This document shows, in pieces, positions 1-64,000 of a DNA stretch of 64,000 nucleotides. Each line of letters opens with the position of its first letter. Position 1 is the first letter of the stretch. Under the pieces are notes generated by a model, which searched no databases, was not told the origin of the DNA, and saw only the letters and a program-made list of their open reading frames with translations. Source of the stretch: Octopus vulgaris (taxonomy: Eukaryota). Location of the stretch: contig OX597821.1 in the NCBI GenBank assembly GCA_951406725.2, forward strand, positions 33,046,001 to 33,110,000, written 5' to 3'. The translations under genes were made by a program, and so were the position numbers.

Positions 1-177
1 ATAATTATAATTAGGGGTCAGCTATTTGCTTCACCATATAATTATAATTATTTTATAATTATGGAATATTTGTATAATTCTACCTATAAAGGTTATTTTA
101 ACGTACGATCTACTTGATAAAATTATTAATTAATTGATTGATTAATTAATTAATTTAATTAATTAATTTTACACTTT

Positions 178-736
<559 letters not shown>

Positions 737-1185
737 GCATGCTTGCGGATATATGTATGTTTGCATGCATGTATGCACATGTAATGTGTGAGAGAAATCA
801 CAAAATGCAGGATTATGCAAATTTCCTTTCAAATAGCCAATTTAAGCAAAGATTTTAATACATATGCGGAACGAGAAACACGTATGTGTTAACTTAATAA
901 AAAAGAATGCATAATTAAATCTCAAAGACGAAAATTGTTCCTACTGCAAGAATATTTTCTTAAAAGACATTTCGATTCAACTCAAATACGCTATGCTAAA
1001 TCGTGTATACCGTACAGTATTTGTAACTATTTTATCACCTTCTGTGTAAGTGTGTAAGTATGGATATATATATGTTTATGTCTGTATCTGTATGTTTGCA
1101 ATTGTATACGTTTTTATGTGTGAATTTGCATATATGAATATTAATATGTTTTTGTATGAGTGAGGTGAGAATGTGTTTGTATATT

Positions 1186-1271
<86 letters not shown>

Positions 1272-1412
1272 CGAGCGCGTACATATGTCCTTCAACATCT
1301 TTCGTTTAATATGAACATGAGTGTGTAAGTGCCCATATGCATATATGCATGAGCATGTATCCTAATTTGAATATATGTATCTTCGCGTGTCCAAAACAAT
1401 ATCTATGCATAT

Positions 1413-1836
1413 CAGGAGTGGCTGTGTGGTAAGTAGCTTGCTTACCAACCACATGGTTCCGGGTTCAGTTCCACTGCGTGGCATCTTGGGCAAGGGTCTT
1501 CTGCTATAGCCTCGGGCCGACCAAAGTCTTGTGAGTGGATTTGGTAGACGGAAACTGAAAGAAGCCTGTCGTATATGTGTATATATATATACATATGTAT
1601 GTGTGTGTATATGTTTGTGTATATGTTTGTGTCTGTGTTTGTCCCCCTAGCATTGCTTGACAACCGATGCTGGTGTGTTTACGTCCGTGTCACTTAGCGG
1701 TTCGGCAAAATAGACCGATAGAATAAGTACTAGGCTTTCAAAGAATAAGTCCCGGGGTCGATTTGCTCGACTAAAGGTGGTGCTCCAGCATGGCCGCAGT
1801 CAAATGACTGAAACAAGTAAAAGAATAAAAGAATAA
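1413..1836 (+). mobile_element. tRNA-derived SINE family A
   Basis: A-box (tggctgtgtgg) and B-box-like (ggttcagttcc) head, central (TA/TG)n tract, (taaaagar)n tail. Confidence 0.85.
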
Positions 1837-1892
1837 AATTATGCGTGTGTGTCTGCGTGTATGTGTGTATGTATGTGGATGATTATGTGCAT

Positions 1893-1957
<65 letters not shown>

Positions 1958-2367
1958 TGTGTGGCGTTAGACTGCGGCCATACTAGGGCCCGGCCTTGAA
2001 GTATTTTAGACAAACGAATCGACCGCTGTATTTATTTTTGAAACCTGGTACTGCATTGGTGAAACCCCATCCTCGGCCTCTTTTACCGAACCGCTAAGTT
2101 ACAGGAAATGTAAACACAACATCACCAGAGATCAAGCGGTGGTGAGGGACCACACACACACATATCAATTTATGTATGTGCGTGCGCACGCGTGCATGTA
2201 TGTATATATACACAATAGGCTTCTTTCAGTTTCCGGTTACCAAATTCACTCACAAGGCATTGGTCGACCCGAGACTATAGTAGAAGACACTTGCTCAATG
2301 TATGAGTACGTATATTTGAATATAAACATGTTTAGGCGTGTGTATGTGCGTGTATGAACCAATGTAA

Positions 2368-2750
2368 GGAGGCGCAATGGCCCAGTGGTTAGGGCAGCGG
2401 ACTCGCGGTCGTAGGATCGCGGTTTCGATTCTCAGACCGGGCGTTGTGAGTGTTTATTGAGCGAAAACACCTAAAGCTCCACGAAGCTCCGGCAGGGATG
2501 GTGGTGATCCCTGCTGTACTCTTTCACCACAACTTTCTCTCACTCTTACTTCCTGTTTCTGTTGTACCTGTATTTCAAAGGGCCGGCCTTGTCACTCTCT
2601 GTGTCACGCTGAATATCCCCGAGAACTACGTTAAGGGTACACGTGTCTGTGGAGTGCTCAGCCACTTACACGTTAATTTCACGAGCAGGCTGTTCCGTTG
2701 ATTCGGATCAACCGGAACCCTCGTCGTCGTAACCGACGGAGTGCTTCCCC
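2368..2750 (+). mobile_element. tRNA-derived SINE family B
   Basis: ggaggcgcaatggcccagtggttagggc...ggtttcgattc head; TSD atgaaccaatgta (2354-2366, 2751-2763). Confidence 0.9.
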
Positions 2751-4215
2751 ATGAACCAATGTATCTGTGAATAAAATGTGTGAGTGTATGAGTGTGTATG
2801 AATGTGATTGAGTGTGAATATATGTGTGTGTGCGTGTAACTTCTTGCCTTCTAGTCCGCCAGCGCGACGGACCACCATCTTTATTGATTTGTTTAGGCTA
2901 GAAAAGGTAGAAAAAGAGAGAAAAAAAGCTCCCTACTTTCCACTAGAAATCACAAGTGCCAATTTATATCTGGCATGAATGTCCATTCATCAGACTGTTT
3001 GTTCTGTTGGCTTTCTTTCTCACCACCAAAGACGAGGACGGGAGGACTGTTTTTTATTCTTTTTTTTTTTTTTTCAGTTTGTAAATCCAAGTCAAATGTT
3101 AAAAGTAATTTGCCAAATATTAGTTTTTCAAATCGCTCCACAAGGTTCACTCAACTGAATTTTTCTGCGTGCCGTACGTTGCAGACGGGTTACACAGGGA
3201 AAGTGATGGGAAATAACATGTGGAAGTTGGAGTTGTGTGAGAGGTCCAGTTGCGTAGGTGGAGAGGATGAGCGAGAGAGTACGGAGAACAAGGAAGTGAG
3301 AGAGGGAGGAGAAAGAGAGGTTGAAGGAAACAAGGAGAGAGCTGAACAGAGAGAAATAGGGAAAGATGGATAAATAGAGAGGAGAGTGCTTAAGAGCGTC
3401 GAAATTAAAGATGTGAGGGGAACGGCTGGAGGAGGAAGAAAATAGGGGGTTGGTGTCATAAGGGCTAGCAAAAGAAAGGAAAAGGAAGAGAGGAAAAGAT
3501 GAGGCGTGGAGGTGAGAAGGAAACAAAGGAGTAGAACTGGGGTAGGGTAGAGAATGAGATAATAATTCGGGGGAAGAGAGGGGTAGATATAAGTAGGAGG
3601 AGACTGGGAGGAGAAAAAATGGAGGGGATTCGCGGAAGAAAAAATGTGGAGAGTTGTGAGGAAAGAAAAAAAGCGATGGAAAATAGGGGCGAAAACAGGG
3701 AGAAAAGGCGGAGGATGAGGCGGAGGCGGAGGAGGATGATGGGGAGAGGGGGAGGAGGGGAGGAGGGGGAGGGGGAGGGTAGGAGGGGGATTGGGAGGGG
3801 AGGGGGAGAAGGGGGAGGAGGAGGAGGATGGTAGTGGTGGTGATGGTGAATTTTGTTGATGTTCATGTTCTTGTTCAAGTCAGACCTGATCGCTTTCATT
3901 CCAGATGTAACAATTCCATCTTTTTTTTCCTTCGAACAGTTTGTAGGACTGTATTATCTCTACCCTTTCTTTTATGAACTATAAGGTGTGAGTCGAGAAG
4001 GTGGGGATACGGCCATTTCATGCAGGACTAACACTACCTAGAAGCTCCTCTCTTTAGAGGAACATCAAATATAGTGGGAAAAGAAGACCAACAACACAAA
4101 AGACACTTGAAAAGTCAAGATGCTGGGGCTCATAACAAAGATGACGATGTCTTCACATTCTACCAGGATCGACTTTTCCTTTCATTCTTTCGGAGTCAAA
4201 ATAGCTGGTGGTTTT

Positions 4216-4517
4216 ATTGTTGTTGTTGTTCTTGTTCTTGTTCTTCTTCTTCTTCTTCTTTTTCTTCTTCTTTTTCTTCTTCTTCTTCTTCTTCTTCTTC
4301 TTCTTCTTCTTCTTCTTCTTCTTCTTCTTCTTCTTCTTCTTCATCTTCTTCTTCTTCTTCTCTTCTTCTTTTCTTCTTTCTCTTCTTTTTCTTCTTTTTC
4401 TTCTTCTTCTTCTCCTTCTCCTTCTCCTTCTTTCTTCTTCTTCTTCTTCTTCTTCTTCTTCTTCTTCTTCTTCTTCTTCTTCTTCTTCTTCTTCTTCTTC
4501 TTCTTCTTCTTCTTCTT
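4216..4517. repeat. (TTC)n microsatellite
   Basis: Directly visible. Confidence 0.95.
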
Positions 4518-5104
4518 GGTGAGCTGGCAGAATCGTTTGCACGCTGAGCAGAATACTTAGCGGCATTTCGGCCGCTTTTACGTTCTGAATTCAAATTCCG
4601 CTACGGTCGACTTTGCCTTTCACCCTTTCGGGGTCGATAAGATAAGTACCAGCTGAGCGCTGGGTTGGTTGTAATCTACTCACCCATCCACCAAATCACC
4701 ACAAAATTGCAAACTTTGTACCTATAGTAGAAAAAATGATATGTTTAGAGGCATTTTGTCCGTTACCAAGACCTGAATTCAGATATCGTCGAAGTTGACT
4801 TTACCTTTCATCCTTTTGGGGTCGATAAAATAAATACCAATCGATCACTGGGGTCGATTTTATTTGACTTAGCCGCAACTCCGAACTTACTGGCCTTGTG
4901 TCAAAATTTGAAACCGTTTTTATATTGGTGACTGTGACAAAGATGATTAGGATGAATGGATTTGCATTAAGCATGCGCCTGTAGAATGGAGAACAACTGT
5001 TGGAGGAGTGATCATGCCTTTGGTGGGCAGGGTAATCCTGGATCTAGGAGGTTCCCTGATTAGCCCTGATTGGAGTTTCTGTATCAGGAGGACATCATTC
5101 ACAT

Positions 5105-5400
5105 ACTGGCCTAGTGGTTAGAGCAGCGGACTCGCGGTCGAGGGATCGCGGGTTCGAATCTCAGATCGGGCGATGTGTGTGTGTTTCTGAGCGAAAACAC
5201 CTAAGCTCCATGCGGCTCCAGCAGAAGGTAATGGCGATACTTCTGCTGACTCTTTCGTCACAACTTTCTCTCACTCTTTCCTCCTGCATCTTGCAGCTCA
5301 CCTGCGATGGACCGGCGTCCCATCCAGGTGGGGAACCTATACACCAAGAAACCGGGAAACCGGCCCTTATGAGCCAGGCATGGCTCGAGAAGGAAGGAAC
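5105..5400 (+). mobile_element. SINE family B-related
   Basis: tggcctagtggttagagc...ggttcgaatc head; similar copies at about 34488-34765 (+) and 54370-54678 (-). Confidence 0.85.
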
Positions 5401-5552
5401 ATTCACATACTTTGTATACTATGTATGGTTCTATCTCATTTCACTGTTTCTTCCCTTTCATCATTAATATAAACCCCTACACAAATTTTAGACTAACCTT
5501 GTGATGTCCCCCTCATCCATACCTCTGATGCAAATTAAAGAAATTATTATAT

Positions 5553-5733
5553 AGGCGTAGGAGCGGCTCTATGGTAAATAGCTTGCTTACGAACCACATG
5601 GTTCTGGGTTCAGTCCCACTGCGTGGCACCTTGGGCAAGTTTCTTCTACTATAGCCTCAGGCCGACCAATGCCTTGTGAGTGGATTTGGTGGACGGAAAC
5701 TGAAAGAAACCCGTTGTATATATGTATATATAC

Positions 5734-5814
<81 letters not shown>

Positions 5815-5820
5815 TGTATG

Positions 5821-5854
<34 letters not shown>

Positions 5855-5886
5855 TGTATGTATGTATGTATGTATGTGTGTGTGTG

Positions 5887-5917
<31 letters not shown>

Positions 5918-6138
5918 GTGTATATGTTTGTGTGTCTGTGTTTGTCCTCCCAACATCGCTTGACAACCGATGCTGGTGTGTTTACGTCCCCGTAACTTAG
6001 CGGTTCGGCAAAAGAGAACGATAGAATAACTACTAGGCGTACAAAGAATAAGTCCTGGGGTCGATTTGCTCGACTAAAGGCGGTGCTCCAGCATGACCAC
6101 AGTCAAATGACTGAAACAAGTAAAAGAGTAAAAGAGTA
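5553..6138 (+). mobile_element. SINE family A
   Basis: Full copy with expanded internal microsatellite. Confidence 0.85.
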
Positions 6139-7438
6139 TATAATTTCCATCATTAGATGGGTCACATTAGAAATCATAAAACGTATTTCTTCTTAACGCA
6201 TATCGTATCAACTTTTAATCATTTTTACAAAACGTGAATAATTTCTATAGCTTTTACTTCTAGAAAAGTAAAACTATAAACTGATTTCAAATTTGGCATG
6301 AGGCCAACAATTTCGGGAGAGGGGATAAGTCGATTACATCGACCCCAGCGTCGACCGGTTCTTATTTTATCGACCCCGAAGAGATGAAAAGCAAAGTCGA
6401 CCACGGTGGAATTTGAACTGAGATCGTAAAGACGGACGAAAGGCCGCTAAGCGTTTTAACCTGGCGTGCTAACGATTCTGCCAGGTCGCCGCTTTTGTAA
6501 AACTAAATTCCACCAAGTTCATTATAGATTTCTTGCTGGTATCAAAAGGAACCGCTTTTGTGTTGAAGCAACAGTAGTGATTCTTGGTCGTCGTCTGTTG
6601 GTCGTAATTTTGGTAACCTTTGTGGTGGTTGGGGTTATATCAGCTAAGCTGTGGCTGTGACAGCAGCAGTAGCCGTAGTAAAGGGCTGTTGATTGTGGTA
6701 ACAACAGTGGTCGGTTCTCAGGTACATATTCGTAGAAAATTTGCCTTTCATCCTCTCAGGGTCGATAAATAAAGTACCAGTTTCGCCCTGGGTCGATGTA
6801 ATCGACTTTATCCCTTTTTTTTTTTTGTCCTTGTTTGTCCCCTCTATGTTTAGCCCCTTGCGGGTAGTAAAGAAATATATATATTGCAAGTATTCAAGGC
6901 AGATAACACAAGGCATCGATTATCGCTGCAGATAGAGTAGTTTCCCTTGGGATACAATTTACTTCTTCATAAGAAATCAAAGAGGAATGTCCCAAAAATG
7001 TGTTGACCTCGTAGAAAGTAACTACAGAAAATCGTCGAGTCCAGATACTACTTTTCATCACTTATGACATCGGCTGACTATTGAAAGACATTTTGCGTTT
7101 CATAAATGCGTTGTTGATATCGCCGTTGTTTAGTCCAAGATCAGCTTGGTAGAGCATTCTATGAGAAGAATTCCGGATTACATAAACAGCAACGAATTAT
7201 GCCACCTTTCTGAGCTATCGGCACAATTATTTTCTCGTTCATTTTTTTTTTATTTATCTAAATACTTTGTATAACTTGCTACTTTAAAATTTTAATTGTT
7301 ATACGTATATTATATTAAATCATCGATTAAATAAATAAAGAACAACCTACAGTGAAGCGTATGTGTGAGTGTTGTGTGTGTGTGTTGTGTGTGTGTGTCT
7401 GTGTGTGTGCGCGCGTGTGTGTGTTTGTGTGTGCGTGT

Positions 7439-7518
<80 letters not shown>

Positions 7519-7979
7519 TTGAGTGTGTTTGTGTGTGCGTCTATGCGCGCGCGTTTTTGAGCATGAATGTAAGTACGTATATATATATATAAATTAAGTA
7601 TAGATATATATAAATGGCTGTTACATCATTTGTCGACGGCAAATAGACTGTTTTCTTTCAAAAAACGGATGAAAACAATCTCCTTGTAGTTTATGAAATA
7701 ATTGCACTCTCGGTGAAGACATATCGAAGACATATCAAAAGTATTAAAATTCCAAGACTTGCCCACGAAGTGTACAATCCAAATTTCAATTTGATCGTGA
7801 CCTTCTCGCTAGGGGTCACTCTTATTTCTAAAAAAACACAGGGCTTGTGATCTTGTCGCTAGGGGGTTACTCTTATTTCTAAAATAAAACAGAGGCTTGT
7901 TTTGTTAGAAATAAAGAGAGTGCGTAATTTGAAAAATTGGAAGAGTGACCCCTAGCGACAAGATCACAATCAAATTACA

Positions 7980-8056
<77 letters not shown>

Positions 8057-9262
8057 TCTCTCTCTTTATTTCTAACAAAACAGACCCATACTTTTTTAGA
8101 AATAAGAGTAACCCTTTGCGACATATTCACAATCCCTTATCGCACGTCGATGAGGCCATCTACAGGGATTGTTATGCCATGAAATGTTACAATGCCTGGG
8201 AGAATTACTAAACGTTTATAAAGCACACAGCGGAAACGTATCCCTAATAATTTAGAGGCATGTTACAGCTAATTTACTTTATTAACATAATTTTGTGTTA
8301 GTAAATGATTTTCTCTTACACAAACACATGTGGTTCTAGTGGAGATATGCGCTGGTCAGATGTCGATGAGGCCCTCGCAAGAATCGATAGTAAGCCGCAC
8401 GCATTTGCGATAATTTAAAACCTTTTCCATTTTGATTTTGAAATATTTTTTTAAATCATTTGGAAATTATACAGAGAGGCGAATGGCAGAATTGGACAGT
8501 CCATATTTTAAAACCAAGATTTTTTTTTAAATAGAAAAATAGTGGAGGATTTTGGAATAAGGGGTTGGGGGTAGGGGAATATTTAAATTTCATTTTAAGA
8601 TATCTATTTTCTTGAAAATTAAGACGAATTGAAGTGGACGCCGGTGAATTTTCCGAAATTCCCCACCCCCAGCCCTCCTAAAACATTCCCTCCACCAAAA
8701 AATGTTTTGGGTATTTGGAATCTACATGATATAACACATATTCGTAGAAAATTTCATTAAAAAATATCCATTTTTCTGAAAGTTATGATCATCCAAAGTC
8801 GGTGGGTTGCAGGAATCTGTAGTTATGCCATATTGAGTTATAGGTGAATAAACGTAGTCATGGGAGATAATAGAACCAGTTATTAGCGATATAAGCTGAG
8901 TACTCTCCCTTACTACGAAAACCTATTTTCATTTGAATTTTGATACAAGTTCCAAACAGAAACAGCTTTTCTTACATTGGTTTCAAAATTTGGCACAAAG
9001 CCAACAAGTTTGTGGGAAGGGAGTAAGTCGATTACATCAACCCCAGTACCCGACTGCTACTTTTTTTATCGACTTGGAAGGTATTAAAGGCACAGTCGAT
9101 CTTGGCGAAATTTAAACTCAGCACATGAAGACGGACGAAGCATTTTGCTCGGCGCAGTAGTGATTCTGTCAGCTCCTCGATGCTTTCAACATTTCTTATA
9201 TTGACAGTAATTTCTAAAAGTCATAAAGACTATTGATACTAATCCCCCTCTCGTATAATAAA

Positions 9263-9661
9263 CTAGCAGTATCGCCCGGCGTTGCTCGGGTTTGTAAGGG
9301 AAATAACTATATAAGCATTTTTAGAGAGTTATAGCAAAAAAATAGCAAAAAAATGCATTAAAAATGGAAAAGAAATGATGGTAAATTTTTTTTTTAAATC
9401 GTTGACTCATCGTAGACATTTTTAGAGAGTTACTTCCCTTATATAATAGCGAAAAAATGCATTAAAATGGAAAAAAATTATGGTAATTTTTTTTTTTAAT
9501 CGTAGACTCATCGTAGACGCGCGCTAATACCCAGAAGGGCTCGATATGAATCACGACTATAAGATACCCGGTTTTGGTTAAACTGCACCGCAAAATGTGG
9601 GAGTAGTTAGGAATCTAAATCGTAGGAGACAGACACACAACTTTAGTTTTATATATAAAGA
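9263..9661 (-). mobile_element. Non-autonomous Helitron
   Basis: Minus strand starts A|TCTTTATATATAAAA and ends with hairpin CCCGAGCAACGCCGGG then CTAG|T; no TSD. Confidence 0.8.
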
Positions 9662-10397
9662 TATGGTGTAGCGAGACCAATTTTTGTAATGGCATATTGA
9701 ATACATTAAACTCATATAGGATCAGCGCGTTAATATGTAATGATTGGTCGCTTTATCTATCATGTGAGTTTTGAATATTGGTTCTGTCCTATGTTTTGAT
9801 TGGCTGAGGATAGCACTGCATTTGGGTCGTAATATATTCTCAAAATACTAATCGGTATGTGCTTTGGAGCCTATTTTTTTTTTCTATAAATCTTTGTGAT
9901 AAATTATTGAGTCTAGAGGGGGTGAGTGATTTTCATGAAGGTGAGTCGTGTTGTTTTCCTGCCGCTATTCATCAAAGCAAAATTAATATAACGGAGCACA
10001 TGTAACCAACGATGACCCGAGCTGAATTATCCAAATGATCGATGAACTATACAACCACCAGAATTCGTGATGTTTTTCACTTGGTCTACTGTACTACTTA
10101 ACGAAGGAATAAAGTCATACTATTACCTTTAAAGTTCGTTTCTTGTATTATTTCCACGCGTGAACACACATGTATTATACAATGGTATGCAAGATTCCGT
10201 AGTAAAACCATGGGAGACTTTAGACCACCCGTTAAGATGGCATCGATCGGATATCGAAAAATATCTACCGTGTTATAAATGTATTTTCGTTACTGTGAAA
10301 GCGTGGATCTTGGTGGTTAGAGTGTTAGACTCTCGACCGTTAAGTTGACCGATTGTCAGACAGGGTGACGTGTTATGGTTTTAAGTGAAACACCTCG

Positions 10398-10727
10398 AGA
10401 TCTTTTCGGTTTGAACGGCAGTTTTTAACATTATTTCTAGGTAACTAAAAAATTTTAAACTTCGTATACTGGTAGAATGTGTTTATAAAACATCTTTTTC
10501 TCTTGGCTTTATTGAGAAAATTCTATAGTTTGTAAGATATTTGTTGTTTTTTTTCTTCAATTTCTGCAATTTCAACCAATCAATTACGTCTATTGAGTTA
10601 AAAAGCATTCTGTGCCGTATGAATATGTCCCTCGCTTAAGAAACAGATTGGGTTTATTTACATTTGTGAAGAAAAAAAGATAACCTTCCCCCACCCCTAA
10701 CCCTAAAAGAGATTGAAATGCAATAGA
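10398..10727. mobile_element. Same MITE family, truncated
   Basis: Left TIR and body present; right end replaced by a SINE. Confidence 0.85.
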
Positions 10728-10911
10728 GGCTAGCCGATTACATCGATTCCAGTGTTTCACTGGTACTTAATTTATCGACCCAGAAAGGATGAAAACCAAA
10801 GTCGACCTCGGCGGAATTTGAAGTCAGAACGTAAACACAGACGAAATATTGCTATGCATTTCGACCGGCGTACTAACGATTCTGCCACCTCACTGCTTTA
10901 ATAATGATAAC

Positions 10912-10985
<74 letters not shown>

Positions 10986-11080
10986 TAATAATAATAATGT
11001 CAACAACCACCAGAAATAAAAGCTTCAGCAGATTGAAATTTCACTCCCAATTATATATATATAATGATATATATATAATG

Positions 11081-11123
<43 letters not shown>

Positions 11124-11585
11124 ATACATAATAATATATAGTATATAATATATAATAATATGTTATATAATATATATATAATGATAATATCTCACTAAAA
11201 TGAATTGGTAAATTATTCAAATAAAGGAATCTGGAAATAGAGATAACTGACATGTGGGTATTGGAAACAGAAATAATTCTTATATCATGTGCATAACGGA
11301 ACAAATTATGCAAATATATATCGAAAACCACAGGGTTTACTCAAAATCACATAAAATACAGAGAAGCTAGCACCACAAGGCACTGCTCGCATATTTCATT
11401 GAGGGCTTTCAACATAAGAAAGTGCGATCGTAAAACAGAACAACACACTGCACATGCTCAATGCTATCATATCTGCATTGAATCAACAAAAAAACAACAA
11501 TAAAAACAAAATTACTAAAACTATAAACATTTATTGTTTATTTCTTGTTAGTTTTTTTTTATTTCTTTTGCATGTAAGCTAATTT

Positions 11586-11638
<53 letters not shown>

Positions 11639-11852
11639 TAGTATATTTTTTATATCGTGCTTTCACTTCACTACCGAGCGCAGCTCTGTGTGCCTTGGGT
11701 ATGTGCTGTGATTTGTTGTGATGCTCTGATGGTTATTGTATGGAAAGTGTTCTGCATAGGATGTGTACAGTGCCTAGTAGTGCAATTTTCTGTATGTTAT
11801 ATGTGTTTGTAAGTCCTGGTGTTTTTGTTATGTATTTGTCTGAATATTTTTT

Positions 11853-11947
<95 letters not shown>

Positions 11948-12226
11948 CACTATTACTACTACTACTACTACTAATCTATTATTACTCGAAAGCTATTACA
12001 TAGTAATTTAATTAGCAGGGAAGCTCTCTTGAGGTCTGGTGACAACAAGTCTCCTCAAATCACAAGAATCTTTCTTAGGATTCTTAGGTCGACAACAAAT
12101 GTCTCAATTCCAATATCCTTCTGCACATTCGACTAACCCCATTCCCTCGAAATAACAGGCTTTGTGCCAAATTTTGAAACCATTACTATCATTATTATTA
12201 TTACTATTATTATTATTATTATTATA

Positions 12227-12271
<45 letters not shown>

Positions 12272-12284
12272 GTATTAACTGTAA

Positions 12285-12586
12285 TCATATAAGCATTTTC
12301 CCAAAGTACAGTATGACCATCTTGAGCAGATAAATGTTTAGCCAACTCTTCATATAAGAAAGACTGATTTTAGTAGCGGTAGATTTACAACGTTTTTTGA
12401 TAGTAAGAAGGTATTGAAAAGACATAAATTTTTCTGGGTATTGGTTCCTATATTCAAAATAATTCACATCTATATAGCGTTCTCCTGTTCCAGTTGGATA
12501 TGGCAAAATAACGTTGTCGGATTTTTGTTCATATAGTAGGAACTGTATTCGACGATCAGCTAAACTCGGGCCCGGCGCTGTGTAAG
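12285..12586 (-). CDS. PEBP-like protein A, terminal coding exon 4
   Basis: Polypyrimidine acceptor ctcttttcacctgcaccag|CT; 302 nt to TGA. Encodes [20 protein letters not shown]...FMSFQYLL...[19 protein letters not shown], matching the PEBP YxxPxP..HRYQFLLYxQ block. Joined CDS is 678 nt = 225 aa + stop. Confidence 0.88.
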
Positions 12587-13229
12587 CTGGTGCAGGTGAA
12601 AAGAGAGGAAAGAGTTGTTGAAATTAAACATGGTTCTGAATACATTCTGTTCAATACTTCTAGATCGCACGTAATATGTATGTGTTTATGCATGTATGTA
12701 TATGAGGGTGCATGTGAGTGTGCGCGCGCATGCGTACTTATGTATGTATGCATGTGTGTACACACATATATACATGTATGTATGCATGTATACACACACA
12801 TATATATATATGTATGCATATATTTATATATATATATATATATGTATATGTATGTATATGTATATATATGTATATATATATATATATATATGTAAGTATA
12901 TATATATACATATATATATATATGTAAGTGTGTATATATATATATATATATATAGGGAGAGAGAGAGAGAGAGAAATTTGTTGTGAAAATGCATATAAAT
13001 TTGAAAAACTTGTATTTGTTTAAAATAGATTTATTATTATAGCAAACTAGTTTCAACAATATTTTTTGTTTATCAATGGTAAAAATTTAAAATTATGAAT
13101 TAGAAAAACATCTTTAAAAGATTCAATGTTGACAAATTAAAATGTTCATAACAGGCTAATTTAGAATTATGAATTAAAAAGACATGTTCAGAAATTTCGA
13201 TGTTGACAAGTTTAAATATATAAAGTAAA

Positions 13230-14450
13230 GATTATTTGCCAATATAATGTGGCAGTCTCGGTTACTGTTGTTTAGTCCCAGGAATCATCATCTCCAGCTG
13301 GCTGTACGACACACTATCTGTGTCCTTATAGCTTCGAACGGGGAAGTTTAGCATCCCCACCCCAACACAGATCTATGGATCGCGGTTTCAGGGTTATTTC
13401 TCTTCTTCGACACAGAAGAATCACTCGGCTGAGGGTGGCGCTGCCAAAATCTCCGTTCAAAAATATATAGTTTTCAAAGCGATCTTACTGTTAATGCGTG
13501 CCTCTCGTTGAGTAAATTTATTCAATGAAATTGCCACTGGCTTCAACCACGGCCTCCAGACGATTTCAGAATCTCCTCCAACTCTTCTGGTCGGTCTCCT
13601 TGTTTAAATTGGTGAATGCTGCTATAATCCAAGGAGTTTTGCTGGTCTTTCGCTCAAAGTGCGCCCTACAAGGGGTTTGCAGTGTGGGGAGTTAGGTGGC
13701 CAAATGTTCGAGGTGATGTGGTCGCAGAAATTGTATGACAGCCATGACTGGGTTCTCCTGCCTGTGTGACATGGTGCAGAGTCTTGTTGCCAGACATAGG
13801 GTCTTCAAGCAGCCACCCTCTTGATGCAAGGCAGCACTATCTCGGATCTTCTCTGTTTGAACGGCAGTTTTTAACATAATTTCTAGGTAGCTAAAAAATT
13901 TTAAACTTCGTATACTGGTAGAATGTGTATATAAAACAGCTTTTTCTCTTGGCTTTATTGAGAAAATTCTATAGTTTGTAAGATATTTGTTGTTTTTTTT
14001 CTTCAATTTCTACAATTTCAACCAATCACTGACGTCAATTAAGGTTAAAAAAAACATTTTGTGCCGTATGAATATGTCCCTCGTTTAAGAAACAGATTGG
14101 CTTTATTTACATTTGTGAAGAAAAAAAGATACCCTTCCCCCCACCCCTAACCAACCCTAACCCTAAAATAGATTGAAATGCAATAGATCGATACTAGGGT
14201 CATAATTATGGGTGACAATTTCATATGACACCGCTAGAAAAAACTGCCGTTCAAACCGAAAGGATCCCTATCTCCTCTAGGCACTTGATGTAAGCCTCCG
14301 TGTTTAGTCTGAAGCCGTGTGGAGAGATGAATGGAGGCATAACGTCGCCATCACAAGTGATCACTCCAAACACCAGGATGTTGACTGAATGTTTGATTTT
14401 TATCACTTGATACATGTCCTCAGATTACACTGTCCTCAGATTGACACCCA
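13230..14450 (-). mobile_element. Decayed Tc1/mariner-superfamily transposase relic interrupted by a MITE
   Basis: Minus strand YVWQQDSAPCH and WPPNSPHCKPL (cf. WPPNSPDLNPLDY). Boundaries approximate. Confidence 0.65.
13844..14267. mobile_element. About 420-bp MITE, TIR GGATCTTTTCGGTTTGAACGGCAGTTTTT, internal CCCTAA repeats
   Basis: TIRs at both ends; flanking duplication ctatctc. Confidence 0.9.
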
Positions 14451-14710
14451 AGCACAGTGAAATGTTCGTATTGTAGCTTCCAGTGCGAATGCCAAGCAGT
14501 ACATGTCGTTTCCAAATTTCTGGCAGAATGAATTGCGTCATGGTGCTATTTTTCTCACAGACCGTGCCCAACCGACCCTACCGTACTGTGTAGTCGACAA
14601 AATCAAAAACAAACAATGCGCATGCGCGAAATTAAAAATATAAAATGACGACGATTTACCCATCGCACACTCTGTGTGTGTGTTCATACGAGTGCGTGTG
14701 TGTGTGCATA

Positions 14711-14728
14711 TCTATTATATAAAATCCA

Positions 14729-14763
<35 letters not shown>

Positions 14764-15267
14764 TTCTAGGATCTCGGGCATCCTCCATCTGATTGCGCTC
14801 AAATTTGATATGTAGATACTGACAGTATCAGGGCGTGTATAAGTCTTGAAAAAATTACAAAAATCGATTCCAGGTGAGAATGCAATCGATAAAGCCGTGG
14901 GAACGTGCATTTGTACCCGCAAGTACGTCAGCTGTTGCGATCGATACTACGCGTGCGCGAAAAAAATGCACGTGCAGTTTGCGCAAAAAAAGCCGGCTGG
15001 CTTGAAATAATGCCACAAAATGCAGTATATTTAAGAGACCAAAAAAGTAAGATGCAAAAGAGATATGTTCTTCAAACTTGGCATGAAGGAAGGAAAGACT
15101 ATTTGGTTTCTCAAGAAGTTTTTTTTGCTTAACTACGTTTAACAAAACCAAAAATGTTATTAAAATAAAGGCATGCTTAATTATTTTTTAATGAAAAGAA
15201 AACACTGATTGCTTTTAATTCAGCAGATATGATTCAGCACCGTCCATTGGACGGGGGCACTTTGCTC

Positions 15268-15268
<1 letters not shown>
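14711..15268 (+). mobile_element. Non-autonomous Helitron-like element
   Basis: A|TCTATTATATAAAA start, internal (TG)n, 3' hairpin CCGTCCATTGGACGG, CTCG|T end. Confidence 0.6.
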
Positions 15269-15306
<38 letters not shown>

Positions 15307-15399
15307 TAATAAATAACAATAGGGTAATAAGTTAGGATATACAGGCAGTTAGTTTTACAGGTGGATCTGGCTGTGTGTATATTTGAAATCTAAAGGCTG

Positions 15400-15471
15400 T
15401 CCCACTGATGAAGACTGGCCTTCAGCAAATATATTTTTTTCTTGGAAATAGTTAGAAACCATGGTCTGGGA
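15400..15471 (+). ncRNA. Minimal type I hammerhead ribozyme in a small element between (TA)n tracts
   Basis: UCCCA-CUGAUGA-AGACU...AGUUA-GAAA-C-CAUG-GUC^-UGGGA; palindromic loop CAUG. Confidence 0.8.
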
Positions 15472-15615
15472 AATAATTGAGATGATAAACGTTTTTAATT
15501 TTCATTCCTTTCGAGAATTTATCCTTAATTGGTGGTTTGAGTTTTCTACTGCTCTTTCTAGTACAAGGCTTTCCTATTTGGAAGCCTCTTGTATTTCTAT
15601 GTATGTCTCTCTCTC

Positions 15616-15667
<52 letters not shown>

Positions 15668-15776
15668 ACTTATATGTATTAATATTCTATACATACGTAT
15701 GTAATGTATGTATTATGTATGTATGTATTATGTATGTATGAATGTAGAGAGGGAATAGAATTGCGAAAGTACTTAC

Positions 15777-15825
15777 GGTATAAGTCGCTACTTTCCGATG
15801 TTACACCCTCTGCTAGTCTCTCTAC
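15777..15825 (-). CDS. PEBP-like protein A, coding exon 3
   Basis: cttttcag|GTA...TAC C|gtaagt, 49 nt, phase 0-1. Encodes VERLAEGVTSESSDLY(P), positionally equivalent to GADLKKGKIQGQELS(A) of PEBP4, and supplies the phase required by exon 4. Confidence 0.8.
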
Positions 15826-16149
15826 CTGAAAAGATTACCAGCTTACTGCATATATACAAGTCACATAATATAATTATATCTACATTTGTCTGTGTATATG
15901 TATGCGTAAATGCATGCGTGAGTGTGTGCGTGTGCGTGTGCGTGTCTGTGTGTGTGTCTGGGTGTGTATGTGTAACTGTATGTCGTTATAAGAAAAGCAT
16001 AGAAAAAATGTAAAATGAGATTATATATATACATACATATATATATATATGTATGTATGTATACTTACATACATATATCATCACATTCATTCATATATAT
16101 ATGTGTGTATATACATATATATATATATATATATATAATGTGTGTATAC

Positions 16150-16236
<87 letters not shown>

Positions 16237-16272
16237 GTGTGTATACATATATATACATATATATATATATAA

Positions 16273-16376
16273 CTTAGAATAACCTATTCGGTCATATAGT
16301 AATATAATAAATAAATAAAATATATGCATATATACATACATATATGTACATACTTACATCTACATGTATATATACA

Positions 16377-16420
<44 letters not shown>

Positions 16421-17240
16421 TACAGGACACCACAAATAAACGTAGAACACAACGAGAGACGAGAACATAAAATCAAACAAGGAAACGGACTTTTTTTAAA
16501 CAACGAAAAAACAGAGTACAGGACAAACAATACAAGGAAAATTCCCCTTCATCAGCTGTCCCCTGGTTCGACTCAAAGTATGTTTCGAAGGTAAGGACAG
16601 AACACAGTCGAAGCAGTCCTTCCTGCAAAAGGAATTAAATAAAATTCTTTTGCAGAGGGGTAAAACAAGTGACAAAAACAGGACGTAAAAGCAATACAAA
16701 TGAAGAAAAAACAATACAAATGAAGAAAAAACAGTACAATAAAGAAACAGGACAGGACGGTGGAAAAATTAGTTAGAACGCATGTGAAAAATCGGCTTAC
16801 GAAGGACAGAGAAGTCGATCTATACTTGTTGAAGGGTGAAGCTGAAAGAAAGTTTTAGCAACCCTCTGGTCAGGAGGAGGAGGAGGTGAGAGAGAGAGAG
16901 AGAGGGGGGAAAGAAACCAGAAGGGTGAAAAATAAAGAAAGTTTTAGCAACCCTCTGGTCAGGAGGAGGAGGAGGTGAGAGAGAGAGAGAGAGGGGAGGG
17001 AAGAAACCAGAAAGGGTGAAAAAGAAGGAGAGACGAGTAGAGAGAAAGACAGACAGACAGGGAGGAAAGGTCAAAGAGTGCGCGTCGTGATGATTCAAAT
17101 TAAAACTTGAAGAGAAATAACACGTGCGTTCGGTCATATAGTAACTCTGTTTTTTCGTTGTTTAAAAAAAGTCCGTTTCCTTGTTTGATTTTATGTTCTC
17201 GTCTCTCGTTGTGTTCTACGTTTATTTGTGGTGTCCTGTA

Positions 17241-17276
<36 letters not shown>

Positions 17277-17397
17277 TGTATATATACATGTAGATGTAAG
17301 TATGTACATATATGTATGTATATATGCTTTTATTTATTTATTATATTACTATATGACCGAACGCACGCATTATTTCTCTATTTCTCTTCTCCAAGTT

Positions 17398-17400
<3 letters not shown>
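16273..17400. mobile_element. Element with about 230-bp inverted arms between (TA)n tracts (PLE-like architecture)
   Basis: About 16287-16517 is the reverse complement of about 17144-17361, including an internal (TA)n tract; about 100-bp internal tandem duplication at about 16830-17025. Confidence 0.6.
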
Positions 17401-17468
<68 letters not shown>

Positions 17469-17899
17469 ACATATATATATATATACATATATATATACAT
17501 GCATGCATATATATATATATACTTCTTCTTCTTCTTCTTCTTCTTGTATGTGTGTGTGTGTATTTATGTACGTAGCCCAATCATTCCTATGAATCTTCTA
17601 ACATTTGTCTTTTGCTGGGGACAAATGTAACAAGTGAATGTTCTGGTGTTTCCCTACCCATCTTCACTACCCGTTGTTTTTACATATATTTCCTGGTGGC
17701 AGCTTTCCCCTATACCAGATAGTTTGCTATTTTCGCCCAGGACATCTTTCTTTCGCAGATACCTCTCGAACTGGATGACCAAGCTCTGACATTATTGATC
17801 CTCTGAAAATTATAACTGAGGAGAAATCCAAAGCAAACTGTACGAGAATTAGTAAAGCAGTTCGAGTTAAGTTTGCCCTTCGATCATAAAACACCTCGT

Positions 17900-18795
<896 letters not shown>

Positions 18796-19838
18796 AAGAT
18801 ACATACATACATACATACATACATACATACATACATACATACATACATACATACATACATGCATGCATGCATGCATGCACGCATGCATACATACATATAC
18901 ACTAGCTGACATACATACATACACACTAGCTGACATACCCAGTAATTTCCAGGAAAGCGGGGCTTATCCCTTGGTTCCGTTTTCATAATTGTTTCGCTAA
19001 TCCAGTAACAACAATACAAAGTATGTAGCCCTTAAAACGGTTTTTGTGCATTTATTGAGAATACCGAACTGTCTTACACAGGATCTTGCTTTTAGGAATT
19101 CCCAATGAGTTATGAATACCCAAATTGTGAAGTCAGTTACGTAATAACATGAAATTAATTACCCGATAGTAAGAATTCAAATAAAGTAGCCCCGAAAAGG
19201 ACTTTAATGCGTTCCCAGAGTATATAGGAAACACTAATAAGAGATGTATTCTAAAATCGTGAAGCATATTACGAAATAACAGGCTAATCAGATGTGAGAC
19301 AATAATTGAAAGTAAATAACTCTGAAAAAAGCTTTTGTGTGTTCGCGGAGAAAATTACCCTCAGCGGCGCTAGTGTTGGTATATTCGTGAATAAGTCACT
19401 AACTGAAATAAGTGGATCTATTGTTTAGGAAAATACTATATACTTGTTTAAGCGTTGTACTGGATAAGTTGCAAAAATAACTCAAATAGTTCAAATGCTA
19501 AGAAATAAGAATACTCAATTTGATTTATACGAAATAATTTACGTACATGAATGGGTTATTTCCTTTGGCTATATATAAGGATCACTTTCAAGAGAGAATA
19601 GATTATTTCCCTTGGATGTTTAAAAATAATATATTAGTTACATGTAGTAGATATAAGAATCCCTTCCAGGAGGCGTATTATCGATTGTTTCAACAATCTA
19701 AGTATGTCACTAGTTTTCCAGACATGAGTTCTACTCACGTGTCAAGTTTCATCAAAATCAGATAAAACTATGTAGGAGGAGTTAGATAACAACGCCACAA
19801 ACATACCCACAGATTTCCACATATGTAGTAGATTTATG

Positions 19839-19892
<54 letters not shown>

Positions 19893-19930
19893 TACATTTA
19901 TATATATATATATGTACATATATGTATGCA

Positions 19931-20088
<158 letters not shown>

Positions 20089-20166
20089 TTTTTACCGATG
20101 CATGTGCACCTTGATGCACGCACACCAGTACAAAAATGCATTAACCAATCCGGCATCAATACTTAC

Positions 20167-20295
20167 GGAAAAATTTAATTTCATCCAATGCAGGTGATCA
20201 GTCGTGTGGGAATATGTATGATATTTCTCTATGAAATGCATGTCTGGGTCTGTCATAATCAAGATGTACCTTCTATATCTCGGGCTTTGAGAAAA
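20167..20295 (-). CDS. PEBP-like protein A, coding exon 2
   Basis: ttcttcag|TTT...TCC|gtaagt, 129 nt, phase 0-0. Encodes [20 protein letters not shown]...[10 protein letters not shown], matching the PEBP YxLxMxDPD and HW motifs. Confidence 0.9.
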
Positions 20296-21669
20296 CTGAA
20301 GAAAAATATAAAAATACATGAGAAAAATTAATTTTATGTATGTGTGTTTGAGTGTGCTTGCATACATATATACATGTATATATATATGTAAAAAAAATAC
20401 AAACTGGGACAAGGATGCAAAACATTTAGAAGACGATACAAAAAACACGGACGGGACATTCGAAGCCTTCAATCTTCAGTCAAGAACCGGATCATCCTCG
20501 CAATTTCGGCTGATTAATCTTGAGATTGCTCCAATCTGGCCAGCCCCAAGGAAAATCTAAGCTAAGCGCATTAGATTCCTTGGAAGAAAGCTTCGAATGT
20601 ATACAAAACAAGGACGGAAAAACGGACGATGTTACACGAATATGAATACAAAAATACGTAAAAACAATAATAATAATACATAAAAACAATAATGATAATA
20701 ATATATATGCCAATGTCACCCATAAGGGCAACTTTTCCTATATGGGAAAATGCAATGGGGGATAAGAAAGAATTAGAAATATGTAAAACAAAACGGCTGC
20801 ATGATCTAAAGTTACTAAGTTTAGACGTGGTAACCATCAGCGAGACCAGGGTTTCTGTGACGCACTTGTTCACCCACATTTTTGCCGACTAAGTTATTTG
20901 CGAATCAACTGACAGCAGAGCTGTTTTGGAATAGCTTGGCACGATCTTCGTAAAACCAAATGGTAAGTCAAAGTTCCAGAAGATGAGCAGCACCGAGTAA
21001 TGGTGTTTTAAGACCTTTAATCGTTTACTGGGCCTCAACGACTGATATTTTTACAAACTTTCAGAAACTTTCCTAAGAACATCTCGCTCATTAGTGTTAC
21101 AGAACAACTGGAACAATATCTTAAACGCAGGGATTTTTTGAAATAGCTAAAATATGAATGCATGTGCCACATTTTCGCAAACTTTCTCAGACAATTCCAA
21201 CACTCTGACAAGCATTGTCTAAATATCCTAATATTCAATGGTGGACTTGAAAACCGGAGCGTGTTCGTTATGTGAACCAATGGGCTCGCAAAGAAGATCC
21301 CCCTCCGCATACACCACCAACAGTAATATCAACAACAACCGAGATCACAGCAAAATAAATAAATTGCTTTCACACTTTCAACACAATTCGATCCTCCATA
21401 TGCTGAACAGACCAAGGACGACCCATAAAAGTTCGAATTGCATGTAGTTCAAGAGCAGCCAAGAAGGAAGAGAGGACAACTCCAGCAGCCTGATCCCCAG
21501 AACACAAACGGCTGAACACCAGGCTAAACAAAAACGATAACAACTTCAGTAGCAGCCACAGCAACAGAAGCTACAACAAAAGAACAATCGTATCAGAAAA
21601 GAAACTAGAGACGAAGTAACAACAACAATAACAGCAACTAAAGCAGGTACAAATACAGCAGCAGCAAGT

Positions 21670-22035
21670 GGAGGCGAAATGGCCCAATGGTTAGGGCAGC
21701 GGACTTGCGGTCGGAGGATCGCGGTTTCGATTCCCAGACCGGGCATTGTGTGTACTTATTGAGCGAAAACACCTAAAGCTCCACGAGGCTCCGGCAGGGA
21801 GTGGTGGCGACCCCTGTTGTACTCTTTCGCTCCAACTTTCTCTCACTCTTTCTTCCTGTTTCTTGTCCCCAACTTCCTACGCAACCGCTGAGCCTGGATG
21901 CGCATTCGGCCATCCGTCGATGCTCTCGGTGTCGGGGGTTGACCTGCTTTTTCTTCTGCGGGTCTTACGAATAGCAAAGGACCATGTTTCGGACTTCTCC
22001 CATCTTGCCAGCTCTGGGACGAAGACCGTTCGCTC
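21670..22035 (+). mobile_element. SINE family B-related
   Basis: Same tRNA-like head, different 3' half. Confidence 0.8.
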
Positions 22036-23478
22036 AACAGCAACAGCCGCAGCAATAAGAGCTGGAACAGCTACAAACTCAGCAGCAATAACAATTTAGA
22101 AATGAATCCCTCAGCTACATAGTTCTCCGAAAGGATAGCGAGGAGTTGTTGGAATATGTACGTTCCAGTAGTGAGAAAATGTTCACTTGAGATGAAGTCT
22201 CAGTGACGTAACTGTCTCAAGGAAACCAGAAGAGAGGCTTCTGGAGAGATCTACGTCAAAAGTATATTGCCTCTTAGAAAACATTTTTATCCTTAAAGTG
22301 GGTAACTTGAAAAATATTTTAGACAAAATAATTTTGGAGAGCTCAGGGTAATTGGCCATCATCCTAACTTTTCTTTTGTTTTTTTTTCCTCCTGCTTAAT
22401 TGCCTTTTTGCTGAATGTAAGTAGTATAAATGTACATGGCCTGGGGTCTACTTAGAAACAAAAAAAAAATCTGCTCAACGATCTCGTTTATTTATGGTAG
22501 AAGACGAGTGGAACGGAATTTTGGTTGCTCGCAGGGACAGCGTAGAAATAGCCGACTGGAGTGGATTCAAAAACGTTACAAACCTTCTCAGTCTTTTCCA
22601 CCTGTATGACAGGTTTTGCCTTTATTTCCCGACTGTGCCAACGTGAACAAAGCGTAGTGGGTCATCTAAGTCGTGATTAGAGAAAAATTTCCTTTGGTTA
22701 GCAGACAGAATAAGCGTAAGTTATCCATTGTTTCAGACAGTTTGCTATACGGACCACAATCATGCGGTCTGTACAGTCAACTTGAAACAGACCAGTACAC
22801 GAGAGCCTGGATACGCGAAACTATCTTAAGGACTGGATTACGGAACTAGTAAGCGGGAATTGACAGATGCCATCAACAACCGATGATGAGTCATGCTAAG
22901 TAGAAAAATTAGAGCTGCATAGATTAATTTTAACAAAGGGACACCTATAGAGAATAGCGGGTAAAGAAGTAAGCGGTAATCCAGTTTAGAAGAAGCTCAT
23001 AGAAGGAACAATACATACGGCGTGCTTAGCGGCATGAATAGGTCAACTTTGATTTTCTTCTTTCCGTAGTCGATAAAAATAAAGAACCAGTCAAGAACTG
23101 GATATCGATTTACTTGACTAACCCCTTCGCTCCCCCCAAGAAAAATGTCATAGCCTTCTGTCTAAAATTAGAAACTGTGGGATGACGTCAGCAGCTGGGG
23201 AGCTGACCGGAACTTGGGGCTGATCGGAAGGGGCAGCAGTGACACGCGCGCTGGTAGGGCAGGATTCTGCCTTTCGATCGAGGTCGCCTAGCGAGTAAGA
23301 CGGGCCAGCACGTTGTTGAGGTTGGGAGAAGCAGCTGCTATCTCTAGCGTTCGGGTCGGGTTGTGTTGAAGGATCCATTACCGCTGAAGGGTCTCCATCT
23401 GAGCGAAGAGAAGGTAGGTGCCTTATTTCGAATCTCTCGCATACACCACAGAAACAATTATTATTACTGATAACTTAC

Positions 23479-23676
23479 ACGAAATTGTACTGTAGGCGGT
23501 ATATGTACGTCATTTATTGATACGGCGGCACCACATTTCCTGTATAGTTTCTTCGGGAGAAGAGTGAGTTCTTTACCGGTACAAAAACGATCTATCCTTC
23601 TATAGCGATAACTGTGAACGGTAATGGACGAAAGCAACATAATTAAACAACCAAAAACATTCCGGAAGGACATCAT
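23479..23676 (-). CDS. PEBP-family (PEBP4-like) secreted protein A, coding exon 1
   Basis: ATG at 23676; MMSFRNVFGCLIMLLSSITVHS reads as a signal peptide, followed by RFCTGKELTLLP...CG...VHIPPTVQFR, resembling the PEBP4 N-terminus (FCQGLEVFYP...PIVKF). Ends CGT|GTAAGT, phase 0, 198 nt. Confidence 0.8.
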
Positions 23677-24198
23677 TTTCGGGAGTATTTTTCTTGTTGT
23701 TCTTTAGCTTTCACAATATTTTTCCCTCGATTTTTTTTTTCCGAAAATGCTACCTGAATAATTATATCAATGTAGCTACGAGCGATAGCGAAGTCGTCGT
23801 TGTTGCTTAAGTTGTTTGACATTGATAGCAAATATCTTCTTTTTTTTTTTATTATTTGCTTCGAAAATAAAGTTCATATTCTTTTGAATGCTATCCTTCC
23901 ATTTTTGACAACGTTACTATTTATTTGTTTGGTGCTGAACTCTGTTTTTTTTACGCGCTCGTGCCAAAGATGTGCGCATGTGAGTGGAGGCGTTTGTGTT
24001 TAAGTATAACGTAACGATGTTTTAAAACATATCTACACACACACACAGAGGGAGGTAGAGAATGGGACCATGGTTAAGAAGTTCGCTTCACAATCACTTG
24101 TTTCCAGTTCAACCGCACTGAGCGCCACCTCGGACAAAACAAAGCTTTCTGAGTGAATCTGAGAGACAGATATCGTGCCCACTCTGAGTGTATGTGTG

Positions 24199-24229
<31 letters not shown>

Positions 24230-24239
24230 TCTCTCCTAC

Positions 24240-25620
24240 AGACTGTGCTTCAGCGACGGCCAACAGCGATTTCGTTATCATGGCTGGAGACTTTAATGGC
24301 TAAGCTGGTCAATAACACGATAGCTTCCGTGATGTCCATGGTACGAGGAATGGGGAGGGTTTTGAAGCTCTTAGAGTTTTGTGATGCAACCAATCTAACA
24401 ATTTGCTGCACACACGTCAAGAAACCAGCCAACCACAGAATCAACGACCAGCCTGTCGTACATAAAATCAGATTTCAACCTCACCAGGATAAACGATAAT
24501 CGATGTGATGCTCAAAATACCTGGCGAAGTTTGATACATGATAATCATCTAAATATTTAGGTTAAACTAAAGCGTTAAACCCGGTCAAAAAAACAAAAAA
24601 AAAATTGTGTAATAGGTGTAAAACAACTTCCTCTAAACGAATATGAAAAAAAAAATGCGCGCACGCACATTTTTTAGCCTAAATTTAATCATGTAGAAGA
24701 GGAATGTGGGATATTTTCGGTTTGAACGGCAGTTTTTAACATAATTTCTGAGCAACTAAAAAATTTTAAACTTCGTATACTGGTAGAATGTGTTTATAAA
24801 ACATCTTTTTGTCTTCACTTTATTGAGAAAATTCTATAGTTTGTAAGATATTTGTTGTTTTTTTTCTTCAGTTTCTGAAATTTCAACCAATCAGTGACGT
24901 CCATTGAGGTAAAAAAAACATTCTGTGCCGTATGAATATGTCCCTCGTTTAAGAAACAGATTGGGTTTATTTACATTTGTGAAGAAAAAAGATACCCGTC
25001 CCCCCACCCCTAATCCTAACCCTAAAAGAGATTGAAATGCAATAGATCGATACTATGGTCATAATTATGGGTGACAATTTCATATGACACCGCTAGAAAA
25101 AACTGCCGTTCAAACTGAAAAGATCCTTGTAAGCTGCTACAAGGACAAAGGAGATCCAATAAATAGAAGGAGTTACAGAGGTATCGAGTTATTGGAGGGA
25201 CCAGGCTATTAAGTTCGCGGAGAGTCACAGCACAAATAGTCAGGAACAGAATTAGTCTTGACGAAATGCAGTTTGGTTTTATGCTCGAAAGAAGTGCGAT
25301 AGATACCACTTTTCTAATAAGACAACAAACCACTTTATTTGGTTTTCATTGACTTAGAAGAAACCTTTGACGCTCTGTAATCCAGAGGGGGACTCAAGGA
25401 ACAAGGTGTAAATGAATGGCTTGTATGGTTTTGTACAAGCTATGTACAAAGAAGCAGTGAGTGAAGTGAAAGTCAACAATGTGTTCAGCAATGAAGGTAG
25501 GAGTCCATCAACATTCAAAGCTTAGCCCTCGGCTATTCATCATAGTCTTACAAGCCATCACAGAGGAGTTTAAGATCAGCTGCCCGTGGGAAATTCTATA
25601 CACTGATGATCTAGTGGTAC
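24240..25620 (+). mobile_element. Decayed RTE-like LINE fragments (APE and RT pieces) interrupted by a MITE
   Basis: IMAGDFNG and LLEFCDATNLTI (endonuclease); LDEMQFGFM, GVHQHSKLSPRLFIIV, EILYTDDLVV (RT). Confidence 0.7.
24709..25126. mobile_element. Same MITE family
   Basis: Both TIRs and shared body. Confidence 0.9.
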
Positions 25621-26006
25621 TACTAGCGAAGACTGGATCCGGTACACACAGTCGCGCGTCCGCGCTAGCTAGTCGAAAGTAGTCGATCCTACGACTTGCG
25701 AGTATGCAAATGAGTTGATTTTACAGAATAAAATAAAAGAATTTTTTAAAGAAAGTAAATAAATTATTTCTTAGAACAATGTATATGATTTTTTTACACA
25801 AATCAAATAAAATGTGTGTGATATATTCTTTTAGTTTCCATATTCTTTAGTTTTTAATCATGTGTGTGTGTGTGTATATACACACCAATACAGATATTAT
25901 ATATGTGTTTATGTGTAATATATTCTTTTACTAGTTTTTAGTTTTTGGACAGCATCCATAGTAAGTACATCATTCAGGTATATATGTATGTGTGTGTGTG
26001 CGTGTC

Positions 26007-26387
26007 TTTTAACATAATTTCTAGGTAACTAAAAAATTTTAAACTTCGTATACTGGTAGAATATGCTTTGAAACAGCTTTTTCTCTTGGCTTTATTGAGA
26101 AAATTCTATAGTTTATAAGATATTTGTTGTTTATTTTTCTTCAATTTCAACCAATCACTGACGTCTATTGAGGTAAAAACATTCTGTGCCATATGAATAT
26201 GTCCCTTGTTTAAGAAACAGATTGGGTTTATTTACATTTCTGAAGAAAAAAGATACCCTTCCCCACACCCCTAACCCTAACCCTAAAACAGATTGAAATG
26301 CAATAGATCGATACTAGGGTCATAATTATGGATGACAATTTCATATGACACCACTAGAAAAAACTGCCATTCAAACCGAAAAGATCC
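26007..26387. mobile_element. Same MITE family, left end missing
   Basis: Body and right TIR. Confidence 0.85.
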
Positions 26388-27976
26388 ATAATATGCACTA
26401 AGAGCATACTATAAGTAGACTCTCCTAAACACCTGCCTTTCCAGCCCACTTGAAGTAGCTTCTGTTATTTGGCAATAAAGGTTTTCAGTTTGAAAGGCAG
26501 GAACTTTGTGTTAGAACTGTGATACTGTAAGACAGTGAGGCATGGGCTTTAAATGCACCACTTTCATCCTTCTGCATGATACGCTCCAATGTCATCCTTC
26601 TCCACTATTGGTCATTGCTCTTCTCCTCTCAGAGCCACTTGCATTGTCACCTGTCATCTACTCTAATCTTATCACGCAACTTTGTCAACCTTTACTGTTG
26701 CCAATCACTCCCTACCTGACTCCATCCCAAAGAAGTCAGCTGCTTACATCAAATTACAGCTCCTGTCTTCCACCAAGCCATCCTGGTCCTTCTGATGTCA
26801 TCACTCTCTCCTAATCCCTCCTTGGTCATCTGAACACCTCTAAATGCCCTATGTTGAGTACTCTTAGCACTTACTTTCTCCCCTTACAGCTCCTGTCTTC
26901 CACCAAGCCATCCTGGTCCTTCTGATGTCACCACTCTCTCCTAATCCCTCCTTGGTCGTCTGAGCAACTCCAAATGCCCTAGGTTGAGTACTCTTAGCCC
27001 TTACACACTTTCTCCCCTGCTCACTCCTATTTCTTTTTTTTTTCTTACCTTGATCTACATATCTCACTGATTAATCTCTTCATAGCCCTATGTACAAGGC
27101 AGCATACTTCCTGTATTGGTTCCACAACAGACGGCAGACCAACTATGCTCTCTCAAGAGTGGCAGATGAGCAAGACGATCTTTCTAGAGCTGATACCACA
27201 AAAATGTGCTCGTTACATTCTATAAAGTGGTCGGCAAATGAACAGAGAATGTGTAGGATTCTGAGGATCTTTTTATTGAACCACTCTAGATTTGGTGCCC
27301 ATGAGAATATACACCCAGTACACTCCACCAAAATATCGATGATAGAAAGGGCATCCAGACATAGAAATCCAGGAAATGACATGCACAAGGACCAATCTAT
27401 GACAGCATTAGAAATAAGAAATGGCAAGGTCTGTGATGACCCATCCAACCTGTGCCAGCATAAGGAGTGGACCTAAAAATGATGATGATGAGAAGGAGGA
27501 CGATAATAAGAATGATGATGATGAGGAGGAGGATAAGAATGATGATGATGATGTTCATCTTCTACATGTTGATGTTAACTGAAAAACTGTTAAATATCAA
27601 GAACAGCAACAATATAAACAATTTTATTATTGCATTACAAATAATTAGTAAAATAATAAAAAATGTAAAAATCTATGAAATTTTATTTTTTCTTAAACTT
27701 TAATTTTTTTGTCTTTTTTTTTTAATGATAAATGAGGAAATGATTTCAATTCTTTGCTATTTCAAGCCATTCAGCAATGAAGGGAAAACAGGGGCTTCTA
27801 CAAAGTTGCTAAACCTGCTGCAACCAAATTTCCCTGGAATCACATCCTACTGTCTTAAAAACATTCAAAAATCCTCTTTGAACAATGTAGTCCTAGCTGT
27901 ACAAAAAGGCCAGGAATGGTCACTAGGTGGAACGTCTTTGACTGTAGGCATTACATAATCTAGGCTGAGCTGAGTC

Positions 27977-28394
27977 AGATCTTTTCGGTTTGAACGGCAG
28001 TTTTTTCTAGCGGTGTCATATGAAATTGTCACTCATAATTATTACCCTAGTATCGATCTATTGCATTTCAATCTGTTTTAGGGTTAGGGTTAGGGGTGGG
28101 GGGAATGGTATCTTTTTTTCTTCACAAATGTAAATAAACCCAATCTGTTTCTTAAACGAGGGACATATTCATATGGCACAGAATGCTTTTTAACTCAATA
28201 GACATCACTGATTGGTTGAAATTGCAGAAATTGAAGAAAAATAAACAACAAATATTTTACAAACCATAGAATTTTCTCAATAAAGCCAAGAGAAAAAGAT
28301 GTTTTATAAACACATTCTACCGGTATACGAAGTTTAAAATGTTTTAGTTAACTAGAAATTATGTTAAAAACTGCCGTTCAAACCGAAAAGATCC
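27977..28394. mobile_element. Same MITE family, opposite orientation, 20 bp after the TACO1 stop
   Basis: Both TIRs; 8-bp TSD gctgagtc (27969-27976, 28395-28402). Confidence 0.9.
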
Positions 28395-28414
28395 GCTGAG
28401 TCTAAATGACAAGT

Positions 28415-28618
28415 TCATTCAGCAACGTTATCAAATATTCTAACAACTTCTGGAACAGAATAAATTTTCTCAAACAGTCTCATCAAAAGTTTCATGCCAT
28501 CCTCATTTACAGGATACACTGCTGTTGGGAGATATTCACATTCTGAATAAGTCACATCATGATCTAATTTCTTGAGGCATGATGTCACAGAGGTGATGTT
28601 CTTGGCTTCACAATGGAA
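28415..28618 (-). CDS. TACO1: TACO1 terminal exon 5
   Basis: ctattttcag|TTC...TGA, 204 nt. Encodes FHCEAK...EYLP...EVVRIFDNVAE* (YebC C-terminal V..V(F/Y)xN motif). Joined CDS is 939 nt = 312 aa + stop. Confidence 0.95.
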   Translation of the reverse strand, partial: FHCEAKNITSVTSCLKKLDHDVTYSECEYLPTAVYPVNEDGMKLLMRLFEKIYSVPEVVRIFDNVAE

Positions 28619-28756
28619 CTGAAAATAGAACAAAGATTACATGTGTATCAATACTTTGAAAAATACATTAGTGATGAAAAAAATATTTTGTGAAAAAAGG
28701 TCTGAGATACGTGGCCCACACATGTCTGAGATTGCACAAAATAACATATATATCTC

Positions 28757-29104
28757 TTTTACTCTTACATGCTGGAGCACCACCTTTAGTCGAGCAAATC
28801 GACCCCAGGACTTATTCTTTGTAAGCCTAGTACTTATTCTATCGGTCTCTTTTGCAGAACCGCTAAGTTACAGGGACGTAAACACACCAGCATCGGTTGT
28901 CAAGCAATGTTGGCGGGACAAACACACACATATATATATATACATATATACGACAGGCTTCTTTCAGTTTCCCTCTACCAAATCCACTCACAAGGCTTTA
29001 GTCGGCCTGAGGCTATAGTAGAAGACACTTGCCCAAGGTGCCACACAGTGGGACTGAACCCGGAACCATGTGGTTGGTAAGCAAGCTACTTACCACACAG
29101 CCAC
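28757..29104 (-). mobile_element. SINE family A
   Basis: Reverse complement of family A. Confidence 0.85.
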
Positions 29105-30072
29105 TTTTCATCTCTTTTTAAACTTTAACTCTTTCTCTGTTTAACAACCCATTTTTGGTGTCTGAAGTCATGGTTGCTCTTTCTATTTGCTAAATAAACA
29201 TTTAGACTATGCTTTTAATTCTAAGAACCACACAGAACAAAATGTTTAGTGGAATTTCCTCTAGCTCTTTACATCCTGAGTTCAAATGCTGCCGAGTTTG
29301 ATTTTGCCTTTCTTCCTTTAGGGAGTTGATAAAATAAGTACCAGTCAAGCACTGGGGTCAATGTAATCAACTGCCTTGCTCCCCTCAAAATAATTAGTGG
29401 CCTTGCAAAACAATTTCAACAACACATACACATACATCCAGACATACTCACACAGTTTTTATATATATATATATATATATATAAAAAATAAGAAAATGGA
29501 GGAATAGATTCCTTTCAATCATCAACTTCCAGATAATACCAATTCATATAATTTATTAACTAATTAATTAAATTAAATAGGAACATCCAAATCCAACAGA
29601 ATAAGACAGAATAAAACAATATACATCACTAAGTAAGATAATACCATAAAAATAATACATATAAAATGGATCTTACAGCTGTTTCAGCCTGTAGATATAT
29701 ATATACACAAACACATACACATATACAGACAAACTTATCACTCATCCACATGTTTGCTTGCAAGAGAGATCTTACTAGCAACACAGCTGCTTTTAAAGTG
29801 TTTCTTTTTCATCATGATTCTCGAATAGCAATGGTTTGTATCAAAATCTGTTGGTTTCCAATGCAAAGGGGAACATTCCAAAAGGAAGATGTTTTAAAGA
29901 AGAAGGGATGGGTGTAGGGACCCGTACAGGGCTTGCAAGGATGTTCATAATATGGGTGATGAGAGGATGAGAGATTAGTGAATCAAGAGTGTCTGAGTGG
30001 CCGCATGAGTCCAGACAGCTTTGAGGAGAAGAGGTTATTGTAGTAGTGGTAGAAAAAGTAGAGAGAAGTGAC

Positions 30073-30218
30073 AGCACATCTGTGGGCCAGCACACCTGTG
30101 GGCCAGCACACCTGTGGGCCAGCACACCTGTGGGCCAGCACACCTGTGGGCCAGCACACCTGTGGGCCAGCACACCTGTGGGCCAGCACACCTGTGGGCC
30201 AGCACACCTGTGGGCCAG
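30073..30218. repeat. 16-bp minisatellite AGCACACCTGTGGGCC x9
   Basis: Nine head-to-tail copies, no spacers. Confidence 0.95.
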
Positions 30219-31321
30219 AGGATGGACTGTGATGGTGAATGTAACAACACTGCCTTTACCAACTGACATAGCAAATGACAAAAAAAGAGCATAACTTCAG
30301 TAGATCCAGATTTACAAAAGCTGTACTAACAGTCGTTGATGAGGTGGGATAGAGATTTAAAGTGATACAAGAGTTTGCTATTAATGGCTGTCTCTAATAC
30401 TTTTGAAATGCTGGGAATGAGCTGGGAAAAATCAGAAAATTCAGAAATCCAGGACATGTATGGTCCCAAGCTTGCCAGATACTTCATTTGAATATAAATG
30501 AATACTCTGTGTGTATGTGTGTAGATATAGATATACAAATGAGCATGACAGGACTCTGTGATAGAAGAGGATGCCATGTTTGGATACAGGACACACTTTT
30601 CTGGATTTATAAAAACCAGGATGACTCAGTGGTTAGAGCATCAAGCTCACAATTATGAGGTGGTGAGTTCAATTCCCAGACCTGGATGTGTGTTGTGTTC
30701 TTGAGCAACACAGCTCCAGTTCACTCAGCTGTAGAAATGTGTAGTGACATCACTGTGGCCAAGCCTTTGCCTTTCTCTTGGATAACATCGGTGACATGGA
30801 GACGGGAGGCTGGTATGCATGGGCAACTGTTGGTCTTCCATAAACAATCTTGCCCAGACTTGTGCCTTGGAGGGGAACTTTCTAGGTGCCATCCTACAGT
30901 CATTCATGATTGATGGGGGTCTTTACCCAAAAGATCAGAAAATACCACAGTAGAGAGGATGAGATCAAATAATTGCAAAGTGAACTTTCTAACCATTTGG
31001 CCTTGTTTGCACTTACAATACATTACTGTACATATGTAGACATAACTACAAACACACACACCACCTTCATCATCATAAAAATATAAATAGCTACCATCTT
31101 AAATACAAATGATAAACATACACATACATTACACAGTACACACACACAGAAACATACACATACATTACACACAGTACACACACAAGAAACATACAATTTA
31201 CACACTGTAACAACGCATACAGATACATCATAGGCAATACATACACAAAACAGACATCCTTATACAAATATACACAGTCACACATCATACAGTATTTTCA
31301 ATACAAACATTCATACAGAAG

Positions 31322-31565
31322 TATACACTTAGATAATAATACACTTAGATAATAATACACATAGATACACTTAGATAATAATACACTTACATAATAATAC
31401 ACTTAGATAATAATACACATATACACTTATATAATAATACACATAGATACACTTATATAATAATACACTTACATAATAATACACTTAGATAATAATACAC
31501 ATATACACTTATATAATAATACACATAGATACACTTGTATAATAATACACTTAGATAATAATACA
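31322..31565. repeat. AT-rich minisatellite (ATACACTTAGATAATA-like) abutting the TACO1 exon 4 donor
   Basis: Degenerate tandem copies directly visible. Confidence 0.9.
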
Positions 31566-31572
31566 AACATAC

Positions 31573-31741
31573 TTTTAGATAAGGTGATCCATCTTCTTCG
31601 GATTCCTGAAATACATCTTCAGCATCCACTTCAATAGCCAAATCTAAAGCATTAGCCAGATCAAAGCCTTCTGTCGGGGTCACATGGATGACTCCTTTCT
31701 TCTCAAACATACCCTCACTACATCGTGGTTCAAGTTTCACT
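31573..31741 (-). CDS. TACO1: TACO1 exon 4
   Basis: ttgtcag|A GTG...AAA|gtatgt, 169 nt, phase 2-0. Encodes ...GMFEKKGVIHV...ALDLAIEVDAEDV...YLK (YebC FxKKG and AIExxAEDV motifs). Confidence 0.95.
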
Positions 31742-32084
31742 CTGACAAATAAGATAGAAAATAAACAGAAATAAATTACAGGTGTATTACCAATTAAACG
31801 AGTTTGTGTTGATAATGATAATTATTACTTATTTACAATAGGTTTGCTGAATCAGGGCTGACCAAGGGTTCAGCTATAATTATTTACATCTTGGAGGGGA
31901 GTGGGATATCAATGTGGTCAGATGGCCACAGAGATATCAGAAATAAACGAAGGTCTGTTCAGTCAAAGCTGATCTGGGGTTAGACAATGACTGTAAGCCA
32001 AATGTGTTGGCTATGAATTTAATATAGTGCTAATAGTATAACTTGAAACCCTGACAACACATCTTATCATTCTGCTCTCCTTAA

Positions 32085-32304
32085 CCCTTTCATTACTATA
32101 TTTATTTTGAGATGCTCTGTGTTTCTTCCAATTATTTTAAATATAACAAAGAATTTAGTAAAATAATATCGTTATCATTGAGCTAGTGTTAGGAACATAA
32201 ATTGTGACTAAGATTTGGTGGAAGATTTGAATTCAAAACTTATGAAAACAAGACATTTGTACTCAGAGCCAGAGCCAGTTTCAGCCGGGTTGGTAACAAA
32301 AGGG
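32085..32304. mobile_element. piggyBac-type MITE (family 1)
   Basis: TTAA|CCCTTT...AAAGGG|TTAA. Confidence 0.8.
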
Positions 32305-32770
32305 TTAATACAGTAATATTAAAGAGATTATAAACAAAGTTTCTGTAAAGGAGTTAAGACATACAACAGCTCGAATAGTACACTTTAATCCATTGACCCT
32401 CTTTGTTATAAAGTAAGACAAATAATACTGTACTCAGAATATAACTTTATAAAACAAATGAACTAATTTGAACAATTTGAGACTGAAGTGTGAAGTGGCG
32501 AATTGTAACTACAATTTTTCTACAATGCAAAATGAATTATCTGTATCACAGTAAGTGTGCTAAGATGAAAAAAGAAGGGTCAATTCACAACAATGAGTTG
32601 ATGTATATCTACATCACCAGGTAGAGTCCATAATGTGTTTTTTCTCCAGACGAATTGATGTAAGCGTAAATAATCAACATCACATGATCGAAACACGACC
32701 ACAGACTGGATGACAATAACAATGTTTTGTGCTGAGACAACTGGGGTTATCTCCCTCTTAATCCTTTACC

Positions 32771-32976
32771 TATTTCTTTACTACCCACAAGGGGCTAAAC
32801 ACAGAGGGGACAAACAAGGACAGACAAACGGATTAAGTCGATTACATCGACCCCAGTGCGTAACTGGTACTTAATTTATCGACCCTGAAAGGATGAAAGG
32901 CAAAGTCAACCTCAGCGGAATTTGAACTCAGAACGTAACGGCAGACAAAATACCGCTAAGCATTTCGCCCGGTGTG
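32771..32976 (-). mobile_element. SINE family C, 5'-truncated
   Basis: 20-bp TSD ctccctcttaatcctttacc. Confidence 0.85.
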
Positions 32977-33241
32977 CTCCCTCTTAATCCTTTACCGATT
33001 AATTGAAGCCCTAAGGCAATGCTAACTTCATTTCTAAGACTATTGCAAAAGCCACAAAGTTTAGCTAGTCATACCTGGGACCACATACCATCAAGTGGAG
33101 CATTGTGGAACAATCCACATCATAGGTTAATGGATCAAAAAGAAGCTAGCTTTGGTTAGCCAATAGATCTCAGATCCTTTTTAGATCTAAGCACTCTACA
33201 GATGAACTAAATTCCAGATTTGCTATGGTTATTAAACTTAA

Positions 33242-33462
33242 CCCTTTTGTTACTGCATTTATTTTGAGATGCTCTGTGTTTCTTTAAATTATTTTAAATA
33301 TAACAATGAATTTAGTAAAATAACTTACTTATCATTAAGCTAGTGTTAGGAACATAAATTGCAACTAAGGTTCGGTGGTATATTTTAATGAAAAACTAAT
33401 GAAAACAAGACATTTATACTACAGAGCCAGAGCCGGTTTTGGCCGGGTTGGTAGCGAAATGG
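33242..33462. mobile_element. piggyBac-type MITE (family 1)
   Basis: TTAA flanks; body shared with 32085-32304. Confidence 0.8.
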
Positions 33463-35040
33463 TTAAACATATGGGCAACTTCCTTTTGTTAAACTGAAAG
33501 GCATCACCCACTCTGGATTAAGCATGCAGTCTCCCAAACTTGGACCTTTTCCCCGTTGAATTAATTTACACCAACTACATTAATTCCAATTTAAAGGGCC
33601 AAAGAGATACAACGCTTAATTTTCTTTTCTCTTTTTTCTCATTCCACTTTTTTACTTTCTTCTCCATTTTTGTTTTCTCAAAGACCAGCATCCTTACAAG
33701 TTTTTTTTTCAAAAAAGACTAGATTTGTACATTTGAATCTGGAAGATTGTTTGGAAACACAGCGCACTATACAAGCTGGTGTGACCATCATGTTTTCACA
33801 GCATGAAACTAGTAGTATAATTTTATATATACATATACATATACATATAATCATCATCATTTAATATCCACTTTCTATGCAGGCATGGGTTGGACAGTTT
33901 GACAGAAGCTGGCCTGGTAGAAGACTACCCAAGGCTACTGTGTCTGTTTTGGCAGGATTTTTGCAGCTGGATGCCCTTCCTATCACCAACCACTCCACAG
34001 AGTGAAATGAGTGCTTTTTTGTGGCACCAGGATAGGTGAGGTCAGTTTTGGCATAGTTTCTACAGCTAGATGCCCTTCCAAATGCCAAACACTTTACAGT
34101 GTGGACCAGATGCTTTTTAAGTGGCACCAGCACCAGTAGGGTCACAAGTAACTTGCAAGACAGGGAATTTTGAGAAGAGAGGGGGTATTGGAAAAGGGGA
34201 TCTTGTGTCAGATGACTACTTATCCAGCTACCAGGAGTACTGTGCAATCATCATCGTCACCACTTAATGTCTGTTTTCCATACTGGCATGGGTTACAATT
34301 ATATATACTGAACCCTGTATTGAGTAAACAGATTCTGTTTTTGAAGTTGGTTAATTTGCACATTGTATGTTAACAAAACAGTTTTTTTCTTTCCTTTGTA
34401 CCTATATTTGTTAAACAAATCATGTTCTTCAACTTACTTCATATAATTTTCATCCTACAAACCATTATACTCTATACATGATACAGTGGAGGCACATGGC
34501 CTAGTGGTTAGAGCAGTGGACTTGCGTTCTAGGGATCGCGGGTTCGAATCTCAGACAGGGCGAAGTGTGTGTTTATGAGCGAAACACCTAAGCTCCACAT
34601 GGCTCTGGCAGAAGGTAATGGCAAAACTTCTGCTGACTCTTTCACCACAACTTTCTCTCACTCTTTCCTCCTACGACGGACTGGCGTCCCATCCAAGTGG
34701 GGAACCTATACGCCAAGAAACCGGGAAACCGGCCCTTATGAGCCAGGCATGGCTCGAGAAGGTACAAGGTATACATGATACAGTATGATATGTTTTTAAG
34801 GATTTTAAATGGATTAATACATATCAAACAGAAGCTGCTTTAGAAGTGTGTTAATTTGAATTAGTTAAATACAATTTAGTTCTTTAATTTTCATAGTTTA
34901 TTTTATATTTTAAGCATATATTTAGACTGTGTCCAGAAAATTCAGAAATCCAGGACATTTATGGCCCCAAGCTTGACATATACTTCATTTGAATATAAAT
35001 GAATACTCTGTGTGTATGTGTGTAGATATAGATATACAAA

Positions 35041-37298
35041 ACAACAGACAGACCATCATAGGTGTATGGGATATATATGTGAAGTTATATCGAGTAAAAT
35101 TATGCAACAGTTCATGTAAATATAGTTCATATGCCTAGACGTTTCCTTAGATCTAAATAAGAATATCTATAAGCCTTATAGGAAGCCCAATGATAGACTT
35201 AGTTATATTAATGTAGGTTCATGCCATCTCCCTATAGTATTCAAAAATTTAGTTTAAAATATTAGTAAGAGAATATCTAGCCTCTCCTCCAATAAGGACA
35301 TTTTTAATAGCGTTGCCCCAGTTTATAATAAGGCTTTAAAAGATAGTAGTTTTAGTGAAAAAATAAAATATACACCTGTTACTAGCCCAACAGTAAAGAA
35401 GAGGAAAAATAGAAATAGGAAGATCATCTGGTTTACACCCTTACTCACCCGAGGTGACCTTCAATATAGGTAAATATTTCTTAACACTGATAGACATTTT
35501 CCAGTTAACCATACTTATAGGAAACTCTTCAATAAACACAATTTAAAAATTAGTTTTAGTTCAACTACCAATTTTAAAAATATAATCACACATAACGCAA
35601 AAAAACCACAAGAAAACAGCTGTTCATGCAGGAATAAAAAATTGTGCCTGCTAAATGGAGCTTGCATGTCCGAGACCATCATCTATGAAGCTACCGTGGA
35701 CTCTATAACCACTAAAGACACCGTTTCGACGAAGAAATACGTGGGCCTTACAGAGTGTTTTTCAAGGCCAGGTTCAATAACCACACCTTGAGTTTTAGGC
35801 ACTGGAACAAAAGAAAAGCGACAAAATTATCTAATCATATTTGGTCTTTAAAAGATAAAGGTGTCGATTATAACATCCATTGGAAGATTTTGGCCAAATG
35901 TAAGCCCTACACCAATGGCAGCGGAAAGTGCGGTCTATGTGACATGGAGAGATGGCTTATCTGGAAAAGCAGCTTAGACCCTACTACATATCTAAACTCA
36001 AAGACAGAACTTTTCGGATCATGCCCACATGTGACAAAATTTTTGTTACATTTTTGGTCCCCTAAAGAAAACAGATAGAACTTGCTTTCCATATTATGTC
36101 TCAAAAAGTTTTTTTTATCTCATTATACCTTTTATTATTTCATATATTTTTATATTTTCACACATAATAATTTTTATCCTGCATTTTTTCCTGTGCCTAT
36201 ATAGACGAGTATACAGACTCATTTGTACACGTGTGTGAATATGTATGAGTGGGCAGTTTTAGATGTGTGCGTGTGTGCGGGCATAAGAATGCATATATAT
36301 ATATAGACATTTTTACTTAGTATTTTTCCATTTTTTTAGGGGTTTTTTAGGGGGGGGCATATGTATATTCATTTTTCGTATATGCGTGTGTGTATGCGTA
36401 TACAAACATGTGCGGGTATGTACATATATGGGCGTGTGTGTGTATGAGTGCATGTCCATATATGAACGTGGTTTTTATGCTTTGTATACTTCCTTATGTT
36501 TTTTTCTGTTACTTTTAACCATGTTTTTTCTTGTGCTTGTGCATATATAGACGTATGTATGAACTTTTACAGTACGAATGTGTGTATGTATGAGTTTGTA
36601 TATATATGCGTATACATTTGGCGAAAAATGCTAGTGAAGATGTGTACGTTTTCATAGTGACGTATAAGTACGCACGTGGGTCCGCGAGCGCACATGTGAG
36701 CATATGACTAGCCATGTTTACGTGTTTACTATGAAATTTTAATCTTATTTTATATAAGTAGCAGAATTATTACACAGTAATTTCCCTTTATATAACGGTA
36801 TTTTTTCATAGTGTTTTTTCAGCTGGCCAGATAACCAAAGAGATGGTGTTGTGGTTTTCCACTTCGGCATCTGAAACTCAGAGTTTTATCTTGACTATTG
36901 AGTAATTGTAACATATTATTTTATAGATATATATATACATTAACTACTGCAGTGAATTGTTTATGCGGTATTTATTTCCGGAAATTTGGCGCACTGGCCG
37001 AGGGCATTAACTATGAATGTAATAGGCCACACTGATCGCATTTTTGGCCTCGTGTTAATATATGGTGTGCAGTTCAACAAATTATATTCTTGACAGACTC
37101 TACTGACGATCTGCAAATTAACTGTGTAAGTAAAATTGCATAATTTGTTAACAGTGAAACAATTGTATGGGGTTAATCTATATTTTTGTTATTTTCCATT
37201 TGTCCTGCCCACTTACGTTCATGGTGTGCTAAATTATTTCTTGAGAACAACTTTTAGTGGCTAGCGTAAGGGAGTTCACTTTTAGTGGATTCCCTCTC
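35041..37298 (+). mobile_element. 5'-truncated, decayed Penelope-like retroelement (RT C-terminus, GIY-YIG endonuclease, long 3' region with HHR)
   Basis: Frameshifted translation DLNKNIYKPYRKPND..YINVGSCH, RKIIWFTP, CSCRNKKLCLLNGAC, IIYEATV...YVGLTECFFKARFNNH...CGLCDME..LN..EL..CPH (ORF 35755-36078), the PLE RT-thumb/Cys-linker/GIY-YIG order; ends at a (TA)n tract. Confidence 0.88.
37096..37174 (+). ncRNA. Minimal type I hammerhead ribozyme in PLE 3' region
   Basis: GACUCUA-CUGACGA-UCUG...CAGU-GAAA-C-AAUU-GUA^-UGGGGUU. Stem I with G:U pairs; first stem II position mismatched. Confidence 0.75.
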
Positions 37299-37299
37299 A

Positions 37300-37334
<35 letters not shown>

Positions 37335-37392
37335 ACATATACACACACACACACACACACACACTCTATATAACACACACACATATATATAT

Positions 37393-37439
<47 letters not shown>

Positions 37440-37524
37440 CATACATTTATATACATATACATACATACATCTATATACATTTATATACGTACATACATTT
37501 ATATACATTCATACATTTATATAC

Positions 37525-37565
<41 letters not shown>

Positions 37566-37670
37566 TGTATGTATAGATATATAAACCACAAAAATACATG
37601 TTTCCCATGAAAGTCAGTACGATTGTTAGCTCACACGGACAGGGCAAATAAAAATAACAAATACAGATTA

Positions 37671-37751
37671 TTTTGGGACAATTGTTTCGCTATTAATGAA
37701 TTAAATGTAAATTTACTTACAATAAAATCCACTTGTAGCTTTCAGCCAAAA
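37671..37751 (-). ncRNA. Hammerhead motif with 1-nt core deletion (probably inactive)
   Basis: tgtagctttcagcc instead of tgtagctcttcagcc, i.e. CUGAAAGC in place of CUGAAGAGC. Confidence 0.7.
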
Positions 37752-38201
37752 CTATCTGGATGAAATCCACTCAATCACACGCCAGATTTTACCATAACGA
37801 TAAATACGCGTGTGGTTCAATTGATTACATCCGACGTTATAATTCAAATGCCCCAACTAACAGCGCGCCAAATTTTCACGGAAAACAAATACAGCATTTA
37901 GAAATAAATGCAGCATAATTATAATTAATTAATAAGGGTGAGAGAATTAGATACTAATTTAATAGTATATCTATTCTACACCAAGTGGCCTAGTGCTCCG
38001 AGAAACCTGGATTATTATAATATTTTATAATATATTATAATATTTTTACAAAATAAATATAAGAGAGTGGTCACTATATGGCTCACTCTAGCACCAGTTA
38101 ATCCAAAAGGTTTCAACCACAAAAATACATGTTTCCCATGAAAGTCAGTACGATTGTTAGCTCACACGGACAGGGCAAATAAAAATAACAAATACAGATT
38201 A

Positions 38202-38283
38202 TTTTGGGACAATTGTTTCGCTATTAATGAATTAAATGTAAATTTACTTACAATAAAATCCACTTGTAGCTCTTCAGCCAAAA
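38202..38283 (-). ncRNA. Minimal type I hammerhead ribozyme (array, minus-strand intact copy)
   Basis: Reverse complement of the array HHR with intact CUGAAGA/GAAA core. Confidence 0.88.
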
Positions 38284-39135
38284 CTATCTGGATGAAATCC
38301 ACTCAATCACACGCCAGATTTTACCATAACGATAAATACGCGTGTGGTTCAATTGATTACATCCGACGTTATAATTCAAATGCCCCAACTAACAGCGCGC
38401 CAAATTTTCACGGAAAACAAATACAGCATTTAGAAATAAATGCAGCATAATTATAATTAATTAATAAGGGTGAGAGAATTAGATACTAATTTAATAGTAT
38501 ATCTATTCTACACCAAGTGGCCTAGTGCTCCGAGAAACCTGGATTATTATAATATTTTATAATATATTATAATATTTTTACAAAATAAATATAAGAGAGT
38601 GGTCACTATATGGCTCACTCTAGCACCAGTTAATCCAAAAGGTTTCAACCACAAAAATACATGTTTCCCATGAAAGTCAGTACGATTGTTAGCTCACACG
38701 GACAGGGCAAATAAAAAATAACAAATACAGATTATTTTGGGACAATTCATGGGAAACATGTATTTTTGTGGTTGAAACCTTTTGGATTAACTGGTGCTAG
38801 AGTGAGCCATATAGTGACCACTCTTTATATTTATTTTGTAAAAATATTATAATATATTATAAAATATTATAATAATCCAGGTTTCTCGGAGCACTAGGCC
38901 ACTTGGTGTAGAATAGATATACTATTAAATTAGTATCTAATTCTCTCACCCTTATTAATTAATTATAATTATGCTGCATTTATTTCTAAATGCTGTATTT
39001 GTTTTCCGTGAAAATTTGGCGCGCTGTTAGTTGGGGCATTTGAATTATAACGTCGGATGTAATCAATTGAACCACACGCGTATTTATCGTTATGGTAAAA
39101 TCTGGCGTGTGATTGAGTGGATTTCATCCAGATAG

Positions 39136-39217
39136 TTTTGGCTGAAGAGCTACAAGTGGATTTTATTGTAAGTAAAATTACATTTAATTCATTAATAGCG
39201 AAACAATTGTCCCAAAA
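39136..39217 (+). ncRNA. Minimal type I hammerhead ribozyme (array copy 1)
   Basis: UUUUGG-CUGAAGA-GCUA...UAGC-GAAA-C-AAUU-GUC^-CCAAAA. Stem I 6+ bp, stem II 4 bp, stem III 2 bp with palindromic loop; predicted cut after 39211. Confidence 0.9.
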
Positions 39218-39668
39218 TAATCTGTATTTGTTATTTTTTATTTGCCCTGTCCGTGTGAGCTAACAATCGTACTGACTTTCATGGGAAACATGTATTTTTG
39301 TGGTTGAAACCTTTTGGATTAACTGGTGCTAGAGTGAGCCATATAGTGACCACTCTCTTATATTTATTTTGTAAAAATATTATAATATATTATAAAATAT
39401 TATAATAATCCAGGTTTCTCGGAGCACTAGGCCACTTGGTGTAGAATAGATATACTATTAAATTAGTATCTAATTCTCTCACCCTTATTAATTAATTATA
39501 ATTATGCTGCATTTATTTCTAAATGCTGTATTTGTTTTCCGTGAAAATTTGGCGCGCTGTTAGTTGGGGCATTTGAATTATAACGTCGGATGTAATCAAT
39601 TGAACCACACGCGTATTTATCGTTATGGTAAAATCTGGCGTGTGATTGAGTGGATTTCATCCAGATAG

Positions 39669-39750
39669 TTTTGGCTGAAGAGCTACAAGTGGATTTTATT
39701 GTAAGTAAATTTACATTTAATTCATTAATAGCGAAACAATTGTCCCAAAA
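39669..39750 (+). ncRNA. Minimal type I hammerhead ribozyme (array copy 2)
   Basis: Same core and stems as 39136-39217, 533 bp downstream. Confidence 0.9.
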
Positions 39751-40201
39751 TAATCTGTATTTGTTATTTTTTATTTGCCCTGTCCGTGTGAGCTAACAAT
39801 CGTACTGACTTTCATGGGAAACATGTATTTTTGTGGTTGAAACCTTTTGGATTAACTGGTGCTAGAGTGAGCCATATAGTGACCACTCTCTTATATTTAT
39901 TTTGTAAAAATATTATAATATATTATAAAATATTATAATAATCCAGGTTTCTCGGAGCACTAGGCCACTTGGTGTAGAATAGATATACTATTAAATTAGT
40001 ATCTAATTCTCTCACCCTTATTAATTAATTATAATTATGCTGCATTTATTTCTAAATGCTGTATTTGTTTTCCGTGAAAATTTGGCGCGCTGTTAGTTGG
40101 GGCATTTGAATTATAACGTCGGATGTAATCAATTGAACCACACGCGTATTTATCGTTATGGTAAAATCTGGCGTGTGATTGAGTGGATTTCATCCAGATA
40201 G

Positions 40202-40283
40202 TTTTGGCTGAAGAGCTACAAGTGGATTTTATTGTAAGTAAATTTACATTTAATTCATTAATAGCGAAACAATTGTCCCAAAA
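40202..40283 (+). ncRNA. Minimal type I hammerhead ribozyme (array copy 3)
   Basis: Same core and stems as 39136-39217. Confidence 0.9.
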
Positions 40284-40734
40284 TAATCTGTATTTGTTAT
40301 TTTTTATTTGCCCTGTCCGTGTGAGCTAACAATCGTACTGACTTTCATGGGAAACATGTATTTTTGTGGTTGAAACCTTTTGGATTAACTGGTGCTAGAG
40401 TGAGCCATATAGTGACCACTCTCTTATATTTATTTTGTAAAAATATTATAATATATTATAAAATATTATAATAATCCAGGTTTCTCGGAGCACTAGGCCA
40501 CTTGGTGTAGAATAGATATACTATTAAATTAGTATCTAATTCTCTCACCCTTATTAATTAATTATAATTATGCTGCATTTATTTCTAAATGCTGTATTTG
40601 TTTTCCGTGAAAATTTGGCGCGCTGTTAGTTGGGGCATTTGAATTATAACGTCGGATGTAATCAATTGAACCACACGCGTATTTATCGTTATGGTAAAAT
40701 CTGGCGTGTGATTGAGTGGATTTCATCCAGATAG

Positions 40735-40816
40735 TTTTGGCTGAAGAGCTACAAGTGGATTTTATTGTAAGTAAATTTACATTTAATTCATTAATAGCGA
40801 AACAATTGTCCCAAAA
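40735..40816 (+). ncRNA. Minimal type I hammerhead ribozyme (array copy 4)
   Basis: Same core and stems as 39136-39217. Confidence 0.9.
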
Positions 40817-40959
40817 TAATCTGTATTTGTTATTTTTTATTTGCCCTGTCCGTGTGAGCTAACAATCGTACTGACTTTCATGGGAAACATGTATTTTTGT
40901 GGTTGAAACCTTTTGGATTAACTGGTGCTAGAGTGAGCCATATAGTGACCACTCTCTTA

Positions 40960-41004
<45 letters not shown>

Positions 41005-41013
41005 ATACATACA

Positions 41014-41054
<41 letters not shown>

Positions 41055-41460
41055 GTGTTTTGCACAAGACTTTCGTATTGTCTATGTAGTTAGCAAGAGT
41101 GGCTATCCGAGCAGCTGAGGATATATCTGAGAAGGCCACTATGAAAAGCAGTGGTCCCAAGACAGTGCCCTTTGGAACACCACTCACTATTTGTGTTTTT
41201 TTTTGAGGTGGTTCCATTGGCCACTACTGCCTAACTTCCATCTTTCAGAAAGTCACGTAACCACTCCCCAAGTTTTCCAGCTCTGCCAAGATCACGCAGT
41301 TTGTGGCATATCATTCCATGGTTCAACTTTATCAAAAGCTTTTGCAAAGTCAAGGTATGTTACGTCTACATTTGAGTTGTTGATTAACTACCTCAACACC
41401 CAGTCATAGTGCTGTAGGAGCTAGATCAGGCAGTTCCTACCTGGTTGAAAACCATGCTGG
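41055..41460 (-). mobile_element. Decayed non-LTR RT-domain fragment (CR1-like)
   Basis: DFAKAFDKV and VSGVPKGTVLGPLLF...YIDNTK motifs. Confidence 0.75.
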
Positions 41461-41630
41461 ATATCATTCAGCAAGTCGTGTGGCAGTCAGGTAAGAAGCT
41501 TGCTTCCCAACAACATGGTACCGGGTTCAGTTCCACTGTGTGGCATCTTGGGCAAGTGTCTTCTACTATAACCTCGGGCCAACCAAAGCCTTGTGAGTGG
41601 GTTTGGTACACAGAAACTGAAAGAAGCATG

Positions 41631-41674
<44 letters not shown>

Positions 41675-42344
41675 GGAGTTGAACAAAGATGTTATTAAAA
41701 TTCTTTTACTTTCGACATGTTTCAAAGACAACATGGTTTTATTCCAATTCAAAACATATGTCGAAAGTAAAAGAATTTTAATAACATCTTCGTTCAACTC
41801 CATTTATTTATTTATTTATAATACACAAATTACTGCACATTAACCCGGAGTTTCTACCTTTGAATAGGTCGCTTCAACCGTGTTACTGGTGTGAATTTTG
41901 CTACCCTGGTAACTGTTTATTGAATTTTCCATGTTAACGGTAAACAAAGGATAATTCATTCATCAATTTATATATATATATATATATATATATTTGTGTG
42001 TGTCTGTGTTTGTCCCCCACACCATCGCTTGACAACCAATGTTGGTGTGTTTACGTTCCCGTAACTTAGCGGTTTGGCAAAAGAGACTAATAGAATAAGT
42101 CCTGAGGTCGATCTGTTCAACTAACGGCAGTGCTCCAGCATGGCTGCAGTCAAATGACTGAGCAACACTTCATCTGTCGTCACAGTCTGAGTTCAATTTC
42201 ACCACGACCAACTTTACCATTCATACATTCAGGGTCGATAAAATAAGTACCAGTTGAGTACGGAGGTTGATCTAATCAACTTACCCACTCTCCCAAATTT
42301 GCTGGCCTTGTGCCAAAATCTGAAACCAACATCATTATTATTAA

Positions 42345-42708
42345 CTAGCACTATGACCTGGCAACGCTGGGTCATAGTGCTAGTGCATGCATATACAGCT
42401 GCATGCGTGCGCACATACATGCGAGTACTGTCCAAATCTCCGACCAATCACATACAGCTGGCTGGCATTCAATTGGCAAATCAAGTTTCGGGCATTTTGA
42501 TTGGGTTTTGGATAGAAAATTCACAAAAAAGTCACTTCTATTGATTTTTTATTGGGTTTGCGGGCTGACTGGGGAAATGTAAAGATGCGCACAACCACCC
42601 TTGGACGGTTTTAAATGACCATAGAAAGTGCGAGCCCTCTAACTGAAAAATTGTGGATTTGTATAAAGGACACACACACACACATTTTGCCGTTTATATA
42701 TATAGAGA
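42345..42708 (-). mobile_element. Non-autonomous Helitron-like element
   Basis: Minus strand A|TCTCTATATATATAAA start; long terminal hairpin ending CTAG|T. Confidence 0.65.
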
Positions 42709-42730
42709 TATCATTTGTGAATATTCTTAC

Positions 42731-42867
42731 TTGTTTTTCCTGAAAATGGTTGAAAGTTCACTCTTTGTTCGGATTATTGTAGGAGAAGAGATTACCAAGA
42801 TGAGGACAATGGGACCAAAGCATTTTACTTCCAAGTAATAATGTTCTGAGGCTGTTTGGGAAGCAAT
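42731..42867 (-). CDS. TACO1: TACO1 exon 3
   Basis: cctcttgcag|ATT...AAC AA|gtaaga, 137 nt, phase 0-2. Encodes IASQTASEHYYLEVKCFGPIVLILVISSPTIIRTKSELSTIFRKN, aligning without gaps to the YEGxGPGG...R....KNG segment; phases fit exons 2 and 4. Confidence 0.85.
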
Positions 42868-42985
42868 CTGCAAGAGGAAAATTTGAATGATTTCTAATAT
42901 GGATTTTTTTTACAACAAAATGAGAAATGGAAGAGAAATGATAAGGGAAGATCAGCAAAGGATATGAATATTTGGAAAAGTTGTC

Positions 42986-43220
42986 GGATCTTTTCAGTTT
43001 GAACGGCAGTTTCTAACATAATTTCTAGGTAACTAAAAAATGTTAAACTTCGTATACTGGTAGAATGTGTTTATAAAACATCTTTTTCTCTTGGCTTTAT
43101 TGAGAAAATTCTATAGTTTGTAAGATATTTGTTGTTCTTTTCTTCAATTTCTGCAATTTCAACCAATCAATGACGTCCATTGAGGTAAAAAAAAAAATTC
43201 TGTGCCGTATGTATATATCC
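42986..43220. mobile_element. Same MITE family, truncated
   Basis: Left TIR and half of the body. Confidence 0.85.
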
Positions 43221-43646
43221 CAATGATTGAAACAAGTAAAAGATAAAAAAAGATTCATGCATGTGTGTGATGTAAACTCTGGAAATTTACATTTAACAGA
43301 TGTATATGACTTATCAGATTGTCACTACTTAACTAAATTTCTCTATGATGTCTCTCCTAATGCTGAATACTCTATTGATTGCATACTACAATCAATATCA
43401 TTTTAATTAAAAAATTTCAAGATGTTTTAGTATTTTAATTGTAATAATGATTTCAAATTTTGGCACACAGCCATCAACTTCGAGGAAGTAGGTAAGCCAA
43501 TTACATCAATCCCAGTACACAACTGGTACTTTTTCATCCCAAAAGGATGAAAGGCAAAGCTGACCTCAGCAGAATTTGAACTCAGAATGTGAAGGATAAA
43601 ATACTGCTAAGCATTTTACCCAGTGTGCTAATGATTCTGCCAGCTT

Positions 43647-44158
43647 GTCAGTTTGCCGTGCAACCAAAAGAATACCCTCCATAAGGCATTTGCCATATCC
43701 TGAATGCCTTACTTCCCTGGGCATGGACACATTGAAACTCCAACGTCTGGCAGTTGACTTGGCAGACACCCATAAAATTATCAACCATCGTACAAACAAT
43801 AACTCTGAGCACCTTTTCAAACTCCACCCATCTAACACCCATGGACATATTTACAAAGTCAGAAAACAGCACACCTCCCATGACTTCAGGAAACATTTTT
43901 TCACGCTGAGAGTTGCTGAAGCATGGAACAAACTGCCGGCATCAGTTGTTAGTTGTCGGAGCACTGCATCCTTCAAAACTTCCATGTTTTCTGAGATTCG
44001 CCAACACTACACCTGATTTTCTCCCCTCCATACACACACAGGCATGTATCTGACTCATGCATTGTTCGCTTTCCAGACATTTGTACATTACTGCATATAC
44101 TCTGACAAGTTGTGCACCTGAGCACTGTATACAATAATTTCATTATTATTATATTATT
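43647..44158 (+). mobile_element. CR1-like LINE 3' fragment
   Basis: ORF 43645-44016 RATKRIP..LPY..L..L...L..RL...HFFTLRVAEAWNKLP, followed by 3' UTR and (ATT)n tail. Confidence 0.8.
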
Positions 44159-44345
44159 TAAAGGCAAAATTTGAAGTCAGAATGTGAAGACAGATGAAAT
44201 ACTGTTAAACATTTCACCCTGCATGTTAACAATTCTGCCAGCTCGCCACCCTACTTTTAATTGTAATATTCAGAATTGTTTTTGCTTCCATATAAATAAA
44301 GACAAAAGAACTTTTATTGTTCTGTAGAAGACATATTATCCTTGG

Positions 44346-44728
44346 TTTACTCTTTTACTTGTTTCAGTCATTTGACTGTGGCCATGCTGGAGCACCGCCT
44401 TTAGTCGAGCAACTCGACCCCAGGACTTATTCTTTGTAAGCCCAGTATTTATTCTATTGGTCTCTTTTTGCCGAACCGCTAAGTGACGGGGACATAAACA
44501 CACCAGCATCGGTTGTCAAGCGATGTTGTGGGGATAAACACAGACACACACACACATATATATATACATATATATGACGGGCTTCTTTCAGTTTCCGTCT
44601 ACCAAATCCACTCACAAGGCTTCGGTCGGCCCGAGGCTATAGTAGAAGACACCTCCCCAAGGTGCCACGCAGTGGGACTGACCCTGGAACCATGTGGTTG
44701 GTAAACAAGCTACTTACCACACAGCCAC
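44346..44728 (-). mobile_element. SINE family A
   Basis: Reverse complement of family A. Interrupted or decayed copies also at about 1970-2297, 41475-42165 and 56232-57385. Confidence 0.85.
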
Positions 44729-45097
44729 TTTGAAATAGACTGAGTGCACTCAATGTTACTCGTATAAATAGGCACCAAGCTGCATTGTCAGTTTTTGCAT
44801 GTTTACTTTGGCGCTTTGTCCTTCTTAATGCCAACCACCTTACAATATGTTCTTGATGCTTTTTTCATGGCATTAGAGTTGGTGAAATTATCAAGTAAGT
44901 TGCAAGACATAAAAGAACAAGAAAGAAAAAAAGAAAAAACCCATGACTAAGTGAGGGAGCATCAAAGAGGAAGGTGGTTTTATGCCAGTTGCTGAGAGAC
45001 TAAAATATAATAGAGGAACAAGAACAAGAGTCTTACTATAGATGAAAACTAAATGGAAATCTATAACAGGGACCATTTCTGTCCTTGATGTAACACC

Positions 45098-45328
45098 TAT
45101 TTCTTTATTACCCACAAGGGGCTAAACATAGAGGGGACAAACAAGGACAGACATAGGTATTAAGTCGATTACATCAACCCCAGTGCGTAAATGGTACTTA
45201 ATTTATCGACCCCGAAAGGATGAAAGGCAAAGTCGACCTTGGCGGAATTTGAACTCACAGCGTAACGGCAGACGAAATATGGCTACGCTTTTCGCCCAGC
45301 GTGCTAACGATTCTGCCAGCTCGCCGAC
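45098..45328 (-). mobile_element. tRNA-derived SINE family C
   Basis: ggcgagctggcagaatcgttagc...gttcaaattcc head; TSD tccttgatgtaacacc. Other copies near 4517, 6285, 6740, 8980, 10730, 29270, 43450, 48295, 50625 and 60470. Confidence 0.85.
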
Positions 45329-45599
45329 TTAATCCTTGATGTAACACCACCACCGGGTCCTCGGATGCCTTAAGCAGGGGGGCTACTTTTTTGCAAATAT
45401 TCAGACCCAGTTTCTGAGCATAACTTCTTCATTTTCCCCACTAACAATTCCACAGACGCAGTGATTCCTTGTCTAACTAAGCGATAACAAAAAGGAAAGA
45501 AGACATGAACTCATCTTCCTTTCGTGAACCAATTATAAAAAAGAAGTAAAACAAAAAACAGTTGTCATCATCACTGGTGCTGCCCTCATCATTGTTTAA

Positions 45600-45819
45600 C
45601 CTTTTAGTGTTTAAACCGGCCATATCCAGCTCAAATATTCTATATGTTTTATATTCAAACTGGTGATATCTAGCCTCTCACACCTAACCTACATTGACAT
45701 TCTAAAAATAAACAATCACATCATTGAAACCCCAAAGCTATAAGATAATGCTTGATGAATTCAAAACAATTTGAGTAAAAAAATATTACATTTAACAGAG
45801 TAATCTGAATACTAAAGGG
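45600..45819. mobile_element. piggyBac-type MITE (family 2)
   Basis: TTAA|CCTTTTAGT...ACTAAAGGG|TTAA. Confidence 0.8.
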
Positions 45820-46034
45820 TTAATCAACAAACTCACAAGACAGAGAGACTCTCTGTGGTCACTTGAACAGCTAGATGTAGTAGGAACAGTTCCATCAAAT
45901 CTCCTTGTACAATTTTCAAATAAATAATACTACACTAGATAGACTGATACATCTGACACCATAAGGTCTGCTGGAGCAAGGTTGAACAGACATTATACAA
46001 CAACAACCATCATCATTATCATCATTCTACTTAC

Positions 46035-46144
46035 AGCACCTTCAATAGCATTCTGAATAGTGGAGTTTGGTACGCCAGCTTTTTTGGCCTCTTGAATAAG
46101 TCTGTCGAGTTTATTACTAAACTTTGGATTGCTTTCGCCAGTCT
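46035..46144 (-). CDS. TACO1: TACO1 exon 2
   Basis: ttgcag|AG...GCT|gtaagt, 110 nt, phase 1-0. Encodes (E)TGESNPKFSNKLDRLIQEAKKAGVPNSTIQNAIEGA, the YebC NP..N..L...A...P...I..AI helix region. Confidence 0.95.
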
Positions 46145-46234
46145 CTGCAATTTAAAAATGAAAAAGTTCCAGAAAATCACATTAAAACATTCACATACAC
46201 AGATACAATATAAATGCAATACTTATTTGCTATG

Positions 46235-46611
46235 AAGATGTACTTGCATAGCGAGTGACTTGATCTGAAATCGTGTGCTGGAACGAAAACAATTGCAGCA
46301 TGGAAGGTGTTTATAAGCCATTTAAGAAACACACAAAACCGTTAGATTCACTACAACGTGTAAAATTTAATTTGTCGAAATATTTTCGTCGCTTTGAGAC
46401 TGCAACCTGTTCACTGACAAAACTTCGTGCTGCACGAAAAGATGCAGCACAAAGTTTTGTCAGTGAATAGGTTGCAGTCTCAAAGTGACGAAAATATTTT
46501 GACAAATTAAATTTTACACGTTGTAGTGAATTAAATTTAAATGTTGAAGTGAATCTAATGGTTTTGTGTGTTTCTTAAATGGCTTATAAACACCTTCCAC
46601 GCTGCAATTGT
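46235..46611. mobile_element. Fold-back element with 12-bp TSD and HHR-like motifs
   Basis: TSD ttatttgctatg at 46223-46234 and 46612-46623; long inverted arms centred near 46438. Confidence 0.75.
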
Positions 46612-47034
46612 TTATTTGCTATGGTTATCCACTTAATCAGCTGATGACTATATTCTTCATTTGTAGATCCTTTGTATACTCCAGTTCTTATTATACACCT
46701 TCAGTCAGGAACAGGTCGAATCAGAGGGGTTAGGGTTAGGGTTTTACGGTTAGTGTTGTGAAAAATAGTCAAAATTGAAGAAGTTGGGGAATAAGGAGGA
46801 GAGAAATTTTACACAATGCCGATTTTTGGCAATTTTCCTGAACCTCCGGATCCAAAAACGGGGATTTGGGGGAAAAAAAATTTTTTTTAATAAACAAATT
46901 TGGGAGAAAATGGGGGGGAGGCGGAAGTCTTTCCACTGAACAAGTTCATCGGAACTTTCCTTTTCTGTACATCACTTGTTGTTAGCTAGAAGCAAACCAC
47001 AAGTATTGATAGACTAGTTATGGTTACATAAACC

Positions 47035-47472
47035 GGATCATTTCGGTTTGAACGGCAGTTTTTTCGAGCGGTGCCATATGAAATTGTCACCCATAATTAT
47101 GACCCTAGTATCGAGCTATTGCATTTCAATCTATTTTAGGGTTAGGGTTAGTTAGGATTAGGGTTAGGGTTAGGGGTGGGAGAAGGGTATCTTTTTTCTT
47201 CACAAATGTAAATAAACCCAATCTGTTTCTTAAACGAGGGACATATTCATACGGCACAGAATGTTTTGTTACGTCAATGGACGTCAGTAATTGGTTGAAA
47301 CTGCAGAAATTGAAGAGAAAAAACAACAAATATCTTACAAACTATAGAATTTTCTCAATAAAGCCAAGAGAAAAAGATGTTTTATAAACACATTCTACCA
47401 GTATACGAAGTTTAAAATTTTTTAGTTACCTAGAAATTATATTAAAAACTGCCGTTCAAACCGAAAAGATCC
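47035..47472. mobile_element. Same MITE family, opposite orientation
   Basis: Both TIRs; 8-bp TSD cataaacc. Confidence 0.9.
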
Positions 47473-47812
47473 CATAAACCAATCTAGAAATAAAGTTGAA
47501 ATAGAATGTATCTATATTTTTGTGTCAAAATAAAAAAAAAAAACAGAATAAAGCTTTGACACTTGGTCGGAAAAGTAATGTAAATTATAAATGCAAAGCT
47601 GAAGGCTAGCCGAGTTATCTCCCATCACAAGTTAATAACCATGGTTTATTTCCCTTGTATCATACGCTGATCTTTTTTTTAGTCGCAGGTTAATCCTGAC
47701 CGACAAACCTATGATCAACGGCATTCCAACCGTGCCAGACTCGTCTTTCATTTACAAGCAAGAGCATGTAGGACCACATTAATAAACATTTTTTTCTGCC
47801 TGTTTGTTTGTT

Positions 47813-48234
47813 GGATCTTTTCAATTTGAACGGCAGTTTTTTAACATAATTTCTAGGTAACTAAAAAATTTTAAACTTCGTATACTGGTAGAATGTGTTT
47901 ATAAAACATCTTTTTCTCTTGGCTTTATTGAGAAAAGTCTATAGTTTGTAAGATATTTGTTGGGTTTTTTTCTTCAATTTCTGCAATTTCAACCAATCAC
48001 TGACGTCTATTGAGGTAAAAAAAAAAAACATATGCCGTATGAATATGTCACTCGTTTAAAGAAACAGATTGGGTTTATTTACATTTGTGAAGAAAAAAAG
48101 ATACCCTTCCCCCCACCCCTAACCCTAACCCTAAAACAGATTGAAATGCAATAGATTGATACTAGGGTCATAATTATGGGTGAAAATTTCATATGACACC
48201 GCTAGAAAAACTGCCGTTCAAAGCGAAAAGATCC
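47813..48234. mobile_element. Same MITE family, inverted partner of 47035-47472
   Basis: Both TIRs; no TSD of its own; right flank is the reverse complement of the left flank of the 47035 copy. Confidence 0.9.
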
Positions 48235-50423
48235 AGTTTATGTAACCATAACTAGTCTATCAATACTTGTGGTTCGCTTTTATATATAATATAATAAGTT
48301 GATTACATTGATCCCAGTGTTCAACTGATACTAATTTTAACAACCCCAAAAGGATGAAAAGCAATGTCGATCTAGGCAGGATTTGATCTCAGAACATGAA
48401 GGTGGACAAAATGCCACTAAGTATTTTACCCAGGTGCTAATCACTCTGCCAGCTTGCTGCCCTCTGTCAGGTTATAATAATATCATTGTTACTACACTCG
48501 TGGAGTGGTTGGTGCTACTACACTCTCGGAGTGGTTGGCATTAGGAAGGGCATCCAGCTGTAGAAACTCTGCCAGATCAAGATTGGAGCCTGGTGCAGCC
48601 ATCTGGCTCGCCAGCTCTCAGTCAAAATCGTCCAACCCATGCTAGCATGGAAAGCGGACGTTAAACAATGATGATAATGATGATGATTGTATATATACAC
48701 TTGGGAACCATTTCATCAAAAGAGTCTACCAGAGCAACCATTTGAAAGGTAAAGAAATCAACAAGGAACACATGCAAAAACTTAACTGATTAGCTTTCAG
48801 ATTAACAGATTTTGTATAATTTGGGGGTATTTCTGACCTAGCAATGTTATCGCTCTATTGCCCACAGGTGAAAAGCTGTGTTCAAAATGTAAACAAATGT
48901 AAGTATTTCAAGCATTTTCATATGGTTGCTATAGTTTGGTAGCCTGTTATTTATATATAGATTTACTGGTTTTATAAACCTTAGAGTGATGATGAAATAT
49001 GTTTACAAAGTCATATTGATATATTGATACACCAACATCAAAAATCAATGGAAACTGTAGTTGTGATCCCTGGGCCGGTGGCACGTAAAAAGCACCATCC
49101 AAACATGGCCAATGCCAGCGCCGCCTTGACTGTCTTCCGTGCCGGTGGCACGTAAAAAGCACCCTCTACACTCACGGACTGGTTGGCGTTAGGAAGGGCA
49201 TCCAGCTGTAGAAACACTGCCAGATCAGACTGGAGCCTGGTGCAGCCTTCTGGCTTCCCAGATCCCCGGTTGAACCATCCAACCCATGCTAGCATGGAGA
49301 AAGGACGTTAAACGATGATGATGATATATTTAGTCATGCTGTGAGATCAGGACTATGTTCAGACAATGGAGACTTTCTCGTAAAGAGAATGAAACCAACA
49401 ATCTTTTGTCATTCTTACAACTAATCAAGATTCACTAACCTTTTCCTTCTAAGTTGTTAAACAATAGTAGCAGAGAGAGAGAGAGAGAGAGTCACTTACT
49501 AAAATATTAGCAAGATTGTAAATATGCTTTCTGAGATTCGCCAACACTACACTTGATTTTCTCCCCTCCTACACACAAGCATGTATATGACTCATACATT
49601 GTTCGCTTTCCAGACATTTCTACATTACTGCATGTACTTTATATGCACTTTCTGACAAGTTGTGGTGCACCTGAGCACTGTATACAATTAATTTCATTAT
49701 TATTTTTATATCTTATTTATATAAAAGTACAAATTTCGTTAACTAACATTATATTTATTCATGGAGAAATGGTATTCTGGTAATGAGAGTCATAAAAGGC
49801 AAAGCTGACTTTAGGTAAAGGTGTTGAGAAGTTAAAGTATGCTGTGAACAGGTTTATTGTTGTAAGAGGGTGTAAATGGAAAAACTAACAGAGTCAGTGT
49901 TAGGGAAAGAAGAAAAAGAAGCGACAGAAAAAGATGTCCAAGGGGTTAGTGAGAGAGAATTACAAAATGTAAGAAAGACAGGGGGATGCACCGAGCAGGA
50001 GGAAGCACAGAGCTACCTTACATTATATATGGGGAGGGTGAGCGAAGTGAAATCTGAAAGTGATGTGAAGATGACAGTGCCAAAGAATAAGAATGCATTC
50101 TTTAACTCTTTAGCAATCACATTATTCTGTCAAAAGTAATGCTTAATTATTAATATTGCTTTGAATTAATCATGCATTATCTTGTAGCCTTGAGATTTTG
50201 ATGTGGTAACTTAATTTTTATAATGATACTGTAGGTTTGGAGTGGGAGGCCACATCTGGCCAGTTTGAACATAAAGCAAGTGGGATATTTTGGCCGGATA
50301 TGGCCACATTAAATGCTAAAGAGTTAATGTCCAAGAAGGTGATTAAATGGAAGAATAAGGAAGTATGGGTAAAGGTTGCAAGAGTGGAGAGCTGAGTGAG
50401 TGATGGAAAGAAACAGAGGCAGG

Positions 50424-51045
50424 ATTCTGTTTTACAAACAGCATACAACCCCTCGTAAATTTTTTGGAAATTTCAGAAAACTTTTTTGAAAATTTGAGTT
50501 CTACATGCAGGAAATCACACAACTATGCAAAAAAAAATAATAATTTTCTGTGATTTAAGGGGTATTTAGATGTTACTTTTAGCACATCTCACAACCATCT
50601 CATACCGTCCTCATTTGTTTGTCATTCTTCGTCTGTTTTTACGTTCTGAGTTCAAATTCTGCCAAGGTCGACTTTGCCTTTCATCCTTTCAGGGTCGATA
50701 AATTAAGTACCAGTTGCATACTGAGGTCGATCTAATCGACTAGTCCCCTCCCCCCAAATTTCGGGCCTTGTGCCTAGAGTAGAAAAGATTTCTTTGTCAT
50801 TTTCTCCCCATAAACACATTTAATAGTCTATTGCTGGGATTTAAGCCAAAAATTCGGACTGTCCATATCTTAAACTATGATTTTAAAAAACCTTTTACCA
50901 AAAATTCTGAAAAATTAAAAATATTTTCCTTTTTTGCATTGTCATGAGTATTCCCATGTGTATAACGCAAATTCACAAGAATTTTCTGAAAATTCCAAAA
51001 AATAAAAAAGTTATGAGGGGTTATATGCCATGCATAAAACAGAAT
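50424..51045. mobile_element. TIR-bounded non-autonomous DNA element with nested SINE
   Basis: attctgtttt...gcatacaacccctcgtaa...ttcagaaaa mirrors ttttctgaaa...ttatgaggggttatatgc...aaaacagaat; SINE at about 50625-50790. Confidence 0.55.
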
Positions 51046-51372
51046 TCCACCAAAATAGGAATGGAAAGAATCAGAGAGAAGTAGGGGGTGAAGGTGGTCG
51101 ACAGTAAATATGAGCAGAGGGGGTCAATTGGAAGAATAAGGCTGGAGGTCAATAGGAAGTAACTCAGGAGAGAAGGTGTGATAACTGCTTCTAGGAAAAT
51201 TTACCTCAAACATTTTTGCCGCAGGAAAATTAGCCTCAGGATTTTTGGCCGTAGGAAAGTTTGCCGCAAAACAAAAGATGGGTTGCTCCCCTTGGTACAG
51301 ATATGCAGGGGTAAAGCAATTGGATCTAGTTAATTTCATTTGCAAAGTCAGCCCCTTTTAATTTTGCTCAGG

Positions 51373-51780
51373 GGATCTTTTCGGTTGAACAGCAGTTTTT
51401 AACATAATTTCTAGGTAACTAAAAAATTTTTAACTTCGTATACTGGTAGAATGTGTTTATAAAACATCTTTTTCTCTAGGCTTTATTGAGAAAATTCTAT
51501 AGTTTGTAAGATATTTGTGGGTTTTTTCTGCAATTTCAACCAATCACTGACGTCTATTGAGGTAAAAAAAACATTCTGTGCCGTATGAATATGTCACTCA
51601 TTTAAGAAACAGATTGGGTTTATTTACATTTGTGAAGAAAAACAGATACTCTTCCCCCCACCCCTAACCCTAAATCTAAATCAGATTGAAATGCAATAGC
51701 TCGATACTAGGGTCATAATTATGGGTGAAAATTTCATATGACACCGCTAGAAAAAACTGCCATTCAAACCGAAAAGATCC
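51373..51780. mobile_element. Same MITE family
   Basis: Both TIRs; 8-bp TSD tgctcagg. Confidence 0.9.
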
Positions 51781-51998
51781 TGCTCAGGTTGTTTTCAATT
51801 ATGGTCTATCGTAAATTAAAGAATCTGATATTATTTGGAATTAAATTTGGGAAAATTTGGGTAATTTTAGCCAATCAACAAACAGTGAGGCATTAAAAGC
51901 TTGTTACCATGATAACCACACATTGTACTGTGTTGTGTTGATTCTTTGCACCATGAGATTCAATTCACTGTGGCGAGATGATTATCTGTGTCTCTTAA

Positions 51999-52219
51999 CC
52001 CTTTAGTGTTTAAACAGGCCATATCTGGCCCAGATATTCTACATGTTTTACATTCAAACGGGCGATATCTAGCCTCTCACACCTAACCTACATTGATATT
52101 CTAAAAATAAACAGTCACATAATTGAAACCTCAAAAGCTATAAGATAATGCATTATTAATTCAAAACAATTTGAGTGAAAAATTATTACATTTAACAGAG
52201 TAATCTGAACACTAAAGGG
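51999..52219. mobile_element. piggyBac-type MITE (family 2)
   Basis: TTAA|CCCTTTAGTG...CACTAAAGGG|TTAA; a diverged inverted copy lies at 50106-50323. Confidence 0.8.
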
Positions 52220-52727
52220 TTAAATACAATTGTACAGGTTCCAGAATGTTAATTTTTGCAAACTGTATTCTGACCAATCAGTGTGTGATTTTACTAAATT
52301 ACTTAAGTTGATTGGTGTTTGGTTTAGGCACCATGGTTTGTTGAACATGTCAAGAGACCTTTATTTTGACCCTGGCCAAAGCAGAAATTATTGGGTTATT
52401 TTTAGAAATGCTGTAAACAACAATTCCCAGGGATTTTTACATTTCAAATTATCATCATCATCTCCTTTATTATTATTGTCATTGTTGTTGTTGTTGTTGT
52501 TGGTGGTGGTGGTAGAAGTAGCAACTGTGGAAATAGAACTTTAAACCCCAAAATATGATAATTTTTACTGACTTTTTTTATTGACTTAGCTAGTATTTTC
52601 CTGCTATTATCATAATGACCACCTTTAGTATTGTTGTTAGTGGTAGTGGTTGTAGCAGTAGATATAGTAGCTCTAAGTATTAGTATTAATGTTTATTTAG
52701 CTTGGGTTGGAATCTATTAAAAAGTTT

Positions 52728-53030
52728 GGATCTTTTCGGTTTGAACGGCAGTTTTTAACATAATTTCTAGGTAACTAAAAAATTTTAAACTTCGTATACT
52801 GGTAGAATGTGTTTATAAAACCTCTTTAGATCTTTTCTGTTTGATGGACGGAATTTTCTAGTTAACTAAACAATTTGAAACTTCATATACTGGTAGAATG
52901 TGTCAAAAGAAAACATTATTGTAAATAAAATTGAAAACAAAATTGTAATTCGTAACTTAAACATAGTTTAATTTTACGAATTTTAACCAATGAAATCGCA
53001 GCATTCGAGCTCAAATTATTTACTGCGTCT
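52728..53030. mobile_element. Truncated MITE of the same family followed by a diverged related fragment
   Basis: Left TIR to about 52826, then a second gatcttttc...aaacttcatatactggtagaatgtg segment. Confidence 0.7.
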
Positions 53031-53931
53031 AAAAACTCACACGCACACGTCTTATTCATCCTTGTCTCTTCTGTCTTCTACATGTGCTAGAAATAACAGC
53101 TATATCTCTTAAATCGATGAATTTCGTCGCCCAATAAAAATATTAACGATATTTTTTGAATATTTTCTTTATTTTTTTTTACCGAAAAGGCTTCTCCCAT
53201 GATTTTGAAGGGCCAGAAACAACAAAAACAAAATAATATGCCTAAATCGGTCTCGAGTTTGCGCATGCAGTGTGAGTAGCATTGTAAAAATTTGCGAAAT
53301 ATTTTTTCATAAAAGGATGCCCCAGCTTGTCGGAAGCTGTGATATAAATTGGGGAAAAAATCCTCGACACCAGTGCGTAATTGGTACTTAATTTATCGAC
53401 CCCGAAACGATGAAACATTGACCCCACCCCTTCTGGTTTATTTACCTTTGGTGCAAATTTGTTGCGGCAATTGGCAAAACACGAACGTGTGTGTATGTAT
53501 ATGTCCGTTTGTATGTGTGTGTACGCTTATATATTAATTACTATGTGCTTGTGCAAATGTATATGCATGTGTTTGAGAGAGAGAGAATGTGTGTGTGTCT
53601 GTTCTTTTAGAGCAAAATTTGCACCTAATTCAATAAAATTATGAAGGTTACTCTGATTACTATGCATAAAATGCCAAATATTTTGTTTTTGTAGATTAGG
53701 CAGGCATAATTCGCCCTGCCTTTCAATCTCAGTATTAAAGCTATGCATAGTACTGCTGTAGTACACATGCTGCGGACATTGCTATGTTTTCTTTATGCGC
53801 TATAAAGGCAGAAGTAAATCTGCCCCCAATTCAGTCTAGCGCCTGTACTTCGCTTATTTTTTCTTGCGTTTTACTACATAAAGGTCACCAACTGCTTACT
53901 CTGAGTAGTTACTGACAGCACGAGCCTGATA

Positions 53932-54313
53932 TCTTTATATATAAAAGAGAGGTTGTGTGCTGTCTGTCTCCTACAATTTAGATTCCTAACTACTCCCACA
54001 TTTTGCAGTGCTGTTTAACCAAAACCGGGTATCTTATAGTCGTGATTCATATCGAGCCCTTCTGAGTATTAGCACGCATCTACGATGAGTCTACGATTAA
54101 AAAAAAAAATTTACCATCATTTTTTTCCATTTTAATGCATTTTTTTCGCTATTATATAAGGGAAGTAACTCTCTAAAAATGTCTACGATGAGTCAACGAT
54201 TTTAAAAAAAATTTACCATCATTTTTTTTCCATTTTTAATGCTATAACTCTCTAAAAATGCTTATATAGTTATTTCCCTTACAAACCCGAGCAACGCCGG
54301 GCGATACTGCGAG
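53932..54313 (+). mobile_element. Non-autonomous Helitron (same family as 9263-9661)
   Basis: A|TCTTTATATATAAAA start, shared body, CCCGAGCAACGCCGGG hairpin, CGAG|T end. Confidence 0.8.
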
Positions 54314-54369
54314 TATATATATATATATATATATATCCTGATGAGACCGCATGGCTCAGTGGTTTGGAT

Positions 54370-54678
54370 GTTGTTGTTTTGTTCCTTCTCGAGCCATGCC
54401 TGGCTCATAAGGGCCGGTTTCCCGGTATCTTGACGTATAGGTTCCCCACCTGGACGGGTCGCCGGTCCGTCGCAGGTAAGCTGCAAGATGCAGGAGGAAA
54501 GAGTGAGAGAAAGTTGTGACGAAAGAGTCAGCAGAAGTTCGCCATTTCCTTCTGCCGAAGCCGCGTGGAGCTTAGGTGTTTCCGCTCATAAACACACACA
54601 TCGCCCGATCTGAGATTCGAACCCGCGATCCCTCGACCGCCAGTCCGCTACTCTAACCACTAGGCCATGTGCCTCCAC
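54370..54678 (-). mobile_element. SINE family B-related
   Basis: Reverse complement of the 5105-5400 type. Confidence 0.85.
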
Positions 54679-54939
54679 AGTGGTTAGGATGTTCTATGTT
54701 CTATTCCTAGACCGAGTGGTGAGTTGTTCTTGGACAAAACACTTCATTTCACATTGCTCTGCGATCACCTCCGACACCTGACACATGGTACGCCGTGCAC
54801 CTGTTCAGGTAACATTGATTTGATGGAGAGAGGGAGCTAATGTACAGCACATAAATTTGATCACTATAAATAAATCATTTGTGCAGGTCGTTCAGCAAGT
54901 GTTAAACACTCATACGTCTCCTTCGACGGGGGAGTCCAT

Positions 54940-54973
<34 letters not shown>

Positions 54974-55360
54974 CATTGTGTACAGTGCTCAGGTGCACTA
55001 CAACTCATCTAAAGTGCATGTATAATACATATAGTAATGTACAAGCGTCAGGAAAAGAACAGTGCATGAGTCATGACATACACATGTGTATGAGTATGGA
55101 AGGGGGACAATCAGGTGTGGTTTCGGCGGATTTCGGAAAGCATGGGGGCCTTAAAGGATGCAGTGTCACGGCAGTCAACAACTGACGCAAGCAGTTTGTT
55201 CCATGCTTCAGCAACTCTGAGCGTGAAAAAATGTTTCCGGAAGTCATGGGAGCTGTGCTGTTTTCTGACTTTGTAGGCATGTCCACGGGTGTTAGACGGG
55301 TGGAGATCAAAAAAGGTGTTCAGTGTTGTTGCCGGTGAGGTGGTTGATAACTTTGTTATA
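54940..55360 (-). mobile_element. CR1-like LINE 3' fragment (same family as 43647-44158)
   Basis: TRGHAYKVRKQHSSHDFRKHFFTLRVAEAWNKL with the same 3' UTR and (ATT)n tail; another 3' UTR piece at about 49525-49705. Confidence 0.8.
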
Positions 55361-55470
55361 TATCCTGATCTGCAACCCTGTGACACTTTACAACATCTAA
55401 CTTGAGAAATGTAAATCGAAAGAATACAGGCGTTGAAAGAAAAAAAAAACACGTGCATTTTGACACCTAC

Positions 55471-55789
55471 CTTTGATAAGTAATCGAATTCTTTGCGAAA
55501 ATTTAAAGCTCAAGTCAGATTTCTGTTTATCTTTGGCTGCTTTGATATGTCGTATATTCTGCCATTTACTGTGTCCAGCCATTGTTTTTACAAGAAGCGT
55601 CCAACAACATTGTCGACAAGGAGCCTGATAGAATTCTAGAGAGGATTTTGGCATGCCTATAGCACGAAATAAACATCTGGGTTTGTTTGAAACTAAACTG
55701 AGTCTGGCCGATTGAGAAAACAACCGTATGTGAAAAACATGATGTTGAAAGTTCAAAATACAACGTGCGAATTTCAGCGACGGAAACAT
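55471..55789 (-). CDS. TACO1: Translational activator of cytochrome c oxidase 1 (YebC/PmpR family), exon 1
   Basis: Basic, Arg/Ser/Leu-rich N-terminal extension (mitochondrial presequence-like), then the YebC signature MAGHSKWQNIRHIKAAKD. Ends ATC AAA G|gtaggt, phase 1, 319 nt. Confidence 0.95.
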
Positions 55790-56402
55790 AATTTTAACTT
55801 TAGAAAATATTTATATTCAACCATTAAACAACAGGTAAACAGTAGTTTCTATTTATGTACAATATATGTAGAAATTTAGACATGTAATAACAGAGATTAC
55901 AACTTTCAAAGAGTTCACATTTTCTGAAATATGTCCTTGGCGTGTTGACCGGTGTTGTTTGATAATTAGAGTTATCTACCTTGCTTTACAAAACAACAGA
56001 GGTTACCGCCTCCAATCGCTTCGAACGACAAAAGTAACGATGGATCAAGGATGGAACCTATGCATGATCTCTCGACCAGCTAGAAATAACAGCCAAATTT
56101 TCGTCAAAACACAACACCTGTAGCGTTTTTAAAAACAGGAACGATACATTACACAATAATACATGTAAATAGTAAATGTGAAGCGTGCCTTTTTTTTTTT
56201 TTGTCGTTTGCCCACTCACTCGTATATTATTTATTACTCTTTTGACTGCGGTCATGCTGGAGCACCGCCTTTAGTCGAGCAAATCGTCCCCAGGACTTAA
56301 TCTTTGTAGGCCTAGTACTTATTCTATCGTACTCTTTTGCCGAACCGCTAAGTTACGGGGACTTAAACACACCAGCATCGGTTGTCAAGCGATGTTGGGG
56401 AA

Positions 56403-56480
<78 letters not shown>

Positions 56481-56483
56481 TAT

Positions 56484-56549
<66 letters not shown>

Positions 56550-56698
56550 GGTACAAGCAATTAAGATTCAAGTGAGCTCTGTTGAATTCACATGAATATG
56601 GTGCTTAACTTAGATGCACCAGAAATCTATATGGTGTTAACCATACGATAATACGGGGTGATTATACATAGGAAAAAAGCAACAAGAATGGATCAATA

Positions 56699-56787
56699 TT
56701 TCGGTACAATTGTTTCGTACGAAGACAGCTTTATTAAGGCTACAAAAATTGCAGTAAATATAAGTGACCCGTACTCATCAGCCGAAA
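56699..56787 (-). ncRNA. Minimal type I hammerhead ribozyme (left arm of fold-back element)
   Basis: Reverse complement of 57108-57196. Confidence 0.88.
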
Positions 56788-57107
56788 AAACATCTGAGAT
56801 CTCCAAACATCAAAGGGGGTGATGTTACACTCATGAAACATCATGGAAAGTTCTATAAAAATGAGATTTAGATAACAAATGGACTTCAAAAAGTTTTTTT
56901 AGTATTGCACAGTCATATATCAGGTTTAAAAAAAATTTTAAACCTCTTAGTTTTCCAGAAAATGAAGATGAAAGTGAAGATGTAAATCTATCCATATTGA
57001 AGAAAGCTTGATTCCTGGAGATATGATGAGAGGTATCAAACTCACAGAATATGTATTTATCCATATATAGTCCATAGTAAAGTGTGATTCAAGATGTGTG
57101 ATGATAT

Positions 57108-57196
57108 TTTCGGCTGATGAGTACGGGTCACTTATATTTACTGCAATTTTTGTAGCCTTAATAAAGCTGTCTTCGTACGAAACAATTGTACCGAAA
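57108..57196 (+). ncRNA. Minimal type I hammerhead ribozyme (right arm of fold-back element)
   Basis: UUUCGG-CUGAUGA-GUACG...CGUAC-GAAA-C-AAUU-GUA^-CCGAAA; perfect stems I and II. Confidence 0.9.
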
Positions 57197-57222
57197 TATT
57201 GATCCATTCTTGTTGTTTTTTT

Positions 57223-57272
<50 letters not shown>

Positions 57273-57416
57273 AAATCCACTCACAAGGCTTTGGTCGGCC
57301 TGAGGCTATAGTAGAAGAAACTTGCCCAGGGTGCCACGCAATGGGACTAAACCCGGAACCATGTGGTTGGTAAGTAGCTTGCGCCTATATATATATATAT
57401 ATATATAGCCACTGCG

Positions 57417-57526
<110 letters not shown>

Positions 57527-57789
57527 AATGAGATAGGGGTTGAAAATCCAACCCACCATGGGATAACATATATGCCTTTACTGTTATGTAATGGTGTAAT
57601 AAAGTATTGATTGGGTATCATCTGATGGTTGATGTTTGATTGATTTAAGTATGTTTCTCCATTTTCTAATTTTGTAGTATATATATATATATATATATTC
57701 TATTTTCATTCCTTCACTTCCTTCTGCATTTCATATCTTCTCTACAATAACTATTACTTAAACATTTTCTCGCACCTTCTCTAATGAAG

Positions 57790-58651
57790 GAGGGGTCTCC
57801 AGCATCAGTGTCGGCGACCACAGCTTGCAGGTGGTGAACGAGTTCACTTACCTGGGATCGACGATCTCCAGCAGCCTGTCCCTCGAGCCGGAGCTGAACA
57901 GACGGATTGGGAAGGCTGCTGTTACCATGGCTAATCTCTCCAGGAAAGTGTGGGAAAACAACATGCTCACAATAACCACCAAGATCGCAGTGTACCGAGC
58001 CTGCGTGCTGAGCACCCTACTCTACGGCAGTGAGAGCTGGACAACATACACCCGGCAGGAATGCCGCCTCAGCGGCTTCCACATGCGGTGTCTTCGACGG
58101 ATCCTTGGCATCTCCTGGAAGGACCGAGTACCAAACGGAGTCATCCTGGAACAGACTAATATGCCAAGCATGTATGCCCTCCTCGTGCGGAGACGACTGC
58201 GCTGGCTCGGACACGTCTGCCGCATGCAGGACGGTCGCATGCCTAAAGACATCCTGTACAGCGAACTCACCACGGGATCCCGACCCAAGGGACGTCCACA
58301 GCTACGATACAGGGACGTGTGCAAGCGCGACCTGAGGACTGCCAACATCTGTGTGGACACGTGGGAGGAAACAGCTGCTGACCGCTCTGCCTGGCGTCGG
58401 ACGGTGAGGAAAGGCGTTTCCATGGCTGAGGAGAGGAGAGCACAGCTGTGGTTGGACAGGCGGGACAGGAGGAGGACAACTGCAGCAACACCCCACACAT
58501 ACCCATCGATGTTCGTGTGCAGCAACTGTACCAAGGACTGCCACTCTAGAATTGGACTGTTCAGTCACAGCAGACGCTGCACATCATCAAAGTAGGCCCC
58601 ACCCTTGGCGAAACCCATTGTCTATCAAGACAGACGGGGAATAAGATAAGA

Positions 58652-58654
<3 letters not shown>
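57790..58654 (+). mobile_element. 5'-truncated RTE-clade LINE 3' end
   Basis: Uninterrupted 256-aa ORF (57825-58595) with FTYLGS, LLYGSESW, LRWLGHV.RM, GRP and C-terminal CxxC...SRIGLFSH..RC; short 3' UTR with ATAAG-type tail. Confidence 0.9.
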
Positions 58655-58703
<49 letters not shown>

Positions 58704-58988
58704 ATAAAATAGGGTAAAACTAATTAATTTGGAATAATCATTAATTTCACCAAGTAGATTTCGGCATGTAAAAGCCTCGTTCGAGGAAAGTTTAAGTAAT
58801 ACTAAGTAATTAAGGGTTTAGCAACGATTTGCCTCACCACACACCGAATTTAGAAATAGCAGTCAAAGAGTTATAGCTATTCTTTCTACTAAAGGGGAGA
58901 TCTCAGTAAAACCACAGCACTTGAAAGGCAAACACAAACAGGCAAGAGAGAAAGAAATGACAGCAATCTATCATACAATTTTAAGTCA

Positions 58989-59079
58989 CCTACGGACGTA
59001 CGTTTCGAGATTAAGTTTTAGGAAAGCATAAGAATTAGATAATTATGTCTTACCCAACTTCTTCTCTCATCAGCGTAGG
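58989..59079 (-). ncRNA. Minimal type I hammerhead ribozyme (left arm of fold-back element)
   Basis: Reverse strand reads CCUACG-CUGAUGA-GAGA...UCUC-GAAACGUACGUC^CGUAGG, with a fully Watson-Crick stem I. Confidence 0.9.
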
Positions 59080-59253
59080 ACACTACAATTATGAATAATT
59101 GTATATTAAATTTCGAGATACTAGAAGGCATCATCTCAACTCAGTATCAGAGCGAGCTAAAACCGTTACCAGTATCACTAAATTCAAAGTGTGAATGAAA
59201 GTTTGTGTCAGCAGCCCCTAAATTTAATATACAATTATTCATAATTGTAGTGT

Positions 59254-59344
59254 CCTACGCTGATGAGAGAAGAAGTTGGGTAAGACATAATTATCTAATT
59301 CTTATGCTTTCCTAAAACTTAATCTCGAAACGTACGTCTGTAGG
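59254..59344 (+). ncRNA. Minimal type I hammerhead ribozyme (right arm of fold-back element)
   Basis: CCUACG-CUGAUGA-GAGA...UCUC-GAAA-C-GUAC-GUC^-UGUAGG; palindromic loop GUAC. Confidence 0.88.
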
Positions 59345-59555
59345 TGACTTAAAATTGTATGATAGATTGCTGTCATTTCTTTCTCTCTTGCCTGTTTGTG
59401 TTTGCCTTTCAAGTGCTGTGGTTTTACTGAGGTCTCCCTTTTAGTAGAAAGAATAGCTATAACTCTTTGACTGCTATTTCTAAATTCGGTGTGTGGTGAG
59501 GCAAATCGTTGCTAAACCCTTAATATATTATATATATATATATATAGCCACTGCG

Positions 59556-59622
<67 letters not shown>

Positions 59623-59841
59623 CGAGGATATGAGAAGTAATGGTGTCAAGGAGACCGAAAGGTGTCAGGTAACGCTGAGAATGGACAGGACCATAGTTAA
59701 GTTTCAGATTCGATAATGATACGAATGAGGAGCCCAACGTGGGTCCTGTATTAGCATGCATATACATAATAATTAACAGAATGAGATAAGAAAAAATCCA
59801 AGGCTGTGAATAGTTTTCAGAACATTTATATAAAGAGAAAG

Positions 59842-59887
59842 TCTTACAGCTGTTTCCGTGATATTTTATATATCCCTTCATCAGAGA
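59842..59887 (-). ncRNA. Degenerate minimal hammerhead motif
   Basis: UCU-CUGAUGA-AGGGAUAU..AUAUCACG-GAAA-C-AGCU-GUA^-AGA; short stem I, imperfect stem II, palindromic loop AGCU. The same 3' half recurs at about 29670-29690 on the minus strand. Confidence 0.6.
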
Positions 59888-61051
59888 AGGTGCGAGAAAA
59901 TGTTTAAGTAATAGTTATTGTAGAGAAGATATGAAATGCAGAAGGAAGTGAAGGAATGAAAATAGAATTGAGATATGTAGGGATATTGTATTTGCAGTTC
60001 TATTATTTACACGTTCTCCATCCGGGAATCATTGTAAATTTATTCCTGGTCATTGGTCAAACCATCCGAGGCAGTTAGTGCATCAAGACATTTGGTATTC
60101 ATCATTACGTTTTGAATTCAAATGCTACCGAGGTCAACATCACTTTTCATCTTTGCGAGGTCAATTAAATGAGTACCATTTGAACACTGGGGGCGATGTA
60201 ATCGACTTCCCCTCTCCCCTAAAATTACTGGCCTTGTGCCAAAATTTGAAATTAGTCAAATGAAGCAAAAAAAAATTTTAAATAATTATCGAAATTCTTC
60301 ATCAAATCTATCAGATTTTTATTCCTTTGTAGTTCAACCTCAAATGAATCTTCAAAATCATCGTCATCGTTGCAAGAAACATTAGATAGATTAGCTTTTC
60401 TAAACACATTCTTTCAGAATATTTGGAATATTTTCTCGATTCAGTTCTCGAATAAAACTTTGACATCCTTTTCTTTTCTAGGCACAAGGCTCGAAATTTG
60501 GGGGGAGAGGGCCAGTCGATTAGATCGACCCCAATACACAACTGGTACTTAATTTATCGACGCCGAAGGAATGAAAGGCGAAGTTGACCTCGGCGGAATT
60601 TGAACTCAGAACATAACGGCAGACGAAATAGGCCTACGCATTTTCCCCGGCGTGCTAACGTTTCTGCCAGATCGCCGCCTTCGAATATAACCTTAATATC
60701 AGCAGATATCAATTTACTCCCGGTAGATGTAGAGTACTTTGTTTTAAAAATTCCAATATTAATTGGTTCCGGTGCTGAAACAATATTATGAGCAGCATTA
60801 AGTTCATTGTCTAAAAAGTGGTAGGTTTTTACCGCGTATTAGACAACTTTTGCAATGCAGCTTTTAAAAAGCAAAAATAGTTCAAGCATGGCAAATAAAT
60901 TATTCTATCACTGGTTAACTGTAAGTTATGATGACGATCTTCTTTAATATATCTCTGGGGTACATTTTTTTTTTCTTTTTTGTTGTTGGAGACTGCGGAA
61001 ATGAACTGACAATGTGCTCACTTTTTTAATGACATTGTCAATATTTAAATT

Positions 61052-61481
61052 AGATCTTTTCGGTTTGAACGGCAGTTTTTAACATAACTTCTAGATAACT
61101 AGAAAAATTTTAACTTCGTATACTGGTAGAATGTGTTTATAAAACATCTTTTTCTCTTGGCTTTATTGAGAAAATTCTATAGTTTGTAAGATATTTGTTG
61201 TTGTTTTTCTTCAATTTCTGCAATTTCAACCAATCAGTAACGTCTATTGAAGTAAAAGAAAAAAACATTCTGTGCCGTATGAATATGTCACTCGTTTAAA
61301 GAAACAGATTGGGTTTATTTACATTTGTGAAGAAAAAAGATACCCTTCCCCCCAACCCTAACCCTAACCCTAACCTTAAAACAGATTGAAATGCAATAGA
61401 TTGATACTAGGGTCATAATTATGGGTGACAATTTCATATGACACCGCTAGAAAAAAACTGCCGTTCAAACCGAAAAGATCG
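61052..61481. mobile_element. Same MITE family
   Basis: Both TIRs; flanking duplication atttaaatt. Confidence 0.9.
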
Positions 61482-61968
61482 ATTTAAATTTTCTTAGGTG
61501 GTAAGTTCTATGGTAGGAGCTATTTCATTGTGTTTAGTGTGCAGCAAATTACAATTATTAACCATATTCATTACTACAGAATCTACATTTCGATAATCAG
61601 CCTCAAATGTATTTTGGAACTCATCGTCATCGTTGCAAGAATCATTAGATAAATTAGCTTTGTAGTAATGAACATCACAAACAGCCAAAAAAAGTCCATG
61701 TGCTTAATATACTTGATACTTTCAATCAAAATGACACAACCGAATTTAACCATGATACATGCTTCATCAGTTACGAACGTCACCAATTTTTTTTTTAAAC
61801 TCCCGACTAAATTCTGAAGTTTTGTTTCTAAAACCTCCAGAAACCTTCACAAATTTCAGTCATTCTTAAATTCTGGAATTTACTAAATGAATGCAAATTT
61901 GTATTCAAATATTTGCGATTCTGAAACGTATATTCATCTAAAGAAATACTTGATATACCAGACTCTGT

Positions 61969-62225
61969 TCTATATTTAAGATATGAGGAATTATGTACTT
62001 CATGTACATTATTTACATTCGACGGATATTTGTCCTCATCTTGTTTGTCGTTAACACAACGTTTCAGCTGATATACCTTCCAGTCTTTATCATGTGCCTT
62101 GGGGAAATTTCGAACACAGGTTCAAAATTTCCCCAAGATACCTGATAAAGGCCAGAGGGTATGTCAGCCGAAACGGTGTGTTAACAACAAACAAGATGAG
62201 GACAAATATCCGTCAATTGTAAATA
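61969..62225. mobile_element. Fold-back element with 14-bp TSD and decayed HHR motifs
   Basis: TSD ataccagactctgt at 61955-61968 and 62226-62239; arms about 62009-62115 and 62120-62227. Arms carry (C)UGAUAA-AGRC...CAGCYGAAACG. Confidence 0.7.
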
Positions 62226-62941
62226 ATACCAGACTCTGTCTTTCATTTCATTATTTTACAAACTATATTTTTCTTTTCAAATTATATTGATGTTGTATTC
62301 AACTTCTGTGTTAAATACCTTTATTTGTAGTAGTTTTCCTAACAAAAGCTCTTAACTATTGAATTCATAGAAAATACATCAACAATAATTAATTTAGGTG
62401 CTATTTCAACTAAAGTTTGTTTCTTCATAAAGATTATTTCTATTGTGATTGTTTTTGAACGGGGCTTGTCTATTTCACTTGTACTAGTTTCTGAGTACGT
62501 GTCTTTGCAAACGATCTTTAATTGGCACAAAAGACTGCTTTTTTAATTGGGCAAGAACTTAAAGGAAATCTTGTAATTTATACTTACTTTTTAAATAATT
62601 AGGTCGGGATTTCCCGGGAAATAGAATGCAATCACAGATATTTTCCGGTGCATTTTTAGCCAAATTTCCAGGGATTTCCGAAATCCCAGAAGAAAAACTT
62701 CGGTATAAATATTATTTTTATATTCTACCAACAAGTTCGGAAGGGGTCTATTTTTATTGGCATATAGAAAATAAAACGAAAAAAAGAATCATATATATAA
62801 CTAATTCTTGTTACTAAACCTGTGACCAGTCTATTAATTTCTCACACACGTAGCTGCGTCGGGTCGGTACTGAGGAAATGCAAAGGGAACAAGAATGCTG
62901 AAAACACTTATAGTTCTTTTTATTGTTTATTGGCTTAAAGG

Positions 62942-62969
<28 letters not shown>

Positions 62970-62973
<4 letters not shown>

Positions 62974-63280
62974 AACCATATCACAAGATATATTATGATC
63001 ATCTTCGGCAGAAAATCAATTCTCCAGTTTTTCAAATTAGATGGTGCGGAATCTGTTACAGATTCTGAATCGATTTTAGGACAAGAAGTGGATTTGGGAA
63101 GAATATAATACTGAAAAGACATCAATTTTTTGCTAAGGGAGTTACCTATATTCCAGTGGCCTTCAATCCACCTGCGTAATATTTTCGGCTCAGATGTCAT
63201 TCCGATGTATGTCCTTAATTGTTTATACAGAAACAACTGAATTCGATGACGAGTTGAACCGGCCTCAGGGGCTTCAAAAG
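62970..63280 (-). CDS. PEBP-like protein B, terminal coding exon (no upstream exons found in the window)
   Basis: Acceptor cttttccttccaccag|CT in the same phase as protein A exon 4. FEAPEAGSTRHRIQLFLYKQ...KKLMSFQYYIL...C...LKNWRIDFLPKMIIIYLVIWL* aligns with protein A exon 4 throughout. Confidence 0.8.
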
Positions 63281-64000
63281 CTGGTGGAAGGAAAAGAGAA
63301 AAATTATTTGTAGAAAGCAAATTTGTAGAAAACAAACACACATACGATGGGATCATGGCTTTGGGTAAAAAAAAATACAGCAGGAGGATCATTTAGTTAT
63401 GATTTTATTCAACATATCCCCTTCTCAGATTCACACACTTATTGCAGCAGTCCTTCAGTTTTACTAAGCCCTGTAAAAGAACTCGGAAGGTTGGACCTCC
63501 AACCAAGCCTTTCGCGACACCCTTAAAGGAACTTTTCAAGAACACCTCGTACGTATGTGTATATATGTGCAGGTATGTGTCCACGCTTATGCATATGTAT
63601 GTGTAGGTATGTAGGTAGGTATGGAGGGAGGGGAGGGAGGTGTACTTTCATTACTACTGGTAACATGCAACTCAGTACACCCTATCCCATGATCGAGGTG
63701 TCGGCGACTAAACCGGCAGCCTTACAAAGCCTGCTTTGTAAGGTGGGATGGGATTTCGTAGGTCAAGTAAAAGAATAACCAGTCGAATAACAGATGAACT
63801 CAATAGAGCCAGCCACCATCCAACAGTTGGGAGTGAGAGACCGCTAGTCTTTGTCTATACATCTCTCGATAAGAAGGAAATTCCGAAATAACACCCGCCT
63901 CGCTGCGAAGCCAGAGATCCTGCTTTTGCCTGTTTCTAGACTACATGGTTTTGTAGGTGAGAGTCTTAGCTCTGTAGGGCAAGTTGCTAATGATTTAAAA

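Follow-up and report, generated by a model that had tools for sequence, protein, structure and literature searches.

The tandem array at 37584–40968 is probably a non-coding parasite of Penelope-like elements (PLEs): a non-LTR retrozyme whose origin was the 3′ end of a sister PLE lineage, and which a PLE protein likely inserted as a ready-made multimer. It lies beside the remains of a PLE in the window, i.e., the whole 64-kb stretch of DNA analyzed. Below, the evidence from the PLE tail, the ribozyme stems, the layout of the array and its family is presented together with the competing explanations.

The neighboring Penelope-like element

Judged by its translated motifs, the neighbor is a decayed Hydra-clade PLE. 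Its 5′-truncated ORF (35126..36078, + strand) comprises the RT thumb, a CxCX5C linker and, C-terminal to the RT, a GIY-YIG endonuclease with CxxC and CxH; one in-frame stop and about three frameshifts break the frame of the ORF. From the thumb to the C-terminus it is collinear with the full-length RT-EN proteins P0110, P0160 and P0163 (tblastn, E 1e-24 to 3e-49); the DKT motif is found in P0110 and P0160, while the truncated octopus copy is without the RT core and the N-terminal part that would carry RWK and DKT. For the assignment we used the Hydra-clade motifs given by Craig et al. (2021; PMC8557442, section 11), and the translations contain the CxCX5C linker, no CCHH, and CxxC plus CxH around a conserved E and N. 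The same features are described there for Hydra-1_Obim, together with a (TA)n target and a hammerhead close to the 3′ terminus, which the octopus copy would share if the tail is its own, and by eye the thumbs are identical at 58 of 85 residues; on the other hand, the ribozyme and the 3′ UTR differ, the octopus UTR being much longer. A HMMER protein search returned 3675 unnamed relatives, none of the eight clusters checked bearing a name, and a word-based protein search one match, while Pfam gave no above-cut-off match for five peptides, this ORF included.

The ORF is followed by a T/G-rich low-complexity spacer (36079..36940, +), presumably the PLE 3′ UTR, which shows neither homology to the array unit nor a hammerhead and whose last stretch (about 36924–36940) is a short, decayed run of TA. 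This run directly precedes the block 36945..37298 (+), the presumed PLE 3′ end or pseudo-LTR, whose shared ancestry with the 533-bp array unit is beyond chance by alignment score. A local alignment of 36903–37310 with 39471–39902 gives 272 identities in 381 ungapped columns and, with each of three scoring schemes, outscores all 300 dinucleotide shuffles (z 15–29); the upstream, ribozyme and downstream thirds do so separately (300/300 each). In the core span (36945–37298 against 39503–39891), 238 of 340 positions are identical (70%, or 59% with gaps counted), the aligned length of block and unit being about 390 bases. The block/unit score of 483 compares with a mean of 149 and a maximum of 214 for 210 real stretches of the window. 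A previous sequence-only reading had proposed this homology and suggested judging it against shuffles: the alignment is significant (0/300 as high), no shuffle or window stretch comes close, and all the words it quoted are present. The word TGTAAGTAAA is common to both sequences as it stated, but forms a small hairpin tipping the 46–51-nt stem II domain rather than a simple loop. No alignment was found between 36080–36900 and the unit (47–261 of 300 shuffles score as high), between block or unit and two unrelated hammerhead elements of the same window, or between the unit and seven PLE proteins (tblastn). The PLE tail lacks any equivalent of about 145 nt of the unit.

The PLE hammerhead is located 131 nt before the (TA)n junction and about 1020 nt past the stop codon, as compared by eye with about 100–310 nt in five novel Hydra consensus ends, and its link to the ORF, which stops 870 bases upstream of the tail, rests on one copy. 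The block could be an earlier insertion, on its own, of a retrozyme or pseudo-LTR from a sister family into the TA run behind the PLE; the homology would then be retrozyme-to-retrozyme and would say nothing direct about Hydra PLEs. The TA-like flanks of the block, the unusually long unaligned spacer (860 nt), the existence of several sister subfamilies and seven contigs of run X10 that turn to (TA)n at 39500, the equivalent of the 5′ edge of the block, are in line with such an event. However, the block lies on the strand of the ORF, the T-over-A skew is unbroken from 36000 to 37200, TATA-like runs precede the ribozyme in published Hydra consensi too (by eye), and the U.U at the base of stem II is that of many Hydra PLEs. 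Moreover, no other hammerhead occurs in 36060–36960 with one core mismatch allowed, while Hydra elements are reported to be universal carriers near the 3′ end. Altogether, we regard the solo insertion as unlikely, and take the block as the presumed 3′ end of the PLE.

Hammerhead stems and folding

The type I hammerhead motif of the PLE tail (37096..37174, +; predicted cleavage after 37167) and that of the unit differ in 11 of the 14 letters of stem I, but all seven pairs are kept, five by two-sided changes, one by a one-sided change and one unchanged, compared with 1–5 of 7 pairs in slid registers. In stem II two pairs are the same, one has changed on both sides, and a U.U occupies in the PLE the position of a G-C in the unit. 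The compensatory changes previously claimed for both stems therefore hold for stem I, stem II being mostly conserved. Over four hammerhead families, 26 of the 28 stem I cells pair (0/500 shuffles as high; slid registers 29–61%), four sequences being the entire covariation evidence. Within the family of the unit, the three variants that fall inside the ribozyme (39679, 39698 and 39710) are all on free or unpaired positions. These three observations support the earlier view that the hammerhead fold is under selection. We abandoned the idea that the U.U of the PLE represents decay, since by our count it occurs in 14 of 26 published Hydra hammerhead rows (PMC8557442); the PLE stem II domain (46 nt) is about twice as long as the longest such domain in these rows.

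All four families have a perfect palindrome of 8 nt as stem III. That of the PLE tail, ACAAUUGU, recurs in the array and in element B; element C has a different one. According to folding calculations, stem III is unfavorable by about 1 kcal/mol when single and 2 bp long, and the duplex gains 6.4. Stems I and II are predicted to be formed in the cleaved monomer (P 0.93–0.99), and unformed in the best fold of the PLE tail itself (P ~0; 6.6 kcal/mol above the free fold). A consensus fold of the two sequences did not recover the hammerhead stems; the pairs of a 5′ hairpin are present in it. The circular monomer has an MFE z of −5.8 (0/60 shuffles), but strand-specific folding was dropped as a sign of selection because the antisense folds as strongly (z −5.8). 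In addition, a 12-bp hairpin (37269..37295, +; z −3.5, 0/200 shuffles) is situated just before the element end at the microsatellite. The hammerheads of the array were called with our own descriptor; Rfam at E up to 1 gave 102 matches, consisting of hairpin and microsatellite noise, and no hammerhead. Since Rfam missed this long-stem-II class, of which 64 kb contain four families, surveys may undercount such elements.

Layout of the array and spread of its family

The array, previously placed within 36945..39260, extends beyond that end, and the arm nearest to the PLE lies on the opposite strand. A (TA)n-rich microsatellite (37299..37583), with a 14-nt motif at 37564, is the target common to the PLE end and the array. 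The left arm (37584..38747, −; 2.19 units) has an intact hammerhead at 38201–38284 and a second one without the core G at 37740; its 5′ end is 5–7 nt ahead of a predicted cleavage site and its 3′ end 94 nt past one. The one-base deletion in that core is either real or an assembly error. The right arm (38746..40968, +; 4.17 units) has intact hammerheads at 39135, 39668, 40201 and 40734, and its 3′ end (40957–40968) is the site homologous to the PLE end. The two divergent arms overlap by 2 nt and are joined 5′-to-5′, each finishing in (TA)n. The right flank (40968..41053) consists of (TA)17, an inverted copy of the 14-nt motif of the left flank, and (TA)19; for about 56 nt the two flanks are inverted copies of each other. 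A target duplication, longer than 4 bp where retrozymes have one, is unreadable within (TA)n, where the inverted flank copy is found instead. Typical of PLEs are (TA)n as the target, an inverted copy truncated at its 5′ end and 3′ ends that do not coincide; the divergent arms and (TA)n ends match this usual layout, which we count in favor of PLE-type insertion.

The units are more than 99% identical to one another, compared with 70% to the PLE tail. The reference unit (39279..39811, +; 32% GC) contains no ATG ORF of at least 25 aa on the + strand, its sole ORF being a 52-aa antisense one. Type I hammerheads are intact at 5 of the 6 complete sites, four of them consecutive. The array thus has several of the characters by which retrozymes are recognized, namely head-to-tail repeats of a few hundred bp, a hammerhead motif in at least two consecutive units, absence of coding capacity and a GC content below 50%. 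Tandem Repeats Finder, with a period limit of 500, missed the 533 period.

The inverted flanks, and the fact that the left-arm differences are single-base deletions, could point to a fold-back read or a collapsed repeat, making the inverted layout or the unit count an assembly artefact. We judge this highly improbable, as the arms are not mirror images (starts, ends and lengths differ), elements B and C are laid out like the array, run X1 has one contig with an opposite-strand joint, and 3/4 runs show the 533 joint. The homology result is independent of this question.

Read contigs indicate that the 533-bp unit is a widespread family, present in 20 of the 23 listed runs under eight organism labels; none of the runs that carry it is recorded as RNA, run X8 being at most a guess. 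Four runs gave 2363, 1228, 748 and 104 family contigs (the depth of which does not equal copy number), with 30/30 bins covered and varied loose ends; several sister subfamilies exist, and the core and stems are kept. Some contigs have PLE-like states (A at 39710, an additional TT at 39759), and in 3/4 runs loose ends resemble PLE 37078–37095. A pattern scan of metagenomes yielded 42 loci, none truly homologous to the unit, the tail or the PLE peptides. Within the array, T at 39710 is found in 5/6 copies against less than 1% of the depth in 4/4 runs, and A at 39547 in 6/6 copies against 0–7% of the family depth. As both arms carry these two family-rare alleles, they would derive from one template, and the multimer was likely inserted in one event. 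The copy at 39177 has the family-majority letter, which, if it came from one circle, needs error, conversion or polishing.

Alternatively, a PLE-derived monomer or short inverted insertion might have been multiplied on the spot through slippage or unequal crossing-over, with the ribozyme as inherited baggage at this locus; a satellite route of this kind has been proposed for retrozyme arrays (bioRxiv 10.64898/2026.07.22.740005). Near-identical units are expected in this case as well, and Xenopus multimers cluster in a few regions. Yet both arms exceed two units, so that two separate expansions would be required, each arm reaches the target microsatellite at a distance from the ribozyme that is typical of PLEs, and the family has kept core and stems. 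We consider local expansion very unlikely at this locus.

The sequence-only reading had seen here a possible snapshot of a retrozyme arising from a PLE. The 285-bp adjacency and the matching 3′ end position suggest birth at this locus, but its probability is close to negligible: a divergence of 30% with two-sided stem changes is impossible by neutral decay in place, the ~145 nt are absent from the tail, the units are far more alike to one another than to it, and the family is found under eight labels. What stands of that reading, besides selection on the fold, is the descent of the array from the 3′ end, or pseudo-LTR, of a related PLE subfamily. Sequence comparison makes the neighboring PLE a likely dead cousin in a common microsatellite and not the parent of the array. 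Two unrelated hammerhead elements in the window also sit in (TA)n, so that shared target choice explains the adjacency; PLE and array probably meet because both target (TA)n.

Known systems and proposed cycle

The non-LTR retrozymes of animals (Cervera and de la Pena, 2020; PMC7229834), for which PLEs were proposed as helpers, resemble the array in having a non-coding tandem unit of low GC, a type I hammerhead motif per unit, a short palindromic stem III, as in amphibian dimer-cleaving forms, and, by prediction, a self-paired monomer. The array differs in its unit size (533 bp against the 150–450 bp quoted), its 51-nt stem II domain and its divergent two-arm insertion in (TA)n with no plain target duplication. 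The origin of retrozymes from PLEs is already in print for vertebrates. The Xenopus study of Li, Clavereau and Pollet (bioRxiv 10.64898/2026.07.22.740005) makes the same central claim, a link to PLE pseudo-LTRs: 24 of 57 families (units of 51–972 bp) have matches among known elements, almost always at the termini of PLEs, and 8 of 9 predicted retrozymes were without cleavage. That work is mostly vertebrate, draws the sequence link only in Xenopus, reports Hydra PLEs only in a coral and favors local amplification, whereas the octopus case has a Hydra-clade neighbor and junctions pointing to multimer insertion. We found no octopus or Hydra-clade case of a PLE-derived retrozyme in the literature, and the accessible part of PMC8557442 mentions no non-autonomous partner of Hydra PLEs. 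Our analysis would extend the vertebrate result to a cephalopod and point to a clade that may supply the helper of an invertebrate retrozyme. In the literature, tandem retrozymes arise either from circle-copied multimers inserted by PLE enzymes or from a PLE end that expands locally; preserved here are both junctions, the joint between the arms and the rare alleles that the arms have in common, which favor the former and are countable genome-wide.

From the homology, the paired stems, the layout, the near-identity of the units and the breadth of the family, we infer the cleavage, circle, priming and helper of the following cycle. A multimeric transcript would be cleaved at GUC by hammerheads acting in pairs, each pair completing its weak stem III through the common palindrome, and stem I would keep two monomer ends together for ligation into a circle. 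The PLE endonuclease would then cut both strands of a (TA)n tract, and both DNA ends would serve as primers for reverse transcription, which would start 94 nt past the ribozyme at one end and about 150 nt past it at the other. Copying would proceed for more than one round of the template, and joining of the far ends would give the two divergent arms.

As a bolder proposal, which we hold to be quite unlikely, the octopus could harbor a large family of retrozymes that parasitize Hydra-clade PLEs and are inserted in multimeric form through rolling-circle reverse transcription from two ends. The family would keep the palindrome of its helper and rewrite stem I, so that a mixed double hammerhead could cleave the helper RNA, with stem I keeping ligation family-specific. 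If true, the retrozyme would be a trans-acting regulator of its helper.

A biochemical precedent is Poseidon of Anolis (Frangieh et al., 2024; PMC11167929), a PLE whose protein, when purified, cuts both strands in vitro and extends them. Two internal start sites downstream of the hammerhead produce unequal ends, and hammerhead cleavage is unnecessary for insertion in vitro. Poseidon belongs to another clade, and its tail measures 30–40 bp, compared with end offsets of 53–64, 122 and 105 nt in elements A, B and C. The likeness between the end of element C and the unit linker was rejected (z 1.6; 20/300 shuffles as high), and that between A and B downstream was not accepted (z 2.2; 9/300); B and C share the layout of the array.

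Homology between the PLE tail and the array unit

The sequence-only reading held that the 533-bp non-coding, hammerhead-bearing unit of the array (37584-40968) is homologous to the presumed 3′ end of the neighbouring Penelope-like element (the PLE tail), with compensatory changes in the ribozyme stems. Every sequence word quoted for this claim was found in the window. Local alignment of 36903-37310 with unit positions 39471-39902 gives 272 identities over 381 ungapped columns; with each of three scoring schemes, its score lies above 300/300 dinucleotide shuffles. The segments upstream of, inside and downstream of the ribozyme each separately outscore 300/300 shuffles; in the same test, the preceding stretch 36080-36900 does not beat dinucleotide shuffles against the unit. 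The opening 40 bases of the alignment are AT-rich filler, and the firm homologous block spans 36945-37298 against 39503-39891 (identity 238/340), scoring 483 against a mean of 149 and a maximum of 214 over 210 real window stretches. Two further inverted hammerhead elements, B and C, provide a natural control: among 12 flank comparisons between the four hammerhead families (PLE, unit, B and C), only the PLE-unit pair of comparisons is significant (z = 9.1 and 4.9), the remaining 10 giving z ≤2.2. Overall, the homology is real and well supported.

The PLE coding sequence (35126-36078), interrupted by one stop and about three frameshifts, specifies an RT thumb, a linker with the CxCX5C pattern, and a GIY-YIG domain that lacks CCHH and has CxxC and CxH; it is collinear with full-length RT-EN proteins. 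According to PMC8557442, this linker, the absence of CCHH and the CxxC and CxH motifs are Hydra-clade features. By eye, 58 of 85 thumb residues are the same as in Hydra-1_Obim. The ribozyme lies about 1020 nt downstream of the PLE stop codon, with a spacer of low complexity and then a short TA run in between, and this distance is the weak link in assigning the block to the PLE. The spacer between ORF and block carries no further hammerhead, so that the block is the sole candidate for the PLE end; this candidate rests on one copy, which cannot prove linkage. A 107-bp repeat occurs at 34934-35040 and 30433-30539 (96% identity), one copy adjoining the PLE fragment at its 5′ end.

The hammerhead motif and its covariation

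Hammerheads were sought by a descriptor scan of the window; numbering and core consensus follow general usage. Of the 12 matches, one is the PLE motif, five belong to the array, and four form two inverted pairs. The two others are weak (15398-15473 and 62863-62927) and were left out of the analysis; in the first of them stem III is palindromic, so this may be a hammerhead copy in decay. An Rfam search of the window returned zero hammerhead matches. All four families have a stem II domain of 46-60 nt and a perfect stem III palindrome, and the form with palindromic stem III is reported to function as a dimer.

PLE and unit agree at 17 of 19 letters in the core and stem III, but at only 3 of 14 in stem I. 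As had been proposed, stem I has changed in a compensatory manner, all seven pairs being kept in both sequences (five with two-sided change, one one-sided, one unchanged); 0.3-1% of background 7-mers can pair fully. So many stem I differences are improbable at flank divergence (binomial 0.0002-0.005), which suggests that the two separated long ago, and that a helix free to covary lies between blocks that stayed conserved. Across the four families, and thus only four sequences, 26 of 28 stem I cells are paired (0/500 shuffles as high); for pairs with two-sided change, 24/500 shuffles are as high. The claim for stem II stands for one two-sided pair; two pairs are unchanged, a further position is U.U in the PLE and G-C in the unit, and the evidence is less telling than claimed. 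This U.U need not be decay, since a published table shows the same mismatch at stem II in 14 of its 26 Hydra rows. Like the negative Rfam search, two folding results speak against the ribozyme: predicted folding of the PLE tail alone does not yield it, and the two-sequence consensus fold of PLE and unit chose helices other than the hammerhead stems. The strong overall fold of the unit was rejected as evidence of RNA-level selection, because the antisense strand scores equally.

Layout and junctions of the inverted elements

The array arms are joined 5′-to-5′ with a 2-nt overlap, the left arm running from 38747 to 37584 (2.19 units) and the right from 38746 to 40968 (4.17 units), with five differences in total. 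From a predicted cleavage site to the 3′ end of the arm, the distance is 94 nt on the left and 147-158 nt on the right; the corresponding offsets are 131 nt for the PLE, 34 and 156 nt for B, and 186 and 291 nt for C. The right arm ends ≤11 nt from where the PLE end aligns, and a hairpin precedes the end in both; since the chance of such a match, for two arms on a 533-nt circle, is up to about 10% by hand estimate, the agreement is modest support. The right arm starts 28 nt upstream, modulo 533, of the left arm end, the offset expected if both ends were primed on a single template. Twin priming is known from L1 work. Two family-rare letters are common to both arms, pointing to copying from one template; at 39177, one array copy carries the family-majority letter. 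Inverted 5′-truncated copies, tails and a (TA)n bias are among the known PLE traits, and purified PLE protein extended both strands from internal sites (PMC11167929).

The array flanks, 37528-37583 and 40968-41053, are inverted copies of one another over about 56 nt, possibly through a template switch inside self-complementary (TA)n; both carry a 14-nt motif that the window has at no other place. The inverted junctions at 38746, 56788 and 59113 are each followed by a predicted cleavage site ≤120 nt downstream, a proximity that is biased because B and C were found via the ribozyme scan.

Element B (56549-57224) is an inverted pair of type I hammerhead motifs (56698-57197, descriptor scan) between (TA)n tracts, with 126-bp arms, a 58-nt stem II domain and a stem III palindrome identical to that of the array; its flanks are unrelated to the unit, and no match was found among seven Hydra-type proteins. 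Element C (58704-59524), with its inverted hammerhead pair at 58988-59345 (descriptor scan), also lies between (TA)n tracts and has 305-bp, 99% complementary arms, a 60-nt stem II domain and the palindrome ACGUACGU; the innermost stem I pair is G-C in one copy and G.U in the other. An 11-nt motif in TA context at 57408 and 59547 brackets 2.1 kb in which an RTE-like fragment and element C both lie, and may be a target duplication. The 277-aa ORF at 57762-58595 resembles the 3′ portion of a non-LTR retrotransposon, probably of RTE type. Elements B and C are situated 0.8-3.7 kb upstream of a TACO1/YebC-like gene exon (PF01709) on the minus strand at 55472-55789, whose identity is 99% to an Octopus sinensis, 72% to an O. 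vulgaris and 54% to an Argonauta protein, which places the host in Octopus.

The unit family and a possible route of insertion

Of 23 listed sequencing runs, 20 (10 studies, eight organism labels) contain at least half of the words sampled from the unit. In four of the 23, contigs placed on one unit numbered 2363, 1228, 748 and 104, covering 30/30 bins, and the 533 joint was seen in three of these four. Three of 20 family substitution rows fall inside the ribozyme, one at the free position of the core and two in loops. The family commonly shows two PLE-like states, and among the 24 listed of 227 loose contig ends, some from three runs resemble the PLE sequence directly before stem I; intermediate subfamilies therefore exist. 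At unit position 39925, ten contigs of runs X5 and X8 diverge into other sequence (X8 median 255 letters), a candidate sister family or start of an autonomous partner.

Homology, pairing, layout and family are direct observations. In the mechanism that we propose, hammerhead cleavage would depend on dimers, circularisation would be aided by stem I (predicted P 0.93-0.99 in the monomer), and a Hydra-type protein would insert the multimer. The adjacency of PLE and array needs no special cause, given that long TA runs form 18 clusters in the window, that all four hammerhead elements end in such runs, and that PLEs are reported to insert next to older copies.

The concept of PLE-retrozyme kinship is already published: PLEs are proposed as retrozyme helpers in PMC7229834, and bioRxiv 10.64898/2026.07.22.740005 deals with the homology between retrozymes and PLE pseudo-LTRs; PMC8557442, PMC11167929, PMC4209133 and PMC6765202 were also consulted. 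Literature searches, with most subscription journals, Repbase and Dfam outside them, listed no octopus case, and the supplement of PMC7229834 may show further invertebrate cases. The locus contributes a named candidate helper clade for a retrozyme, junctions that separate the two published models (insertion by a PLE enzyme of circle-copied multimers and local expansion of a PLE end), and a hammerhead form overlooked by standard scans.

Finally, the window is microsatellite-rich animal DNA; it also contains a near-perfect 107-nt inverted repeat (46385-46491), possibly a small DNA-transposon derivative, and a degenerate short (TTAGGG)n run at 47136-47175.
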